Shown piece by piece: positions 1-64,000 of a DNA stretch of 64,000 bases. The stretch lies in contig CAWIIQ010000003.1 of assembly GCA_963836185.1 (NCBI GenBank), positions 64,001 to 128,000 on the forward strand. The letters are read 5' to 3'. This DNA comes from Candidatus Krumholzibacteriia bacterium (GTDB lineage Bacteria > Krumholzibacteriota > Krumholzibacteriia > Krumholzibacteriales > Krumholzibacteriaceae). The translations under genes and the position numbers were made by a program. The first letter of the stretch is position 1. Each line of letters starts with the position of its first letter. The notes under the pieces are model-generated. The model made no database searches and was not told the origin of the DNA. It saw only the letters and a program-made list of their open reading frames with translations.

Positions 1-278
1 TCCACGTGAAAGAAGGTGCCGGGTTGCATCCCGTTATCGACCCGGGTCCATCCCTGCCAGTCCATTATCTCGAAATCGTACCAGACGATGCAGTAGGTAT
101 CGACGGCTGCCGCTGCCTCAGTTGCCCGGGATTCATGCCCGGGAATATCAAGGGCTGCCTCCCTGTGGTCCGGCCGGTAGAAGCGGGGATGATCCTTCCT
201 GAGCTCCTTCGCTCCTGCTGTCGACTGGGCCGGAATGACGAGCGCTGCCGCGAGGACAACAAGCAGCATGTGTCTCAT
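1..278 (-). CDS. 5' part of a large secreted protein, paralog of the two adjacent FlgD-Ig domain proteins (truncated by window edge)
   Basis: Manual translation from ATG 278 after a GGGGAGGGG RBS: MRHMLLVVLAAALVIPAQSTAGAKELRKDHPRFYRP...AVDTYCIVWYDFEIMDWQGWTRVDN...TFFHV. Signal peptide and N-terminal motifs match the neighbours. Not in the ORF track. Confidence 0.85.
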   Translation of the reverse strand, partial: MRHMLLVVLAAALVIPAQSTAGAKELRKDHPRFYRPDHREAALDIPGHESRATEAAAAVDTYCIVWYDFEIMDWQGWTRVDNGMQPGTFFHV

Positions 279-312
279 CGAAAACCCCTCCCCGCGTAAA
301 TATACAGCTCTC

Positions 313-3300
313 TCATTTCAACAGCACCATCTTCAGGGTCCGCTCGTACTCGCCCGCTTCCATCCGGCAGAAGTAGATCCCGCTAGCGATGCCGCGGCCC
401 TCGTCGTTCGTGCCGTCCCAGACGGCTTCATACGAACCAGCCTCTCGTACCTCGTCGACGAGGACCCGGACCAGTCTGCCCGAGACGTCGTATACGCGCA
501 GCGAGACGGGCCCCTTCTCCTTCAGGGCAAACTTCAGCCTGGTGACGGGATTGAACGGGTTGGGGAAGTTCCGCGAGAGGGCAGTGGCCTTCGGCAGCTC
601 GGTGTCTACAAAATCCCAACTGACTTCCTGCTCAAACAGATCCATCACTTTTCTGACGAAAATATTTCTGACCAACCAGCCCAGCTGGACATCCCGGATA
701 TACTGGAAGCTGTGCCCCACCCAGAAGGTCCTGAGCGGGTAGCCGGCGCCGTTTAGATCTTCGGTCCAGATGCCGGCATAGTTAGTCGCGCCGCCGTAAT
801 CAGGATAAGCCAGCCCCCAATGGCCGTAGCCTGTCGGCCAGAGGACATCGAAATCGTTGACCCAGGGACATCCGCCGAATGCGTAATACGACAGGCCGGC
901 GAAGGGGGTTCCCGGTATCCCGGTCACTATCGGAGAGACCGTCCCCCCACCGTTGACTCCTCCGGTCTTCTCGAGGTAGCTGCTGCTCTCCAGCACGACA
1001 CCGCACATCGTGGCGGCCAGTTCGAGCGCGACAGCTGAGGCGGAGCCGTCGAGGTCGGAGGCGATGTTGTCCCCCATGATCAGCAGCCCGACCGGGTGAT
1101 CAGAAGCGTACATCCAGTCGACGAGAAGTTGAGCGTCATTGCTCTTGTCCGAGTGCTCCGTCCCCTCGCTGACCGTGCAGAAATCGAGGTCCCCAGAGTC
1201 GAAGATCACAATTTCGTATGCCTGGCAGAAGATCTGGTTGGGATAGTCCGCCGAAGTGTATGCGCCGACCCCGTTGCTCAGGCCCGATGACGGAGCGTTG
1301 ACATCATACCGGTCAGGCATGCACCCCAAGGGCATGCTTTGCCTGAACGTCCAGTCGAAATAGAGCTGCACGACTCCGTTGTGCGTTCCCCTCCCGTCAA
1401 AGTCATCGACGTACAACATGCCGGGAACGGCCCGGAGCGTGGGCAGGCAGGTGAACTCGAGAAGGTTGCTCGTGCCGAAGAATGCGCTCGGCGGCATCGA
1501 TTCCGCATTGGCCGGCCAGGTGCTGCTCTCCCCGCTCAGAGCGTAGGCCTTGAAATAATACTCGATCATGTATCCCCTGGTGAACAGGGAGTCGTTGAGG
1601 TCGATGCAATACGTGTTGTTCACTTCGTTGCCGTTCGAGTAGTACGCCTGCTCGCAGAGGAGGACCGTCCAGTCCCCGTCGTCGCTGATATATCTGCCAT
1701 AGTCTCCCTCAAGCTGTGCCCCGTACAGGTCGGGCTTGCCGTCCGGGCCGAGGAAGGTGGTATTGACATGGCAGAAGACCATCTCTTCTCCGCTGTCGAG
1801 GGTGTCGAGACCGCCGTCGCCCGCTACATAGACCTTTACCACTGCCGAATCCCCCGGAATTATCAGGTCGCGATCTCTGTATGAAGCGATATCGGTGGCC
1901 ATGTCTGCCCGGCAGAACTCCTCCATCGGGTCGGGGCTTCCCGGTACCTCCTGCGGGAAGGTATCCTGGAAGAGCTCCCCCCTGTCAACGCTCCAGACCG
2001 GGCCTCCTGTGCTGTACCTGTAGACACGCACATTGTCGTACCAGGGCGCCCGGGTGTGCACGGAGCAGTCCCCGTAGACCCCGTACCACAGGCTGCACAT
2101 GTCGATCACGCCCAGCGCCACCTGAAGAGGGGCGTCCGCAGAGGTCACCATATCGGAGATATTAATCGATTCCTGGTACCAGACCTTTAATGGTTCATCC
2201 GGGAATACATACCCGGGGGACTGCCATATCCCGGGGCAGCCATCCTCGATGTTTCTCACCCTGTACGTCCTGAAGACAAGATTCTCGCGAGGCAGGTCGA
2301 CATAGGCTGCATATCTGAGCAGCACGCCGTCGAGTGACGCGGCGTCACCTGGCGGAATAACGGCGTCCTGGATCTCGTCGCACGAGGTCGAGTACATCGC
2401 CATATCGATCACTGGCGATACGATCTCCTCGTTATGGCAGGGAGGCTCTATGCCTCCCGGGCCCGTGCAGTAAGGCGTGATGCATTCCTCGTCCACCCAG
2501 CCCATGCTCTTGTCGAAAAAGGCGACCGCCGTGCTGAAGTTGAGCCCGCAGGGGTCCTCGCTGATGAGATTGTTTCTCAGAGCGGCGTATGATCCAAACG
2601 CATCGGAGGGAACGCAGTCCCAGATACCGAGGCCGGTCGTGGCGCCGGCGGGGTAAGTCTCGAAATCCTCATAATCGATCATGCCGGCCACATCCCGCAC
2701 CGTGATGCTGTCTACGATGAATGCGCCGTCGGTATCCCACAGGCCGTCTTCGTCGGACCATACATTGTCCGAGATAAAGTGAAATCGAAGCTTGGTGGCG
2801 ACCTGCGCGGGATAGACAGTGTGCTCCACTACAAGTGTATCGACCTCCTGGTAATCGGCTATATAGACCCAGTTGCCGCCACCCGCGTCATACTCGACAT
2901 ATGTCCGGTCGAAATAAGGCTCCGAGTCGAAAAGACACTTGTATGACAGTGATACAAACCCGGTAAACCAGATCACGTCCGACTGGCAGCTCTGGTCCCA
3001 GTTGTTGCCGTAACCGGGAGCGTTGAGCCACGAGCACAGGTAGAAGTCATCGCCGGGACGTCGCGCCGCACCAGAGCGACTTCGTTCCCTCCAGGGCAAC
3101 GAGGCGGCCGTGACTCCCGCCGCCGAGGCCGGCGAAGTCATCGACGTGGAAGAATGTATCGACCTGGGCCGTCCTGTCGAGGCTCGTCCATCCCTGCCAG
3201 TTCATGGCCTCGAAGTCGAACCATACGATGCAGAATGTGTCGACAGCCACGGCGGGCGCAAGGCTCGTCATCGTCTCGTACCCGGGGATATCTATGCTCG

Positions 3301-3421
3301 TTTCCACGTAATTCGGCCGGTAGAAACGGGGGCGTATTCTGTCCGGTTCTTTCGCCTCAACGATCGAAAGAGCGGAACAGACGATGATTGCGGCGAGAAC
3401 AGCCAGCACTGCGCGTTTCAT
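313..3421 (-). CDS. Large secreted Cys/Asp-rich protein with C-terminal FlgD Ig-like/T9SS type A-like sorting domain (frameshift near 3060)
   Basis: ORF 3047..3421 gives the signal peptide and N-terminus (MKRAVLAVLAA...SLWCG). ORF 313..3141 continues from RPGDDFYLCSW and ends NFPNPFNPVTRLKF...YDVSGRLV...WDG...SGIYFCRM. Confidence 0.85.
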
Positions 3422-3455
3422 CGATCCCTCCTTTACCCTCTGACTCTATTTCTAT

Positions 3456-3486
3456 CCGGGCGGCGGTCCTTTACCGGTCCGCCCGG
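3456..3486. terminator. Intergenic stem-loop (CCGGGCGG...CCGCCCGG), possible terminator or mRNA stabiliser
   Basis: 8-bp inverted repeat between the tandem paralogs; no clear U-tract. Confidence 0.35.
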
Positions 3487-3498
3487 CTGAATCCTCAC

Positions 3499-6400
3499 TT
3501 ACCTCAACTGGACCATCTTCAGGGTCCGCTCGTAGCCGCCCGCCTCCATCCGGCAGAAGTAGATCCCGCTCGCCGTGATTCTGCCGCCATCGTTCGTGCC
3601 GTCCCAGACGGCCTCGTACGAACCGGCCTCTCGTACCTCGTCGACAAGCACGCGCACCAGTCTTCCCGAGACGTCGTAGACGCGCAGCGAGACGGGCCCC
3701 TTCTCCTTCAGGCTGAATTTGAGCCTGGTGACCGGGTTGAACGGGTTGGGGTATGCGCCGGCCAGGGCCGTGACGGCGGGAATCTCATCGCCTGTAATGT
3801 CGGAGCCGGGGGCCGGGCCCATAAGCCAGCTTCTCCACGCCCGGAGCAGGAACTCGTTTCTGGCTATCGTCCCGAGCCCTGTATCCCTGATCCGCATGAA
3901 GCTGAACCCGAACCATTCCGTCCGGGTATCGGCGCCCTGGAGATTGTCCCTCTGCGTGATTATCCCCGCATAGTACGGGTTCCCTCCAAAGTCGGGATAA
4001 CCGAGTGCCGGTATACCGATCCCTGCAGCTTCGAGAACATCGAGACAGGCCAGAGCGGGGCATCCGCTGTAGACATAGAACTCAATACCGTCGAACACCC
4101 CCCCCGAAAGGCCGCCGACAAGGGGAGAGACTACTCCTCCTCCCTCGTAGCCGCCTGTCATCTCCATATAACTCGGTTCGGCGAGCTCAGTCCCGCACAG
4201 GTCGCCCAGAAGATGGAGTCCATCGGAATACTGCGACACATCCGAAGCGGCGTTATCCCCGAATATCATCAATCCGCTCTGCGAAAAGACGGTCAGGTCG
4301 AGCCAGTCCGTGAGAAGCCCTATGTCGTCGCTCTTGTCGGTGCCGTGTTCACCCGGGATGATCGTACCGTCTTCGAGGTCCCCCGAGTCCCAGATCACCA
4401 CCGTGTAAGCCGCCAGAAGGTGCGCCATCCTGATCCGGCTGCCGAGGCTGTTGCCGACCATCGAGGAAGGCTGGTTCACATCGTACCTGTCCGGCATGCA
4501 GTAGTCTGCAGCGATGACATCCCTGAATGTCTGCTCCCAGTAGAGCTGCGCGGCGCCTTCGGGACTGCCCCTGCCGTCGAAATCGTCCACATACAGTACG
4601 CCCGGAACAGCCCTGAGCGTAGGCAGGCAGGTGAACTCGAAAAGATCGCGGCCCGACAGGCATGGTTCCGGAGGATGGCTCCCGGCGTCAGGCGGCAGTG
4701 TCGAGCTGACCCCGTCGAGGTCATACGCCTTGAAGTAGTATTCGACCAGGTAGCCGCGGGTGAAGAGGGAGTCGTTGAGGTCGACGCAGTATTTATCGGG
4801 CACGACACTTCCTGATGATCCGTACACCGCCTCGCAGAGCAGCACGGTCCAGTCGCCGTCGTCGCTGACATACCTTCCGTAATTGCCTTCGAGCTGCGGG
4901 CCGAAGATGTCGGATTTGCCGTCGGGGCCGAGGAAGTGGGCATTGCAGTGAAGATAGACCCTCGCCTCGCCCGTGCCGAGAGTGTCGAGCCCACCGGCGT
5001 TCGGGGCCGTGCATGATATGACGACCGAGTCGCCGGGGACGATTCCCGGGGATGAGAGCGGGCTTATATCGGATGCCATATCGGCGCGAACGAAGCTCTC
5101 GATCTCGTCGGTCGAGGGAAAGTTGTCCTGGAAGAGATCCGCCTTCTGGCAGCTCCACTGCGGGCCGACCACGGCGTAGCGGCTCACCTTGACATTGTCG
5201 AACCAGGGCGCCGGAGTATGGTCCTCGCAGTCGCCGTATATCCCGTACCAGACCGAGCACATGTCGACTACCCCGACGGCGACCTGGATAACGTCCGATG
5301 TGACGAAACTGCTGATATCGTGCTCGAACCTGTAATACAGGCCATCGTCTCCATGGTAGCGGACAAGCGGTTCCGAAAGCCACTGGCCGGGGCAGCTGCT
5401 GTCCGTGTCCATGTTCCTCACCTTCCAGGTATGGAAGACGAGATTCTCTACCGGATTATCGAGGTAGACCGAATAGCTCAGTGTGTAGCCGCTCATCCCG
5501 TCGAGCTCGCCGGGCGGGATCCCGGAATCCTGGGTCTCGTCGCAGTTGCTGCTGTAATACCGCAGATCGATCCAGTACGACGCGACCATCTCGTCCTGAC
5601 AGGGCTCGCTTAAGCCCCCGTAGCCTGTGCAGAAGGGTGTAGTATAAAGACCGGGCCGGGGGTAGTCGGGCTCAGGGTATGCTGAGCCGTGAAAGAAGAC
5701 AATCTGAGTCGCGAAATTGTCGTGGCACGGATCGAGGTCCACGAGGTTGTTGGCGAGACCGGAATACTGGCCGTAAGGGTCTCCCGGCCTGGCGTCCCAC
5801 CGTCCGTCAGGGACCGTGCCGGGTGCAAACGACTCGAAGTCCTCGTAATAGTAAAGACTCCCGTCATAGTTGATAGTTATGCTGTCGATGATAGCGGCGC
5901 CGTCGGTATCGGTCAGGCCGTCCGCGTCCGATACCACTCCATCAGACGTGAAACGGAAGTAGTAGTACGCTCCCCATTCTGTCGAATACGACTTTTCTAT
6001 AACGTGAGTGGCGACCGTGTCGACGACGCCGGAATAAGTCGCCCAGACCTCTTCATTCCCGCAGTACCAGCCTACCGTCACGATATCCTGTCCCGGCTCC
6101 GTGTCGCATACGAGGTGGTAGCTGAATTCCACAAGTGTATCTGGTGCCCAGATCACGAGCCACTGGTCCCAGTCGTTCCCGTAGCCCGTTGCCTCCGCAG
6201 GCCAGGAGCAGAGATAGGGGTCGCTGCCCGGCCTCGTGCCGAACCAGGCCGATCGAGTTCCCTCGATCGGGACGAGACGGCCGTGCGAACCTCCGCCGAG
6301 GCCGGCGAAATCCTCGACCGTGACGAAAGTGCCCACCTGCCGGTTGTTGTCGATCCTGGTCCAGCCCTGCCAGTTCATCGGCTCGAAATCAAAATTGACA

Positions 6401-6610
6401 ATACAGTATGTGTCGACAGCGGCGATGACGCTCGCGCGGGAATCATTGTAGATGTCTGGAAGGTCTTCCTGCACGGCCGGCTTATAGAACCTCGGCCTGG
6501 GAACCGGTCTTGTCTTTCCCATATGACGTTGAATCGGCCACGAGGATAAAAAGAGCCGCAAGCAGGACGCACCCTGCCGCGGCAGCGATTCGGATACCCG
6601 GATTTTTCAT
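3499..6610 (-). CDS. Large secreted Cys/Asp-rich protein with C-terminal FlgD Ig-like domain (frameshift near 6515)
   Basis: ATG 6610 after an AGGGGGAG RBS gives a signal peptide (MKNPGIRIAAAAGCVLLAALFILVADSTSYG), which joins ORF 3499..6561 (PRFYKP...YPNPFNPVTRLKF...KMVQLR). Colinear with the previous gene. Confidence 0.85.
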
Positions 6611-6887
6611 CTCTCCCCCTCAGAACAGCATCCCGGCAGTACGGTCACTCCCCCGAAGGCCGCGCCCGTGGCGCCGGTTTCAGATAGCGCTGGTCGGCAG
6701 GTATCGGGCGGAGCGGGTATCCCCGCCAGGCGACATGGCAGGTTCGAAGTCAGATGTCGGGGTCTGCAGAAGGGGCGCGTGGTTATCATCGGCACAGACA
6801 GGTATAAGAGAGCTGGATCGGTGGAGCCTCCCCTGCGCCGGCTCGCCCTGGCGGGGCACCGACACTAATTATCGAACCACCATCTTT

Positions 6888-6916
6888 TTTATATCATAAA
6901 TCCGTATATTTTTCAA
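6888..6916 (-). promoter_or_regulatory. Putative sigma70 promoter for the secreted-protein array
   Basis: TTGAAA (6916-6911), 17-nt spacer, TG-n-TATAAA (6893-6888), in an AT-rich patch. Confidence 0.5.
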
Positions 6917-7092
6917 TAGCTTTCATCGGCTTAAGGGAGAGTGTTTTAACAGGTTATTTCAATCAGTAATCATTTTCAGCCTCGCATTTCAGCCCCGATT
7001 CGGCTATACTCCCGTCTCACCTGCCTTTAACCTTGACATTGGCTCTCGTGGTGCCCTTTATTGATTGGACTAACCGCGAAGGAGGAATAGCC

Positions 7093-8301
7093 ATGACAAA
7101 GTCGGAATTGCAGAAAATGACGAAGAAGGACCTCCTCGCGCTCGCGAAGAAGAAGAGGATCAAGGTATCCGAATCTATGCTGAAGGCCGATATCGTCGCG
7201 ACGATATCCGGCAGGCTCTCCAAGGGCACGGGGAAAACCAGGACCAAAGCTAAATCGAAAACAGTAACAAAGCCCAAAGCGAAGGCAAAAATAAAACCCA
7301 GGGCAAAAGTAAAAGCTAAGGCGAAACCTAAGGCCAAGGCAAAACCCAAAGCCAGGGCAAAGGCAAAGACAAAGGCCAAGGCTAAAACAAAAGCCGCGAA
7401 GCACGCTCCGGCCCCTTCGAAGGGCTGGGACAACGGCCGCACGATCAGGCAGAAGGCCGTAGCCGGCAAGTACGAACTTACCGCCGGCCCGGTGATGATG
7501 CCGCCGGTCGAGTCGATGGAGATACCCGCCGACTATGGCGTGACACGCATCGTCGCGATGGCGAAGGACCCCGCCTGGCTCTTCACATACTGGGAGATCA
7601 CGGCCGAGCGGTTCGTGCAGCTCGAGAAGAAGTTCAAGGATGAATGGACGAAGTGCACGATGGCGCTGAGGATATACGACCGCGCCGCAGAGAGTTACTT
7701 CGACATGAACATCAGTTACGAGGCCCGCGCCTGGTACGTAGGCGTCGCCCCCGGCGGCCGTTACCAGATAGCGATCGGCGTCATCACGCCGGCAGGGAAA
7801 TTCGTCATGATCGCCGAGTCGGCGGTCGTCGAGACTCCCCGCGGCCGCGTCAGCGACCGTGTAGACGAGCAGTGGGTCATCCCCGCCGACGTATACGACC
7901 GGATATTCGCCGCATCGGGCGGGTACGAAGTCGTCGCGGGAGGCGGCTCTGCCGAAATGCGCAGGATGCTCGAGGCGAGGCTCGAGGAGCAGCTCTCCTC
8001 CGAGGGCGTATCGAGCTTCGGCAGCGGAGAGCTAATGCCCGAGCAGAAGGAGCGCGGCTTCAGGCTCCGTGTCGCTACCGAGCTGATACTTTACGGCGCC
8101 ACTGAACCTGACGCTAAGGTCACTATTCAGGGAAAGGCCGTCAAGCTGCGCAGCGACGGGACATTTACGGCGAGATTCGCCCTTCCCGACGGGAAGATCG
8201 ACATACCCGTCACCGCGGTCTCCGGCGACGGGATCGAGGAGCGCACGATAGATACAGACGTAAAGAAGAAATCAAACGAGAAAGCGCCGGTCATCCGATG
8301 A
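7093..8301 (+). CDS. DUF4912 domain protein with N-terminal Rho_N-like domain and Lys/Ala-rich histone-like repeats
   Basis: GGAGG RBS before ATG 7093. ELQKMTKKDLLALAKK is Rho_N-like; KAKAKPK repeats follow; then YGVTRIVAMAKDPAWLFTYWEI and ELILYGATEPDAKVTI...DGTF typical of DUF4912 proteins. Confidence 0.8.
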   Translation: MTKSELQKMTKKDLLALAKKKRIKVSESMLKADIVATISGRLSKGTGKTRTKAKSKTVTKPKAKAKIKPRAKVKAKAKPKAKAKPKARAKAKTKAKAKTKAAKHAPAPSKGWDNGRTIRQKAVAGKYELTAGPVMMPPVESMEIPADYGVTRIVAMAKDPAWLFTYWEITAERFVQLEKKFKDEWTKCTMALRIYDRAAESYFDMNISYEARAWYVGVAPGGRYQIAIGVITPAGKFVMIAESAVVETPRGRVSDRVDEQWVIPADVYDRIFAASGGYEVVAGGGSAEMRRMLEARLEEQLSSEGVSSFGSGELMPEQKERGFRLRVATELILYGATEPDAKVTIQGKAVKLRSDGTFTARFALPDGKIDIPVTAVSGDGIEERTIDTDVKKKSNEKAPVIR

Positions 8302-9888
8302 AGAAAGACTGTAAAGGGTACCTGGCACTGGTACTGCATGCCCATCTCCCCTACGTGAGGCATCCCGAGTATGAGGATTTCCTCGAGGAGGACTGGTTTT
8401 ACGAGGCGATCACGGAGACATACATCCCGCTCATCGAGATGTTCAACAGGTTCGAAGAGGAGGGCGTCGATTACCATATCACGATGTCGCTCACCCCTTC
8501 GCTCCTCTCGATGATGGCCGACCCGCTCCTTCAGTACCGCTACCTGCGGCACCTGAACAGGCTGATCGACCTCGCGGGCCACGAGATAGAGCGCACGAGA
8601 TGGATGCCCGAGTATCACGAGCTCGCCCTGATGTACCACTGGAAGTTCACCCGCGCGAGGCAGGTATTCCTCGAGAGGTACGACAGCAACCTGATCACCG
8701 CCTTCAAGCACCACCAGGATACCGGGAAGCTCGAGATCATCACCTGCGGCGCGACGCACGGGTTCATGCCGCTGATGCCGAACGACAAGGCGGCGCGTGC
8801 ACAGATCATGATCGCCGCGGACCATTACGAGAAGCATCTCGGGCGCAGGCCGCGGGGGATCTGGCTCGCCGAGTGCGGCTACCGGCCCGGCATCGACCAG
8901 CTGCTCAAAAGACGCCGGCATCAAGTACTTCTTCACCGACACCCACGGGATACTCTACGGCGATCCGCGGCCGAGGCACGGCGTGTTCGCGCCCGTCTAC
9001 TGCCCCGATACCGCGGTGGCCGCCTTCGGGCGCGACCGCGAGTCGTCGAAGCAGGTCTGGAGCGCCAAGGAAGGGTACCCCGGCGATTTCTACTATCGCG
9101 ACTTCTATCGCGATATCGGGTTCGACCTCGACTACGACTATATCAGGCCCTTCCTCCACTCCGACGGGAACAGGATCCACACGGGGATCAAGTACCACCG
9201 TATCACCGGCGCGGCAGAGGAGAAGGAGGTCTACAGGCCGTCGATCGCGAGGGAGAAAGCCGCGGACCACGCGGGGAACTTCATGTTCAACCGCGAGAAG
9301 CAGGTCGAGCACCTCGCAGGGCTCCTCGGCACGAAGCCGATCATCGTATCGCCTTACGACGCCGAGCTCTTCGGCCACTGGTGGTACGAGGGGCCGGACT
9401 GGATCGAGTTCCTCCTGCGCAAGATCCACTACGACCAGGATACTATCGACACGATCACACCGTCCGAGTATCTCGAGCGCCATCCGATGCAGCAGGTGGT
9501 CCAGCCGTCGATGTCTTCGTGGGGTTACAAGGGGTACAACGAGGTATGGCTCGAGGGTTCGAACGACTGGATCTACCCTCACCTGCACATAATGGCGGAC
9601 CGCATGGTCGAGCTCGCCGGCAGGTACGCCGACGCCGACGGACCGCTGCTCAGGGCGCTGAATCAGGCTGCACGCGAGCTTCTTCTTGCACAGAGCAGTG
9701 ACTGGGCGTTTATAATGAAGACCGGAACGATGGTCGAGTACGCACACAAGAGGACGAAGGACCATATCGGGCGCTTCGACCGTCTCTACAACGACATACT
9801 CGCATCGAGGATAAACGAGAAATGGCTCGGTGAGGTCGAAAACAGGGACAATATATTCCCCGACATCGACTACCGCGTCTATGCATGA
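8298..9888 (+). CDS. GH57 1,4-alpha-glucan branching enzyme (DUF1957), frameshift near 8910
   Basis: LVLHAHLPYVRHP, EAITETYIPL, GIWLAECGY in ORF 8298; PYDAELFGHWWYEG and RELLLAQSSDWAF in ORF 8983..9888. Confidence 0.9.
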
Positions 9889-9900
9889 CGGGGCGCGGCG

Positions 9901-12417
9901 ATGAATAAAGAAGATCAGAAGCGGTACCTGATCATACACGGACATTTTTACCAGCCACCGCGGGAGAATCCCTGGACGGAGAGGATCGACCGGCAGGACA
10001 GTTCCGCTCCGTATCACGACTGGAACGAGCGGATCGCCTCGGAGTGCTACCACCCCAACGCGAGGTCGCGAAGGCTCGACGGGTACGGCCGCATACTCAA
10101 ACTCGTCAACAACTACGAACACATCTCGTTCAACTTCGGCCCGACGCTGCACGCGTGGATCGAGAAGCACCACCCCGTCCTGCACAGGCAGATCCTCGAG
10201 GCAGACGCGATCTCGGCCGGACGCAACGGCGGCCACGGGAACGCGATCGCGCAGGTCTACAATCACATCATCATGCCCCTGGCGAACCGCCATGACCAGG
10301 AGACGCAGATCCGCTGGGGCATACACGATTTCCGGCGGCGTTTCGGCCGCGAGCCTGCCGGGATCTGGCTCGCCGAGACGGCGGTCAACGAGACGACCCT
10401 CGAGATGCTGATAGATTTCGGGTTCAGGTTCATAATCCTCTCCCCCTTCCAGGCCGACCGCGTAAGGGCGATCGGCGGCGGCGAGTGGCTCGACGTCTCG
10501 GAGGGGAACATCATGACGGGGATGCCCTACCGCTGCTTCGGGGCGAGACGGAAAAGGAGCAGGAAGAGGTTCATCGACATATTCTTCTACGACGCTCAGA
10601 TATCGACAGACGTCAGCTTCAACCATCTCTGCCGCAGCGGCGACATATTCGCCGACGCCGTGGCGTCGGCATACGAGCGCACCGGCGGCGACCTCGTCAC
10701 GATCGCTACAGACGGTGAGATATACGGCCACCATGAGCCGTTCGCCGACATGGCCCTGGCATACCTGATCGACAAGGCCGCCGGCGAGCGCGGCATCGAG
10801 CTTACGAACTTTCCCGCATATCTCGACACCCACGAGCCGGCCTTCGAGGTGCAGATAAAGAAAGGCTTCGAAGGCGAGGGCACCGCCTGGTCATGCACAT
10901 CATGGAGTCGGGCGGTGGCAGGAGAACTGCGGGTGCAGCACCGGCGCGCCCGAGGGGTGGAACCAGGAGTGGCGCTCGCCTCTTCGCAAGGGACTGGACG
11001 AGCTGCGCGACAAGCTCGCCGGGCAGTTCATAAAGGAGGGCGGCGCGATCCTGTCTGACCCGTGGAAGGCGCGTAACGACTACATCGAGCTGATGGACAA
11101 CCGGATCGTCCGAAGCGGCTGCAAGCATTTGTGCGCGACAGGGCGGCGGGAGAGCCTGATGATTCCGACGATCGCGAAGGCGGTCTCCCTTCTCGAGGCG
11201 CAGCGCAACGCTCTGCTGATGTATACCTCGTGCGGATGGTTCTTCAACGACATATCGGGGATAGAAACGACCCAGCTGATGAAATATGCCGCCAGAGCCG
11301 ATCGAGCTCGCCGGCGGTGACAAGGCGGAGGAGCTCGAATCAATACTTGTAGATGAGCTCGAGAAGGCCGTCAGCAATATCGTGGCGCACGGCACGGGGG
11401 CCGACCTGTACAGGCAGGAGAAGAAATACTCCGCCGTCGACGAGGGATTCCTCGCCGGGCAGTACGTCCTCTCTATACACCTCGGTTGTCCCCGAGGCAT
11501 GCCCCGACATCTTCGGATACGAGTTCGAGATCATCGAAAGCGGCGGGATCGAGTTCGACGACGAATCGATCCGCACGGGGCTTTTCAGGATGACCTCTCC
11601 CTTCTCGATGAAAAGCTGGATGTTCGGATACGCCCTTATCCTCGGGTCCCCATCGAGGGTCGTCTGCATGGTCAGGGAGGGTATCGGCCATGAGGAGTAC
11701 CGCGAGCTGAGAGCGCGCCTCGACAACCTTCCGGACGGATCGGACCGCAAGGATATCATCAGGAAGTTCACCGAGCTCTTCGGCGGACATGTCTTCGCGA
11801 TGCGCGACCTCTTCCCCGAGGACAGGGAGAAGATCCTCGCTATCCTCGCAGCCAGGCAGGTCGACGGGATGGAGGACCGCCTCGAACAGCTCTATCTCGA
11901 GGACCGCGACATGCTGAGGCTCTTCAGCGAGACGCATCTCACCGCCCCGGCCGTGATCCGCGTGCCGGCCGAGACCGTTCTCTCCCGCAGGCTCGAGCGG
12001 GAACTGGAAAAATGGGAGAGAAGACTCGATCCGGCGGGCCTCGAAGGGGTCAAGGCCGTGCTGGCAGAGGCGGACTTTTACGGCGTATCGCTCGACAGGA
12101 CCGAGGTCTCCAGGATGTTCACCGAGCTTCTCGAAGAAGCTCTCGGCGTGCTTCGCGAAGGGATCGACGACATCGCGGCGGCAACGCTGATAGACTTCGT
12201 AAGCTTCGGCGACGAGGCCGGAGTCGCTTTCGACGACCACGGGATACAGAACGTGATCTACGAGATACTCACCGGGCCGCTCTGTGACGCGATCGGCAGG
12301 CTCGAGAGGGACGAGCCGGACAGCGGCAACGAGCTTGTCGGAATCAGGAAGATGCTTGCCCTCGCGAAGAGATTCAACTTCAACGTCGAAGCTTTCGAGG
12401 AACGGATACCTGTATAG
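9901..12417 (+). CDS. GH57 family glycoside hydrolase with DUF3536, several frameshifts
   Basis: IHGHFYQPPRENPW, APYHDWNERI, GIWLAETA, ATDGEIYGHH, TAWSC, MYTSCGWFFNDISGIET, spread over ORFs 9901, 11093, 11286 and 11353. Confidence 0.85.
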
Positions 12418-12418
12418 C

Positions 12419-14426
<2,008 letters not shown>

Positions 14427-14438
14427 TCCCGGCCCGGC

Positions 14439-14609
14439 CTACTCCTTCAGCTTCAGACCTTCTCCGCAGCACTTGAGCTCACAGGGCTCCACGCACTTTC
14501 CCTTATTACCATCGTAGCAGTCCTTGTTCTCCTTTACGACCTGGAGCTCGAGCCCGCACTTGCCGCAGTAGTAGATCTCTCCCTCTTTCATCTCCTGGCA
14601 GTATGACAT
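14439..14609 (-). CDS. 56-aa Cys-rich desulforedoxin-like metal-binding protein
   Basis: MSYCQEMKEGEIYYCGKCGLELQVVKENKDCYDGNKGKCVEPCELKCCGEGLKLKE; AGGGGA RBS; CxxC...CCG motif. Confidence 0.75.
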   Translation of the reverse strand: MSYCQEMKEGEIYYCGKCGLELQVVKENKDCYDGNKGKCVEPCELKCCGEGLKLKE

Positions 14610-14640
14610 GCAAGATTCCCCTGTTGCTTCAGTTGCCGTT

Positions 14641-14814
14641 CTATTCCTTTTTCTCAAGCGGAGCGCCGCAGCATTCAATATCCTTGCAGTCATCGCTGCA
14701 TGCTTCCTCGTTCTCATCCACACAGCCCGCGCAAGCCTTGTTGACCTTGATCTCGAAACCGCAGTTCCTGCACCACCAGACCTGTCCAAGCATCATGTCG
14801 TGACAATGAGCCAT
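14641..14814 (-). CDS. 57-aa Cys-rich desulforedoxin-like protein, paralog of the next gene
   Basis: Manual translation: MAHCHDMMLGQVWWCRNCGFEIKVNKACAGCVDENEEACSDDCKDIECCGAPLEKKE. Strong AAGGAGG RBS. Below the ORF-track length cutoff. Confidence 0.75.
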   Translation of the reverse strand: MAHCHDMMLGQVWWCRNCGFEIKVNKACAGCVDENEEACSDDCKDIECCGAPLEKKE

Positions 14815-14880
14815 TATCAGTCCTCCTTGAATCTGTACGGCAGAATTTTCTCATGAACCAGTATTTATGTAAAGCGTCCT

Positions 14881-15819
14881 TCAGCGGCCGGCCAGGAAAC
14901 GGGCAAGGCGCCTTATATACCGCTCATCGGTCCCGCAGCACCCGCCGAGGATCTTTATCCCGAAACTCTCCTTAAGCGCAGCCATCGCCCCCGCCCATCT
15001 GACGGGATCGTCGGCGTCGAGTTCCTCGCGGCCGTCGAGCTCGTCGGGATCGAGGGCCGAGGCGTTCGCCTGAAGGCCGATGAGCCTCCCCGAATCTCTC
15101 AGGGGAGCGTTTCCGTCCCTGCCCATCGCACGGGCGAAGTTGGCCGGGTGGATACAGTTGGCCATGTAGAATATGGGCGGGTCGCAGCCCAGGGTATCGA
15201 TCCTCTCAACGGCGTCTCCGAGAAACGTCCCGTCGAGGACCTTTCCGTCACTCCTGGGGACAAAGCTCATCACGAGGGGAGCGCCGGCCTCCGCGGCTGC
15301 CATCGTTATCCCCGCAGCCTCCTCTGCCGACGGGAGGGTCGAGGCCATCACGAAATCTACGCCGCTATCGAGCAGGACCTCGATCTGCGGGGCGTGGTAC
15401 CTTCTCGCCGTCTCCCGGGGCAGGGCCTCCTCCGGCCGATAGGCGTCCCCCCTGCTCCCGACGAGCCCGCCGACGAAGATCCTCCCGGCTAGGGAGGGAT
15501 ACTCCGAGACGGTCTCCATCATGAAATCGACGCAGGCCCTGTTGGCCTGGCCGAGCTCGAGACCGGCCCGTTCGCATGCATCAGCTCCCGTTTTCCATGT
15601 AGGCGCGAGGACCATGATCGGCAGGCCTGTCTCGGCCGCGATGTCGATGTACGCCCTGTATATATCGCCCAGCTCCGCACGGCTTTCCTCTTCGAGAACG
15701 AGCGGAGCCAACAGGAAGTCCTCGACGGCGGGGCCGCCCTGCCTGCGGAGCCGTTCGATCACGGCGCCCTCTGCGAGGACCGCCTCTTCCTTCATCACAG
15801 CATCCCTGAGATCTGTCAT
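14881..15819 (-). CDS. Homocysteine S-methyltransferase family protein
   Basis: C-terminal part of ORF 14881..16749 from MTDLRDA. Zn ligands in ANCIHP and GGCCGT; GxxGD-Y motif. Start overlaps the MATE stop (ATGA). Confidence 0.85.
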   Translation of the reverse strand: MTDLRDAVMKEEAVLAEGAVIERLRRQGGPAVEDFLLAPLVLEEESRAELGDIYRAYIDIAAETGLPIMVLAPTWKTGADACERAGLELGQANRACVDFMMETVSEYPSLAGRIFVGGLVGSRGDAYRPEEALPRETARRYHAPQIEVLLDSGVDFVMASTLPSAEEAAGITMAAAEAGAPLVMSFVPRSDGKVLDGTFLGDAVERIDTLGCDPPIFYMANCIHPANFARAMGRDGNAPLRDSGRLIGLQANASALDPDELDGREELDADDPVRWAGAMAALKESFGIKILGGCCGTDERYIRRLARFLAGR

Positions 15820-17210
15820 CCGCTCTCCTCTATCCGGGACAGGACATGCCTTACCACGAACCAGGCAAGGAGCCCCGCGATGATGTACGAGAGGCCTACA
15901 CCGGCAAACAGCCCCTTGAGGCCGGCCAGCTTCATCCCCGCCCATGCCATCGGGATGGACAGGGCGAAGGTCTGGCCCGCAGCAAGTACGGCAGCGTGCA
16001 TCGGCCTGTGAAGCACGTTCAGCACGAAGGATGATATCACGAATATCCCGTACATGCAGTATGCCGCCGCCACCGACCTCGTGTAGAGGACTATCGTCGA
16101 GATGACTTCGGGGTCCCTGCTGAAGATCCCCGCTATCGGCCGGGCGAGCAAGGCAAGCAGGGCGAACATCCCGATACCCCACAGAAATGAGAACCTGTTG
16201 CTCAGCGAGATCCCCTTTCGGACCCTGCCGAGCTTCGCTGCGCCCCAGTTCTGCCCGGTAAACGGGTTGAGCACGCTCGAGAGGGCGAAGATGACGGCCA
16301 GGGCGAAGAATTCGATCCTCGTCCCGACCCCTAAGCCCGCTACGGCCTTCGGCCCGACGCGGGCGACCATACTCGTTATCACGCCGACACCGATCGGGAC
16401 GATGATCCTCGTCGCCGCCGCCGGCAGGCCTACGTAGAGGATCTTCTTCCAGGAGGCAAGCACATCGGCGAATGGGACCTGCTCGAAAGTGAGCATCTTC
16501 ATCCTGAAATGGACTATATAGAAGGAGAGGGTGAATGTGATCATCCTCGTAAAGACGGTAGCCACAGCGGCCCCGGCGAGGCCGAGGCGGGGGAAGGGGC
16601 CGATCCCGAAGATCAGGAGCGGGTCGAGGACGATATTGGCGAAAACCGCCGCCAGCATGATGAGGGCGGGCGTCTTCATGTCCCCGTTGGCGCGGATCGC
16701 GTTGTTGCTGACCATCGGGAAGAATACGAAGAAAAGACCGGCGAACCATATCGACATGTACGTCTTCACCAGCGGCAGTATAGTCGCGTCGGCGCCGAGG
16801 GCGCGGAATACCGGGTCCATCGTGAGAAATCCGGCCACCGCGAAGATCACGACGGCGATGAAGGCGAGGCTGAGGCTGTCTGTCGTAAGGCGGCGTACGG
16901 CGTGAGCGTCCCCGCGGCCGATCGCCCTGGAGATCACCGTCGAGGCGCCTATCCCTATCCCCAGGGTGAACCGCACGATGACCAGTACCACGGGAAAGGT
17001 GAAGCTCAGCGCGGCAAGCTCGATTGTGCCGAGCCGGCCGACAAAGAATGTATCGGTGAGGTTGAAGGCGACCATACCGACGATCCCGGCGACCATCGGA
17101 ACTGTGAGCCTTACAAGGGTCCTGCCGACAGGGCCCTCGGTCAGCACTGCCTTCCAGCGGCCGCTTCCCGCGGCGGTTCGGTCTTCTGTCATATGGCCCC
17201 GTTTCTCCAA
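15816..17210 (-). CDS. MATE family efflux transporter
   Basis: About 12 hydrophobic segments; DTFFVGRLG, RANGDMKTP, NIVLDPLLIFG, GAAVAT. Confidence 0.92.
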   Translation of the reverse strand: MEKRGHMTEDRTAAGSGRWKAVLTEGPVGRTLVRLTVPMVAGIVGMVAFNLTDTFFVGRLGTIELAALSFTFPVVLVIVRFTLGIGIGASTVISRAIGRGDAHAVRRLTTDSLSLAFIAVVIFAVAGFLTMDPVFRALGADATILPLVKTYMSIWFAGLFFVFFPMVSNNAIRANGDMKTPALIMLAAVFANIVLDPLLIFGIGPFPRLGLAGAAVATVFTRMITFTLSFYIVHFRMKMLTFEQVPFADVLASWKKILYVGLPAAATRIIVPIGVGVITSMVARVGPKAVAGLGVGTRIEFFALAVIFALSSVLNPFTGQNWGAAKLGRVRKGISLSNRFSFLWGIGMFALLALLARPIAGIFSRDPEVISTIVLYTRSVAAAYCMYGIFVISSFVLNVLHRPMHAAVLAAGQTFALSIPMAWAGMKLAGLKGLFAGVGLSYIIAGLLAWFVVRHVLSRIEESG

Positions 17211-17307
17211 TTTGGGGGTTGTTTCATTTCGGGCCGGGGTTTATTATATTATTCCTCGTTGAGAGGCAGTTAGTTTAATTTTCAGTGGCCCCGGACCTAT
17301 AACAGAG

Positions 17308-18429
17308 GTGAATCGCATGATCATTGGCGTTCCCAAGGAAATAAAGAAGGACGAGCACCGAGTCTCCCTGCTCCCCGTCGGAGCGGAAATACTCACCAAG
17401 AAGAAGCATACCGTTCTCGTAGAGAAGGGCGCGGGCCTCGGCAGCGGGATCAGCGACTCCGAGTACCGGGCCGCGGGCGCGCGGATTCTCCGCTCCGCCG
17501 ACGAGATCTGGAAAAAGGCCGACATGATCATCAAGGTCAAGGAGCCTCAGCCGATCGAGATCAAGAGATCGCGCAAAGAGCAGATCATCTTCACATACTT
17601 CCATTACGCGGCGAACAAGCCCCTCACGCTGGGCATGCTCAAGAGCGGCGCGATCTGCATCGCTTACGAGACGATGGTCGGAGCCGACGGCACCCTTCCC
17701 CTGCTTACACCGATGAGCGAGGTCGCCGGCCGCATGGCGATCCAGGAAGGCGCCAAGTATCTCGAGAAGCCGATGGGCGGACTCGGGATCCTTCTCGGCG
17801 GCGTCCCCGGTGTCGATCCGGCGCACGTTACGATCATCGGCGGCGGAGTCGTCGGAACGCACGCCGCGAAGATGGCCGCCGGCCTCGGCGCCAACGTGAC
17901 GATCCTCGACATCGACCTCGAGCGTCTGCGCTACCTCGCCGACGTTCTTCCCGCCAACGTTACGACGCTCATGTCGAACCCGGCGAACATCCGCTCCGAG
18001 ATCGGCAAGGCCGACCTCGTGGTCGGCGCGGTCCTGATCCCCGGCGCGAAGGCTCCGAAGCTGATCACCCGCAGGATGCTCAAGCTCATGAAGCCGGGTT
18101 CCGTTATCGTCGACGTCGCTGTCGACCAGGGCGGCTGCATCGAGACGATCGTACCGACAACGCATTCGAAGCCGATCTACGAAGTAGACGGAGTCATACA
18201 TTACGCCGTGGCAAACATGCCCGGAGCGGTCTCGCGCACATCGACCTACGCGCTGACCAACGCGACCTTCCCCTACGCCCTCGAGATCGCCAACAAGGGC
18301 TGGGTCAGGGCCGCCAAGAACGACCCGACGATCTGGACGGGCATCAACACGCTCCGCGGAGTGATCACCGACGCGGCAGTGGCAAAAGCCTTCAAGATGA
18401 AGTACACGCCGCTCAAAGACGTGATATAA
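17308..18429 (+). CDS. ald: Alanine dehydrogenase
   Basis: [44 protein letters not shown]. Confidence 0.95.
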
Positions 18430-18463
18430 AGCTGTCATTCAGGAGACGGCGGATCAGAAAGAC

Positions 18464-18494
18464 GAGACCCCCGGTGCAACGCCGGGGGTCTTTT
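18464..18494 (+). terminator. Intrinsic terminator of ald
   Basis: GAGACCCCCGG-tgcaacg-CCGGGGGTCTTTT. Confidence 0.75.
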
Positions 18495-18502
18495 CGAATA
18501 TT

Positions 18503-18533
18503 AAAGAAGCCCCCGGACGAAGGCCGGGGGCTT
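18503..18533 (-). terminator. Intrinsic terminator of the putative ncRNA
   Basis: Minus strand AAGCCCCCGG-ccttcgt-CCGGGGGCTT followed by CTTT. Confidence 0.6.
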
Positions 18534-18699
18534 AATGATCTTCGGCAGATTTTGTGGGTGCAGGGCACCGCCTTACGGCATGCCTTATGCGCCGCCGAAT
18601 CTCAATGTCACGACGCCGGACGGCAGCGTTCACTGCCACAATTCACCACACTCGCCACTGCCGGGGTCGATCGACCGGGAACCTTTCGGCTCCGAAGTC
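18503..18699 (-). ncRNA. Putative ~200-nt structured non-coding RNA (family not recognised)
   Basis: Bounded by a near-consensus sigma70 promoter and a terminator; several helices with GAAA/GTAA tetraloops; no credible ORF. Confidence 0.55.
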
Positions 18700-18704
18700 G
18701 AAGC

Positions 18705-18733
18705 AAGATAATGAAAGGCCCGGTCCGTGTCAA
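18705..18733 (-). promoter_or_regulatory. Sigma70 promoter overlapping the pdxJ terminator
   Basis: TTGACA (18733-18728), 17 nt, TATCTT (18710-18705). Confidence 0.6.
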
Positions 18734-18750
18734 CACGGCCGGGCCTTTTT
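18714..18750 (-). terminator. Terminator downstream of pdxJ
   Basis: AAAGGCCCGGtCCGTGT-caac-ACGGCCGGGCCTTTTT inverted repeat. Confidence 0.7.
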
Positions 18751-18774
18751 AATGATTATTTATTATTTTCCCGT

Positions 18775-19495
18775 CTACCTGACCATCAGAGATACCATCT
18801 CACTTACCGCCTGTTCGATCCCTGAGAAGACAGCCCTCGAGATTATGCTGTGCCCGATGTTAAGTTCCTCGATCTCCGGTATCATCACGATCGGGTGGAC
18901 GTTGTGATAAGTGAGCCCGTGGCCGGCGTGCACATGAAGCCTGTATTTCACTCCTGCGTTCGCCGCGTCCTGTACCGCGCGCAGCGTATCGCCGGGATCC
19001 CGCCTCGACGCGTTAGCGTACTCACCGGTGTGGATCTCGATCGCGTCGAATCCGAGCTTCGCCGCCGCCTTGATCTGCGTCCGGATCGGGACCGATGAAC
19101 GCCGCCGTCTTGATCCCGCCGTCCTTGAGGGCCTTCACCGTCGCTGCGTATTTCTCGCTCTCCCTGAGCAGGTTGAGCCCCCCCTCTGTCGTGACCTCTT
19201 CGCGTTTCTCCGGCACGAGGGTCACGGAGTCGGGGTTCATCGCCAGCGCGATCTCCTGCATCGCCAGGGTAGCGGCCATCTCGAGATTGACCCTGGTCTG
19301 CGCCATCTCGCAGATCAGCCTCGCGTCGCGGTTCTGGATGTGCCGCCGGTCCTCTCTGAGGTGAAAGGTCACCTGGTCGGCCCCTCCCATCTCGGCGAGC
19401 ATCGCCGCGGTGACCGGATCGGGCTCGGTAGTCTTCCTCGCCTCTCTCAGGGTCGCGACATGGTCGATATTGACTCCAAGCCTCATCCTGTTCAT
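18775..19495 (-). CDS. pdxJ: Pyridoxine 5'-phosphate synthase (frameshift near 19080)
   Basis: LGVNIDHVATLR, HLREDRRHI, NLEMA, LVPEKREEVTTEGG. After the shift: IEIHTG, HAGHGL, ELNIGHSIISRA; stop TAG at 18775. Confidence 0.93.
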
Positions 19496-19523
19496 TATGA
19501 CCTCGCTTTCTGCCGGGGACGCG

Positions 19524-20709
19524 TCAGATCCCCATCATATCCGTCAACTTGATTATCCTCACGCCTTCTCTCTCCGCTTCCTGCGCGAACCAGCGGAGAT
19601 GTTCGGCGTTGCCTTTTCTGATGTGCATTATAACCGTCACTTTGCCGCTGCGCGAGGCGATTGATATGGCCTTGCGCATATTCTCCCTGACATCCTCCCC
19701 CTTGTTGTCGAGAAAGAGGTCGTTGCGCAGGGTCCTTACCCCTGCCTTCTTCGCCGCCTCGGCGACTACCGATTTCGACGTAGTATAACTGTCTATGTAG
19801 AAGAGTCTTCTTTCGGCGGCAGACCTTCATGACCGAGTCCATGACTCTCATGTCGGAGGTCGCCTTCGAGCCCATGTGATTGTTCATGCCGATCACGCCG
19901 GGTGTCGACTCGAGCGCCCTCTCGACGATATCCTCGATCTCACCGCCGCTCATCGCCGTTCGCACGAGCGGTATCTCTCCATTGTCGCTGCCGTTCTTCT
20001 CCGGCTCCATCGGGAGGTGGCAGATCACTTCCTTGCCCGCTTCCCTCGCCTGCCGGCAGATCCTGGCCGAGTGCTCGAGGCCGGGTATGACCGAGACGGT
20101 AAACGGGGTGTCGACGGCGAGAAATTCCCTGACGCGGCGGTTGTTGAAATATCCGAAATCGTCGACGATAACAGTGATCGCGGGCCCGGACGGTTTTTCC
20201 GTCCTGCTCGCCGCTCTCCGGTTGATCCTGAACTCGCATCTGTGGGTAATGGCGGTCCGCGTCCCGATCTCTATCTCCAGGACGCTGCCGTTTCTTTTCT
20301 CTGCGCACCTGCGCACGCGGCCGCCGCCTGAACTGACCGCCCTGTCGATCGCGACGTTGAGCTGCAGGAGGGAGCGTCCGGCGGGCAGGTCTCCCTTTAC
20401 CACCGCGACCGGGCCGGGCTCTCCCTGCTCGTCCGAGGCCGAGATACGGACCGCACCTTCAGGTATCCCCGTCTCCGAGGCGCCTTTCTTTACCAGTTCG
20501 CCGAGGCCTGTCTGCACCTCGGTGTAATACCTGTCGAATCCCAGGTCGAGCAGCAGAATCCTGCCGCGCGGGGTGTCGGCATACTTGACCATCGCGAAGA
20601 AGAGTATCGCAGCGCAGGCGAGAAAGATCGCGAGCCGCCCGAGCGAACGCCCGGAGCCGGTGCTGTTTTTCTTTTTCGCCGTCTTCTTTTTTGTCTTCCT
20701 GCCTGCCAT
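19524..20709 (-). CDS. Divergent polysaccharide deacetylase family protein (YibQ-like), frameshift near 19810
   Basis: N-terminal TM segment; IVDDFG, HLPMEP, GMNNHMGS; after the shift FYIDS...RNDLFLD. Confidence 0.85.
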
Positions 20710-20771
20710 GTCGCCCCATGATGAAGGTCATGTGCCGCCGCGCGCGGATACGCACAGCCGGAGGCAGGAGT

Positions 20772-20801
20772 ACTATATGCGCGGGGTGTGCCGCGTGTCA
20801 A
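20772..20801 (-). promoter_or_regulatory. Sigma70 promoter for deacetylase-pdxJ
   Basis: TTGACA, 18 nt, TATAGT. Confidence 0.6.
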
Positions 20802-20813
20802 GAATGGGCAGTG

Positions 20814-21369
20814 TCACATGGCGATATCGTAGACGGCCCTGACGGCCCACTTCTCCGGATCGCTCTCGTCAGGGGCGACGACGATCGTCACCAGGGAAGT
20901 CGATGGAGAGCTCGCGTAGACGGTCCCGTCCCGGCTGAACTGCACGCGGATGTAATACTGCCTCGTCGTCTCGCGGCAGCCTTCGCAGGGCCCGCCGGCG
21001 ATCTCATCGCGGTCCGACCAGGCGCCGCTGGTGGAGATGCTCAGCTCGAGCTCGAACTGCCTTTCGAATATCAGCGGCCGTAACATCGATATCCTCGCTC
21101 CTCGTTATGACCGGGCCCTCCCCGGGGCCGACATCATCGGGGGCGAGGTAGAAGAAATACTCCGAGTGAAGGATGCTTTCATATCTTGCCATGGCATCTT
21201 CGTCGGAGGGATTCTTGTAGCACCAGAGGATGGCCCTGACGGCGTCGTCTTCGCTCGTCATCCCGGGCCAGGTCGAGGGCGGCGCTTCCTTTATCGGCTT
21301 TACCGCATCGTCGAGGCACGATGGGAGCACGGCGAGCATCGCCAGTATGATCAGGCTCTTTCGGAACAT
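20814..21369 (-). CDS. Lipoprotein of the tandem paralog family (copy 1; frameshift near 21080)
   Basis: MFRKSLIILAMLAVLPSC lipobox-like; YESILHSEYFF, PCEGC, VAPDESDPEKWAVRAVYD. Confidence 0.75.
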
Positions 21370-21379
21370 TTTCCCCTCC

Positions 21380-21943
21380 TTATATACCGAGGTCGTAGAT
21401 CGCTCGAAGGACCCACTTCGACGGGTCGCTCTCGTCGGGCGCGACGATAAAGACTGCAAAGGCCCTGCCGGGAGGGCTCTGATAGATCGTCGTCTCATCC
21501 CCGATCTGAACCCTTATAAAATACTGCCTCTCCGTTCCCCAGCAGTTCGCGCAGGGCTCTCCCCCGATCTCCGGGTACTCATACCACGATCCCTCTTCGG
21601 GGGTGATGGTAAGATCCAGAATGGTCGAGTTCGAGAACATGAATTCTGTGGACGCTATATCCTCCGCCCTTGCCATGAACGGCGGGTCGCCCGGCTGGAC
21701 ATCTGTGGCGTCAAGCCCGAAGAAGTACTGAGAGTGGAGCACGGCGTTGTACTTCGATAATGATTCCCCATACTTCGGGTTGTTGTGCGCAAGAACGACA
21801 GTCTTTATGACATCGTCCCGGCTCGTCATGGCCGGCCAGGTGAGATCGTCGTCGTCCTTTACCGGGTCTGTCGGATCGTCGCCGCACGACACCACAAGGA
21901 AAAGCGCGGCGGCCAGTATCATCACAAGTGTCTTTTTACTCAA
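21380..21943 (-). CDS. Lipoprotein of the tandem paralog family (copy 2)
   Basis: TTG start after GGAGG; LVVSC lipobox; YNAVLHSQYFF, PCANCW, VAPDESDPSKWVLRAIYDLGI. Confidence 0.8.
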   Translation of the reverse strand: MSKKTLVMILAAALFLVVSCGDDPTDPVKDDDDLTWPAMTSRDDVIKTVVLAHNNPKYGESLSKYNAVLHSQYFFGLDATDVQPGDPPFMARAEDIASTEFMFSNSTILDLTITPEEGSWYEYPEIGGEPCANCWGTERQYFIRVQIGDETTIYQSPPGRAFAVFIVAPDESDPSKWVLRAIYDLGI

Positions 21944-21982
21944 AATCGCCCCTCCATCTGACAGGTGATATCTGACCCGCAT

Positions 21983-22011
21983 ATTATAACAGAGGTCCGG
22001 CGCGATTTCAA
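21983..22011 (-). promoter_or_regulatory. Sigma70 promoter for lipoprotein copies 2 and 1
   Basis: TTGAAA, 17 nt, TG-n-TATAAT. Confidence 0.7.
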
Positions 22012-22055
22012 TGGACCGCGCCGGACCCGGGCAAGACCGGAATCATTCCGGGCAC

Positions 22056-22623
22056 TCAATCATCGTCTACATCGTACATCGCCCTGATGACGAACCGATC
22101 GGGGAAGTCGGGGTCCGGAACCGCTACTATCACCACGACATCGTTACCCCTGTGTATCCTGCCGCCATCGCCGAAACTGGGCGATTATCAGGTAATTCCT
22201 CGTCGTTGTGAAACAGCCCTCGCACGGCAGCCCTTCGAAATCGCAGAGGGCGTACCATACGCCGGGAGAGATATCGAGCAGAAGGATCGTGGCGCTCGCG
22301 AATATCTTTCCCGTGACCGCGATATCCTCTTCCCTGTCGAGATAGGGGCGCTTGCCAGGCTCTACATCCTGCGGCTGGAAGTGCCACCTGTAATCGGGAT
22401 GAAGCACGCCGGCGTACTTCGATATCGCATCGGGATCCGTGAAATCTTCGTAGCAATCACGTATCGCGCCGATACACCCCTCGGGATCGACCATCAGGGC
22501 GGCGTCGGAAAGCGTTCCCGCGGGGCCGACCGGATGATCGCCAGGCGCGCAACCCGCGACGGCGATGATGATGGTGAGGATGATGATAATGGCTGCTGCA
22601 GGCGGGTAACTCCTGTGACCCAT
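22056..22623 (-). CDS. Lipoprotein of the tandem paralog family (copy 3, divergent; frameshift near 22172)
   Basis: VAGC lipobox; YAGVLHPDYRW, PCEGCF; after the shift VAVPDPDFPDRFVIRAMYDVDDD, stop at 22056. Confidence 0.75.
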
Positions 22624-22687
22624 GATCCTCCCCCCTTACCGTATGCCGCTCGAAAGAGGGTCCAGGGGGGGGCGGTTCCACACTTTT

Positions 22688-22716
22688 AATATAGGGCCGC
22701 GCGGAGCGAAGCGCAA
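22688..22716 (-). promoter_or_regulatory. Putative sigma70 promoter for lipoprotein copy 3
   Basis: TTGCGC, 17 nt, TATATT. Confidence 0.5.
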
Positions 22717-22736
22717 ACAGGGGACAGAGCGGGCAC

Positions 22737-22766
22737 AAAAAAGCCCCCTGCATGGCAGGGGGCTTC
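22737..22766 (-). terminator. Intrinsic terminator after lipoprotein copy 4
   Basis: AAGCCCCCTGC-cat-GCAGGGGGCTT followed by a T-tract on the minus strand. Confidence 0.75.
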
Positions 22767-22789
22767 AGTCTGCTTATTCATTCGATACG

Positions 22790-23374
22790 TCAGATGCCGA
22801 GATCGTACATCGCCCTGAGGACCCACTTGGTCGGATCGGACTCGTCCGGCGCTACGATGACTACGGCAAAGGCCCTTCCGGGAGGGCTCTGCAGGACGTT
22901 CTCCTCGTCCCCGCGCTGGGCCCTGATAAAGTACTGCCTCTCCGTTCCCCAGCAGTTCTCGCAGGGTTGCCCCTCGATCTCCGGATACTCATACCACGAT
23001 CCCTCTTCGGGAGTGATGGTGAGCTCGAGCAGGGTCCAGGTAGGACTGAAGAGATACTCCGTGGACTCTATATCCTGCGCCCTCGTCATGATCGACGGGT
23101 CGCCAGGATCGACATCCGCGGCGGCAAGCCCGAAAAAGTACTCGGTATGGAGAAGGCCGTTGTATTTCGACGTAGCCGCTCCATCCGTACGGTTCTCGTA
23201 TGCGAGGACGACAGTCTTTATGACATCGTCCCGGCTCGTCATATCGGGCCAGACGACCTCCTTGTCCGGCGGGATGACTGGATCTTCCTTCGGATCGAAG
23301 ATACATGCCGGAGACATCAGGAGGGCCGTGATAAGCAACAGGGGTAGGGCTGTTTTGAATACAATACTACGCAT
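22790..23374 (-). CDS. Lipoprotein of the tandem paralog family (copy 4)
   Basis: MRSIVFKTALPLLLITALLMSPAC; YNGLLHTEYFF, PCENCW, VAPDESDPTKWVLRAMYDLGI. Confidence 0.8.
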   Translation of the reverse strand: MRSIVFKTALPLLLITALLMSPACIFDPKEDPVIPPDKEVVWPDMTSRDDVIKTVVLAYENRTDGAATSKYNGLLHTEYFFGLAAADVDPGDPSIMTRAQDIESTEYLFSPTWTLLELTITPEEGSWYEYPEIEGQPCENCWGTERQYFIRAQRGDEENVLQSPPGRAFAVVIVAPDESDPTKWVLRAMYDLGI

Positions 23375-23394
23375 ATGCATACCTCCAGTTGTAA

Positions 23395-23423
23395 ATACTA
23401 GCACATTCCGGCCGCGGATGCAA
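23395..23423 (-). promoter_or_regulatory. Putative sigma70 promoter for lipoprotein copy 4
   Basis: TTGCAT, 17 nt, TG-n-TAGTAT. Confidence 0.5.
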
Positions 23424-23467
23424 GCCCGGCGTCCGCTTTAAGATATATCTGACGAACTCCCTTCCCG

Positions 23468-24058
23468 TCAGTTCGCCGCCCGGAAGGTTCCCCTCAGATT
23501 TCCGGACGTGGGGTAACTACCTATTACATCAATATCTTCCCATCTCACGATGATCCAGCCGGAGGTCCCCTCCTCGAGGTAGAAGACCGCTGTCCCGGCA
23601 TATATCTCAGGCTCCGACCCGTCCCCCGGATCGAGGGTCCACCTGTACTGCCCCTCGTACTCGGCCCATCCGACCTGGACCTCTTCTCTCTCGAACTGCC
23701 CGTTCTCATCGCCGAACTGAGCCGTCCGTTCTCCCTGGTAATCGCCCTTGACCCTCGTCAGTACATCCATCTCGACATCCTTTGTCCAGTCGTCGAATGT
23801 CCCGTCGGGGAAATTGCTCCTGTCCTGGTCCCTCGGCGTAAACGAGAACTCATCCGCGAGGCTTCTCTCGTAATTCGAGTTGCCCGGAGAGGAAAGCCCG
23901 GTCGAAAGGTTGAGGAAGACGTCCTTGGGCGTCTTGGGCACAACCCAGTCCCCCTCGCTCTCGTCGAGAGGCGGCTCGGCCTCTCTCGGTTCGAAGAGGC
24001 AACCTCCCGCAGCCAGCAGGGCCGCAAGCATGATCGCTATAACTGCTGATCTCTTCAT
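23468..24058 (-). CDS. Lipoprotein, distantly similar to the paralog family (possibly NTF2-like fold)
   Basis: AGGC lipobox then LFEPREAEPP; YERSLADEFSF resembles the YxxxLHxxYFF motif; C-terminal WIIVRWED. Confidence 0.75.
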   Translation of the reverse strand: MKRSAVIAIMLAALLAAGGCLFEPREAEPPLDESEGDWVVPKTPKDVFLNLSTGLSSPGNSNYERSLADEFSFTPRDQDRSNFPDGTFDDWTKDVEMDVLTRVKGDYQGERTAQFGDENGQFEREEVQVGWAEYEGQYRWTLDPGDGSEPEIYAGTAVFYLEEGTSGWIIVRWEDIDVIGSYPTSGNLRGTFRAAN

Positions 24059-24067
24059 CGTCAGCTC

Positions 24068-26070
24068 CTAAAAGTTTATCTCCAGGTTCATGTCTATCTG
24101 CCAGAATTCCCTTCTCTCCGGTGTGAGATTGGGACCGAACCTCCTCACCCATCCTATATCGAAGTCGACCTTCCCTGAGTCGGTCACCTTCGTCTTTCGC
24201 TTGACCCCGAGGGTCATCTCCCCTGAGTCGTAAAATCTTGTGCTTACAACACCCATCCCCCCGTCCACTTCGCCGAGCCTGTTTGTCTCCTGAAACCTGT
24301 AATTCGAGACCGAGTAGAGGGTGAAATCGAGGACCGGCGTGTACTCGTACCTGAAGCTGAGCCCGTGCTCATATCTCTCTTCTGTCCTTCCATACAGCCT
24401 CTCCCCTCCATCGGGGGGCAGGAGATAACTGCCCGTGTCGATGAACTGGTACCTGTGGGTGAGCGCGAGGTTCGACCTGTAGAAGCGGAACTTGGCCCTC
24501 GTGAGCATGATCGTCGTGCGGTCGAGATAGTTTTCGTTCTCATTGAATGCGAAGTCGGTGAACTCCATCTTTATCTCGTATTCCTGCCCGATATCGAACC
24601 AGTCGGCCGGCAGCAGGGTAAATCTCGGCACGACCCAGTATGTATAATCGGTACGGTTGTCGCTCGAAAGAGACTGGTCTATGTTTATCGTCTCATACTG
24701 CCTGTAGGTGAATTTGACGCCCGCCTTTATATTCAGCGGCAGTATGGCGTCGAGGTCGGCGAGGAATGAATAGTTAAGGTAATCGGCGTCGCGCGGGTTG
24801 GCGTCTCTCTTCTTGTAGTATCTCTGCTTGAGCGATCCCGAGCCGCGCATCGACAGTCGGAGGGATTCGGTTATCTCATGGCTCATCGAGAGCTTGAAGA
24901 CCTGTTCCTTTTCGAGGTAGCTCGAAAGGGATGTGGGGCCGTAATCGACGTCGTTTTCCCGTCTCTCTACCTCGAAGTTCGCCGTGCCTTTCACCGAATA
25001 TTTATACCCCGCCTTCGCCTTCAGCCTTTTCATCTCGGTCTCTTTCGAGAGCCTGACGTCTACGAGGTTCTGCTGGTCGAAGTAGTCCTTGAGGAACTCG
25101 AAATCGAGGGTCAGGTAGTGCAGCGGCTGTATCCTCGAAGTGACCTGGATCTTCTCGGTCTGCCTGCTCGACTGCTCCATCATTGCCAGGTCGGGATTCT
25201 CTATTACCTCGAGCGAGTTTCCTCGCGGGGGATCGACTTTCCTGATCACTCCCATCGTCCTCTCGTAATCGAGGTCGAGGAGCCTGGCATCCCCGGAGCC
25301 GTACCCCACCCTGGCCTTTATCGTGTCCATGTCGCTCGGCATGTTCTCGAACATGCGTCCGCCGACATCGCTGTCCTCTCTCTTCCTCCAGACTCCGTAC
25401 CCGCCACTGAACGTGAGCGCGGAACCGATCCCGTACCAGAGGTGCCCGCTGACGCTGCCCTGAAGATTGGTATCGTACTTGAAATCGTTCTGTCCGCCGC
25501 CGGCCCTCCCCATAACGGAGAATCGCGAATTTCTCGCCCACAGCTCGGTGCGGTCCCACGAGGCCCCCGTGTTGATGAACTTGTTCTCTATCACCATGTC
25601 GCCGCCCGAACGGGCGAGACCGACCGCCTTCTGTCTCAGATAGTCCTGCCCTATGGCGAAGTTGACGTTATAGAGACCGGGCACGATCTTGATCGAAGGA
25701 GTTGTTGAATTTCTCGTTTATATCCGACATGTCCCTGCCGCGATAATTCCTCTTGGCGATATTGATGTTGCTCGAGCCTTGCCAGGCTCCGCCCAGATCG
25801 TATTTCAGGGCCATGCCCGTTCCGAGGCGGTAAAAACTCTCGCTGGCCTGGTATTCGGTCTTCCACGTCGGAACGACCCAGGGAGGTCTTGCCGTATCGG
25901 CCGGCGCCGTCGCGGCGGAAGAGTCCGCCACGGATTCCGTGCCGGCCAGCAGGCCGCCCGGCTTTTCCGGCGCCGCTTGCCGCCGAGGTCGTGTCGGCCT
26001 CCTGCGCATGCGCCGGCGCCGCCGCGCAGGCGGCCGCCAGGACAAACAGTATGCATGCGGCTTTCTTCAT
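24068..26070 (-). CDS. Putative outer-membrane beta-barrel protein (frameshifts near 25980 and 25690)
   Basis: Signal peptide MKKAACILFVLAAACAAAPAHA; Tyr/Phe-rich alternating strands; C-terminal beta-signal-like DMNLEINF. Confidence 0.7.
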
Positions 26071-26075
26071 CGTTT

Positions 26076-26884
26076 CTATTCGCGGCCAGCCGCCGCGGCG
26101 AAGAGGGCGAACCACTCCTCGAGGCTACAGCTCCTCCGGCCTGCCTCCCGAGATCGATGCCGGAGAGCTTCTCCAGCTCGGCCGTATCCGGGATGCCGGG
26201 CACCTTTTTGAGCGCGTTCGCCAGCTTTTTTCTCCTCTGCGAAAACGCCGATTTCAAAAACAGGAGGAACTCCCTATGGTCCCCGGGGGCGTTTTCACGG
26301 CTCACAGGCGCAAAAATAAGGACAACACTGTCCACTTTCGGCTTCGGTCGAAACGAGCCGGGCTTGAGTGTAGTTACCTTTTTTACATCGAGGTACGACT
26401 GGAGAAAGACCGTCATGATCCCGCTTGCGCGGCTTCCGGGGGGGGCGAGTACCCTCTCGCCGACCTCCTTCTGGACCATGATCACGGCTCTGCGGCATCT
26501 CTCGAGGGCGGGCAGGCCGAGCAGTATGGTGCTTGTAAGCAGATACGGGATATTACCCGCAAGGGCATATCCGTCCCATCCCCTGCCGGCTGCCTCCGCG
26601 TCGAGATCGATATCGCGGATGTCCGCGAGGACGATTTCGGCGTTTTCGAGCCCCTCGAGCCGCCCTGCGGTCTCTTCCGCCAGCGCCTCGTCGATCTCGA
26701 ATGCCGCAATTTGCGTGCCGCCTTCGGCCAGCGGGATCGTCAGGGCCCCTCTGCCGGGCCCTATCTCGAATACGGGGAGATCGTCATCGGCCGTAATGGC
26801 CGAGATCAGGCCCCTGATCGCCCCGTCGGAGACGAGAAAATTCTGTCCGAGGCTCTTTTTTGCCGGCCTTTTGTCCTTGTTCAT
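26076..26884 (-). CDS. rsmA: 16S rRNA m6,2A dimethyltransferase KsgA (frameshift near 3' end)
   Basis: KKSLGQNFL, EIGPGRGALT, GNIPY, MVQKEV, FRPKPKVDS, FSQRRK. Confidence 0.93.
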
Positions 26885-26934
26885 GGTTATTTCCTGACCA
26901 CATCAACTCTTGTCTGACAAACAGGGGATTCCGC

Positions 26935-28326
26935 TCAGGTAACGGCAGGGGATGCCAGGTGATATTTCCTCGCTCTGAAACGTGCTCCCGGGATCGAATC
27001 TACGAACCTGCGGGTCGCCTCCATATCTACTTCGGGGTAATCGAGAGCCGACACGGAGCATTCCATCTCCGAAGAGGCAGCTTTCCTGATGAAATCGACT
27101 ACAGCCGCGAAAGCCTTCTCCCCCGCGTCGGGCCGGCAGACTGCCGTGTATGTGCCTGCGTCCGGGGCGTTGAGGCTGACCGACACCTTCTCGAAGAGCT
27201 CCTCGAGCTCGGGGACTATGTTCCGCTTGTTGATCATGTTGCCGTGCCCGTTCGTGTTGAGCCGCATCGGGAGCCCGTGTCTCTTCAGTTCGCGGGCGGC
27301 GGCGGCCAGGTCCTTCATCCGCGCCGTCGGTTCCCCGTACCCGCAGAATACGATCTCGTCGTATTTCCCTTCCGCAAGAACTGCGTCGGCCGCGGCGACC
27401 ATCTCCGCGACGGTCGGGTCGGTGAGCAGGTTGAGGTTGTACCCGTAGAGGTAGTTTTCGGTTCTCAGGCGGGTGCAGAATACGCAGCAGTTGGTGCAGA
27501 TGCCCGTGACATTTATATAGACGCTGTTCTTCAACCCGTATGCGATCGATATGGGGAACTCCTCCTCGCCGTGGAGAAGCCGCCTGTAATTCGTCTCCGC
27601 CGCCCGCTCGATATCCGTGACGCTCACGCCGCGCAGTTCCGCCATCTTTTCGGCGACTATGCGGACGTACGCCGGCTCGTTGCGCTCTCCCCGGTACTGC
27701 TGGGGCGGCAGGTAGGGACAGTCCGTCTCGAGGACGAACGCGCTCGACGGAAGCCTCGTCGCCACCTCGGGCAGCTTCGAGTTCCTGTATGTCAGGGGGC
27801 CGCCGATGCCGATAAGAAAGCCGAGGCCCAGCACCGCCTCCGCCTCGAGGCTGCCGCCGGAGAAGGCGTGGAATATCCCGCCCACTTCGGAGGCGCCCTC
27901 CTCGCGGAGGATCCTGATCACGTCATCGAACGCGTCGCGGCAGTGGACCACTATCGGTTTACCGAAATAGAGGGCCATCCCGATCTGCCGCCTGAAGATC
28001 TCCCGCTGCTTCTCACGAGGCGAGAGGTCCCTGTAGTAATCGAGCCCGATCTCTCCTACCGCGAGGACCTTGCGGCGCATGAGCAGCTGCTTGAGCTTTT
28101 CCTCGAGGCCTTCGTTCCATTCGGAAGCGTTATGAGGATGTATCCCGAGCGCGGCCCATATCGATCCGTACCCGTCGACAAGCTTCAGGGTCGAATCGAT
28201 CGTCGATTCGTCGTACCCGACATTGAGGATCTCTCCGACTCCCGCCTCGGCGGCGCGGTAGATCACCTGCTCGCGGTCAACGTCGAACTGCTGCAGGTCG
28301 AGATGCGCGTGTGAGTCGATCAGCAT
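26935..28326 (-). CDS. tatD: TatD family DNase fused to a TatD-associated radical SAM domain
   Basis: DSHAHL, GIHPH, VGEIGLDY, HCRDA, ETDCPYL; C-terminal CTNCCVFC (CxxxCxxC), FCGYGEPT, NTNG, VSLNA. Confidence 0.9.
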   Translation of the reverse strand: MLIDSHAHLDLQQFDVDREQVIYRAAEAGVGEILNVGYDESTIDSTLKLVDGYGSIWAALGIHPHNASEWNEGLEEKLKQLLMRRKVLAVGEIGLDYYRDLSPREKQREIFRRQIGMALYFGKPIVVHCRDAFDDVIRILREEGASEVGGIFHAFSGGSLEAEAVLGLGFLIGIGGPLTYRNSKLPEVATRLPSSAFVLETDCPYLPPQQYRGERNEPAYVRIVAEKMAELRGVSVTDIERAAETNYRRLLHGEEEFPISIAYGLKNSVYINVTGICTNCCVFCTRLRTENYLYGYNLNLLTDPTVAEMVAAADAVLAEGKYDEIVFCGYGEPTARMKDLAAAARELKRHGLPMRLNTNGHGNMINKRNIVPELEELFEKVSVSLNAPDAGTYTAVCRPDAGEKAFAAVVDFIRKAASSEMECSVSALDYPEVDMEATRRFVDSIPGARFRARKYHLASPAVT

Positions 28327-28332
28327 CGGGGA

Positions 28333-29866
28333 TCAATCCTTGAATATTTCTTCCGGCTTCTCCTGGATCCGCGGGAAGAGCGGCTCCGGGGCTGAGAGCC
28401 CTTCAGCTCCCGAGACGGAAGGGGGAAGTTCATCAAGCGATGGCTCGCCCACGCCGAGCTGGCCGAGCATCGCGCTCATCTTTACAGGCATGAATGGATA
28501 GAGGGCCGAACCTGCCGTGCGCAGTACGGCGAGAAGTTCACTGAAGACTGCCTGGAGCTCATCCTTCTTCGACTCATCCTTCGCGAGCGCCCACGGCGCT
28601 TTCTCCTCGATGAACCGGTTTGCCGACTGTACTGCGGGCCAGAAGGCTCCGAGCGCCTTCGAGAACTCCATCATCTCCATGTGCCCCCTGTACCGGGCGA
28701 CCGCTTCGGTGACCTCGCCGTACAGCCCGCAACCGCTGTCGAACGGCGCTTCGGCAACATTGCCGCCGAGGTATTTCGAGATCATGGCCAGTGTCCTGCT
28801 GAAGAGGTTGCCGAGCTCGTTGGCCAGATCGGAATTGTACCTGTCGACGAGTATCTGCGTCGATATGTCGCCGTCCTTGTCGAAGGGGACCTCGCGCAGG
28901 AGGAGGTACCTCAGCCCGTCGGCGCCGAATACGCCTGCCATCTTGTCGGGATCGAGGATGTTTCCCAGCGATTTGCTCATCTTCTCGCCGGCGAGCGAGA
29001 CGAAGCCGTGCGCGAAGACGCTCTTTGCCGGCTCGACGCCGGCCGCCATCAGCATCGACGGCCAGATGACGCAGTGGAACCTCGTGATGTCCTTGCCTAT
29101 GACATGTACGTCGGCGGGCCAGTACTTGTCGAAGAGGGCAGTGTCACCGCCGAATCCGAGGGCGGAGATATAGTTCGTCAGCGCGTCGAACCAGACGTAG
29201 ATCACGTGACCGGGATCGATCGGCAGGGGAATGCCCCACGTTATCCCCGATCTCGAGATCGAGACGTCCTGGAGGCCGCCCTTGATCACGTTCACGATCT
29301 CGTTCTCGCGCGTCTTCGGCCTGGATGAAATCCGGGTTCTTCTCTATATGCTCGAGGAGCCTGTCCTCGAATTTCGAGAGGGCGAAGAAGTAGTTCTCCT
29401 CGCTGATCTTCGTCGGCTCCTGCTTGTGCCGCGGGCAGAGGCCGTCCACGAGGTCCTTCTCGACGATGAACTCCTCGCACGACTCGCAGTAGAGCCCCTC
29501 GTACTTTCCCTTGTAGATATAGCCGTTCTTCTCGATCCGGGAGAAGAGCTCGGTGACCGACCGGATGTGCCTCTCCTCGGTCGTATGTATAAAATCGTCA
29601 TACGATATGTTAAGGGTCTTCCACGTCCCGGTGAATACATCCGACATCTCACGGCAGTAATCGCGGGGGTCCATCCCCCGGCGCACCGCTTCTTTCTCGA
29701 CATTGGTCGAGTGCTCGTCATTACCCATCACGAACCAGGTATCATATCCCCTGAGCCTCATGTAACGGGCCATGCAGTCGGCCCCGATCTTCTCGTACGC
29801 TGTGCCGAGATGCGGTTTCTGGTTCACGTAATCGATCGCCGTGGTGATGTAGAATGTCTTTTTCAT
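28333..29866 (-). CDS. metG: Methionine--tRNA ligase, short form (frameshift near 29320)
   Basis: FYITTAIDY, PHLGTAY, DEH, YCESCE, YVWFDAL, GKDI, KMSKS. Confidence 0.95.
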
Positions 29867-29870
29867 ATCG

Positions 29871-30823
29871 TCAGTTTTTCCTGTTTCTCCTGCGCGGCGG
29901 ACGCCTTCCCCTGCTGCCGCCTTCCTTCTTCTCTCCCTGGTCGCCATTTGCCGCGGTGCGGCTGTCGCGAGGGGGGCGCGTTGCTTCGCCGGCATCCTCC
30001 CTGGCGGACGCCTGCTCGACGCTCCTGCTCAGCTCCAACTTGAGATCCTCAATAGTGACTTCGATGGTGTTGCCGTCCTCGTCGCTCAGGATGACCGAGG
30101 CCCTGAATATATCGACCTTCTCGAGGCGGTGCCTGCCTCCGAAGCAGTTCACCTTGCTGCCGACCTTGGGGATATCCCTGACAAGCTCCTTGTAGTCGGA
30201 CAGTTCGTAGGCCAGACAGCACATCAGCCTGCCGCACGCACCCGAGATCTTCGAGGGGGTAAGGGGCAGGTTCTGGTCCTTGGCCATCTTCAGGGTGACC
30301 GGTTCGAAATCCTTGAGCCAGGAGGAGCAGCAGAGCTTTCGGCCGCACATCCCCATCCCGTCGAACCTGCGGGCCTCGTCGCGGACGCCGATCTGCCTCA
30401 GGTCGATCCTCGTCCTGAAAACGCCGGCGAGGTCCTTGACGAGCTCCCGGAAATCGATCCTCCCGTCGGCGGTGAAGTAGAAGGTGATCTTGTTGCCGTC
30501 GAACTGGTACTCGACGTCGACGAGCTTGATCTGCAGGTCGTGTTCGCCCGCCTTCTGCTGGCATATCTTCAGCGCTTCGAGCTCCTTCTCGCGCTGTCTC
30601 TTCCATCACTTCGACGTCATGATCGGTCGCGTGCCGGAGGATCTCCTTCATTTCAGAATCGATATCCTTCGGACTGATCTTGGCGATCGAGACTATCAGC
30701 CCCATATCCTCGCCGCGGTCGGCCTGCACGACGCAGTGATTCCCCGTGTGAAGAAAGAGCTCGCGTCGCGTTTATGTAGAGCTCCTTGCGCTGTCCCTTG
30801 AACTGAATCTCGACCAGTTCCAC
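29871..30823 (-). CDS. PSP1/YaaT (RicT) family protein, frameshifted
   Basis: YFTADGRIDFRELVKDLA...RQIGVRDEAR, GMCGRKLCCSSWL, KISGACGRLMCCLAYE; GTG start at 30823. Confidence 0.88.
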
Positions 30824-30917
30824 TATTGTATTCCTCTTCTCATACGGCAGCGGCCCGATCACGGCCCGCCTGACCGTTAACTACAGGATTTTTCATCGCT
30901 TAAGCGGTGAATTCAAT

Positions 30918-31911
30918 CTAATACCACCTGCCCGCCAAATCAAGGAGGAGTTGAGAGAGGGTCAGCTCGATATCGACGTTCCTCCCGAGATTCCGCGAGG
31001 CTTTCGCGATCTTCCCTATATCGGCCGGGATATCGCGTCCGGAGGCCGCCAGGGCAGTTTCGGCCTTTATTCCCGCCTCCTCGCCCCTCATCAGGGACCT
31101 CATTATCGCGATCATCTCGTCGAGAAGGTCGCCCGTCTCCTCCCGTGAATAGTTATGCGCGGCGGACTCCGCCTCGGCGGGGAGCTGTCTCGCCTTTCCC
31201 TCGAGGACGAGGGAGACCATCGTCGCCGCGTCCCTGCGGAGCCCGAGGAACCTCTCGTCGAGAAAACGCGCGGCCCGCTGCAGGTTTCCGCCGGCGATCG
31301 CGGCTATCCTCTCCGCCTCGCCTTTTTCGACGGACAGGAAGGTCTCGAGGAAGCGCGCCGTGATCCCGTCCGGAAGGGGATCGAACCTGATCTCGCTGCA
31401 CCTCGATATTATCGTCGGGAGCAGGAGGTCGGGCCTCGCTGTCACGAGGATGATGACTGACGCCGGCGGGAGGCTCCTCGAGCGCCTTGAGGAAGGCGTT
31501 CTGAGCCTCGATCGTGGCCATGTGCGCCTCCATGACGATCACTACCGAGCGGGGACCGGAGAAGGGGAGTCTCGAGATCCTCTCCATGACATCTCTTATC
31601 TGCTCTATCCCCGTCGACCTGGCGCGGTTGCCGAACTCTCCGCGCGCGAGGAAATCCTCGCGCCTCGATTCGATGATCACGGGTATGTTCTTCTCCCTGT
31701 CGGCAGAGGGCACGGGATAGACGAGATGGACGTCGGGGTGCTCGAGGGATGAGACGGCCCTGCATGCGGGGCACTCGCCGCACGCATCCCGGCTTTCACA
31801 TTCGAGCAGGAACGCGGCGTACATCGCCGAGAGTTCCTTCCCCGAGCCTTCGGGTCCGGTGAAGAGCATCGACGAGGGGAGGGTGTCTGTCGAGATCATC
31901 CTCTCCAGCAT
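30918..31911 (-). CDS. holB: DNA polymerase III subunit delta' (frameshift near 31460; true start probably slightly upstream)
   Basis: LFTGPEGSGK, CGECPAC, HPDV, AQNAFLKALEEPP, LLPTIISRC. Confidence 0.88.
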
Positions 31912-31991
31912 GGAGACGACCCTCGGCTGCCCCTGTGCTGCGAGGCCTGCTGCGGCTGCGATGTCTATGGCGTTTCTCCCTCTCGGCCCCG

Positions 31992-33170
31992 CTACCTGAC
32001 GAACCAGTCGCCCGGATCGAGGGCCTTCTTGGATTTTCTTATCTCGAAATGTATCGTCCCGCCGCTACCCGACGCCGCGCTGCCCGCCTCCGCGATCACG
32101 CTTCCCTTTTCCACCTGCGCGGCCTGAGCGACGAATATCTCCGACGTATGAGCATAGAGGGTATAATATCCGCTGCCGTGATTCAATATAATGCAGTTTC
32201 CGTATCCCGGCAGGTCGCCGGCATATTCGACGCGGCCCCTCGCCACGGCGCGTACCGGCTCGCCTGTCCTCGTGCTGATATCGATCCCCGTGTTGAAGGT
32301 GACCGTCCCGTACTCGGGGTGCCTGAACCTGCCGAACTCCCGCGTGATCTTGCCGTCGACCGGCCGGGGAAGCCGTCCCTGCAGGGACGCGAAATCTCCC
32401 TCGCCATAATCCCCCCAGTCCTGGGACTGCGACAGCCGCGCCTTCTCCAGCTCGGCGATGAGGTCCTGCATCTGCCGCTCACGTTCCTCGAGCTCCGACG
32501 CCCTCTTCTGGTGCTGCTGCTTGGATGTCCTCAGGTCGGCGAGTGTCTGCCGCCTCTTCGCCTCGTTCTCGTCGAGTTTCTTTATCTCCGATTCCTTCTC
32601 GGTCCTCGAAGACGAGACCTCCTGCAGGAGCTCCGTCAGCTCCGCCTCCTGCATCTCGATCCCCGCCTTGCGCTCCCTCACGTCCGCTATCATGTCGGCG
32701 TCCCTCTCGGCTATCAGCGAGAGAAACTTGTACCTCTGAAGGAGGTCGGAAAAATCCTCCGCCGTGAGAAGCTCCTGCCAGACATGGCGCGGCCCGTCCT
32801 TGTATATCTCCCTGAGCCTCCCTGTGAAGACCTCCAGCCTGTGCCTGTATATGATCTCGTTCGTCTCTAGATCGGCGCGAAGCTGCCCCACCTGCTCCTC
32901 GAGCATCGACTCCTTGTCCGAGAGCCCCTCGAGGAGCCGCTTCATCAGTTTCTCCTCGTTCTCGAGCTTCTTTATGTACTCGCTGACGTCACGTTCCTGC
33001 TCCTCGATATCGGATATCTTCCTTCTCTGTTCGTGGATCTCGCGGCGAAGCTTCTGGAGCTCGTCTTCCTTGCCCTTGATGTTCTCATCGAGGTCCCTCT
33101 CCTGGGACCACGCCGGAGAGACCATCAGCGCGGCAAGTGTGAATATCGATATGAGAAGCCTGGCCGTCAT
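31992..33170 (-). CDS. envC: Murein hydrolase activator EnvC family (coiled coil plus M23)
   Basis: Signal peptide, long coiled coil, degenerate M23 domain (NTGIDI, YAH, IHFEIR); directly downstream of ftsX. Confidence 0.85.
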   Translation of the reverse strand: MTARLLISIFTLAALMVSPAWSQERDLDENIKGKEDELQKLRREIHEQRRKISDIEEQERDVSEYIKKLENEEKLMKRLLEGLSDKESMLEEQVGQLRADLETNEIIYRHRLEVFTGRLREIYKDGPRHVWQELLTAEDFSDLLQRYKFLSLIAERDADMIADVRERKAGIEMQEAELTELLQEVSSSRTEKESEIKKLDENEAKRRQTLADLRTSKQQHQKRASELEERERQMQDLIAELEKARLSQSQDWGDYGEGDFASLQGRLPRPVDGKITREFGRFRHPEYGTVTFNTGIDISTRTGEPVRAVARGRVEYAGDLPGYGNCIILNHGSGYYTLYAHTSEIFVAQAAQVEKGSVIAEAGSAASGSGGTIHFEIRKSKKALDPGDWFVR

Positions 33171-33185
33171 GACGGAGTCCGCCTG

Positions 33186-34056
33186 TCAGAGCTTGAGGAA
33201 CCGGCGCATCGCCGAATAGCTTCCGACCGCGCCGAGCAAGGCGCAGAAGAACACGAATCCGCCGAGAGCGTCGTACCTCATGAATACAAGCCCGGGGAGG
33301 TATTTCGACGAGAGCGTATAGATCACAGCGAGGAGCGCGATCGCAATGAGCGAAGCTGCCATCCCCTGGAGGGCGCCCTCGAGGATGAAGGGAATGCGTA
33401 TGAAGGCGTTCGTCGCGCCGACGAGCTTCATCACATCTATCGTCGTGCGCCTGTGCAGCACGGTCAGCCTTACGGTATTGTATATGACGAATATCACGGA
33501 GAGGAATATGATCAGGCCGAAGGCGAGGTCGATTATGTATATCCCCTTCGCGAGCCGTCTCGCCCCTCTCGAACCATTTCTTGCCGTAACGGACCTCCTC
33601 GACCCCTTCCCACTTCTCCGTCGCTGCCGCGATCGAAGCGAGGAACTCGCTCGTTATGTAACCCTGCTTGGGCTTCACCCTGAACGCGTCGGGAAGAGGG
33701 TTCTCCACGAGCTCGTCGAGAAGGTCGCTCTCCTCGCCGAGCATCTCCCTGAACTCGATCAGCGCCTCGTCCTTCGATATGAACGAGACCTCTTCGATGC
33801 CGCGAAACCCGAGGAGCTTGAGCTGTATATCCTGCGTCACTTCCTGATCGAGCCCATCCTCGAGATAGACGAAGAGCCGCATCTCCTCGCTCGTCTTGTC
33901 TATCAGGCTCGCCATGTTGAGCGTCACCATCAGGAAGACGACGAGGATCAGCAGGGAGAGGCCCATGATGATCACGGCGATCGTGTTCCCGCCCTTCCTC
34001 CTGCCGAGGTTGGTCATCATCTCGTCGATCATGTATTTCGCGGTCCGGAGATTCAT
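33186..34056 (-). CDS. ftsX: Cell division permease FtsX (frameshift near 33560)
   Basis: SKDEAL, NPLPDAF, NTVRLTV, MKLVGAT, IRIPFILEG. Confidence 0.92.
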
Positions 34057-34840
34057 TCCGTCTCCTCGTCGTCCCGAATATCGTGATCGGAGAGCTGTTC
34101 CGCTCTTCGCGCCACCCTCGACTCGTCGAGCCTGTCGCGCACGTCGCCCACGAATATCATCTCGCGGTCGCGGGCGATCTTCCCGTCCTCGAGGTAGATT
34201 ATCCTCTGCCCGAAGCTCTGCACCATCTCTATGTCGTGAGTGGCCATCAGCACCGCCGTGCCGCCGGCGTTGATCTTGAAGAGGAGCTCGATCACATTCT
34301 TCGTCGCCATGGCGTCGAGGTTCCCCGTCGGCTCGTCGGCAAGGAGGATGGCGGGCCTGTTGGCTACCGCCCGGCGATCGCGACCCTCTGCTGCTCCCCG
34401 CCCGAGAGGGCCCGGGGGAAGTCGTGCCGCTTGTGATAGAGGCCGACATATGTGAGTATCTCTGTGACTCTCTGCTTTATCTCGCCCATCTGCGTGCCGG
34501 TGACCTTCATCGCCAGCGCGATATTCTCGAATACCGTCCTGTCCTCTATCAGCCGGAAATCCTGGAAGACGATGCCGATCTTCCTGCGCAGGGCGGGAAT
34601 CGTCTTTCTCGTGACACGGGTCGAGACGAAGGGGCCGACTACGATCTGGCCCTCGTCCGGCCTGTCGTCCATGTACATCATCCTCAGCAGGGTGCTCTTC
34701 CCCGCGCCGCTCGGCCCGACGAGGAAGACGAACTCGCCGTTGGTCACCTGCATGTTTATATCGGTCAGCGAGAAGTGCCTGCCGAGATCCTTCGAGAGGT
34801 GATAGACGCCCGCGATGATCCTCTGTTCCTGTGAGCTCAT
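34053..34840 (-). CDS. ftsE: Cell division ATP-binding protein FtsE (frameshift near 34370)
   Basis: GPSGAGKST, VFQDFRL, LSGGEQQRVAIA, LADEPTGNLD, ATHD. Confidence 0.93.
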
Positions 34841-35868
34841 CCGGCCGCCCTCCTCTCCGTCTGCCGTGTGCGGCAGCAGTGCACGGCGAGCTCGAGCGCC
34901 GAGGCGAGGCTTCCGCTCTCCGCCTCTCCCCTGCCGGCGATATCATACGCGGTCCCGTGGCAGACCGAGGTCCTGACGGCGGGCAGCCCGATCGTCATGT
35001 TCACGCCCCGGTCGAACCCGGACATCTTGAAGGGGATCATTCCCTGGTCGTGGTAGAGGGCGACGAAGGCGTCGCATCCTCTCTTTTCGGGGTGGTAGAA
35101 GAGAGTGTCCGCCGGGAAGGGCCCGCGCGCGTCGATTCCTTCCCGGGCCAGTTCCTCGATCGCCGGTATGATCACTTCGTCTTCCTCGGTGCCTGTCACT
35201 CCGCCGTCACCCCCGTGAGGATTGAGGGCGGCTATGTCGATGCGGGGGCTCTCTATCCCCCAGAGTTCCCTGAGCGCGGTGTCGGTGACCCTGACTCCCG
35301 TCATGAGCCTCCTGGCGGTAACAGCCGAAGGCACGTCGACAAGCGGGATGTCGCGGGTGAGTATAACTATCCGCAGCGCGCCGGAGACCATTATCATCTG
35401 GCAGTCGGGCGCGTCGAGAAGGTCGGAGAGCATGTCCGTGTGGCCGATGTAGCTGTACCCGGCGAGCCCCAGCGCCTCCTTCGAGATCGGGCCCGTTACG
35501 ATACCCTCGATGATCCCTTCGGAGGCGAGTCTCGCCGCCGCTTCGACCGCCTCGCCCGAGACGGCGCCACCGGCCGCGCTCGGCCCTCCGGCGGGGACGT
35601 CCCGCCCCTTTCCTGTATCGATTATCACCGGCGAACCACCGGCGAGCGCTTCGAGAAGCTCCGGGCCAGCAACCGATCCAGTGCCGATCACGCGCGGCAC
35701 CCGCGCTCCCGCCTTCACTACCGCTTCCGTAATGGCTGAGGCTGACCCGATCAGCGCGATGTCCGCCCCGAGATCTGTCCCGGAGGCAAGAAGCGCCGCC
35801 GTGATCTCCGGCCCTATTCCGGCGGGATCGCCGACCGTAAGCGCTATCTGTATCCGCCGCTCCATCAT
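34837..35868 (-). CDS. pdxA: 4-hydroxythreonine-4-phosphate dehydrogenase
   Basis: GDPAGIGPEI, TGPISK, GHTD, LNPH, YHDQG, RTSVCHGTAYDIAG. Confidence 0.93.
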   Translation of the reverse strand: MMERRIQIALTVGDPAGIGPEITAALLASGTDLGADIALIGSASAITEAVVKAGARVPRVIGTGSVAGPELLEALAGGSPVIIDTGKGRDVPAGGPSAAGGAVSGEAVEAAARLASEGIIEGIVTGPISKEALGLAGYSYIGHTDMLSDLLDAPDCQMIMVSGALRIVILTRDIPLVDVPSAVTARRLMTGVRVTDTALRELWGIESPRIDIAALNPHGGDGGVTGTEEDEVIIPAIEELAREGIDARGPFPADTLFYHPEKRGCDAFVALYHDQGMIPFKMSGFDRGVNMTIGLPAVRTSVCHGTAYDIAGRGEAESGSLASALELAVHCCRTRQTERRAAG

Positions 35869-36125
35869 TCTTTTCCAGTCTCCCTGACCACGCGGTAATA
35901 TCCGGGCGCGTCTTTTCTCGCCACCTGCCCCGGCGGCATCTCGAGGATCTCGACAACGAGGGAATGCCCCGGCTGCCTGATCTCGATAATATCGCCTTCC
36001 GCCGCTACGCGCGACGGCTTTACAACCGCGCCGTTGATCGTGACGCTTCCCGTCTCGCATCCCTTTCTCGCGAGGCTTCTCGTCTTGACGAGACAGAGCG
36101 TCTTGAGAAGGGAATCTATCCTCAT
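35865..36125 (-). CDS. S4-domain RNA-binding protein (Hsp15/YabO-RqcP family)
   Basis: MRIDSLLKTLCLVKTRSLARKGCETGSVTINGAVVKPS. Confidence 0.88.
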   Translation of the reverse strand: MRIDSLLKTLCLVKTRSLARKGCETGSVTINGAVVKPSRVAAEGDIIEIRQPGHSLVVEILEMPPGQVARKDAPGYYRVVRETGKE

Positions 36126-36144
36126 CGCCTCATCCCTCATCATC

Positions 36145-37537
36145 TCATCCACTTCCCGTGCTCTTGTGCTGCACGTCCGATTCCACGCCGATCTTTATGT
36201 CGACGTAGTATATGCCCTTGAGCTCGTGGACGTATTCCGCGAACTTCTCCATTCTCTTCTGCTGCAGGAGATGGCTCTCCAGCTCCATTTTCGCTTCCTG
36301 GTAAGTGTAGGGACGCGCCGGATTCTTCTCCAGCACCTTTATTATCCTGAATCCCGCGTCTTCCTTGACGACAGGCGAGATCCCGCCGACCTCCGTCTCT
36401 CTCAGTATGTCGAGGAGATAGTCGTTCTTGCCGACAAGCGCCTCGAGGGGGAGCTCGTTGGCGATGACTCCGCCGTTGTTCCTGGTCTTGTCGTCCGCTG
36501 AATATTTCGCGGCGGCTATCGCGAAATCGAGGCCGTCAAGTATCTCTTTCCTGATATTCTCTGCCCTCACCGCCGCATCGGCGACCTGGGTGTCATCCGT
36601 CTCCACCTTTATCAGTATGTGCCGCAGCTTGACCTGGTCCCCCCTGACATCCTCGAGCTTGATCAGGTGCCACCCGAATCTCGTCAAGCACCGGGGGGCT
36701 GACCTCACCGACGATGAGTTTTCTCGCCGCATTCTCGAATGGCGGGCTTCCGAGGTCATCGAGCTGGATATATCCGAGGCTTCCCCCGAATTTCGAGCTC
36801 GGGTCCTCCGAGTACTGCTCTGCCGCCTTTTCGAATTCCATCCCCGCCTTTATCTGGTCCTCGACCGCCTTGATCCTCTCGAGCGAGGCGTTGCTCGCCT
36901 CGTCGGCTAAACCCGGCATGATGACTATCTGCGCGAGCTTCATCGTCGACGGCCTCTTCGGCAGCTCGTTCTGGTGCTCCCTGTAGTACTGCCTTACCTC
37001 TGAATCGGTGACGGTGACATCCTTGAACACCTCGCCCCTGAGGAGCTGCTCGATCAGGTATCTCGACCTGATCTTTTCCTTCCACTGGGAGCGGAGCTGC
37101 TGAAGGGTCAGGCCCGCCTTCTCCAGCTCCCTGTTGAAGATCTCGTCGCTGCCCGCGTTTCGCCGGCTGTCCTCGAGCGCTCTCTCGAGCTCTTCCTCTA
37201 CGGCCTCGTCCGGGACCACGACCCCGGTCTTGTCGGCGTGCACGGCAAGAAGCTGGTCGGAAACAAGCTGCTCGAGTATCTGCGCGCGGAGCTGCGCTTC
37301 CTGGTCGGATGGAAGCGAGGTCGTCTGGTTCTGGAAGAGGTACTGCTTGTACTCCATATCCATCTCGCTCTGGAGGATCGCCCGGTCCTCGACCACGGCG
37401 ATGACCCTGTCGATCACCTCGCCCTTCGGCTGGCCGCTCTTCTCGCTCTCCGGCTGGACCTCCTGCGCGAAGACCGCGGCCGCGGCGAGCAGCACGGCGG
37501 TCAGCGCCGCCGCTGATATCCTTGACTTCATCATCAT
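36145..37537 (-). CDS. surA: SurA-like periplasmic peptidyl-prolyl isomerase (frameshift near 36690)
   Basis: IDRVIAVVEDRAIL N-terminal domain; two parvulin domains (AEQYSED..GGSLG; FGWHLIK; AAKYSAD..NGG). Confidence 0.8.
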
Positions 37538-37544
37538 CCTTCCA

Positions 37545-38426
37545 TTATCGATCGTATCGGCCGCAGACCGTGTCAGCCGGCGGGGTGTCCCCCGAATAGT
37601 CACCGGCGAAATATTCCACTTCGGTGATCCCGTGACAGCCTGTCGATCAGCTCGCGGTATGCCGCGTTCCTCCTGGCCATCACCAGCTGGTTCATTATCC
37701 TCTCGCGGACATCGTCGAGCTCGACCTTGACCTGCGCCTCGCGCGTCCCGACGAGTTTGATTATGTGATAGCCGAACTCGGACTGCACGATATCGCTGAT
37801 CTCGCCCGGCTTCATGTCGAAGACGACCGTCTCGAAGGCCGGTATCATGTTTCCCTTGGTCAGGTAGCCGAGATCGCCGCCCCTGCGGGCGACCGGATCG
37901 ACCGAGTGCCTGTTGGCGACCCAGGTGAAGCTATTCTTTTCGAGCATCTCCTCGACCTGCAGCGCTTCCTCGAGCGAGTTGACCATGATATGGCTGACCC
38001 TGTATTCGTATATGTACTGGTCCCTGTTGATCCGCGAAATATTCCTCGATCTCCTCTTCGGAGACCTCGATCCTCTCGCGCAGCTCGATAAATGTCAGGT
38101 GGTCGGCGAGAAACTCTCTCTCGAGGCTCTCGAGCCTCGCTCTTATCCTCGGATCGTTGTGGAGACCCCTCCTGACCGCCTCGCCGTACAAGCAATTCCA
38201 CCTCGACCCACTGGCGTACCCAGGCGGCTTTCTCCGACGCGGAAAAGGGCGTCTTGTCGCCGGCGGGAAGAAGTATCTCAAGGTGGCTCCCCGTAAGGAC
38301 ATTCCCGTCGACCATGACGATCGCGTCGGGGGGAAGGGAGGAGTCGTCACGCACGTCCCCGCCCCCGCATCCCGCAACCAGCAGGAGCAGGATGAGGAGG
38401 GCGGATCGAACCGTGCGCCTGTTCAT
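37545..38426 (-). CDS. PpiC-type peptidyl-prolyl isomerase lipoprotein (several frameshifts)
   Basis: VAGC lipobox; SHIMV, HSVDP..RGGDLGY, FGYHIIK. Confidence 0.8.
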
Positions 38427-38449
38427 ATCGATTTTCCGGGCCCTTCCGA

Positions 38450-40150
38450 TCAGAGCCGGGTCCTTTTCAACTCGGCCCCGGCCAGGGCTTTCTCATCTAT
38501 CTCGATTGTAAAGTCCTCACGCCATTTTTCGAGCTTCACGTTAAGATGCTCTTCGTACCTCTTCTCGAGAAGTGTCTTTTTGATAGTCATCGAGGCTTCC
38601 TCGAATGTCGGCAGCCTCTCCTCCTCGATCGTCTCGACCTTCAGCACGGCCCAGCCTCTCGAGGTCTGGAAAGGCGGCGATATCGATCCGGGGCCGTCGA
38701 GCATGAATCCGACCTCATCGTATTCCGGGATGTTGCCCTTGACGTGAAGCCCGGTAAGACCCAGCGTCTCCTTCGCGGTTTCATCCACCGAATACTTCCC
38801 GATAAGCTTGGTGAAGTGCCATCCCCTCCAGAGCCTTCTCATAGACTTTCTGAGCATCTTCCGGTGTGGCTACGAGGATGACGGCGAAATCTCTCATCTC
38901 CATCCTCATCAGCTGGTCGAGATTCTCGGCGTAATAATCCCGCATATCCACCATCGTCACGGTGACCTCATCCTTGATCTGGTCCTCATACAGCTTCTGA
39001 ACAAGGAACATCTCTTTCTTGTTATCGTAGTTCTTCTTCACTTCGGGGATCTCGAGGATCTTCGCTTCCTCAACGGCATAGACGGGAAGGATCTGGTCGA
39101 AGACGATCCTGTGCATCTTCTCGATGATACCCTTGCGCCCGAACTGCTCTTCTCGGCCTGTCGGGAAGGCTCAGGCCGTAATAGATCTCCTCGAAATCGC
39201 CGATCGTATAGCTGCCGTCCTCATACTGGCAGATCAGCTTGTCCTGGAATTGCGGATCTATTTTCAGCCTCGGGGCGTTCTCCCGGGTGACCTTGTACGA
39301 CATTATATCCTCGTACGGGATGTCCTCGGGCAGTCCGTCGAATGCGATGTTGACCGCGTCGGTGAAGAACTGCAGGCCGATGTCCTCCTCGATCTGCTCC
39401 TTCAGCGCCTCTATGCCCTTCTTCTCCTTGATCGCCTTCACGCGCTTCGCGGCCCATATCTCATCGTACGAAGGCTCTACCTTGCGTTTCCTGTGTACCT
39501 TTATGATCGCCCAGCCGGTCGATGTCTTCAGCGGCTCCGAGATATCCCCGCTCTGCATGCCGAAGAGCGCCTCTTCCACCCACCAGTGGATCCTTCCGAC
39601 AGCGTTGGCTCCGACATATCCACCATGCTCCGCGCCTGTACCGATCGAGTACTTCTTGGCCAGCTCGGCGAAATCCTCGCCGGCGAGAGCCTTCTCACGG
39701 ACCTCGATGATCTCGTCCTCGTTGGCCGTGACGATCTGGCTGAGGGTATACTCGTAGTGCATCTCCCGGAAATACGCGGCGACTTCCTCGTCTGTGACCA
39801 CTACTTCTGCGCGCCACCAGGTAATCCATCATCTGCGCGACGATGAAGGGATTCTTGTACTGCCCCCAGACGTTGACGAACCATTCTTCCTTCTCGTACC
39901 CCATAGCGAGGGCCTTGAGGGCCATGACTTCCTTGTTTATCATGTGGTTGAGAAGTGCTTTCTTCCCTTCGAGATCGTCCGTCGCGGGCAGGAATTTCGT
40001 GTCTATCGTCTCCGAGACCAGCTCGAAATCGGCTACGGTGATCTCTCTCGTATCGACCCTGGCGACTACCTGCGTGCTGTTATCCTTCTCTCCACAGCCT
40101 GCCGTGACGGCCAGGATCGCGATCGCAAAAACCAGTATTGCCCTTCTCAA
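38450..40150 (-). CDS. PrsA/PpiD-like peptidyl-prolyl isomerase lipoprotein (several frameshifts)
   Basis: TAGC lipobox; FAELAKKYS, SEPLKTSTGWAIIK, SPPFQTSRGWAVLK. Confidence 0.8.
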
Positions 40151-40231
40151 TGCTCTCTCCTTCCGGAACTCTGGTCCATCTTCCTGTTATTCAGGGCGTT
40201 TCCGCCCATGGTGCGTATCAGTTAAACTATT

Positions 40232-43200
40232 CTATTTATCAAAAAATTCCAATAAATTCAACAGACTTTCGAGATCGGCCGTCCCCGGCTGGGAGGACCA
40301 CAGGTCATCATCCGGGTACTTTTCGTTCCCCGGAGGAGAGACCGTCATCGAAAAACCCTTCTCCATGTGGAAGGTGAGCCTTCCCTCGAACTCCTTCGCG
40401 ATCTCTGCGATCAGTTTCCTGGGTGGGGTGCCTTGCGGCGTAAACACCGCTTTTACAACGCCTTTCGTGTCGATCTCTACGCTGTCGAGCCCGGCGGCAG
40501 CCGCTCTCGCCCTGAATTCGACGAGTTTGACCATATTCTCTCCCGGCGGCGGCGGCGGCGCCGAACCTGTCGATGAGCTCGCTCCGCATCGCGCCGACCT
40601 CCTCGATCCCGCGGACCCGGCTCAACCTGCGATATATGTCCATCCTCTCCTCGGAGTCGGAGACGTAGCTGTCGGGCAGGTATGCCGGCACGGGGACCGA
40701 TATCCTCGCCTCCTGCTCTTCCTCGACCTCTTCGCCCCGCCTCCTGGCCACTTCTTCCCTGATCATTCTCGAATAGAGATCGAGCCCGACCGCGTTGATC
40801 TGGCCCGACTGCTGGTGGCCGAGGAAGTTACCCGCCCCGCGGATCTCGAGGTCCCTCATCGCTATCCGGTAGCCGGCGCCGAGATAATCGAATTCGGTGA
40901 TCGCCTGGAGGCGCCTGATCGCGGTGGAGGTCACCCCTCCCCCCTTCGGGATCAGAAGGTAGGCGTAAGCTTTCCTGTCCGAGCGCCCGACGCGCCCCCT
41001 GAGCTGGTAGAGCTGAGCGAGGCCGAACCTGTCGGACCGGTTTATTATGATCGTGTTGACGTTGGGGAAATCGAGCCCCGCCTCTATTATCATCGTGCTG
41101 AGAAGGACGTCGAACTTCTTCTCGACGAAATCTATCATTATCCGCTCGAGATCCCGCTCTTTCATCTGCCCGTGGGCGTGGGCGATCCTCACCCGGTCGG
41201 GCAGAAGCCTGCGCGAGGTAGCCTTCCATCACCTCGATCGACTGGACGCGGTTGTGGACGAAGAAGACCTGCCCGCCGCGGCCGATCTCGCGCATCACCG
41301 CCTCGCGGATACTCTCGTCGTCGAAGGGAAGTATCTCGGTATGGATCGGCAGCCTGTTGCGCGGGGGCGTGTCGATAACCGATATGTCCCGTATCCCCGA
41401 GATCGCCATCGAGAGCGTCCTCGGTATCGGAGTGGCGGTCATGCTCAGCACATCGACCGTCTTTTTCATCTTCTTGAGTCTTTCTTTCTGGGCGACGCCG
41501 AACCTGTGCTCCTCGTCTACGACGACGAGGCCGAGCTCGGCGAACTTTATGTCCTTCGAGAGGAGGCGGTGCGTGCCTATCAGGATATCGATCTTCCCGT
41601 CCACCACGCCTTCTACGACCTTCTTCCCCTCAGCCGCGGACACGAACCTGCTGAGCATCCCGATATTGACGGGAAAGCCCGTCAGCCGCTCCCTGAAAGT
41701 GTTATAGTGCTGCAGCGCGAGGACGGTCGTAGGGACGAGCACCGCCGCCTGCCGGCCGGCGAGGACCGCCTTGAACGCCGCTCGCACGGCGACCTCCGTC
41801 TTGCCGAAGCCGACGTCTCCGCAGAGGAGCCTGTCCATCGGCCTGAGGTTCTCCATGTCTGCCTTCACCTCGGAGGAGGCCTGCAGCTGGTGCGGGGTCT
41901 CCTCCCACGGGAAGGAGGCCTCCATCTCCTTCTGCCACGGCTTGTCGGGGCCGAAGGCGAAACCGTCGGTCATCTGGCGCGCCGCGTAGATCTCGATCAG
42001 GTCCTGGGCGATCAGGCCGGCGCTCTTGCGCGCCTTCTCCCTCGCCCGGTTCCAGACACCGCTCCCGAGGCGGGCCAGCGATGGCTGCGCTCCTTCGGCG
42101 GCGGTATATTTCTCTACCATCCTGAGCTGCGAGACGGGGATGAAGAGCCTGTCGTCCCCCTCGTACCTTATGTCGAGGCACTCGGTCCTGCTTCTCTCGA
42201 TATCGAGGACCCGCATCCCCATGTACCTGCCTATCCCGTGGCTGACGTGGACGACGAAGTCGCCCGGCTTGAAATGGGACGGATCGTAGACAAGGGACCT
42301 GCTTCTGGCGCGGGGAGAGTGCCACGGCCTGTGGAAGCGGCCGAAGACCTCCTCCTCGCTGAGAAAGACCATGCCGGTATCGGGCCATCTGAATCCGCTC
42401 GAGATCTCGCCGATCGGGAAAATCGATCTCGATAGCTACTTCGGAGAGGATATCCTCGGCCCTGCCCCTCTGGGTCTCGTTCGCGCAGAAGAGAAATATC
42501 CTTCTGCCCCGGTCGAGCTCCCTGCGGACATCGGCCACGAGCCCCTTTATGTTCCTGCGGTAATCACCGACCGCCGATGTGGAGAAACGCACATCGTCAC
42601 CGCCGGTGAGCGCGGTGAAATCGAGCCGTCCCGACGCCTCCTGCGCCGAGGCCCACTCCGGGCCGCCTGCGTAGACGAGATCGGGCGAAGGGTAGAGATT
42701 CTCCTCTCTCGACCTGTCATGCTGCCTCGCGGCCTCCTCCCTGAACTCTTCGATCAGAGACTCGATATCCTCGCTGTCGTAGAAGACGATCAGGGGGGGC
42801 TCCTCCCAGTAATCCGTCACGGGGACGACGTCGTGGACGATGGAGGCGTAATGCTCCATGCCGAAGAAATGTATCCCTGCCGCGAGCCGCTCGGCGGGAA
42901 GCATCATCTTCCTGCGCGCCTCCTCCTCGAGCCCTCCGCTCTCCTTCTCGAGAAAGGCTCCGAGTCTCGCTGATCCCCTCCCTGTCGGGGACAAGATGAT
43001 GCAGCGGGTGGACCCTGATCGATCCGGCCGCGGCGATCGACCGCTGCGTCTCTATATCGAAGGACCGGATGGAGGTTATCTCGTCGCCATCGAACTCCAT
43101 CCTTACCGGATCGACTGAGGTGACCTCGAAAAGATCGAGTATCCCTCCCCTCAGGGCGAACTGCCCCTTCTCCTCGACGATCCCGTGCCTCTCGTAACCG

Positions 43201-43679
43201 AGATGGACGAGGGTCTCCGCGAGTTCGTAGGGGTCTTTCTCATCTCCCGTGACCAGGTCGGCCAGGAGATCGAGGAATAATCCGGGCGCGAACACCTTCT
43301 TCAGGAGCGACGCGGGCGTGCAGACAAGAACGTCGCATCTCTTTTCGGCCATGGCGGCCAGCGCGGCCATCTGCATCCCGGTAAGGTTCCTGTCGGGATC
43401 GTGATAGTCATATGGAAGGATCTCATCCTCAGGATAGAAGATGACACGGCCGGCCCCGAAATGATCGAGATCGGCCGCGATATCCCTCGCCTTTACCGGA
43501 TCGGAAGCTACGACCACGATGCCCCTGCCCAGAAGGGGGGCTAGAGTCGAGAGCACGAGCGAGCGCGAGCTGCCCGTCAGGCCGCCGGCACGGGCGCCGG
43601 CGCCTCGCCGCGCCAGCTTTTGCGACAGTTCGAGGAACGGGGGCAGCTCCGAGATCTTCTTTCTGAGATCTTCCCACAT
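40232..43679 (-). CDS. mfd: Transcription-repair coupling factor (several frameshifts)
   Basis: GQFALRGGILD, VHVSHGIGRY, GDVGFGKTEVA, DEEHRFGV, TATPIPRTL, QLRGRVGRS, RDLEIRGAGN. Confidence 0.95.
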
Positions 43680-45727
43680 CAGCTCTTCTCTGCCCCGCTT
43701 TCTCTTCCGGGGCGCTGTGCCACGGCGAGTTCCGCTACGAGAAGGAGCGCGGCCGCTATAATCAGCACGTCGGCGATCTCTTTCCCCTCTCTCGCTTCCC
43801 TTACGGCTTTCGATATCCCCGCGTCCGCCCGTGCGGCCGCCCAGCTCTCAAGGCCGAGCGAATCGGCCGCCTCATCGGCTGTCATGTAGTCGAGAGAGGA
43901 CTCCCTGCCGCAGTCGGGGTTGACGGCGACCTGCCATTCTCCCTCCTCGCATCTGACCTCCAGGTACCCCTGCCTCTCTCCGGCGGGGACCGTCAGTCTT
44001 CCCGGTCCTGTCCGGACAGGATCGATATACTCCGTTCCCCCGGGCAGAGCTATCGAGCAGCCGCCGCTTCCCGGCAGCGCCACATCGACAGACGCTCCGA
44101 CAAGAGCGCCCTCCTTTCCCGGCGAAACGGAGAGGGGCGCAAGCGCCATCTGCTGCACAAGAGGGAGAAAGAACGGAGACAGCACGAGATCGCCGCTTTC
44201 TGGAAGCGGCGCGGCCGCGGCAAAGACGATCGCCCCTTCACCGGAGCGCTCGGCCCACACGAAGGGTGCGCCGTCCGAGAAGGAGAGCGCGGCGGTCCCG
44301 GGCGGAAGGCCCGTCACCCCGGCGCTTCTCGCGAACCGCAGGCTGGAGATGCCGTCGAGGTCGGCATCACTGAATATCGAGAGAATGGGGCTCTCTCTTC
44401 CGGGCCGTTCGAGCTCTGCGAAGCCGACCCCTCTTACGTGAGCCTTCACCGTTATGTCATGCGAGCTGAGCCCCTCGGCGAGCCCTTCCATCCCGGGCGA
44501 TATGAAGACCACGACCCTTCCGCCTTCAGCGGCAAACCTCTTCAGCAGCGCTGTGTCTTCCGGGCGTGTCTTTTCGCCGGGGCCTGCGATCACCACATCG
44601 GCTCCGGTGAGATCCGCGGTCGTGTATTCTCTCCAGCCCTTTCCGGTAAGGTCGATGTCGCCGTCCGCTCCGTCGGGGACGAGGGCCTGCTCGAGGAAAA
44701 AGGCGCCTTCTCCCGATATCAGAAGGACCGGCGTCTTTTCCCTTACAAGGAGTGTGAAGAGCCTCGTGTCGTCCGCGGGGAGCATGTCCTCTCGGCAGCT
44801 GACGCGCCCGCGGATCCAGCCCGCCCTCCCGGCATCGAATTCGAATATATGTTCCGCTGCGCCGCCCGGCGGAAGCTCTATCTCCTTCTCCACGATCCGT
44901 CGCCCGTCGAGATCGACACGAAGCGGGAAGCCCGCGGGCCGGTCGGGAGATGTGTTGCGCACGAATACCCTCAGCGCGGCCGCCTCTCCCCTGTGGAGCG
45001 CTGAGCCGGGAAGTATCACCTTTTCAACCGCGACGTTGGGGCCCGACGCGGGAATCACGGGAACGAGGAAGACCCTCATCCTCCCCGGCACCTTCACCTC
45101 TTCTCCGGCCGCAAGACCGGTCCTCTGAAAATCGGAGATGATGAAAAGCTCTCTCGCCGTCCTTCTGCTCGATTCCAGAAGGGATATCCCGTGCCCCGCG
45201 GCTCCTCTCAGCGAGGTCCCTCTCAGCGAGGTCCCCGCGCCGGCAAGGGCGCCTGCCGCAGCGGCCCGTCCCGTCCTCTCCGCGGTGAATATCTCTTCTA
45301 CGCCCTCATCGAAGAGGGCGATCGTCAGCTCGTCATCCTCTTCGAGGCTTCCGGCTATATCGAGGGCCGCGGCGGCGGCAGCGTCGAACGCGGTCCCCGC
45401 GCTCCCCCGCACCCCCATGCTGTAGCTGCGGTCGATCATCACCACGACCGACTTCGGCTCCTTACCTGGAAAGAGGGACGCGGTCCTGCCGGTGATCACC
45501 GGCCTCGCGAATGCCAGGGCGATAAGCGCGATCGCCGCTGTCCGGAGCGCGAGAAGGATAAGCCTTCGGAGGTTTATCCTTCTCATGCTCTTGCGGTCCG
45601 ATCTCTCGAGAAAGCGAAGCGAACTGAACGGGACCTCGCGCGTCCGGCGCCGGCTGAGCAGATGTATCAGCAGAGGGACCGCCGAAGCGGCCAGAGCGAA
45701 GAGAAATGCGGGGTTGAGAAAATTCAT
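43679..45727 (-). CDS. BatA N-terminal plus vWA domain membrane protein
   Basis: MNFLNP...PLLIHL..R...FSSLRFL, ARP; MIDAS DRSYSM and ISDFQ; C-terminal TM segment. Confidence 0.85.
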   Translation of the reverse strand: MNFLNPAFLFALAASAVPLLIHLLSRRRTREVPFSSLRFLERSDRKSMRRINLRRLILLALRTAAIALIALAFARPVITGRTASLFPGKEPKSVVVMIDRSYSMGVRGSAGTAFDAAAAAALDIAGSLEEDDELTIALFDEGVEEIFTAERTGRAAAAGALAGAGTSLRGTSLRGAAGHGISLLESSRRTARELFIISDFQRTGLAAGEEVKVPGRMRVFLVPVIPASGPNVAVEKVILPGSALHRGEAAALRVFVRNTSPDRPAGFPLRVDLDGRRIVEKEIELPPGGAAEHIFEFDAGRAGWIRGRVSCREDMLPADDTRLFTLLVREKTPVLLISGEGAFFLEQALVPDGADGDIDLTGKGWREYTTADLTGADVVIAGPGEKTRPEDTALLKRFAAEGGRVVVFISPGMEGLAEGLSSHDITVKAHVRGVGFAELERPGRESPILSIFSDADLDGISSLRFARSAGVTGLPPGTAALSFSDGAPFVWAERSGEGAIVFAAAAPLPESGDLVLSPFFLPLVQQMALAPLSVSPGKEGALVGASVDVALPGSGGCSIALPGGTEYIDPVRTGPGRLTVPAGERQGYLEVRCEEGEWQVAVNPDCGRESSLDYMTADEAADSLGLESWAAARADAGISKAVREAREGKEIADVLIIAAALLLVAELAVAQRPGRESGAEKS

Positions 45728-45732
45728 GCCGG

Positions 45733-46638
45733 TCAGCCCATCCTGCTTCTCTTGCCGAGATAACTCACGAGCGCCTCGTCGAACGGCGTCGCCGTAGTGA
45801 CGAGATTATAATCTATCGCGTTTTCCACGCACCTCTTCTCGAGGTACGAGGTCCAGTCGCCGACGCTGCGCCGGTATTCTTTCCTGACGAACCACGGCTG
45901 TGCCCGCAGCTTCTCACCCGTCTCCCTGTCGACGAACGTCACCTCTCCCCCGTAATCGAGAGAAAGCTCGAGAGGGTCGAGCAGGTGGAAGACGACGAGC
46001 TCGTGGCCCCTGTGCCTGAAATGCTTGAGCCCGCTTATCACTTCCTCCGGATCGTCGATCAGGTCGCTGACCAGCACGACCAGTCCGCGCCTGTGTATCC
46101 GTTCCGCCATGTCGTGAAGGGCCCTGCTGATCCCGGTCATCCCTCCCGGCGTGACATTCTCGAGCGCCTGAAGCAGGCGGAAGAGGTGCCTCCTGGCCGA
46201 CCTGTGCGGGACGATCTCACCGAGCCTGTCGTCGAAGAGGGCGAGTCCTGCAGCATCGCGCTGCTTTATCATAAGGTAGGAGAGCGCCGCGCAGAGCATG
46301 GCTCCGTACCGGAGCTTCGTCACTCCTCCTCCCGAGAAATCCATCGAGGCGCTCCGGTCGAGCAGCAGGGTCCCGCGCAGATTCGTCTCGTCTTCGAATA
46401 CCTTGAGATAGTAGCGGTCCGTCTTGGCGTAGATCTTCCAGTCGATATTCTTCGTCGACTCGCCCGCGTTGTACTGCCTGTACTCGGCGAACTCGACGGA
46501 GAATCCGTGATATGGCGACCTGTGGAGGCCCGCTATGAATCCTTCGACGATCAGTCTCGCGCGAATCTCCATGTTCGCCAGGCGGCTGACAGTCTCCGGG
46601 CGCAGGAACTCCCCCGCGTTGTCTTTTTCCGGGGACAT
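45733..46638 (-). CDS. DUF58 domain protein
   Basis: GLHRSPYHGFSVEFAEYRQY, IDWK, DRSASM, LVSD. Confidence 0.92.
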   Translation of the reverse strand: MSPEKDNAGEFLRPETVSRLANMEIRARLIVEGFIAGLHRSPYHGFSVEFAEYRQYNAGESTKNIDWKIYAKTDRYYLKVFEDETNLRGTLLLDRSASMDFSGGGVTKLRYGAMLCAALSYLMIKQRDAAGLALFDDRLGEIVPHRSARRHLFRLLQALENVTPGGMTGISRALHDMAERIHRRGLVVLVSDLIDDPEEVISGLKHFRHRGHELVVFHLLDPLELSLDYGGEVTFVDRETGEKLRAQPWFVRKEYRRSVGDWTSYLEKRCVENAIDYNLVTTATPFDEALVSYLGKRSRMG

Positions 46639-46660
46639 AGATGTCTTTCCCCGCGCCGGG

Positions 46661-47645
46661 TCACGGCGCGACGGTATCGAGCAGTCTCCTCACCAGTTCG
46701 TCAGTAGTGACGCCGTCCGCTTCGGCGTGGAAGTTCGTCACGAGCCGGTGCCTCAGGACGGGGTACGCGACTGCCCGCACATCCTCGATGTCGGGCGTCG
46801 TCCTGGACTGCATCACAGCTCTCGCCTTGGCGCCGAGGACGAGGTACTGACCCGCTCTCGGGCCGGCTCCCCACGACAGGTACTCGCCGACACCTTCGAT
46901 GGCGCCTTCGCGGCTCGCCCTCGCCAGCCGCACCGCGTAGGCAAGGACATTCTCCGAGACGGGCACCTTCCTGACCAGGGACTGTATCTCCACTATCTCT
47001 TCTCCCGAGAGGACCTGGCTCGACGGCGGCTCTTTCGACCGACGTCGTCGTATCGACGATCCTCAGCTCCTCGCTCTCCTCGGGATAATCTACAAGGATG
47101 TTGAACATGAACCTGTCGAGCTGCGCTTCGGGCAGAGGATAAGTTCCCTCGAGCTCGATAGGGTTCTGTGTCGCCAGCACGAAGAACGGCGCCTCGAGCG
47201 GATGGGTCTCTCCGCCGACGGTGACGTTCCTCTCCTGCATCGCCTGGAGCAGGGCCGCCTGCGTCTTCGGCGGCGTCCTGTTTATCTCGTCCGCCAGGAC
47301 CACGTTCGCGAACACGGGCCCCTTGATGAACCGGAAGACCCGCCTGCTCGAGCCCGCTTCCTCCTCGAGCACCTCTGTTCCCATGATGTCGCTGGGCATC
47401 AGGTCGGGAGTAAACTGTATCCTCGAGAATTTCAGCCCGAGACAGGAAGCGACCGTCGATATCATCAACGTCTTCGCCAGTCCGGGCACTCCCACGAGAA
47501 GGCAGTGGCCCCCGGCAAAGAGTGCCGAGAAGAGCTCGTCGAGAACCCGCTCCTGACCGACTATCACCTTCGCCGTTTCCGCGCGAAGATCCGAATACGC
47601 TTCCCCGAACTTTTCGAGCAGCCGCCCGTCATCGATGTTGCTCAT
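46661..47645 (-). CDS. moxR: MoxR family AAA+ ATPase (frameshift near 47020)
   Basis: [58 protein letters not shown]. Confidence 0.92.
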
Positions 47646-47652
47646 ACGCTGA

Positions 47653-49533
47653 TCAATCCCCGTCCTTGAGGTGTCTGTCGAGGAAGAGTCTAATCGCCCT
47701 GTATCCCTCGATCTGGTTTTCCTTTTTCATAAATCCGTGGCCCTCGTCCTCGAAGACCAGATACTCTACCTCGACGCCGTTCTTCTTGGCCGCCTCGACT
47801 ATCTCGTCCGACTCTACCTTCAGGACCCTCGGATCGTTCGCGCCCTGCAGTACCATCAGCGGCCTTACGATTTTGTCCGCGTGGAAGAGAGGGGAGATCT
47901 TGACCAGGTACTCGCGGTCCCTCGCCGGATCGCCCATCTCCCGGTAAAGCGCCTTCCGGTAATACTCCCACCATGACGGTATGCTCTCGAGCGTGCGCAC
48001 CCAGTTCGAGATTCCGAAAATGTCGACACCCGCGGCGAACTCCTCGGGCGCGAATGTCAGGGCCGCCAGGGTGATATATCCGCCGTAGCTTCCGCCGGCG
48101 ATGGCGATCTTTTCGGGGTCGACTGATCCGCCTGCCGCCAGCCATTTCTTTCCCTCTATGCAGTCTCGCAGATCGTCTTCGCCGTGCCTCATATCGTCGA
48201 GGCTGTAGAATCTCTTTCCGTACCCCCGGCTGCCCCTGTTGTTGACCGCCAGCACGGCGTACCCGTTATTGACAAGGTACTGGAGGAAAGAACTGTAGCC
48301 GACGCGCGACTGCCCTCCCGGCCCTCCGTGCACCCAGACCACTCCCGGGACCTTCCTGCCGCTGCCGTCCTTGTGCGGTCTGTAGTAGATCGCCGGTATC
48401 TCGAGGCCGTCGAAAGACTCGAACCTGACGACCTCCGCATCGACGAGGTCCTCCGGGTCGATCTCCGGGTTGAGCGTATCTGTCAGCCTGCTGTAACTGC
48501 CGCTGCCGAAATCGTAGATGTACAGGTTGTTTGGCGAACGTGATCCGTTGACGTAGAACCTCATCAGCTTCTCGCTTCTCGAGATCTCTACGGCAGTGAT
48601 CACTCCCCCGGGGAGCTCGGGAAGGTCGACCGGAGAGCCCGTCTCCATGTCAAAGACCCTGATCTCCGTCCTCGCGTCGTTGTTGATCGCGGTTACCCTG
48701 TACCGCCCCGAATGGGAGAAGTACGCGTAGCTGATATCCCAGTCGGCAGTCTCGACCGTCTCGCTTCCACCGCCGGCGATGTCGTACCTGCGCAGGTATG
48801 TGAACTCGGCGCCCTCGTCGGTGAGGTAGTAGAGATAGCGTGAGTCGCTGCTGAAATCCATCGGCGAGAAATTGACATCTCCATCGTGCGGAGTGATGTG
48901 CCTGACCTCTCCCGCCTTGCGGTCGTAGAGGAACATGTCGGAATCGTGAGTCGTGTTCGTCTTCGACATCGCCAGGTATCTCATGTCGTTCGACATCCAC
49001 CCGAAGCTGTAACCGGCATCATTGAGATAGATCATCTTCGACCTCATCTCCCTGATGTCCATCAGGTAGACGTCCATGAATTTCGAGTCCCGCCTGTTGG
49101 AACCGAAGAGGAACGCTGTCATGTCATGCGTCCATCCGTAGAACACGGCGCGCGCGTCGGTGTACGGCGTCAGGTCGGTGACTGTCCCGTCAGTATCGTA
49201 GAGGAAGATATGATAGAGTTCGTTCCCCTCGTGGTCAGCCAGACAGAGGAACCTGTCGTCCCCGGGAAAATACGAGAGGGCGAAGACGGAGTTGTCTTCC
49301 GAGAAGGTAAGCTGGTCCATCTCCCCGCCCGCCACGGGGATCGACCAGGCGTTTCTTATCCCGGTCCTGTCGGTAGTAGTGAGCAGTTTTGTCTCGTCAT
49401 GTGAAAATGATCCGCCCGAGACTGTGAGCGTGTTCATGAACTGTTCGATGGTATATCGCTTCGGCCCTTCCCCGGAACACCCGGAGAGAGCCTGCAGTGC
49501 GACCAGAAAGATAACAAGGGCGGTGCGTCTCAT
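47653..49533 (-). CDS. S9 family serine peptidase (lipoprotein)
   Basis: LSGC lipobox; beta-propeller repeats; HGGP, GGSYGG nucleophile, GANDPRV, EGHG. Confidence 0.92.
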
Positions 49534-49886
49534 CTTCCCTCCTTCAGACGGCCTTGGCCGCCGACAATGAATGGCTCCGCCCGGACGGTGCCAGATCGAG
49601 TGAACATTATCCATCTATGGTCAGTATTACTTTATACGGTAAAAACGATATAGGTTCCATTGTTTTTCAGCCTTTGCGGGCTCCAGCCCGTCATCCGGCA
49701 GGAGAAGACGAGGCTCTCGCAGAACCCTTGCTGTCACAATGGCAGTTGCGCCCCTGTCAGCAGGTCTATTCTGGCAGGCTTCTGTCATGTCCGGGGTTTG
49801 AAATCGATTCTGCGCGTATCGAAAAGCCGGGTGTGCGCTTTGATAACTTCTTGTCATAATACATGTTATGTGGTGGCAGGCAGTTC

Positions 49887-49901
49887 TGGCATACAAGATG
49901 C
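49887..49901 (+). promoter_or_regulatory. Putative sigma54 (-24/-12) promoter of the Hsp20 gene
   Basis: TGGCATACAAGATGC fits GG-N10-GC, about 65 nt upstream of the start codon. Confidence 0.55.
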
Positions 49902-49964
49902 GTATCAGGTAAGCAGAAAATGGACACGGACATCAGATCCGGACACAAAACAGGAGGTATCGAA

Positions 49965-50411
49965 ATGAGACTGGTAAGATGGAATCCCGGGACAAGACTC
50001 CCCATGCATCACGATCACGCCGAGAGGATGTTCGACGATTTCTTCGGGCTGAACCGGCGCAAGATGGATCTCCAGAATTTCGACTGGACCCCGAGGGTCA
50101 ACGTCGAGGAGAAGGAGGGCGGGTTCGAGATAACCGCGGAAGTCCCCGGCATGAAGAAGGAAGAGATCGATATCGAGGTCCAGGACAACGTCCTGACGAT
50201 CAAGGGCGAGAGAAAATTCGAAAAGGAAGAAACGGACAGGAACTATCACATCTGTGAGAGAAGCTACGGCACCTTCCAGAGAGCTTTCACCCTCCCCGAG
50301 AATGTGAAGACCGATGATATCGAGGCGGAGTACAAGGACGGTGTGCTGAGGCTTGTCCTTCCAAAGGTCGAGCCGCAGAAGCCGAAAGAGATCAAGGTCG
50401 AAGTAAAGTAA
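49965..50411 (+). CDS. Hsp20/alpha-crystallin small heat shock protein
   Basis: GGAGG RBS; PRVNVEE, EVPG, LTIKGER, ERSYGTFQRAFTLP, AEYKDGVL. Confidence 0.95.
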   Translation: MRLVRWNPGTRLPMHHDHAERMFDDFFGLNRRKMDLQNFDWTPRVNVEEKEGGFEITAEVPGMKKEEIDIEVQDNVLTIKGERKFEKEETDRNYHICERSYGTFQRAFTLPENVKTDDIEAEYKDGVLRLVLPKVEPQKPKEIKVEVK

Positions 50412-50434
50412 ACGCGGGCCACTCCCAGAGACGT

Positions 50435-50465
50435 AAAAGGGGGCGCACAAAGCGCCCCCTTTTTT
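50435..50465. terminator. Bidirectional intrinsic terminator
   Basis: AAAAGGGGGCGC-acaa-AGCGCCCCCTTTTTT between convergent genes. Confidence 0.8.
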
Positions 50466-50548
50466 GATATATATTCCCGCATCGCCGGGCGGATCGTACT
50501 CTGCCCGCTTTCAGAACGGAACGGTTTCCTTTTCCCGCGCCTCTTACC

Positions 50549-50988
50549 CTACTTGTTCCAGGCGCCTGTCTTTTCCTTCTCTTCCTTCTTGACCTCGGGC
50601 TGAGCGGGCGTGGAAGCCATGGGCTTTCCATCCGGACTCATCTTGCACGAACCCTCGAAGAACACACCCTCGTCGATGACGAGCCTTCTCGTCTTGATGT
50701 CTCCCTCGAGGCGCGATCCGGCCTGAAGCTCGATCTTCTCTTTGGCGTCGATGTTGCCATTGACCGTTCCGCCTACTACCGCGTTCGAGACCTTGATATC
50801 GGCCTTGACTTTTCCGCCCTTGCCGATCACCAGAGTGCCGCCGGGGCAGTTGACGTTCCCCTCAAAATCACCATCGATCCTGAGGGTCCCGTCCTCGACG
50901 TCTATCGTCCCGTTTACCTTGCATCCCTTGCCGATAATCGAATTCATCTTTCCTTCGTCAGCCATGCGTTCACCTTCTTTCCCGAACA
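50549..50988 (-). CDS. Bactofilin (polymer-forming cytoskeletal protein)
   Basis: SIIGKG..VNGTI..LRIDG.FEG; LVIG..G.V.ADI; LVIDEGVFFEGSCKM. Confidence 0.9.
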
Positions 50989-51031
50989 TTGCGGGCCCCT
51001 TCTTCGTTGTCTTTTTCATCGCAATCCGTTC

Positions 51032-51811
51032 CTATTTCAACAGGTATTTCAACGGATCTACATTAACGTTGTCCTGTATCACCTCGAAGTGCAGGTGAGG
51101 CGCCGTGCTTCTCCCGGTATTGCCGGAATATGCGATCGTCTGCCCCCTGCCGACTCTCTCGCCCCTCATTACTACCAGTCTGTCGTTGTGCCCGTAAAGG
51201 GTTTTTATGCCATAGCCGTGATCGATCCGCACGTAATACCCGTACGTATCATCCCAGGATGCCTCGGCGATATACCCCGAAGCGGCCGACCGCACCGGTG
51301 TTCCCCTGTCTACGCCTATATCGATGCCGGGGTGGTAATCCGCGTCGCCCGGGCCTCCCGCAACGTTATACGACCTGGTTATATATCCGCGAACAGGCCA
51401 GAAGCTGGGAATCGATCGCAGCATCTGCTCCTTTCCGCTCAGCACCTCCCTCTCTGTCAGCCCGTCTGTTTCCTGTGCCCTTTTCAGGGCAAGGCTGTCC
51501 TCTTCAGCGATGTCGACGCCGAGCATCCCCCTGACCTTAAGGTCCATCGCGTGGAGCTCTGAAAGGTTGCGCATCACCTCGCTGATCTGCTCGTTTCTCT
51601 TCGTCAGCTCTTCGACCTGTCCGGCCAGCATGACCGATTCCCTCGCTTTCAGCAGGAGCCTGCCGTATGTGGCGACGAAGAGGACCATCGCCACGAGCCC
51701 GATGCACACGAAGGTGACCAGCACGTAGAAAAGCCTGTAAGGGATCTTGTAGTTCCGCGTCTTCTGCGGATCGTGCGGAACGACGATGACTGTAAAGGTG
51801 TCCTTCTCCAT
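51032..51811 (-). CDS. M23 family metallopeptidase with N-terminal TM segment and coiled coil
   Basis: HPGID (HxxxD), TLYGH, PHLHFEV (HxH). Confidence 0.9.
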   Translation of the reverse strand: MEKDTFTVIVVPHDPQKTRNYKIPYRLFYVLVTFVCIGLVAMVLFVATYGRLLLKARESVMLAGQVEELTKRNEQISEVMRNLSELHAMDLKVRGMLGVDIAEEDSLALKRAQETDGLTEREVLSGKEQMLRSIPSFWPVRGYITRSYNVAGGPGDADYHPGIDIGVDRGTPVRSAASGYIAEASWDDTYGYYVRIDHGYGIKTLYGHNDRLVVMRGERVGRGQTIAYSGNTGRSTAPHLHFEVIQDNVNVDPLKYLLK

Positions 51812-51827
51812 TCCCGTCGACGGAGCC

Positions 51828-52679
51828 TTACATCTCCGTATCCACCCCCATCTTCTCCAGTATCCCTTCCAGCTCTTCGGTCGAATAGTAATCTATCGTT
51901 ATCACGCCGCCCTTGCGCCTCGGCGTGATCCTGACCCTTGTCCCGAATCTCAGCTCAGCCCTCTCCTCGACGGCCGCAAGCTGAGGATCTGCCTGCCTGC
52001 GCTTTTTCTTCTTCGCCTTCTTCGCAGGCGCGGCCTCCTCGATCTCCCGTACGGTGAATCCCTGCGACACGGCCCTCTCCGCCCACTCGACCTGTGCTGC
52101 CTCGCCCTCGACCGAGAGTATCGCCCTCGCGTGCCCAGCGGTCAGCTTTCCCTGTTCTAGAAGCTCTATCACCCGCGCCGGAAGATTCAGAAGCCTGAGG
52201 GTATTGGCTACCGTGCTCCTGTCCTTGCCCAGCATCCCGGCGACTTCCTTAACGGTGAGTTCGAACTCATCCCTCAACGCGGCGTATCCCCTCGCCTCCT
52301 CGACGGGCGTAAGGTCCTCGCGCTGGAGATTCTCCAGGAGTGCGAATTTCAGTGAATCGTCATCGTCGATATCACGGACTATGGCGGGTATCGTCGTCCT
52401 GCCGGCGAGTCTCGAAGCGCGGAACCTTCTCTCTCCGACAACGAGCTGATACCTGTCCCCTGCCCTCCGGACGACGACCGGCTGCAGCACCCCGTGTCTC
52501 TTTATCGATTCGGCGAGCTCTCCGAGATGCTCGTCGCTGAAATGTTCCCTCGGCTGGTGGGGATTGGCGTCGATGTCGCCGAGGTCGAGCTCCTTGATCC
52601 TCTCGGTCTCCGAGACGCTCTCCTTCAGGTCGGCGGAAAGAAGGGCCTCCAGCCCCCTGCCCAGGGCTTCCTTCTTCAT
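51828..52679 (-). CDS. parB: Chromosome partitioning protein ParB/Spo0J
   Basis: ALGRGL, NPHQPR, GERRFRA, ENLQREDL, HTH with RSTVANTLRLL. Confidence 0.95.
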   Translation of the reverse strand: MKKEALGRGLEALLSADLKESVSETERIKELDLGDIDANPHQPREHFSDEHLGELAESIKRHGVLQPVVVRRAGDRYQLVVGERRFRASRLAGRTTIPAIVRDIDDDDSLKFALLENLQREDLTPVEEARGYAALRDEFELTVKEVAGMLGKDRSTVANTLRLLNLPARVIELLEQGKLTAGHARAILSVEGEAAQVEWAERAVSQGFTVREIEEAAPAKKAKKKKRRQADPQLAAVEERAELRFGTRVRITPRRKGGVITIDYYSTEELEGILEKMGVDTEM

Positions 52680-52680
52680 A

Positions 52681-53509
52681 TCAGATCCCTCCCCCCGCTA
52701 TTGCTTCCTTTCGCGGACGGCCGCGCCGGGAACGTTTCTCCTCGTGATGCGTATCCTGCTTTTCTATTACTTCGAGAGCGAGCTTCAGATAGCTCTTCGC
52801 CCCCTTGCTCTGAACATCGTAGAGGATCACCGGCTTGCCGAAACTGGGACATTCGCTCAGCCGGACGTTCCTCGGTATTATGTTGTCATATACCTTTTCA
52901 CCGAAGTACGAGATCGCCTCGTCCGCGACCTGGCTCGCCAGCCTCAGGCGCTTGTCGAACATCGTCAGCAGAACACCCTCGATCCGCAGGTCGGGATTTA
53001 GGTGCTTCTGCACCATCCTTATCGTCCCGAGCAAGCTGGCTGAGCCCCTCGAGCGCATAGTATTCACATTGTATCGGTATGAGGATCGAGTCCGCGGCGG
53101 TCAGGGTGTTCAGCGTGATCAGCCCGAGACTTGGCGGACAGTCGATGATGATGAAATCGTAGTCGTCGGTCAGGCCGGAGAGAGCCGTCTTTAGCTTGTG
53201 CTCTCTCGCTATCTGCGAGACCAGCTCGATCTCCGCGCCGCTCAGTTTCGGATGGGAGGGAAGGAGGTCTATCAGACCGGCGCTCCTTATTATATCTTTC
53301 GCCTTCGCCTCACCGATAAGGACCTCGTAGATCGTGTCCTCTTCCCCGGGAAGCCTCACCCCGAGCCCGCTGCTCGCGTTGGCCTGGGGGTCGGCGTCGA
53401 CAAGAAGGACCTTCTTTTCGGCCACGCCGAGGCTCGCGCTGAGATTGACCGCCGTCGTCGTCTTTCCGACGCCGCCCTTCTGGTTGGCAATCGCTATGAC
53501 CTTTCCCAT
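52681..53509 (-). CDS. parA: ParA/Soj ATPase (frameshift near 53035)
   Basis: [45 protein letters not shown]. Confidence 0.95.
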
Positions 53510-53534
53510 TCCTCCGCCCTTCTTTTCCTGTCCG

Positions 53535-54752
53535 TCAGTCGCCCAGGGGCTCCGCGGACAGCCATCCTGAATAATCTACCGCGCCGTTGGCGCCTTGTCT
53601 TATGATCTGCGGCGGGATCTGCAGGGGATCGTTCGTTCCCCAGTAGTTCCCCGTCATGTCTACAGGATCCGTGTTCGAGTATGAGTCAATAAACATGACT
53701 GTCCGCAGGACCATCTGCCCGCCTATTTCCGGTCCGTTATTGAAAAGCGAGCAGCCATTCACCACGGGACTGGCGCTTCCCGCCAGGACAAACCCGTACT
53801 GGCCGTTGTTCGCGACGACGCAGCCCGTCACTTCGATCGCGGTGGATCCACTTGCCATCATGGAGATCCCGTAGTTACCATTAAATCTAATTGATGAATC
53901 GCTGACGAGCAGCGTCGCATACGATACATATATTCCCGAGCCGTTATCCCATATCCTGGATTCCGATAACGTCATATCGGCGCCGTTTTCGACGGATATC
54001 CCCTCGCCGCTCGTCTGGTCCACGATGATATTGTCCGCCACGACAACGCAGTCATCCTCAGCATCTAATCCATCTGTCGAAGAGGCTATTGTAAGATAGT
54101 TCAGGTTGCCTGACGCAAAAGATCCCCTGAACTTTACACCCTTCCATACCTTGTCCTCGCCGGGACACTTGTTCGGTATGAAGAGGACCCTGTCCTGCTC
54201 GGTGCCGTTGACTATCAACCCGCCGGCAACATCGAGTCCGCCGCCGGTACTGTTGAAGACGACCGTCACGCCCGCTTCCAGCGTGACCGTGATCAGATTG
54301 CCTATATTCAGCGGAAGCGCGTTCGGCACTATATAAGGATAATCTGTTTCATCGAGCACTCCACCCGAGATGAAGATGTCCAGCGTTCGGCCGACATCGA
54401 GGTCGATCCCCTTCGACGAATCATCGAGCCCGTCGGTGGCCCTGAGCGTGACCCTGTAAGTGCCGTGGCTGCCCGGCGCCTGCCAGGTCACGGCCTGGCC
54501 CTTGCCGTCGGAGGGAGTGAGAGTCCCCTCTTCGGCGTACCAGCTGTAACTGACCGAGTCGCCGTCCGCGTCAACAGCCTCCCCCATCAGAACGACCGAA
54601 TCGTTCGGCCCGAGGTAGCATATGTTTTTGGTGATCGTCAGGTCGCCGGGCGGAGTGTTCGCGAATTCGATCGAGTCATCACACCCCGGAACGGACGCAA
54701 CGATTGTGGAAAAGAACAGTAACACTATGGTAGCGCTGAATTTAGTGCGCAT
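53535..54752 (-). CDS. Exported (lipo)protein with Ig/PKD-like domain and right-handed beta-helix repeats
   Basis: Signal peptide with VPGC; DADGD, WQAP..G.Y Ig-like motifs; repeated I..N...GI pattern; GNYWG. Confidence 0.7.
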
Positions 54753-54788
54753 TGTCGCCTCCTGGAGTAACTTGGTGGGGCTTGCGGC

Positions 54789-54817
54789 ATTATATTAATC
54801 GCCGGTGGCTAAAGCAA
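54789..54817 (-). promoter_or_regulatory. Sigma70 promoter upstream of the lipoprotein-parA-parB unit
   Basis: TTGCTT, 17 nt, TATAAT. Confidence 0.65.
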
Positions 54818-54847
54818 TGAAAAAATCGGGGTTTTTCGGGGAATTAT

Positions 54848-54863
54848 TGTTTCACGTGAAACA
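54848..54863. other. parS: parS centromere site 1
   Basis: Perfect palindrome TGTTTCACGTGAAACA matching the bacterial parS consensus. Confidence 0.92.
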
Positions 54864-54871
54864 GCGGCGCG

Positions 54872-54887
54872 TGTTTCACGTGAAACG
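54872..54887. other. parS: parS centromere site 2
   Basis: TGTTTCACGTGAAACG, one mismatch to consensus. Confidence 0.9.
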
Positions 54888-54894
54888 TTCAGGT

Positions 54895-55506
54895 TCATCG
54901 GCCGAAGATCAGCGAGACCGCCTCGCCCCTGCCGCCCCCCAGCGGAGCCCTTCTTCCCGGCGAAAATCCCGTCGCCCCATCCATCTCCCTCTCCCACCCC
55001 TCTCCCTTTGCCGTAACGTAGATCCCTCCCTTTTTCAGCATTCCTGCCGCTATCGGAAGTATCTCGTCGAGCCGGCCTGCCGCTTTCGAGGTCACTACAT
55101 CGAAGGGGCCCCCTTCCGTCTCCGGCGTCGCCTCTTCGGCTCTCACCGCTATCCCCTCAAGGCCCAGCAGGGCCACCGTTCTCTCGAGGAACGAGGCGAG
55201 CCGTTCTTTTCTCTCGAACAGGGCCAACTCCAGGCCCGGGTTCGCCAGTTTCCATACGATTCCGGGGAATCCGGCGCCGGCGCCGATATCCGCGACAAAG
55301 GGGCCACCTCCTGCCAGCTCCAGCATTATCATCGAATCGGAGATCTGCGCGGCGATCACGTCGGCCATCCTCTCCCTGCCTGTCAGGTGCATACGGCCTC
55401 CCCACCTCACCAGCTCGGCGACATACTCCCTCGACTTCTCGGGAGGTTCCGCTCCCCCGAGCTCCACAAGCACCTTTTCCCATGTCTCGGCCAATTTATC
55501 CTTCAT
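54895..55506 (-). CDS. rsmG: 16S rRNA m7G527 methyltransferase (GidB)
   Basis: DIGAGAGFPG, RAEE, FDVVTSKA; located after mnmG. Confidence 0.9.
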   Translation of the reverse strand: MKDKLAETWEKVLVELGGAEPPEKSREYVAELVRWGGRMHLTGRERMADVIAAQISDSMIMLELAGGGPFVADIGAGAGFPGIVWKLANPGLELALFERKERLASFLERTVALLGLEGIAVRAEEATPETEGGPFDVVTSKAAGRLDEILPIAAGMLKKGGIYVTAKGEGWEREMDGATGFSPGRRAPLGGGRGEAVSLIFGR

Positions 55507-57319
55507 AGCCGCCCCTCTCGATGAAGACCATGAGGACCGATACGTCCGAGTTCCTCACCCCGGCGAGCCTGGCCGCCTTCCCGAGTGTCTCCGGCCTGAA
55601 TTTCTCGAGCACTTCCCTCGCCTCTGTGCTCAGCGCCTCTATATCCCTGTATGAGAATCCCTCGGGGATCCTTCTTCTCTCCATCCTCTTGAGCTTTTCG
55701 GCGGTCCTGTCCTGGCGTTTGATATATCCGCTGTACTTTATCCGGATCTCGAGAGCCTCCCTTTCCCTCCTGCCCAGGCCGAGCGGGCCATAGGGCAGAA
55801 GGGGCTCCAGATCGTCCAGTGTGATCCCGGGACGCTGAAGAAGCCGTGCCGCGCGCATCCTCCCCGTCTCCTTCGTGCTTACGCTCTCTCCTTCCAGCCT
55901 CCGCCTGCCCCCCTGGACAGCTCTTCTGGATTCCGTCATCCTCTCCCACTGCTCTCTCTGAAGGAGCCCGAACCTCACGGCATACTTCAGGAGCCTCTCG
56001 TCCGCGTTGTCCTGCCTCAGGGAAAGCCTGTATTCCGCTCTTGAGGTAAACATCCTGTACGGCTCCCTTATCTCCTTTGTCACAAGGTCATCGATCAGAA
56101 CACCCGCGTAAGCCTCGCTCCGCCCCGGTACGAAGGGCTCCTTCCCCTCCATCGCAAGGACGGCGTTGATCCCTGCGACAAGGCCCTGGGCAGCGGCCTC
56201 CTCGTAACCTGATGTCCCGTTGATCTGCCCGGCAAGGTAGAGGCCGCGCAGGTCACGCGCCTCGAGGGTCGAATGTATCTGGTGCGGAGGGAAAAAATCG
56301 TACTCTATGGCGTATCCGTATCTCGCGATATCCGCCTCTTCCAGCCCCGGCACGGACCTTACCATCTCAAGCTGCACCTCTTCCGGAAGGCTTGTCGAGA
56401 GGCCGTTTACATATATCTCCTCAGAATCCCGTCCTTCCGGTTCGAGGAAGAGCTGGTGCCTCGGCTTTTCCGAGAACCTTACCACCTTGTCTTCTATCGA
56501 CGGGCAGTATCTCGGCCCCGTTCCCTGGATCTGCCCCGAAAAGAGTGGAGCGCGTCCTATATTCGCCCTTATGATCTCGTGAGTCTTCTCTGTCGTCCAG
56601 GTGACATGACACGGGACCTGGTCGACGACGAGCCTCTCCGTCCTGAACGAGAAGGGGGCCGGGTCCTCGTCGCCCGGCTGAGCCTGGCACCGGGAAAGAT
56701 CGATCGATCCCTTTACCAGCCGGGGGGGTGTTCCAGTCTTCAGCCTTGCCCTCTCGAGCCCGAGCCCTGCCAGCGAGTCGGAAAGAAGGCACGAAGGAGG
56801 CTCTCCCTCTCTGCCTCCAGGTATCTGCTTTTCACCTATATGCATCAGCCCGTTCGGAAATGTGCCCAGCGCGAGGATCACCTTCTCCGCGTCGATATTC
56901 CCGCCATCTGCCGTTCTCATCCTCCATCCCCCCGATCCATCCTTCTCCAGGCCGGTTATCTCCGCCTCTATCAGGTCGAGGTTCTTCTGTGCCTCGAGGA
57001 CCGAGAGCATCCTCTCGTGGTAGGCCGCCTTGTCCGCCTGCGCTCTCGGGGACCATACCGCCGGCCCCTTCGCCCTGTTGAGCATCCTGAACTGGATCCC
57101 CGCATGATCTATGCAGAGCCCCATCTCTCCGCCCAGGGCGTCGATCTCCCTGACAAGCTGCCCCTTCGCCAGTCCGCCGATCGCCGGGTTGCAGGGCATC
57201 CTGGCGATGTCTCCCTTTCGTATCGTGACAAGAAGCGTCTGCACGCCCATCCTGGCGCAGGCGAGCGATGCCTCGCACCCGGCGTGACCTCCTCCGATAA
57301 CTATAACAGGGTATCTCAA
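55496..57319 (-). CDS. mnmG: tRNA uridine 5-carboxymethylaminomethyl modification enzyme (GidA)
   Basis: GGGHAGCEA, CNPAIGG, RLKTGTPPR, GPRYCPSIEDK, AGQINGTSGYEEAAAQG. Confidence 0.97.
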   Translation of the reverse strand: MRYPVIVIGGGHAGCEASLACARMGVQTLLVTIRKGDIARMPCNPAIGGLAKGQLVREIDALGGEMGLCIDHAGIQFRMLNRAKGPAVWSPRAQADKAAYHERMLSVLEAQKNLDLIEAEITGLEKDGSGGWRMRTADGGNIDAEKVILALGTFPNGLMHIGEKQIPGGREGEPPSCLLSDSLAGLGLERARLKTGTPPRLVKGSIDLSRCQAQPGDEDPAPFSFRTERLVVDQVPCHVTWTTEKTHEIIRANIGRAPLFSGQIQGTGPRYCPSIEDKVVRFSEKPRHQLFLEPEGRDSEEIYVNGLSTSLPEEVQLEMVRSVPGLEEADIARYGYAIEYDFFPPHQIHSTLEARDLRGLYLAGQINGTSGYEEAAAQGLVAGINAVLAMEGKEPFVPGRSEAYAGVLIDDLVTKEIREPYRMFTSRAEYRLSLRQDNADERLLKYAVRFGLLQREQWERMTESRRAVQGGRRRLEGESVSTKETGRMRAARLLQRPGITLDDLEPLLPYGPLGLGRREREALEIRIKYSGYIKRQDRTAEKLKRMERRRIPEGFSYRDIEALSTEAREVLEKFRPETLGKAARLAGVRNSDVSVLMVFIERGGYEG

Positions 57320-57353
57320 AAACAGACCGCCAGAATGTGGATATAGTTAGTAA

Positions 57354-58721
57354 CTATTTGCCAATACAGAAATTAGAAAATATCTCGTCGAGGATGTCCT
57401 CGGCTGCCGACCTGCCCGTGACCTCACCGCAGGCATCGAGCGCCTCCCTTATCTCGAGGCTGAGGATCTCTGCCGGGGAATTTTCCCCCAGCTCTTTCAG
57501 GAGTCTCTCGAGCGCCTCCTCTGCACGACGCAACGCCATGCCCTGTCTTATGTTAAGGGCAATACGCTCGCCCTCGAGGCTTGATATCCCGCCGTTTGCC
57601 GTGAACTCGAAGATCTTCTCCCTGAGGTCCGCAAGCCCTTCTCCGGTGACCGCCGAAGCCGTTACCGTCCGCTGCGTGCCTGCGGGCGAATTTTCCGCCG
57701 CCTCCCCGCCTCCAGGGACAAGGTCGGCCTTGTTCACCACTACGAGCCTGCTCCCCGTTTCGTGTGCCCTCAGCTCCTCCATCGCCCCGTCCGTCCATCC
57801 CTCGCCGGCGTCTATGACGAAGAGGACGAGATCGGCCGCGCCGGCCGCCTCTCTCCCCTTGCGCATCCCTTCGCTCTCGATCTCGCAACCCGTCTCGGCC
57901 AGACCGGCCGTGTCCTCGAGATAGTACGTGTATCCCCGGATATGGATCCGCTCCCTCAGCACATCCCGCGTAGTGCCGGGAACGGATGATACGATGGCCC
58001 TTTCCTCGCCGAGAAGGGCGTTGTACAGGCTGCTCTTTCCCGCGTTTCTCGGCCCTGTGATCGTTACCCTGATGCCCCGCCTCAGCTGCGCTCCGGCCAC
58101 CTCTGATTCGAGAAGGTCCGAGATCTCAACGATCAGGGTCCGTGAAAGGGCAGCGAGGCCTTCGGCCGAATATGTCTCTATATCCTCTTCGGGGAAATCG
58201 ATCGATGCCTCGACCAGCGCGAGGTTCGTCCGCAGCCTTTTCTCGATCGCCACGACCTTTCTCGAGAGGCCTCCCTCGAGATGCTCGAGCGCCACCTGGG
58301 CCTGAAGCCTTGTTTCGGCAGCTATAAGGTCCGCCACGGCTTCTGCCTGTGCGAGGTCGAGCCTGCCCGAAAGGTAGGCCCTCCTGGTAAACTCGCCAGG
58401 CCCGGCAAGACGCGCCCCCCTGCGGACTGCCTCCTCGATGATCGAGGATACGACCTGCATGCTCCCGTGGCACGAGATCTCAACCGAATCTTCGCCTGTA
58501 TATGAATTCGGGCCGTGAAAGAGGGATGCTACGACATCGTCGAGCATCTCCCGGCCCTTGCCGCAGAGAGCGCAGTTGTGGAGCGTTCTCGGCTCCCACG
58601 CCCCCGCTCCGGGCGCCATCGTCTCCAGGATCCCTGCCGCCTCCGGTCCCGAGATCCTGATAACCGCGATCCCCGAGCTGCCGGGCGGCGTGCTCAGGGC
58701 GACGATCGTGTCACCGTGCAT
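57354..58721 (-). CDS. mnmE: tRNA modification GTPase
   Basis: TIVALSTPPG, PNSYTGED, GEFTRRA, NAGKSSL, GTTRD, DTAG, NKAD, FCIGK. Confidence 0.97.
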   Translation of the reverse strand: MHGDTIVALSTPPGSSGIAVIRISGPEAAGILETMAPGAGAWEPRTLHNCALCGKGREMLDDVVASLFHGPNSYTGEDSVEISCHGSMQVVSSIIEEAVRRGARLAGPGEFTRRAYLSGRLDLAQAEAVADLIAAETRLQAQVALEHLEGGLSRKVVAIEKRLRTNLALVEASIDFPEEDIETYSAEGLAALSRTLIVEISDLLESEVAGAQLRRGIRVTITGPRNAGKSSLYNALLGEERAIVSSVPGTTRDVLRERIHIRGYTYYLEDTAGLAETGCEIESEGMRKGREAAGAADLVLFVIDAGEGWTDGAMEELRAHETGSRLVVVNKADLVPGGGEAAENSPAGTQRTVTASAVTGEGLADLREKIFEFTANGGISSLEGERIALNIRQGMALRRAEEALERLLKELGENSPAEILSLEIREALDACGEVTGRSAAEDILDEIFSNFCIGK

Positions 58722-58725
58722 GGCT

Positions 58726-59430
58726 CTAGTCTCTGTCTCTGTACCGGCCGCCGCCCCTTCTCTCCCGCCCCTTGCCCGCAGGCGCTATGCAGACCTTCCT
58801 CATATCGCCGTTGCCGGTAGTATATGTCGATATTCCCTCTTCGTTTGTGAGGGCAACGTGGACGATCCTTCTCTCGGACGCCTTCATGGGCTCCATCTGG
58901 ACCTCACGGTTCGATTTCCTCGCCCGTTCGGCCGCCTTGACCGCCTTCTGCCGGAGGATCTCCTGGCGGTTCTTGAGGTACCCGCCGACATCGAGCGTCA
59001 GCCTCTGGTACCCTCCCATCTTTCTCGAGACGATCCGGCCGACAAGGTGCTGAAGGGAATTGAGCGTGTCTCCCTTTCGCCCTATCAGAAGGCCGTCTAC
59101 TCCCGCCGTCTCGATATTTATATAGGTGGCGTCATCGTCGGTCTCGGAGAAGAGCCTGTAGCTGATATCAAGGCTTTCCATTATGTAGCCCGCTACCTCG
59201 TCGGCTATCTCCTCGATCCCTTTCGAGTCGGTCTTCTTTGTGACCCTTATCCTCGCGTCCCTCGCGCCGAATATGTTCAGCACGCCCTTCTGTCCCGCGT
59301 CGAGTATCTCTATCTCGACATTCTCTACCTTCGTGTCGAGCGTCTTCAGCGCCCTGGCGAGAGCTTTCTGCACACTTTTGCCGGTAGTCTCTATGACTTT
59401 CCCGCTCTCTTCTATTCCGGAACCTCTCAT
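58726..59430 (-). CDS. jag: Jag/EloR (KhpB) RNA-binding protein
   Basis: Jag_N, KH (LIGRKGDTLNSLQ) and R3H (ERRIVH) domains. Confidence 0.92.
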   Translation of the reverse strand: MRGSGIEESGKVIETTGKSVQKALARALKTLDTKVENVEIEILDAGQKGVLNIFGARDARIRVTKKTDSKGIEEIADEVAGYIMESLDISYRLFSETDDDATYINIETAGVDGLLIGRKGDTLNSLQHLVGRIVSRKMGGYQRLTLDVGGYLKNRQEILRQKAVKAAERARKSNREVQMEPMKASERRIVHVALTNEEGISTYTTGNGDMRKVCIAPAGKGRERRGGGRYRDRD

Positions 59431-59481
59431 GTCGATATCTCCTCTTTCCCGATATCAGAATCCTGTCGATATGCTGGCCTG

Positions 59482-61257
59482 TCAGGCCCTTTCGACGACT
59501 GTCAGATCTTCGGACTCTATCTGTCTGTGAACTATATACTGCTGGACGATCGAGAATATATTGTTGACCAGCCAGTAAAGCACAAGCCCCGAGGGCATGT
59601 TGTAAAACAGGACGGTGAACACTACCGGCATCATCGTCTGCATCATCTTCTGCTGGCCCGCGGCCCCGGTCGCCGGGCCACCCGTGGGCGAACCGCCTCC
59701 GGTCTTCGACTGGACGTACATCGCAACGCCCATCAACAGCGGCAGAAGGTGGAACTCGCTCCCGAGGAATGGGAGCTTTACCCCGAAATCAAAAAGAACG
59801 TCGGGCGAAGAAAGGTCGTTCATCCACAGAATGAACGGAGCCCCCCTCAGCTCGATCGTATTCCTCAGAACGCTGAACAGCGCGATGAAGACGGGCATCT
59901 GGAAGAGGAGCGGCAGGCATCCGCCCAGCGGATTGACTCCGGCCTCCTTGTACAGCTTCATCGTCTCCTGGTTCAGCTTGGTCTTGTCATCCTTGTACTT
60001 GTCCTGCAGCTCCTTCAGCCTCGGCTGAAGCCTCTGCATGTCCTTCATCGATTTGAAGCTTTTGTGTGTCAGCCTGTAGAAGAGGACCTTTGTCAGGACC
60101 GACAGGATGATGATCACGACCCCTATGTTGGGGATGAATCCTCCCATCCATATCATCAGCCCAAGGATGAATTTGCTGAAGAACCGCAAGCGTCCAAGGT
60201 CGATAGTCTTCTCCAGGCCCACACCGTATTCCTTCAGCGCGTTGATGTCCTGCGGGCCCATGTAGAGAACGAATTCGTCCCTGACCATCCTTGGATCGCC
60301 GCTGAAAGGATAGGTGACCGACCAGCCGACCTGCGGCAGGTCCTTGTCCCCTGTCATCCCCAGCGTCCCTGTCCTCTGCGTCCCCGTAAGGACGGCGGTG
60401 AGGAAATACTTGCTCCTTGCGCCCGCCCAGACGACAACGCCTTCCTGTTCCTTCAGCCCGGTCTTTCCGAAACTCCGCGCCGATTCGGTGAAGATCTCCT
60501 CGCCGACCTTGCCCATCGAGGCAAGCTGGCGTTTCTCCCACTTCTGGTCCTTTTCGTTCAGCGCCAGGCCGCAGCTCCAGGAAACCGAATAGGAGCGGCT
60601 GTCCCTGAGCGCCCCTTCCCTGCCTATCGCAACGGAAAGTCCAGCTTCGTAGCTGCCGCGCATGAATCTGAACCGTTTCTCTACCATTCCTCCATCGGCC
60701 GATTCCCTTGTGAAGGCTATCTCGGCCTCGTCGTTTCCCTCGCCGAGGAGTACGCGCTCTCCGTCAACGGCCTCCCTGCCATTCACCATGACCGCATAGC
60801 GAACGCCCGAAAGCCCCATCCAGCGGCCGTCCCTCTCTATGCTGAGCGAGACCGCGCCACCCCTGTTTTCCGGTACGAGCTGCACGTCGCCCCCGCCGAA
60901 CCTCCTGTATTCGGTAAGCTCTACGCTTGATATCTCCCCTCCCAGGCTTGTCAGCCTGACGACCATGGGGCCTGTATCAACCGTGATCGAGACTTCCTCC
61001 CCATCCTCGCCGAAAAAGCCTTCTGCTCCAGGCTCTACGGCTGTCTCCAGCTCCGGCACTTCTTCAGCTGCCTGCTCGAGATCCGGCGTCTCTACCGACT
61101 CTGTCGCCCCGGCTTCCGCCGCGGCGATCGAATCTGCCCTGGCCTGTTCGATCCTTACCCTCGCGGCTTCCTGCTGCCGGGGACGCACGTAGATCATCTG
61201 CCAGGCTATAAGTATCGCGAATGTGATAAAAATGGCGATTAATGAACGTTTGTCCAT
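59482..61257 (-). CDS. yidC: Membrane protein insertase YidC
   Basis: SMKDMQRLQP, GVNPLGGCLP, QMPVF, PSGLVLYW. Confidence 0.96.
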   Translation of the reverse strand: MDKRSLIAIFITFAILIAWQMIYVRPRQQEAARVRIEQARADSIAAAEAGATESVETPDLEQAAEEVPELETAVEPGAEGFFGEDGEEVSITVDTGPMVVRLTSLGGEISSVELTEYRRFGGGDVQLVPENRGGAVSLSIERDGRWMGLSGVRYAVMVNGREAVDGERVLLGEGNDEAEIAFTRESADGGMVEKRFRFMRGSYEAGLSVAIGREGALRDSRSYSVSWSCGLALNEKDQKWEKRQLASMGKVGEEIFTESARSFGKTGLKEQEGVVVWAGARSKYFLTAVLTGTQRTGTLGMTGDKDLPQVGWSVTYPFSGDPRMVRDEFVLYMGPQDINALKEYGVGLEKTIDLGRLRFFSKFILGLMIWMGGFIPNIGVVIIILSVLTKVLFYRLTHKSFKSMKDMQRLQPRLKELQDKYKDDKTKLNQETMKLYKEAGVNPLGGCLPLLFQMPVFIALFSVLRNTIELRGAPFILWMNDLSSPDVLFDFGVKLPFLGSEFHLLPLLMGVAMYVQSKTGGGSPTGGPATGAAGQQKMMQTMMPVVFTVLFYNMPSGLVLYWLVNNIFSIVQQYIVHRQIESEDLTVVERA

Positions 61258-61302
61258 TCTTCACTTCCCTTCGGCGATGCGTCAGGTTTTTCGCAGCTTG
61301 AG

Positions 61303-61527
61303 TCAGCGGACGGGGTCATAGCCCCCGGCGGAGAATGGATGGCAGCGCAGAAGCCTCATGAGCGCCCTGGCCGAACCCTTGAAAGGTCCGTACTTCTTCA
61401 GCGCCTCTTCGGCATAATGTGAACAGGAAGGTGTATATCTGCAGACTGGTCCGTGATACGGGGATATGGCGATCCTGTATATCCTGATGGCCGATACGGC
61501 CGCTTTTGTCAGAATTCTTGTTATCAT
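61303..61527 (-). CDS. yidD: Membrane protein insertion efficiency factor
   Basis: CRYTPSCSHY, RCHPF..GGYDPV. Confidence 0.95.
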   Translation of the reverse strand: MITRILTKAAVSAIRIYRIAISPYHGPVCRYTPSCSHYAEEALKKYGPFKGSARALMRLLRCHPFSAGGYDPVR

Positions 61528-61874
61528 ACGCCGTTTGATATCAGTCCGGCTCTCTTTAAAGAGCTCTCTACATCTTCCGTCAGCTGCTTCAGTGTTGTCT
61601 CCGACGGGTCGAACGAGGCGATGAATACTATCCAGAGATTCTTTTCGTTGATGTGGCGGGCTATGCTTCTGTATGCCTCTCTCATCAACCTCTTCGCCCT
61701 GTTTCGCTGACTGGCCCTGTTTCCTACATTTTTTTTGCTGGCCACAAATCCCGGGAGGATCCCCCCGTCGCCGGTTTTCAGGAAATAGATGACGATCTTC
61801 TTTCCGGCTTCCCTGCGGCCCTCTCTGTAAGCACGTCTGAATTGACTTGTGTTCTTGAGTCCCTTCGGTGCCAT
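61524..61874 (-). CDS. rnpA: Ribonuclease P protein component
   Basis: GFVASKK.VG..QRNRAKRLMRE (RNR motif). Confidence 0.92.
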   Translation of the reverse strand: MAPKGLKNTSQFRRAYREGRREAGKKIVIYFLKTGDGGILPGFVASKKNVGNRASQRNRAKRLMREAYRSIARHINEKNLWIVFIASFDPSETTLKQLTEDVESSLKRAGLISNGV

Positions 61875-61897
61875 GGGTTCATTCCGCCCCCCGCACC

Positions 61898-62032
61898 CTA
61901 GGTCGCGAGGCGCTTTCTTCCTCTTGCCCTCCTTCTCTTGAGCACCAGACGGCCGTTCTTCGAACTCATCCGTTTGCGAAATCCGTGTGTCCGTTTTCTT
62001 CTCTTGTTATGCGGCTGATATGTTCGCTTCAT
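61898..62032 (-). CDS. rpmH: 50S ribosomal protein L34
   Basis: Manual translation [44 protein letters not shown]; not in the ORF track. Confidence 0.96.
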
Positions 62033-62097
62033 ATCCGGGTCCCCGATCCTCTTCTAAATAGTTGAAGGCGTTGCCATTTACAGTATATAAACAACTT

Positions 62098-62126
62098 ACA
62101 ATAGAAAAGGGGGTCAATGATGTCAA
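62098..62126 (-). promoter_or_regulatory. Sigma70 promoter of the rpmH operon
   Basis: TTGACA, 17 nt, TATTGT. Confidence 0.65.
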
Positions 62127-62199
62127 GCATTATATGCTCCAGGCGCCCTAATCCTCAGCGCCCCAACCTCTTTTGAAAGCATGGGCCGGAGCGTTCGGC

Positions 62200-62540
62200 G
62201 GTCCGCACTGGACATCATCCGGAGTCAACGAATTTTGACTTTCGTATCTCCATATTTGTTAGATGCTTGTAAAATTTTTCCTCTTTTTGGAAAAATTGCC
62301 TTGCTAAGCTTTCTGCCAGCGTGCTACATTTCCGTCCGCGGGATGAGGGGAGTATTCCAAATTTCCATGTGCCAACACCCTTGATCTACACCATCCGGAC
62401 CGAATGCGTGGAATTGTGGAAAACGCTCTTTAGACACTCAGGGTAGCCCGCCGAATCGATTGTCACACTTAAAAATAACGGGTTTTCCACAATTGTGGGA
62501 AATTCGGGGGAAAAGGGAAATAACCGTTATTTCCTGTGCA
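62200..62540. other. oriC-associated region upstream of dnaA with DnaA-box-like sites
   Basis: AT-rich. TGTGGAAAA 62415-62423, TTTTCCACA 62483-62491, TGTGGGAAA 62494-62502. Gene orientation flips here. Confidence 0.7.
62301..62330 (+). promoter_or_regulatory. Putative dnaA promoter
   Basis: TTGCTA, 18 nt, TG-n-TACATT. Confidence 0.45.
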
Positions 62541-62574
62541 TTGGTGTCGCTGGTGCCCAAAAAGAGATACAGGG

Positions 62575-63954
<1,380 letters not shown>

Positions 63955-63960
63955 CACATC

Positions 63961-63994
63961 ATTTCCACACTTTCCACAGAGAACCTGTTAACAA
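63961..63994. other. DnaA-box-like cluster downstream of dnaA (likely start of the dnaA-dnaN oriC segment)
   Basis: Tandem ATTTCCACA (63961-63969) and CTTTCCACA (63970-63978). Confidence 0.6.
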
Positions 63995-64000
63995 CCCCTT

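Follow-up and report, generated by a model that had tools for sequence, protein, structure and literature searches.

The gap between the convergent genes ald and pdxJ in a genome of Candidatus Krumholzibacteriota appears to hold a new structured RNA, and the best reading of the analysis is that this RNA is trans-acting, dispensable, uncatalogued, restricted to one genus and outside every RNA family tested. That a non-coding RNA of some kind is transcribed from this site is very probable. We moderately favour the fuller description of a stand-alone ncRNA gene of ~200 nt with its own sigma-70-type promoter, three domains, probably a pseudoknot, and a function exerted in trans through its shape. 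The initial annotation of this window (the whole 64,000-nt stretch of DNA analysed, to which all bare coordinates refer) had proposed an independently transcribed structured RNA, a proposal that is upheld by a promoter conserved only together with the RNA, a constrained core, the maintenance of its helices and the absence of a corresponding Rfam family.

The ald stop codon ends at 18429 and the pdxJ TAG lies at 18775, leaving an intergenic gap of 345 bp; these coordinates and the Pfam matches of the two neighbours (AlaDh for ald, alanine dehydrogenase, 17308-18429, plus strand; PdxJ for pdxJ, 18775-19495, minus strand) agree with the convergent arrangement first described. In the present assembly pdxJ is split by a frameshift within 18775-19495, its reading frame is intact in all six congeners, and several further open reading frames between 12000 and 25000 also appear frameshifted, so that these are probably assembly indels. 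Further along the minus strand, the interval 21004-23404 contains about four tandem related genes of ~200 amino acids with lipoprotein-like N-termini, the one scanned having no Pfam match. The three terminator-type hairpins noted in the gap are all strong by folding energy (-28.2, -20.4 and -27.3 kcal/mol) and by z-score (-7.2, -3.7 and -6.5). Hairpin 3 (18465-18495) has a TTTT tail on the plus strand and is the likely ald terminator, similar single hairpins being present in outgroup pdxJ-ald gaps as well. Hairpin 2 (18502-18533, minus strand) carries a U-rich tail and is the predicted constitutive terminator of the RNA, and hairpin 1 (18714-18748), with T runs on both strands, is the likely pdxJ terminator. 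Of these, the terminator scan picked up two, each on the minus strand, and missed hairpin 1, which carries the -35 box.

On the minus strand, TTGACA (18733-18728) is followed after 17 nt by TATCTT (18710-18705), as had been noticed initially, and no other promoter-like site occurs in 801 bp (shuffle mean 0.4). The -35 hexamer had been placed inside the loop of the pdxJ terminator, which holds for its TTGA, the whole of the loop, and fails for its CA, which sits in the stem. The -35 box is preceded by a tract rich in A and T (18746-18770, minus strand) that may represent an UP element. Both hexamers and their spacing are intact at all five RNA-bearing loci. In genome G005, by contrast, where the RNA has been lost and the stem of hairpin 1 is kept as the sole hairpin of the gap, the hexamers have decayed to ATGACG and CATCCT, and the sequence from the predicted transcription start through both later hairpins is missing, the gap opening at that start. 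As a separate observation, the -35 box lies within a near-palindrome, CGTGTTGACACG (18724-18735), that is kept in four genomes and might also serve as an operator; allowing one mismatch, the rest of the genome offers no similar context.

By the usual promoter spacing, a sigma-70-type promoter is predicted to drive the RNA from a start near 18699, and constitutive termination at hairpin 2 (18533-18502), before ald is reached, would yield a transcript of ~200 nt. The minus strand was chosen on account of the promoter, the terminator tail, the G-U pairs and the GNRA loops, as folding energy alone is indecisive: the folding z-score with the terminator is -3.55 on the minus strand versus -3.56 on the plus strand, and without the terminator it is modest (-0.3 to -2.8), with the plus strand equal or better in all five sequences. 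The earlier statement that G-U pairs favour the minus strand stands, and folding energy adds no preference of its own. One RNA-library run (X16) yielded a 163-nt contig, flanked on either side by adapter-like sequence, that aligns to 18552-18666 and therefore falls inside the predicted transcript; as it is unstranded, has a depth of 3.6, may be DNA and comes from a relative, it gives a mere hint of expression. Across the sequencing runs, the share of the element's words was 0.12 at most, too small to point to a habitat or to give weight to the missing cover of the flanking genes in X16.

The ~162-nt core (18539-18700, minus strand) and its terminator are full-length in four of seven genomes of one Ca. 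Krumholzibacteriota genus, always at the same pdxJ-ald site. These copies (G000, G001, G002 and G004) score 173-194 bits and all adjoin ald, as does a further full copy on a metagenome contig (L085, 164 bits). The other three genomes lack it through three different gaps: besides the one in G005, only the 3' end and the terminator are left in G003, fused behind the pdxJ stop, and just the two later hairpins are kept in G006. A search for a relocated copy in these three genomes found none, and two remnants of the G003 type were recovered from metagenomes. In a survey that covered 30 loci from among 40 genomes with a match, 8 of the 24 loci belonging to other genera also had ald after pdxJ, with a short gap that lacks the element. 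The ald tree places the genus in one clade (100/100) in which the remnant-bearing G003 branches first (fork support 82/96), and the simplest inference is that the RNA was gained in the ancestor of the genus and then lost three separate times. As it is missing or broken in three of seven genomes, the RNA is not essential.

Wider searches agree with this narrow distribution. Among 43 genomes of the family, strong matches were confined to the genus, and among 151 genomes of the class, two matches outside the genus at 24 bits and three at 18-21 bits looked chance-like in alignment. A 16-mer occurs exactly in 5 of 208 genomes of the phylum, all belonging to the genus, and at one mismatch in six other genomes, compared with eight matches for the reversed control. 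Distant homologs were possibly missed, since the family, class and phylum searches scored only 19-68 candidates per genome. A scan of all species returned 15 loci with three full-length copies, L022 among them, which were not counted as new because their scores are identical to those of model members. The metagenome scan (37 of 64 parts) covered 118 of an estimated ~210 loci, all by nhmmer and nine by a covariance model, and gave one new full copy, two remnants and seven SRP-like loci, one of the seven being confirmed by Rfam and the others of the 118 being unrelated. Viral scans returned 0, 0, 1, 8, 66 and 14 loci with a best score of at most 13.3 bits, and BLAST against phage and plasmid sequences gave one and two short matches, respectively, and no homolog. 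No description of such an RNA was found among the papers listed for Krumholzibacteri; supplementary motif catalogues might include it.

The core is under constraint, as judged by comparison with the neighbouring gene. Invariant columns number 110 of 166 in the core versus 98 of 189 at the four-fold degenerate sites of ald (Fisher p 0.004), and RNA identity exceeds four-fold identity in all six genome pairs. Domain 3 is the most conserved part (52 of 64 columns, p 2e-5), and the domain-2 loop shares in the excess (11 of 12, p 0.006); the conservation of the linker (3 of 10) and of the domain-2 stems is not above that of four-fold sites.

RNAalifold on four sequences gave three side-by-side hairpin domains on the minus strand. 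Domain 1 (18678-18693) is a 5' hairpin with a GNRA loop (GAAA, replaced by GUAA or GCGA in relatives), and domain 2 (18611-18669) is a long interrupted stem with a 24-nt loop. Domain 3 (18541-18599) consists of a UUCGGCGG/CYGCCGAA stem with internal loops, a GNRA-capped tip and a CACCCACAAA bulge. A predicted pseudoknot would lock these domains by pairing GUG-n-GGUG (18644-18651) with the invariant CACCCAC (18554-18560); its 5' strand varies only at the bulged base, and since nothing else in it changes, the pseudoknot is predicted and not proven. When the three-domain fold with the pseudoknot is applied to five sequences, 95% of 220 cells are paired, 14 of the cells being kept as G-U, and three pairs, all in domain 2, show double changes. 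Homologs at the same site are conserved, with helices kept through G-U pairs and double changes. Covariation is thin because only five full sequences are available, two of them near-identical, and there is no variation in the pseudoknot pairs or in most of domain 3 on which covariation could be judged. The covariation score of the fold was attained by 5 of 500 shuffles, a type of score that kinship inflates, and three of five whole-structure measures were unexceptional against shuffles (32, 123 and 428 of 500, with 32 also for double-change cells). Three low-depth contig variants (the X2 and X3 contig being identical and counted once) carry seven listed changes in the inner domain-2 helix, all of which, read by hand, preserve pairing, one variant creating a new A-U pair there; the outer domain-2 helix of X4 was unjudged owing to indels. 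Energetically, the three-domain fold costs 0.5-5.3 kcal/mol over the free minimum in all five sequences.

Several elements of the structure drawn by eye in the initial annotation reappear in this fold and are kept in relatives, namely the GGAGCC-GAAA-GGUUCC hairpin, the GUAA-capped hairpin, the GUGUGGUG/CACCCAC complementarity and the two GNRA tetraloops, both of which remain GNRA throughout. Its remaining helices fared less well. Pairing holds in 77% of cells for the proposed closing helix CGGCAG/CUGCCG and in 60% for the GUGGCAGU-GAAC-GCUGCCGU hairpin, neither of which shows double changes, and the multiway-junction fold as a whole is 86% paired with no double change and lies 17-33 kcal/mol over the minimum in the sequences of four relatives.

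With respect to known families, Rfam gave no gathering-level match in the window. At E<=10, a search with 601 bp gave 24 matches, none of which reaches gathering and most of which lie on the terminator hairpins, and the core alone gave two weak matches; the RNA matches no family and is thus uncatalogued. That the initial annotation did not recognise it as tRNA, tmRNA, RNase P or SRP RNA agrees with the lack of a family match and by the presence of the RNase P, tmRNA and large SRP genes elsewhere in the genome; a tRNA-SeC gene lies at G000:C1:1400422-1400519. 6S RNA resembles the element in outline, being ~190 nt long with its own promoter and terminator and trans-acting by shape, and it binds the sigma-70 holoenzyme and templates pRNA. 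The suggestion of a divergent 6S RNA was not borne out: a canonical 6S gene is located at C1:1727883-1728068, the RNA has no match to RF00013, and its 5' and 3' ends do not pair to give a 6S-like rod with a bubble at its centre, the 5'-3' duplex reaching -8.9 to -14.9 kcal/mol compared with -27.1 kcal/mol for the genome's own 6S RNA. Membership among bacterial Y RNAs was also rejected, Ro60 (TROVE) being found in none of five genomes (two carriers among them; G000 and G002 left out), as was a CsrB/RsmZ-type sponge, a class with many loop GGA motifs, given that the core has one GGA, situated in a stem.

A close general resemblance is to raiA/ModT RNA (RF03072), which is alike in size and which, according to PMC10861870, is single-copy, independently transcribed, pseudoknotted and rich in invariant bases, and has no expression platform; PMC11706538 describes it as acting in trans. 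The two also share the 11-mer GGCGAGUGUGG, and in each of them its GUGG portion finds a CCAC to pair with; by our estimate, chance alone would produce a shared 11-mer with one or another known family. In contrast to the three side-by-side domains of the present RNA, which has no end-to-end P1, the ends of raiA are closed in P1 with a P3/P4/PK1/PK2 core (PMC12968392), and raiA is widespread whereas the present RNA is restricted to one genus. Single-sequence raiA scores were rare among random windows (0 to 0.45%) for three of four copies, the G002 copy reaching 14%. Membership in raiA was rejected, as the architecture differs and no match was obtained with RF03072 or with a profile of 24 sequences (seven loci from unpublished genomes left out), straight or doubled, where the positive control L188 scored 143.5 bits. 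A search of the 151 class genomes did not find raiA, and the positive control gave no signal in that search. Separately, raiA RNA was observed in 98 of 101 genomes of the G162 class (L218-L247), nine unpublished genomes included.

Function can be approached through the position and conservation of the RNA. The RNA stops short of ald and is followed by no gene on its own strand; the most conserved bases are in paired or pseudoknotted segments, and both GNRA loops are kept. On these grounds the RNA would act in trans by its shape, with a protein or the ribosome as its most likely binding partner. A specific form of this explanation, which we regard as unlikely, is that domain 3 derives from a copied 5' (Alu) domain of SRP RNA through gain of a GNRA hairpin and loss of the helix-4 3' strand, and that the RNA mimics Alu at the ribosome on its own. 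The SRP Alu domain docks at the factor-binding site of the ribosome, and it is conceivable, at a similarly low probability, that a second RNA was spun off it, one whose Alu strand refolded with new partners, a distant loop providing helix 4, and which slows or parks ribosomes. The segment 18552-18571 (minus strand) matches 19 of 20 nt of the Alu domain of the genome's own SRP RNA (helix 3 3' strand, connector and helix 4 5' strand), encoded elsewhere at L012:1501-1765 (G000:C1:2207642-2207906). A global alignment is colinear from the 5' strand to the 3' strand of helix 2, with GGC/GCC in the same register, and only 1, 13, 8 and 32 of 20,000 random genome 73-mers score equally well. According to PMC4231752, a UGU-type connector joins helices 3 and 4; the corresponding CCCUGCACCC is present and invariant in the RNA, as in the SRP RNAs of the genus, and is predicted to be partly paired there. 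A UGC connector is common to the RNA and five SRP RNAs of the genus, and among all 29 SRP rows it takes the place of UGU in 11. The family has the large SRP RNA with its Alu domain, observed in 36 of 43 genomes.

Several observations count against the Alu likeness. Aligning domain 3 with the 5' region of SRP Alu requires a 13-nt insertion and an 11-nt deletion, and gap costs and boundaries were set after the match had been seen. Genome-wide, the SRP ranks are 9, 55, 182 and 77, with a sum rank of 14 among 23,354 bins that include the self match, and the five higher-ranking matches inspected are in or at open reading frames. Allowing for ~40 bins of structured RNA (an estimate) and for gap costs chosen afterwards, p is ~0.02 at best. 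The SRP profile gives at most 5.3 bits over only 17-20 nt, and model R1 does not match SRP. Unlike the Alu domain, in which hairpin helices 3 and 4 are joined by a loop-loop pseudoknot, the RNA has no hairpin helix 4, its 3' strand being absent and replaceable in its role only by the distant domain-2 loop; helix 1 is likewise lacking, as is the S domain of large SRP RNA (RF01854) with its Ffh-binding helix and GGAA loop. The likeness of domain 3 to Alu, marginal genome-wide, is suggestive and not established.

The remaining alternatives to a shape-based trans-acting RNA appear less probable. A base-pairing regulatory sRNA with the conserved domain-2 loop as its seed seems quite unlikely, even though a gene for a predicted secreted protease (G000:C1, minus strand, ~1899021) has in its 5' leader, between a -10-like box and AGGAGG, an exact 13-nt complement of the loop (15 nt when extended). 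The target site has two uncompensated mismatches in G004, where RNA and ortholog are both present, C/T-rich leaders also occur in relatives without the RNA, the protease gene was not found in G001 or G002, and the loop is predicted to be engaged in the pseudoknot. The predicted secreted protein encoded at L259:1876-2982 (G000:C1) has Nal1_C and weak trypsin-like matches and is present in 27 of 43 family genomes, often with paralogs. Antisense control by T-box and S-box elements provides a precedent for a riboswitch-like leader whose terminator governs an antisense transcript into ald, and here a promoter, a structured RNA and a terminator are directed toward ald, with a weak minus-strand tail on hairpin 3. 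This arrangement is highly unlikely to be regulatory in that sense: the terminator does not overlap the core and forms with a pairing probability of at least 0.997 in all five sequences, blocking it would cost 18-23 kcal/mol, and, as long as its 3' arm has not yet been transcribed, upstream pairing of its 5' arm amounts to 0.13 to 0.70 with no shared partner. Moreover, a second hairpin follows the terminator, no Rfam riboswitch matches, and a same-strand downstream gene is lacking.

Confinement to one genus and loss through three different gaps would also suit an RNA orphaned from a mobile or defence system (of the guide, bridge or retron type) that decays without host function. This origin is slightly less probable again, given that the RNA is single-copy, stays at one fixed site, lacks a variable guide segment, is constrained above the level of four-fold sites and has no homolog in collections of phage, plasmid or viral sequences. 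With G000 excluded, a TnpB/Cas12f domain was found in none of five genomes, reverse transcriptase in one of three carriers and one of two non-carriers, and IS110 in one of three carriers and both non-carriers, so that neither of the latter two tracks with the RNA. Least probable, and very improbable in itself, is an mRNA for a short arginine-rich peptide with its ribosome-binding site hidden by the pseudoknot. The initial annotation had seen no open reading frame with a ribosome-binding site, which does not hold strictly, as an invariant GGUGA is followed after 9 nt by an invariant GUG in all five sequences, opening 33 codons here, and CACC, the partner of GGUGA, is similar to the anti-SD end of 16S rRNA in this genome. 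The frame is not conserved as a gene: there is no third-position bias (7, 7 and 6 changes by codon position), the frames diverge after codon 21, G004 is frameshifted after codon 10, and the lengths are 33, 30, 30, 21 and 70 codons.

A trans-acting RNA that works by its shape would join a small group, as large structured bacterial RNAs without an assigned function are few, and some of them, such as raiA, proved to be abundant and physiologically important. Its narrow range and dispensability limit its importance, short of a demonstrated connection with Alu or a demonstrated partner. The RNA offers a fold that is absent from the catalogues, comes from a phylum that has received little study and is of a size that suits probing and cryo-EM, together with natural loss variants in which gene and promoter decay together. 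If the Alu derivation were true, it would constitute a bacterial counterpart of mammalian SRP-derived RNAs, acting independently of protein targeting.
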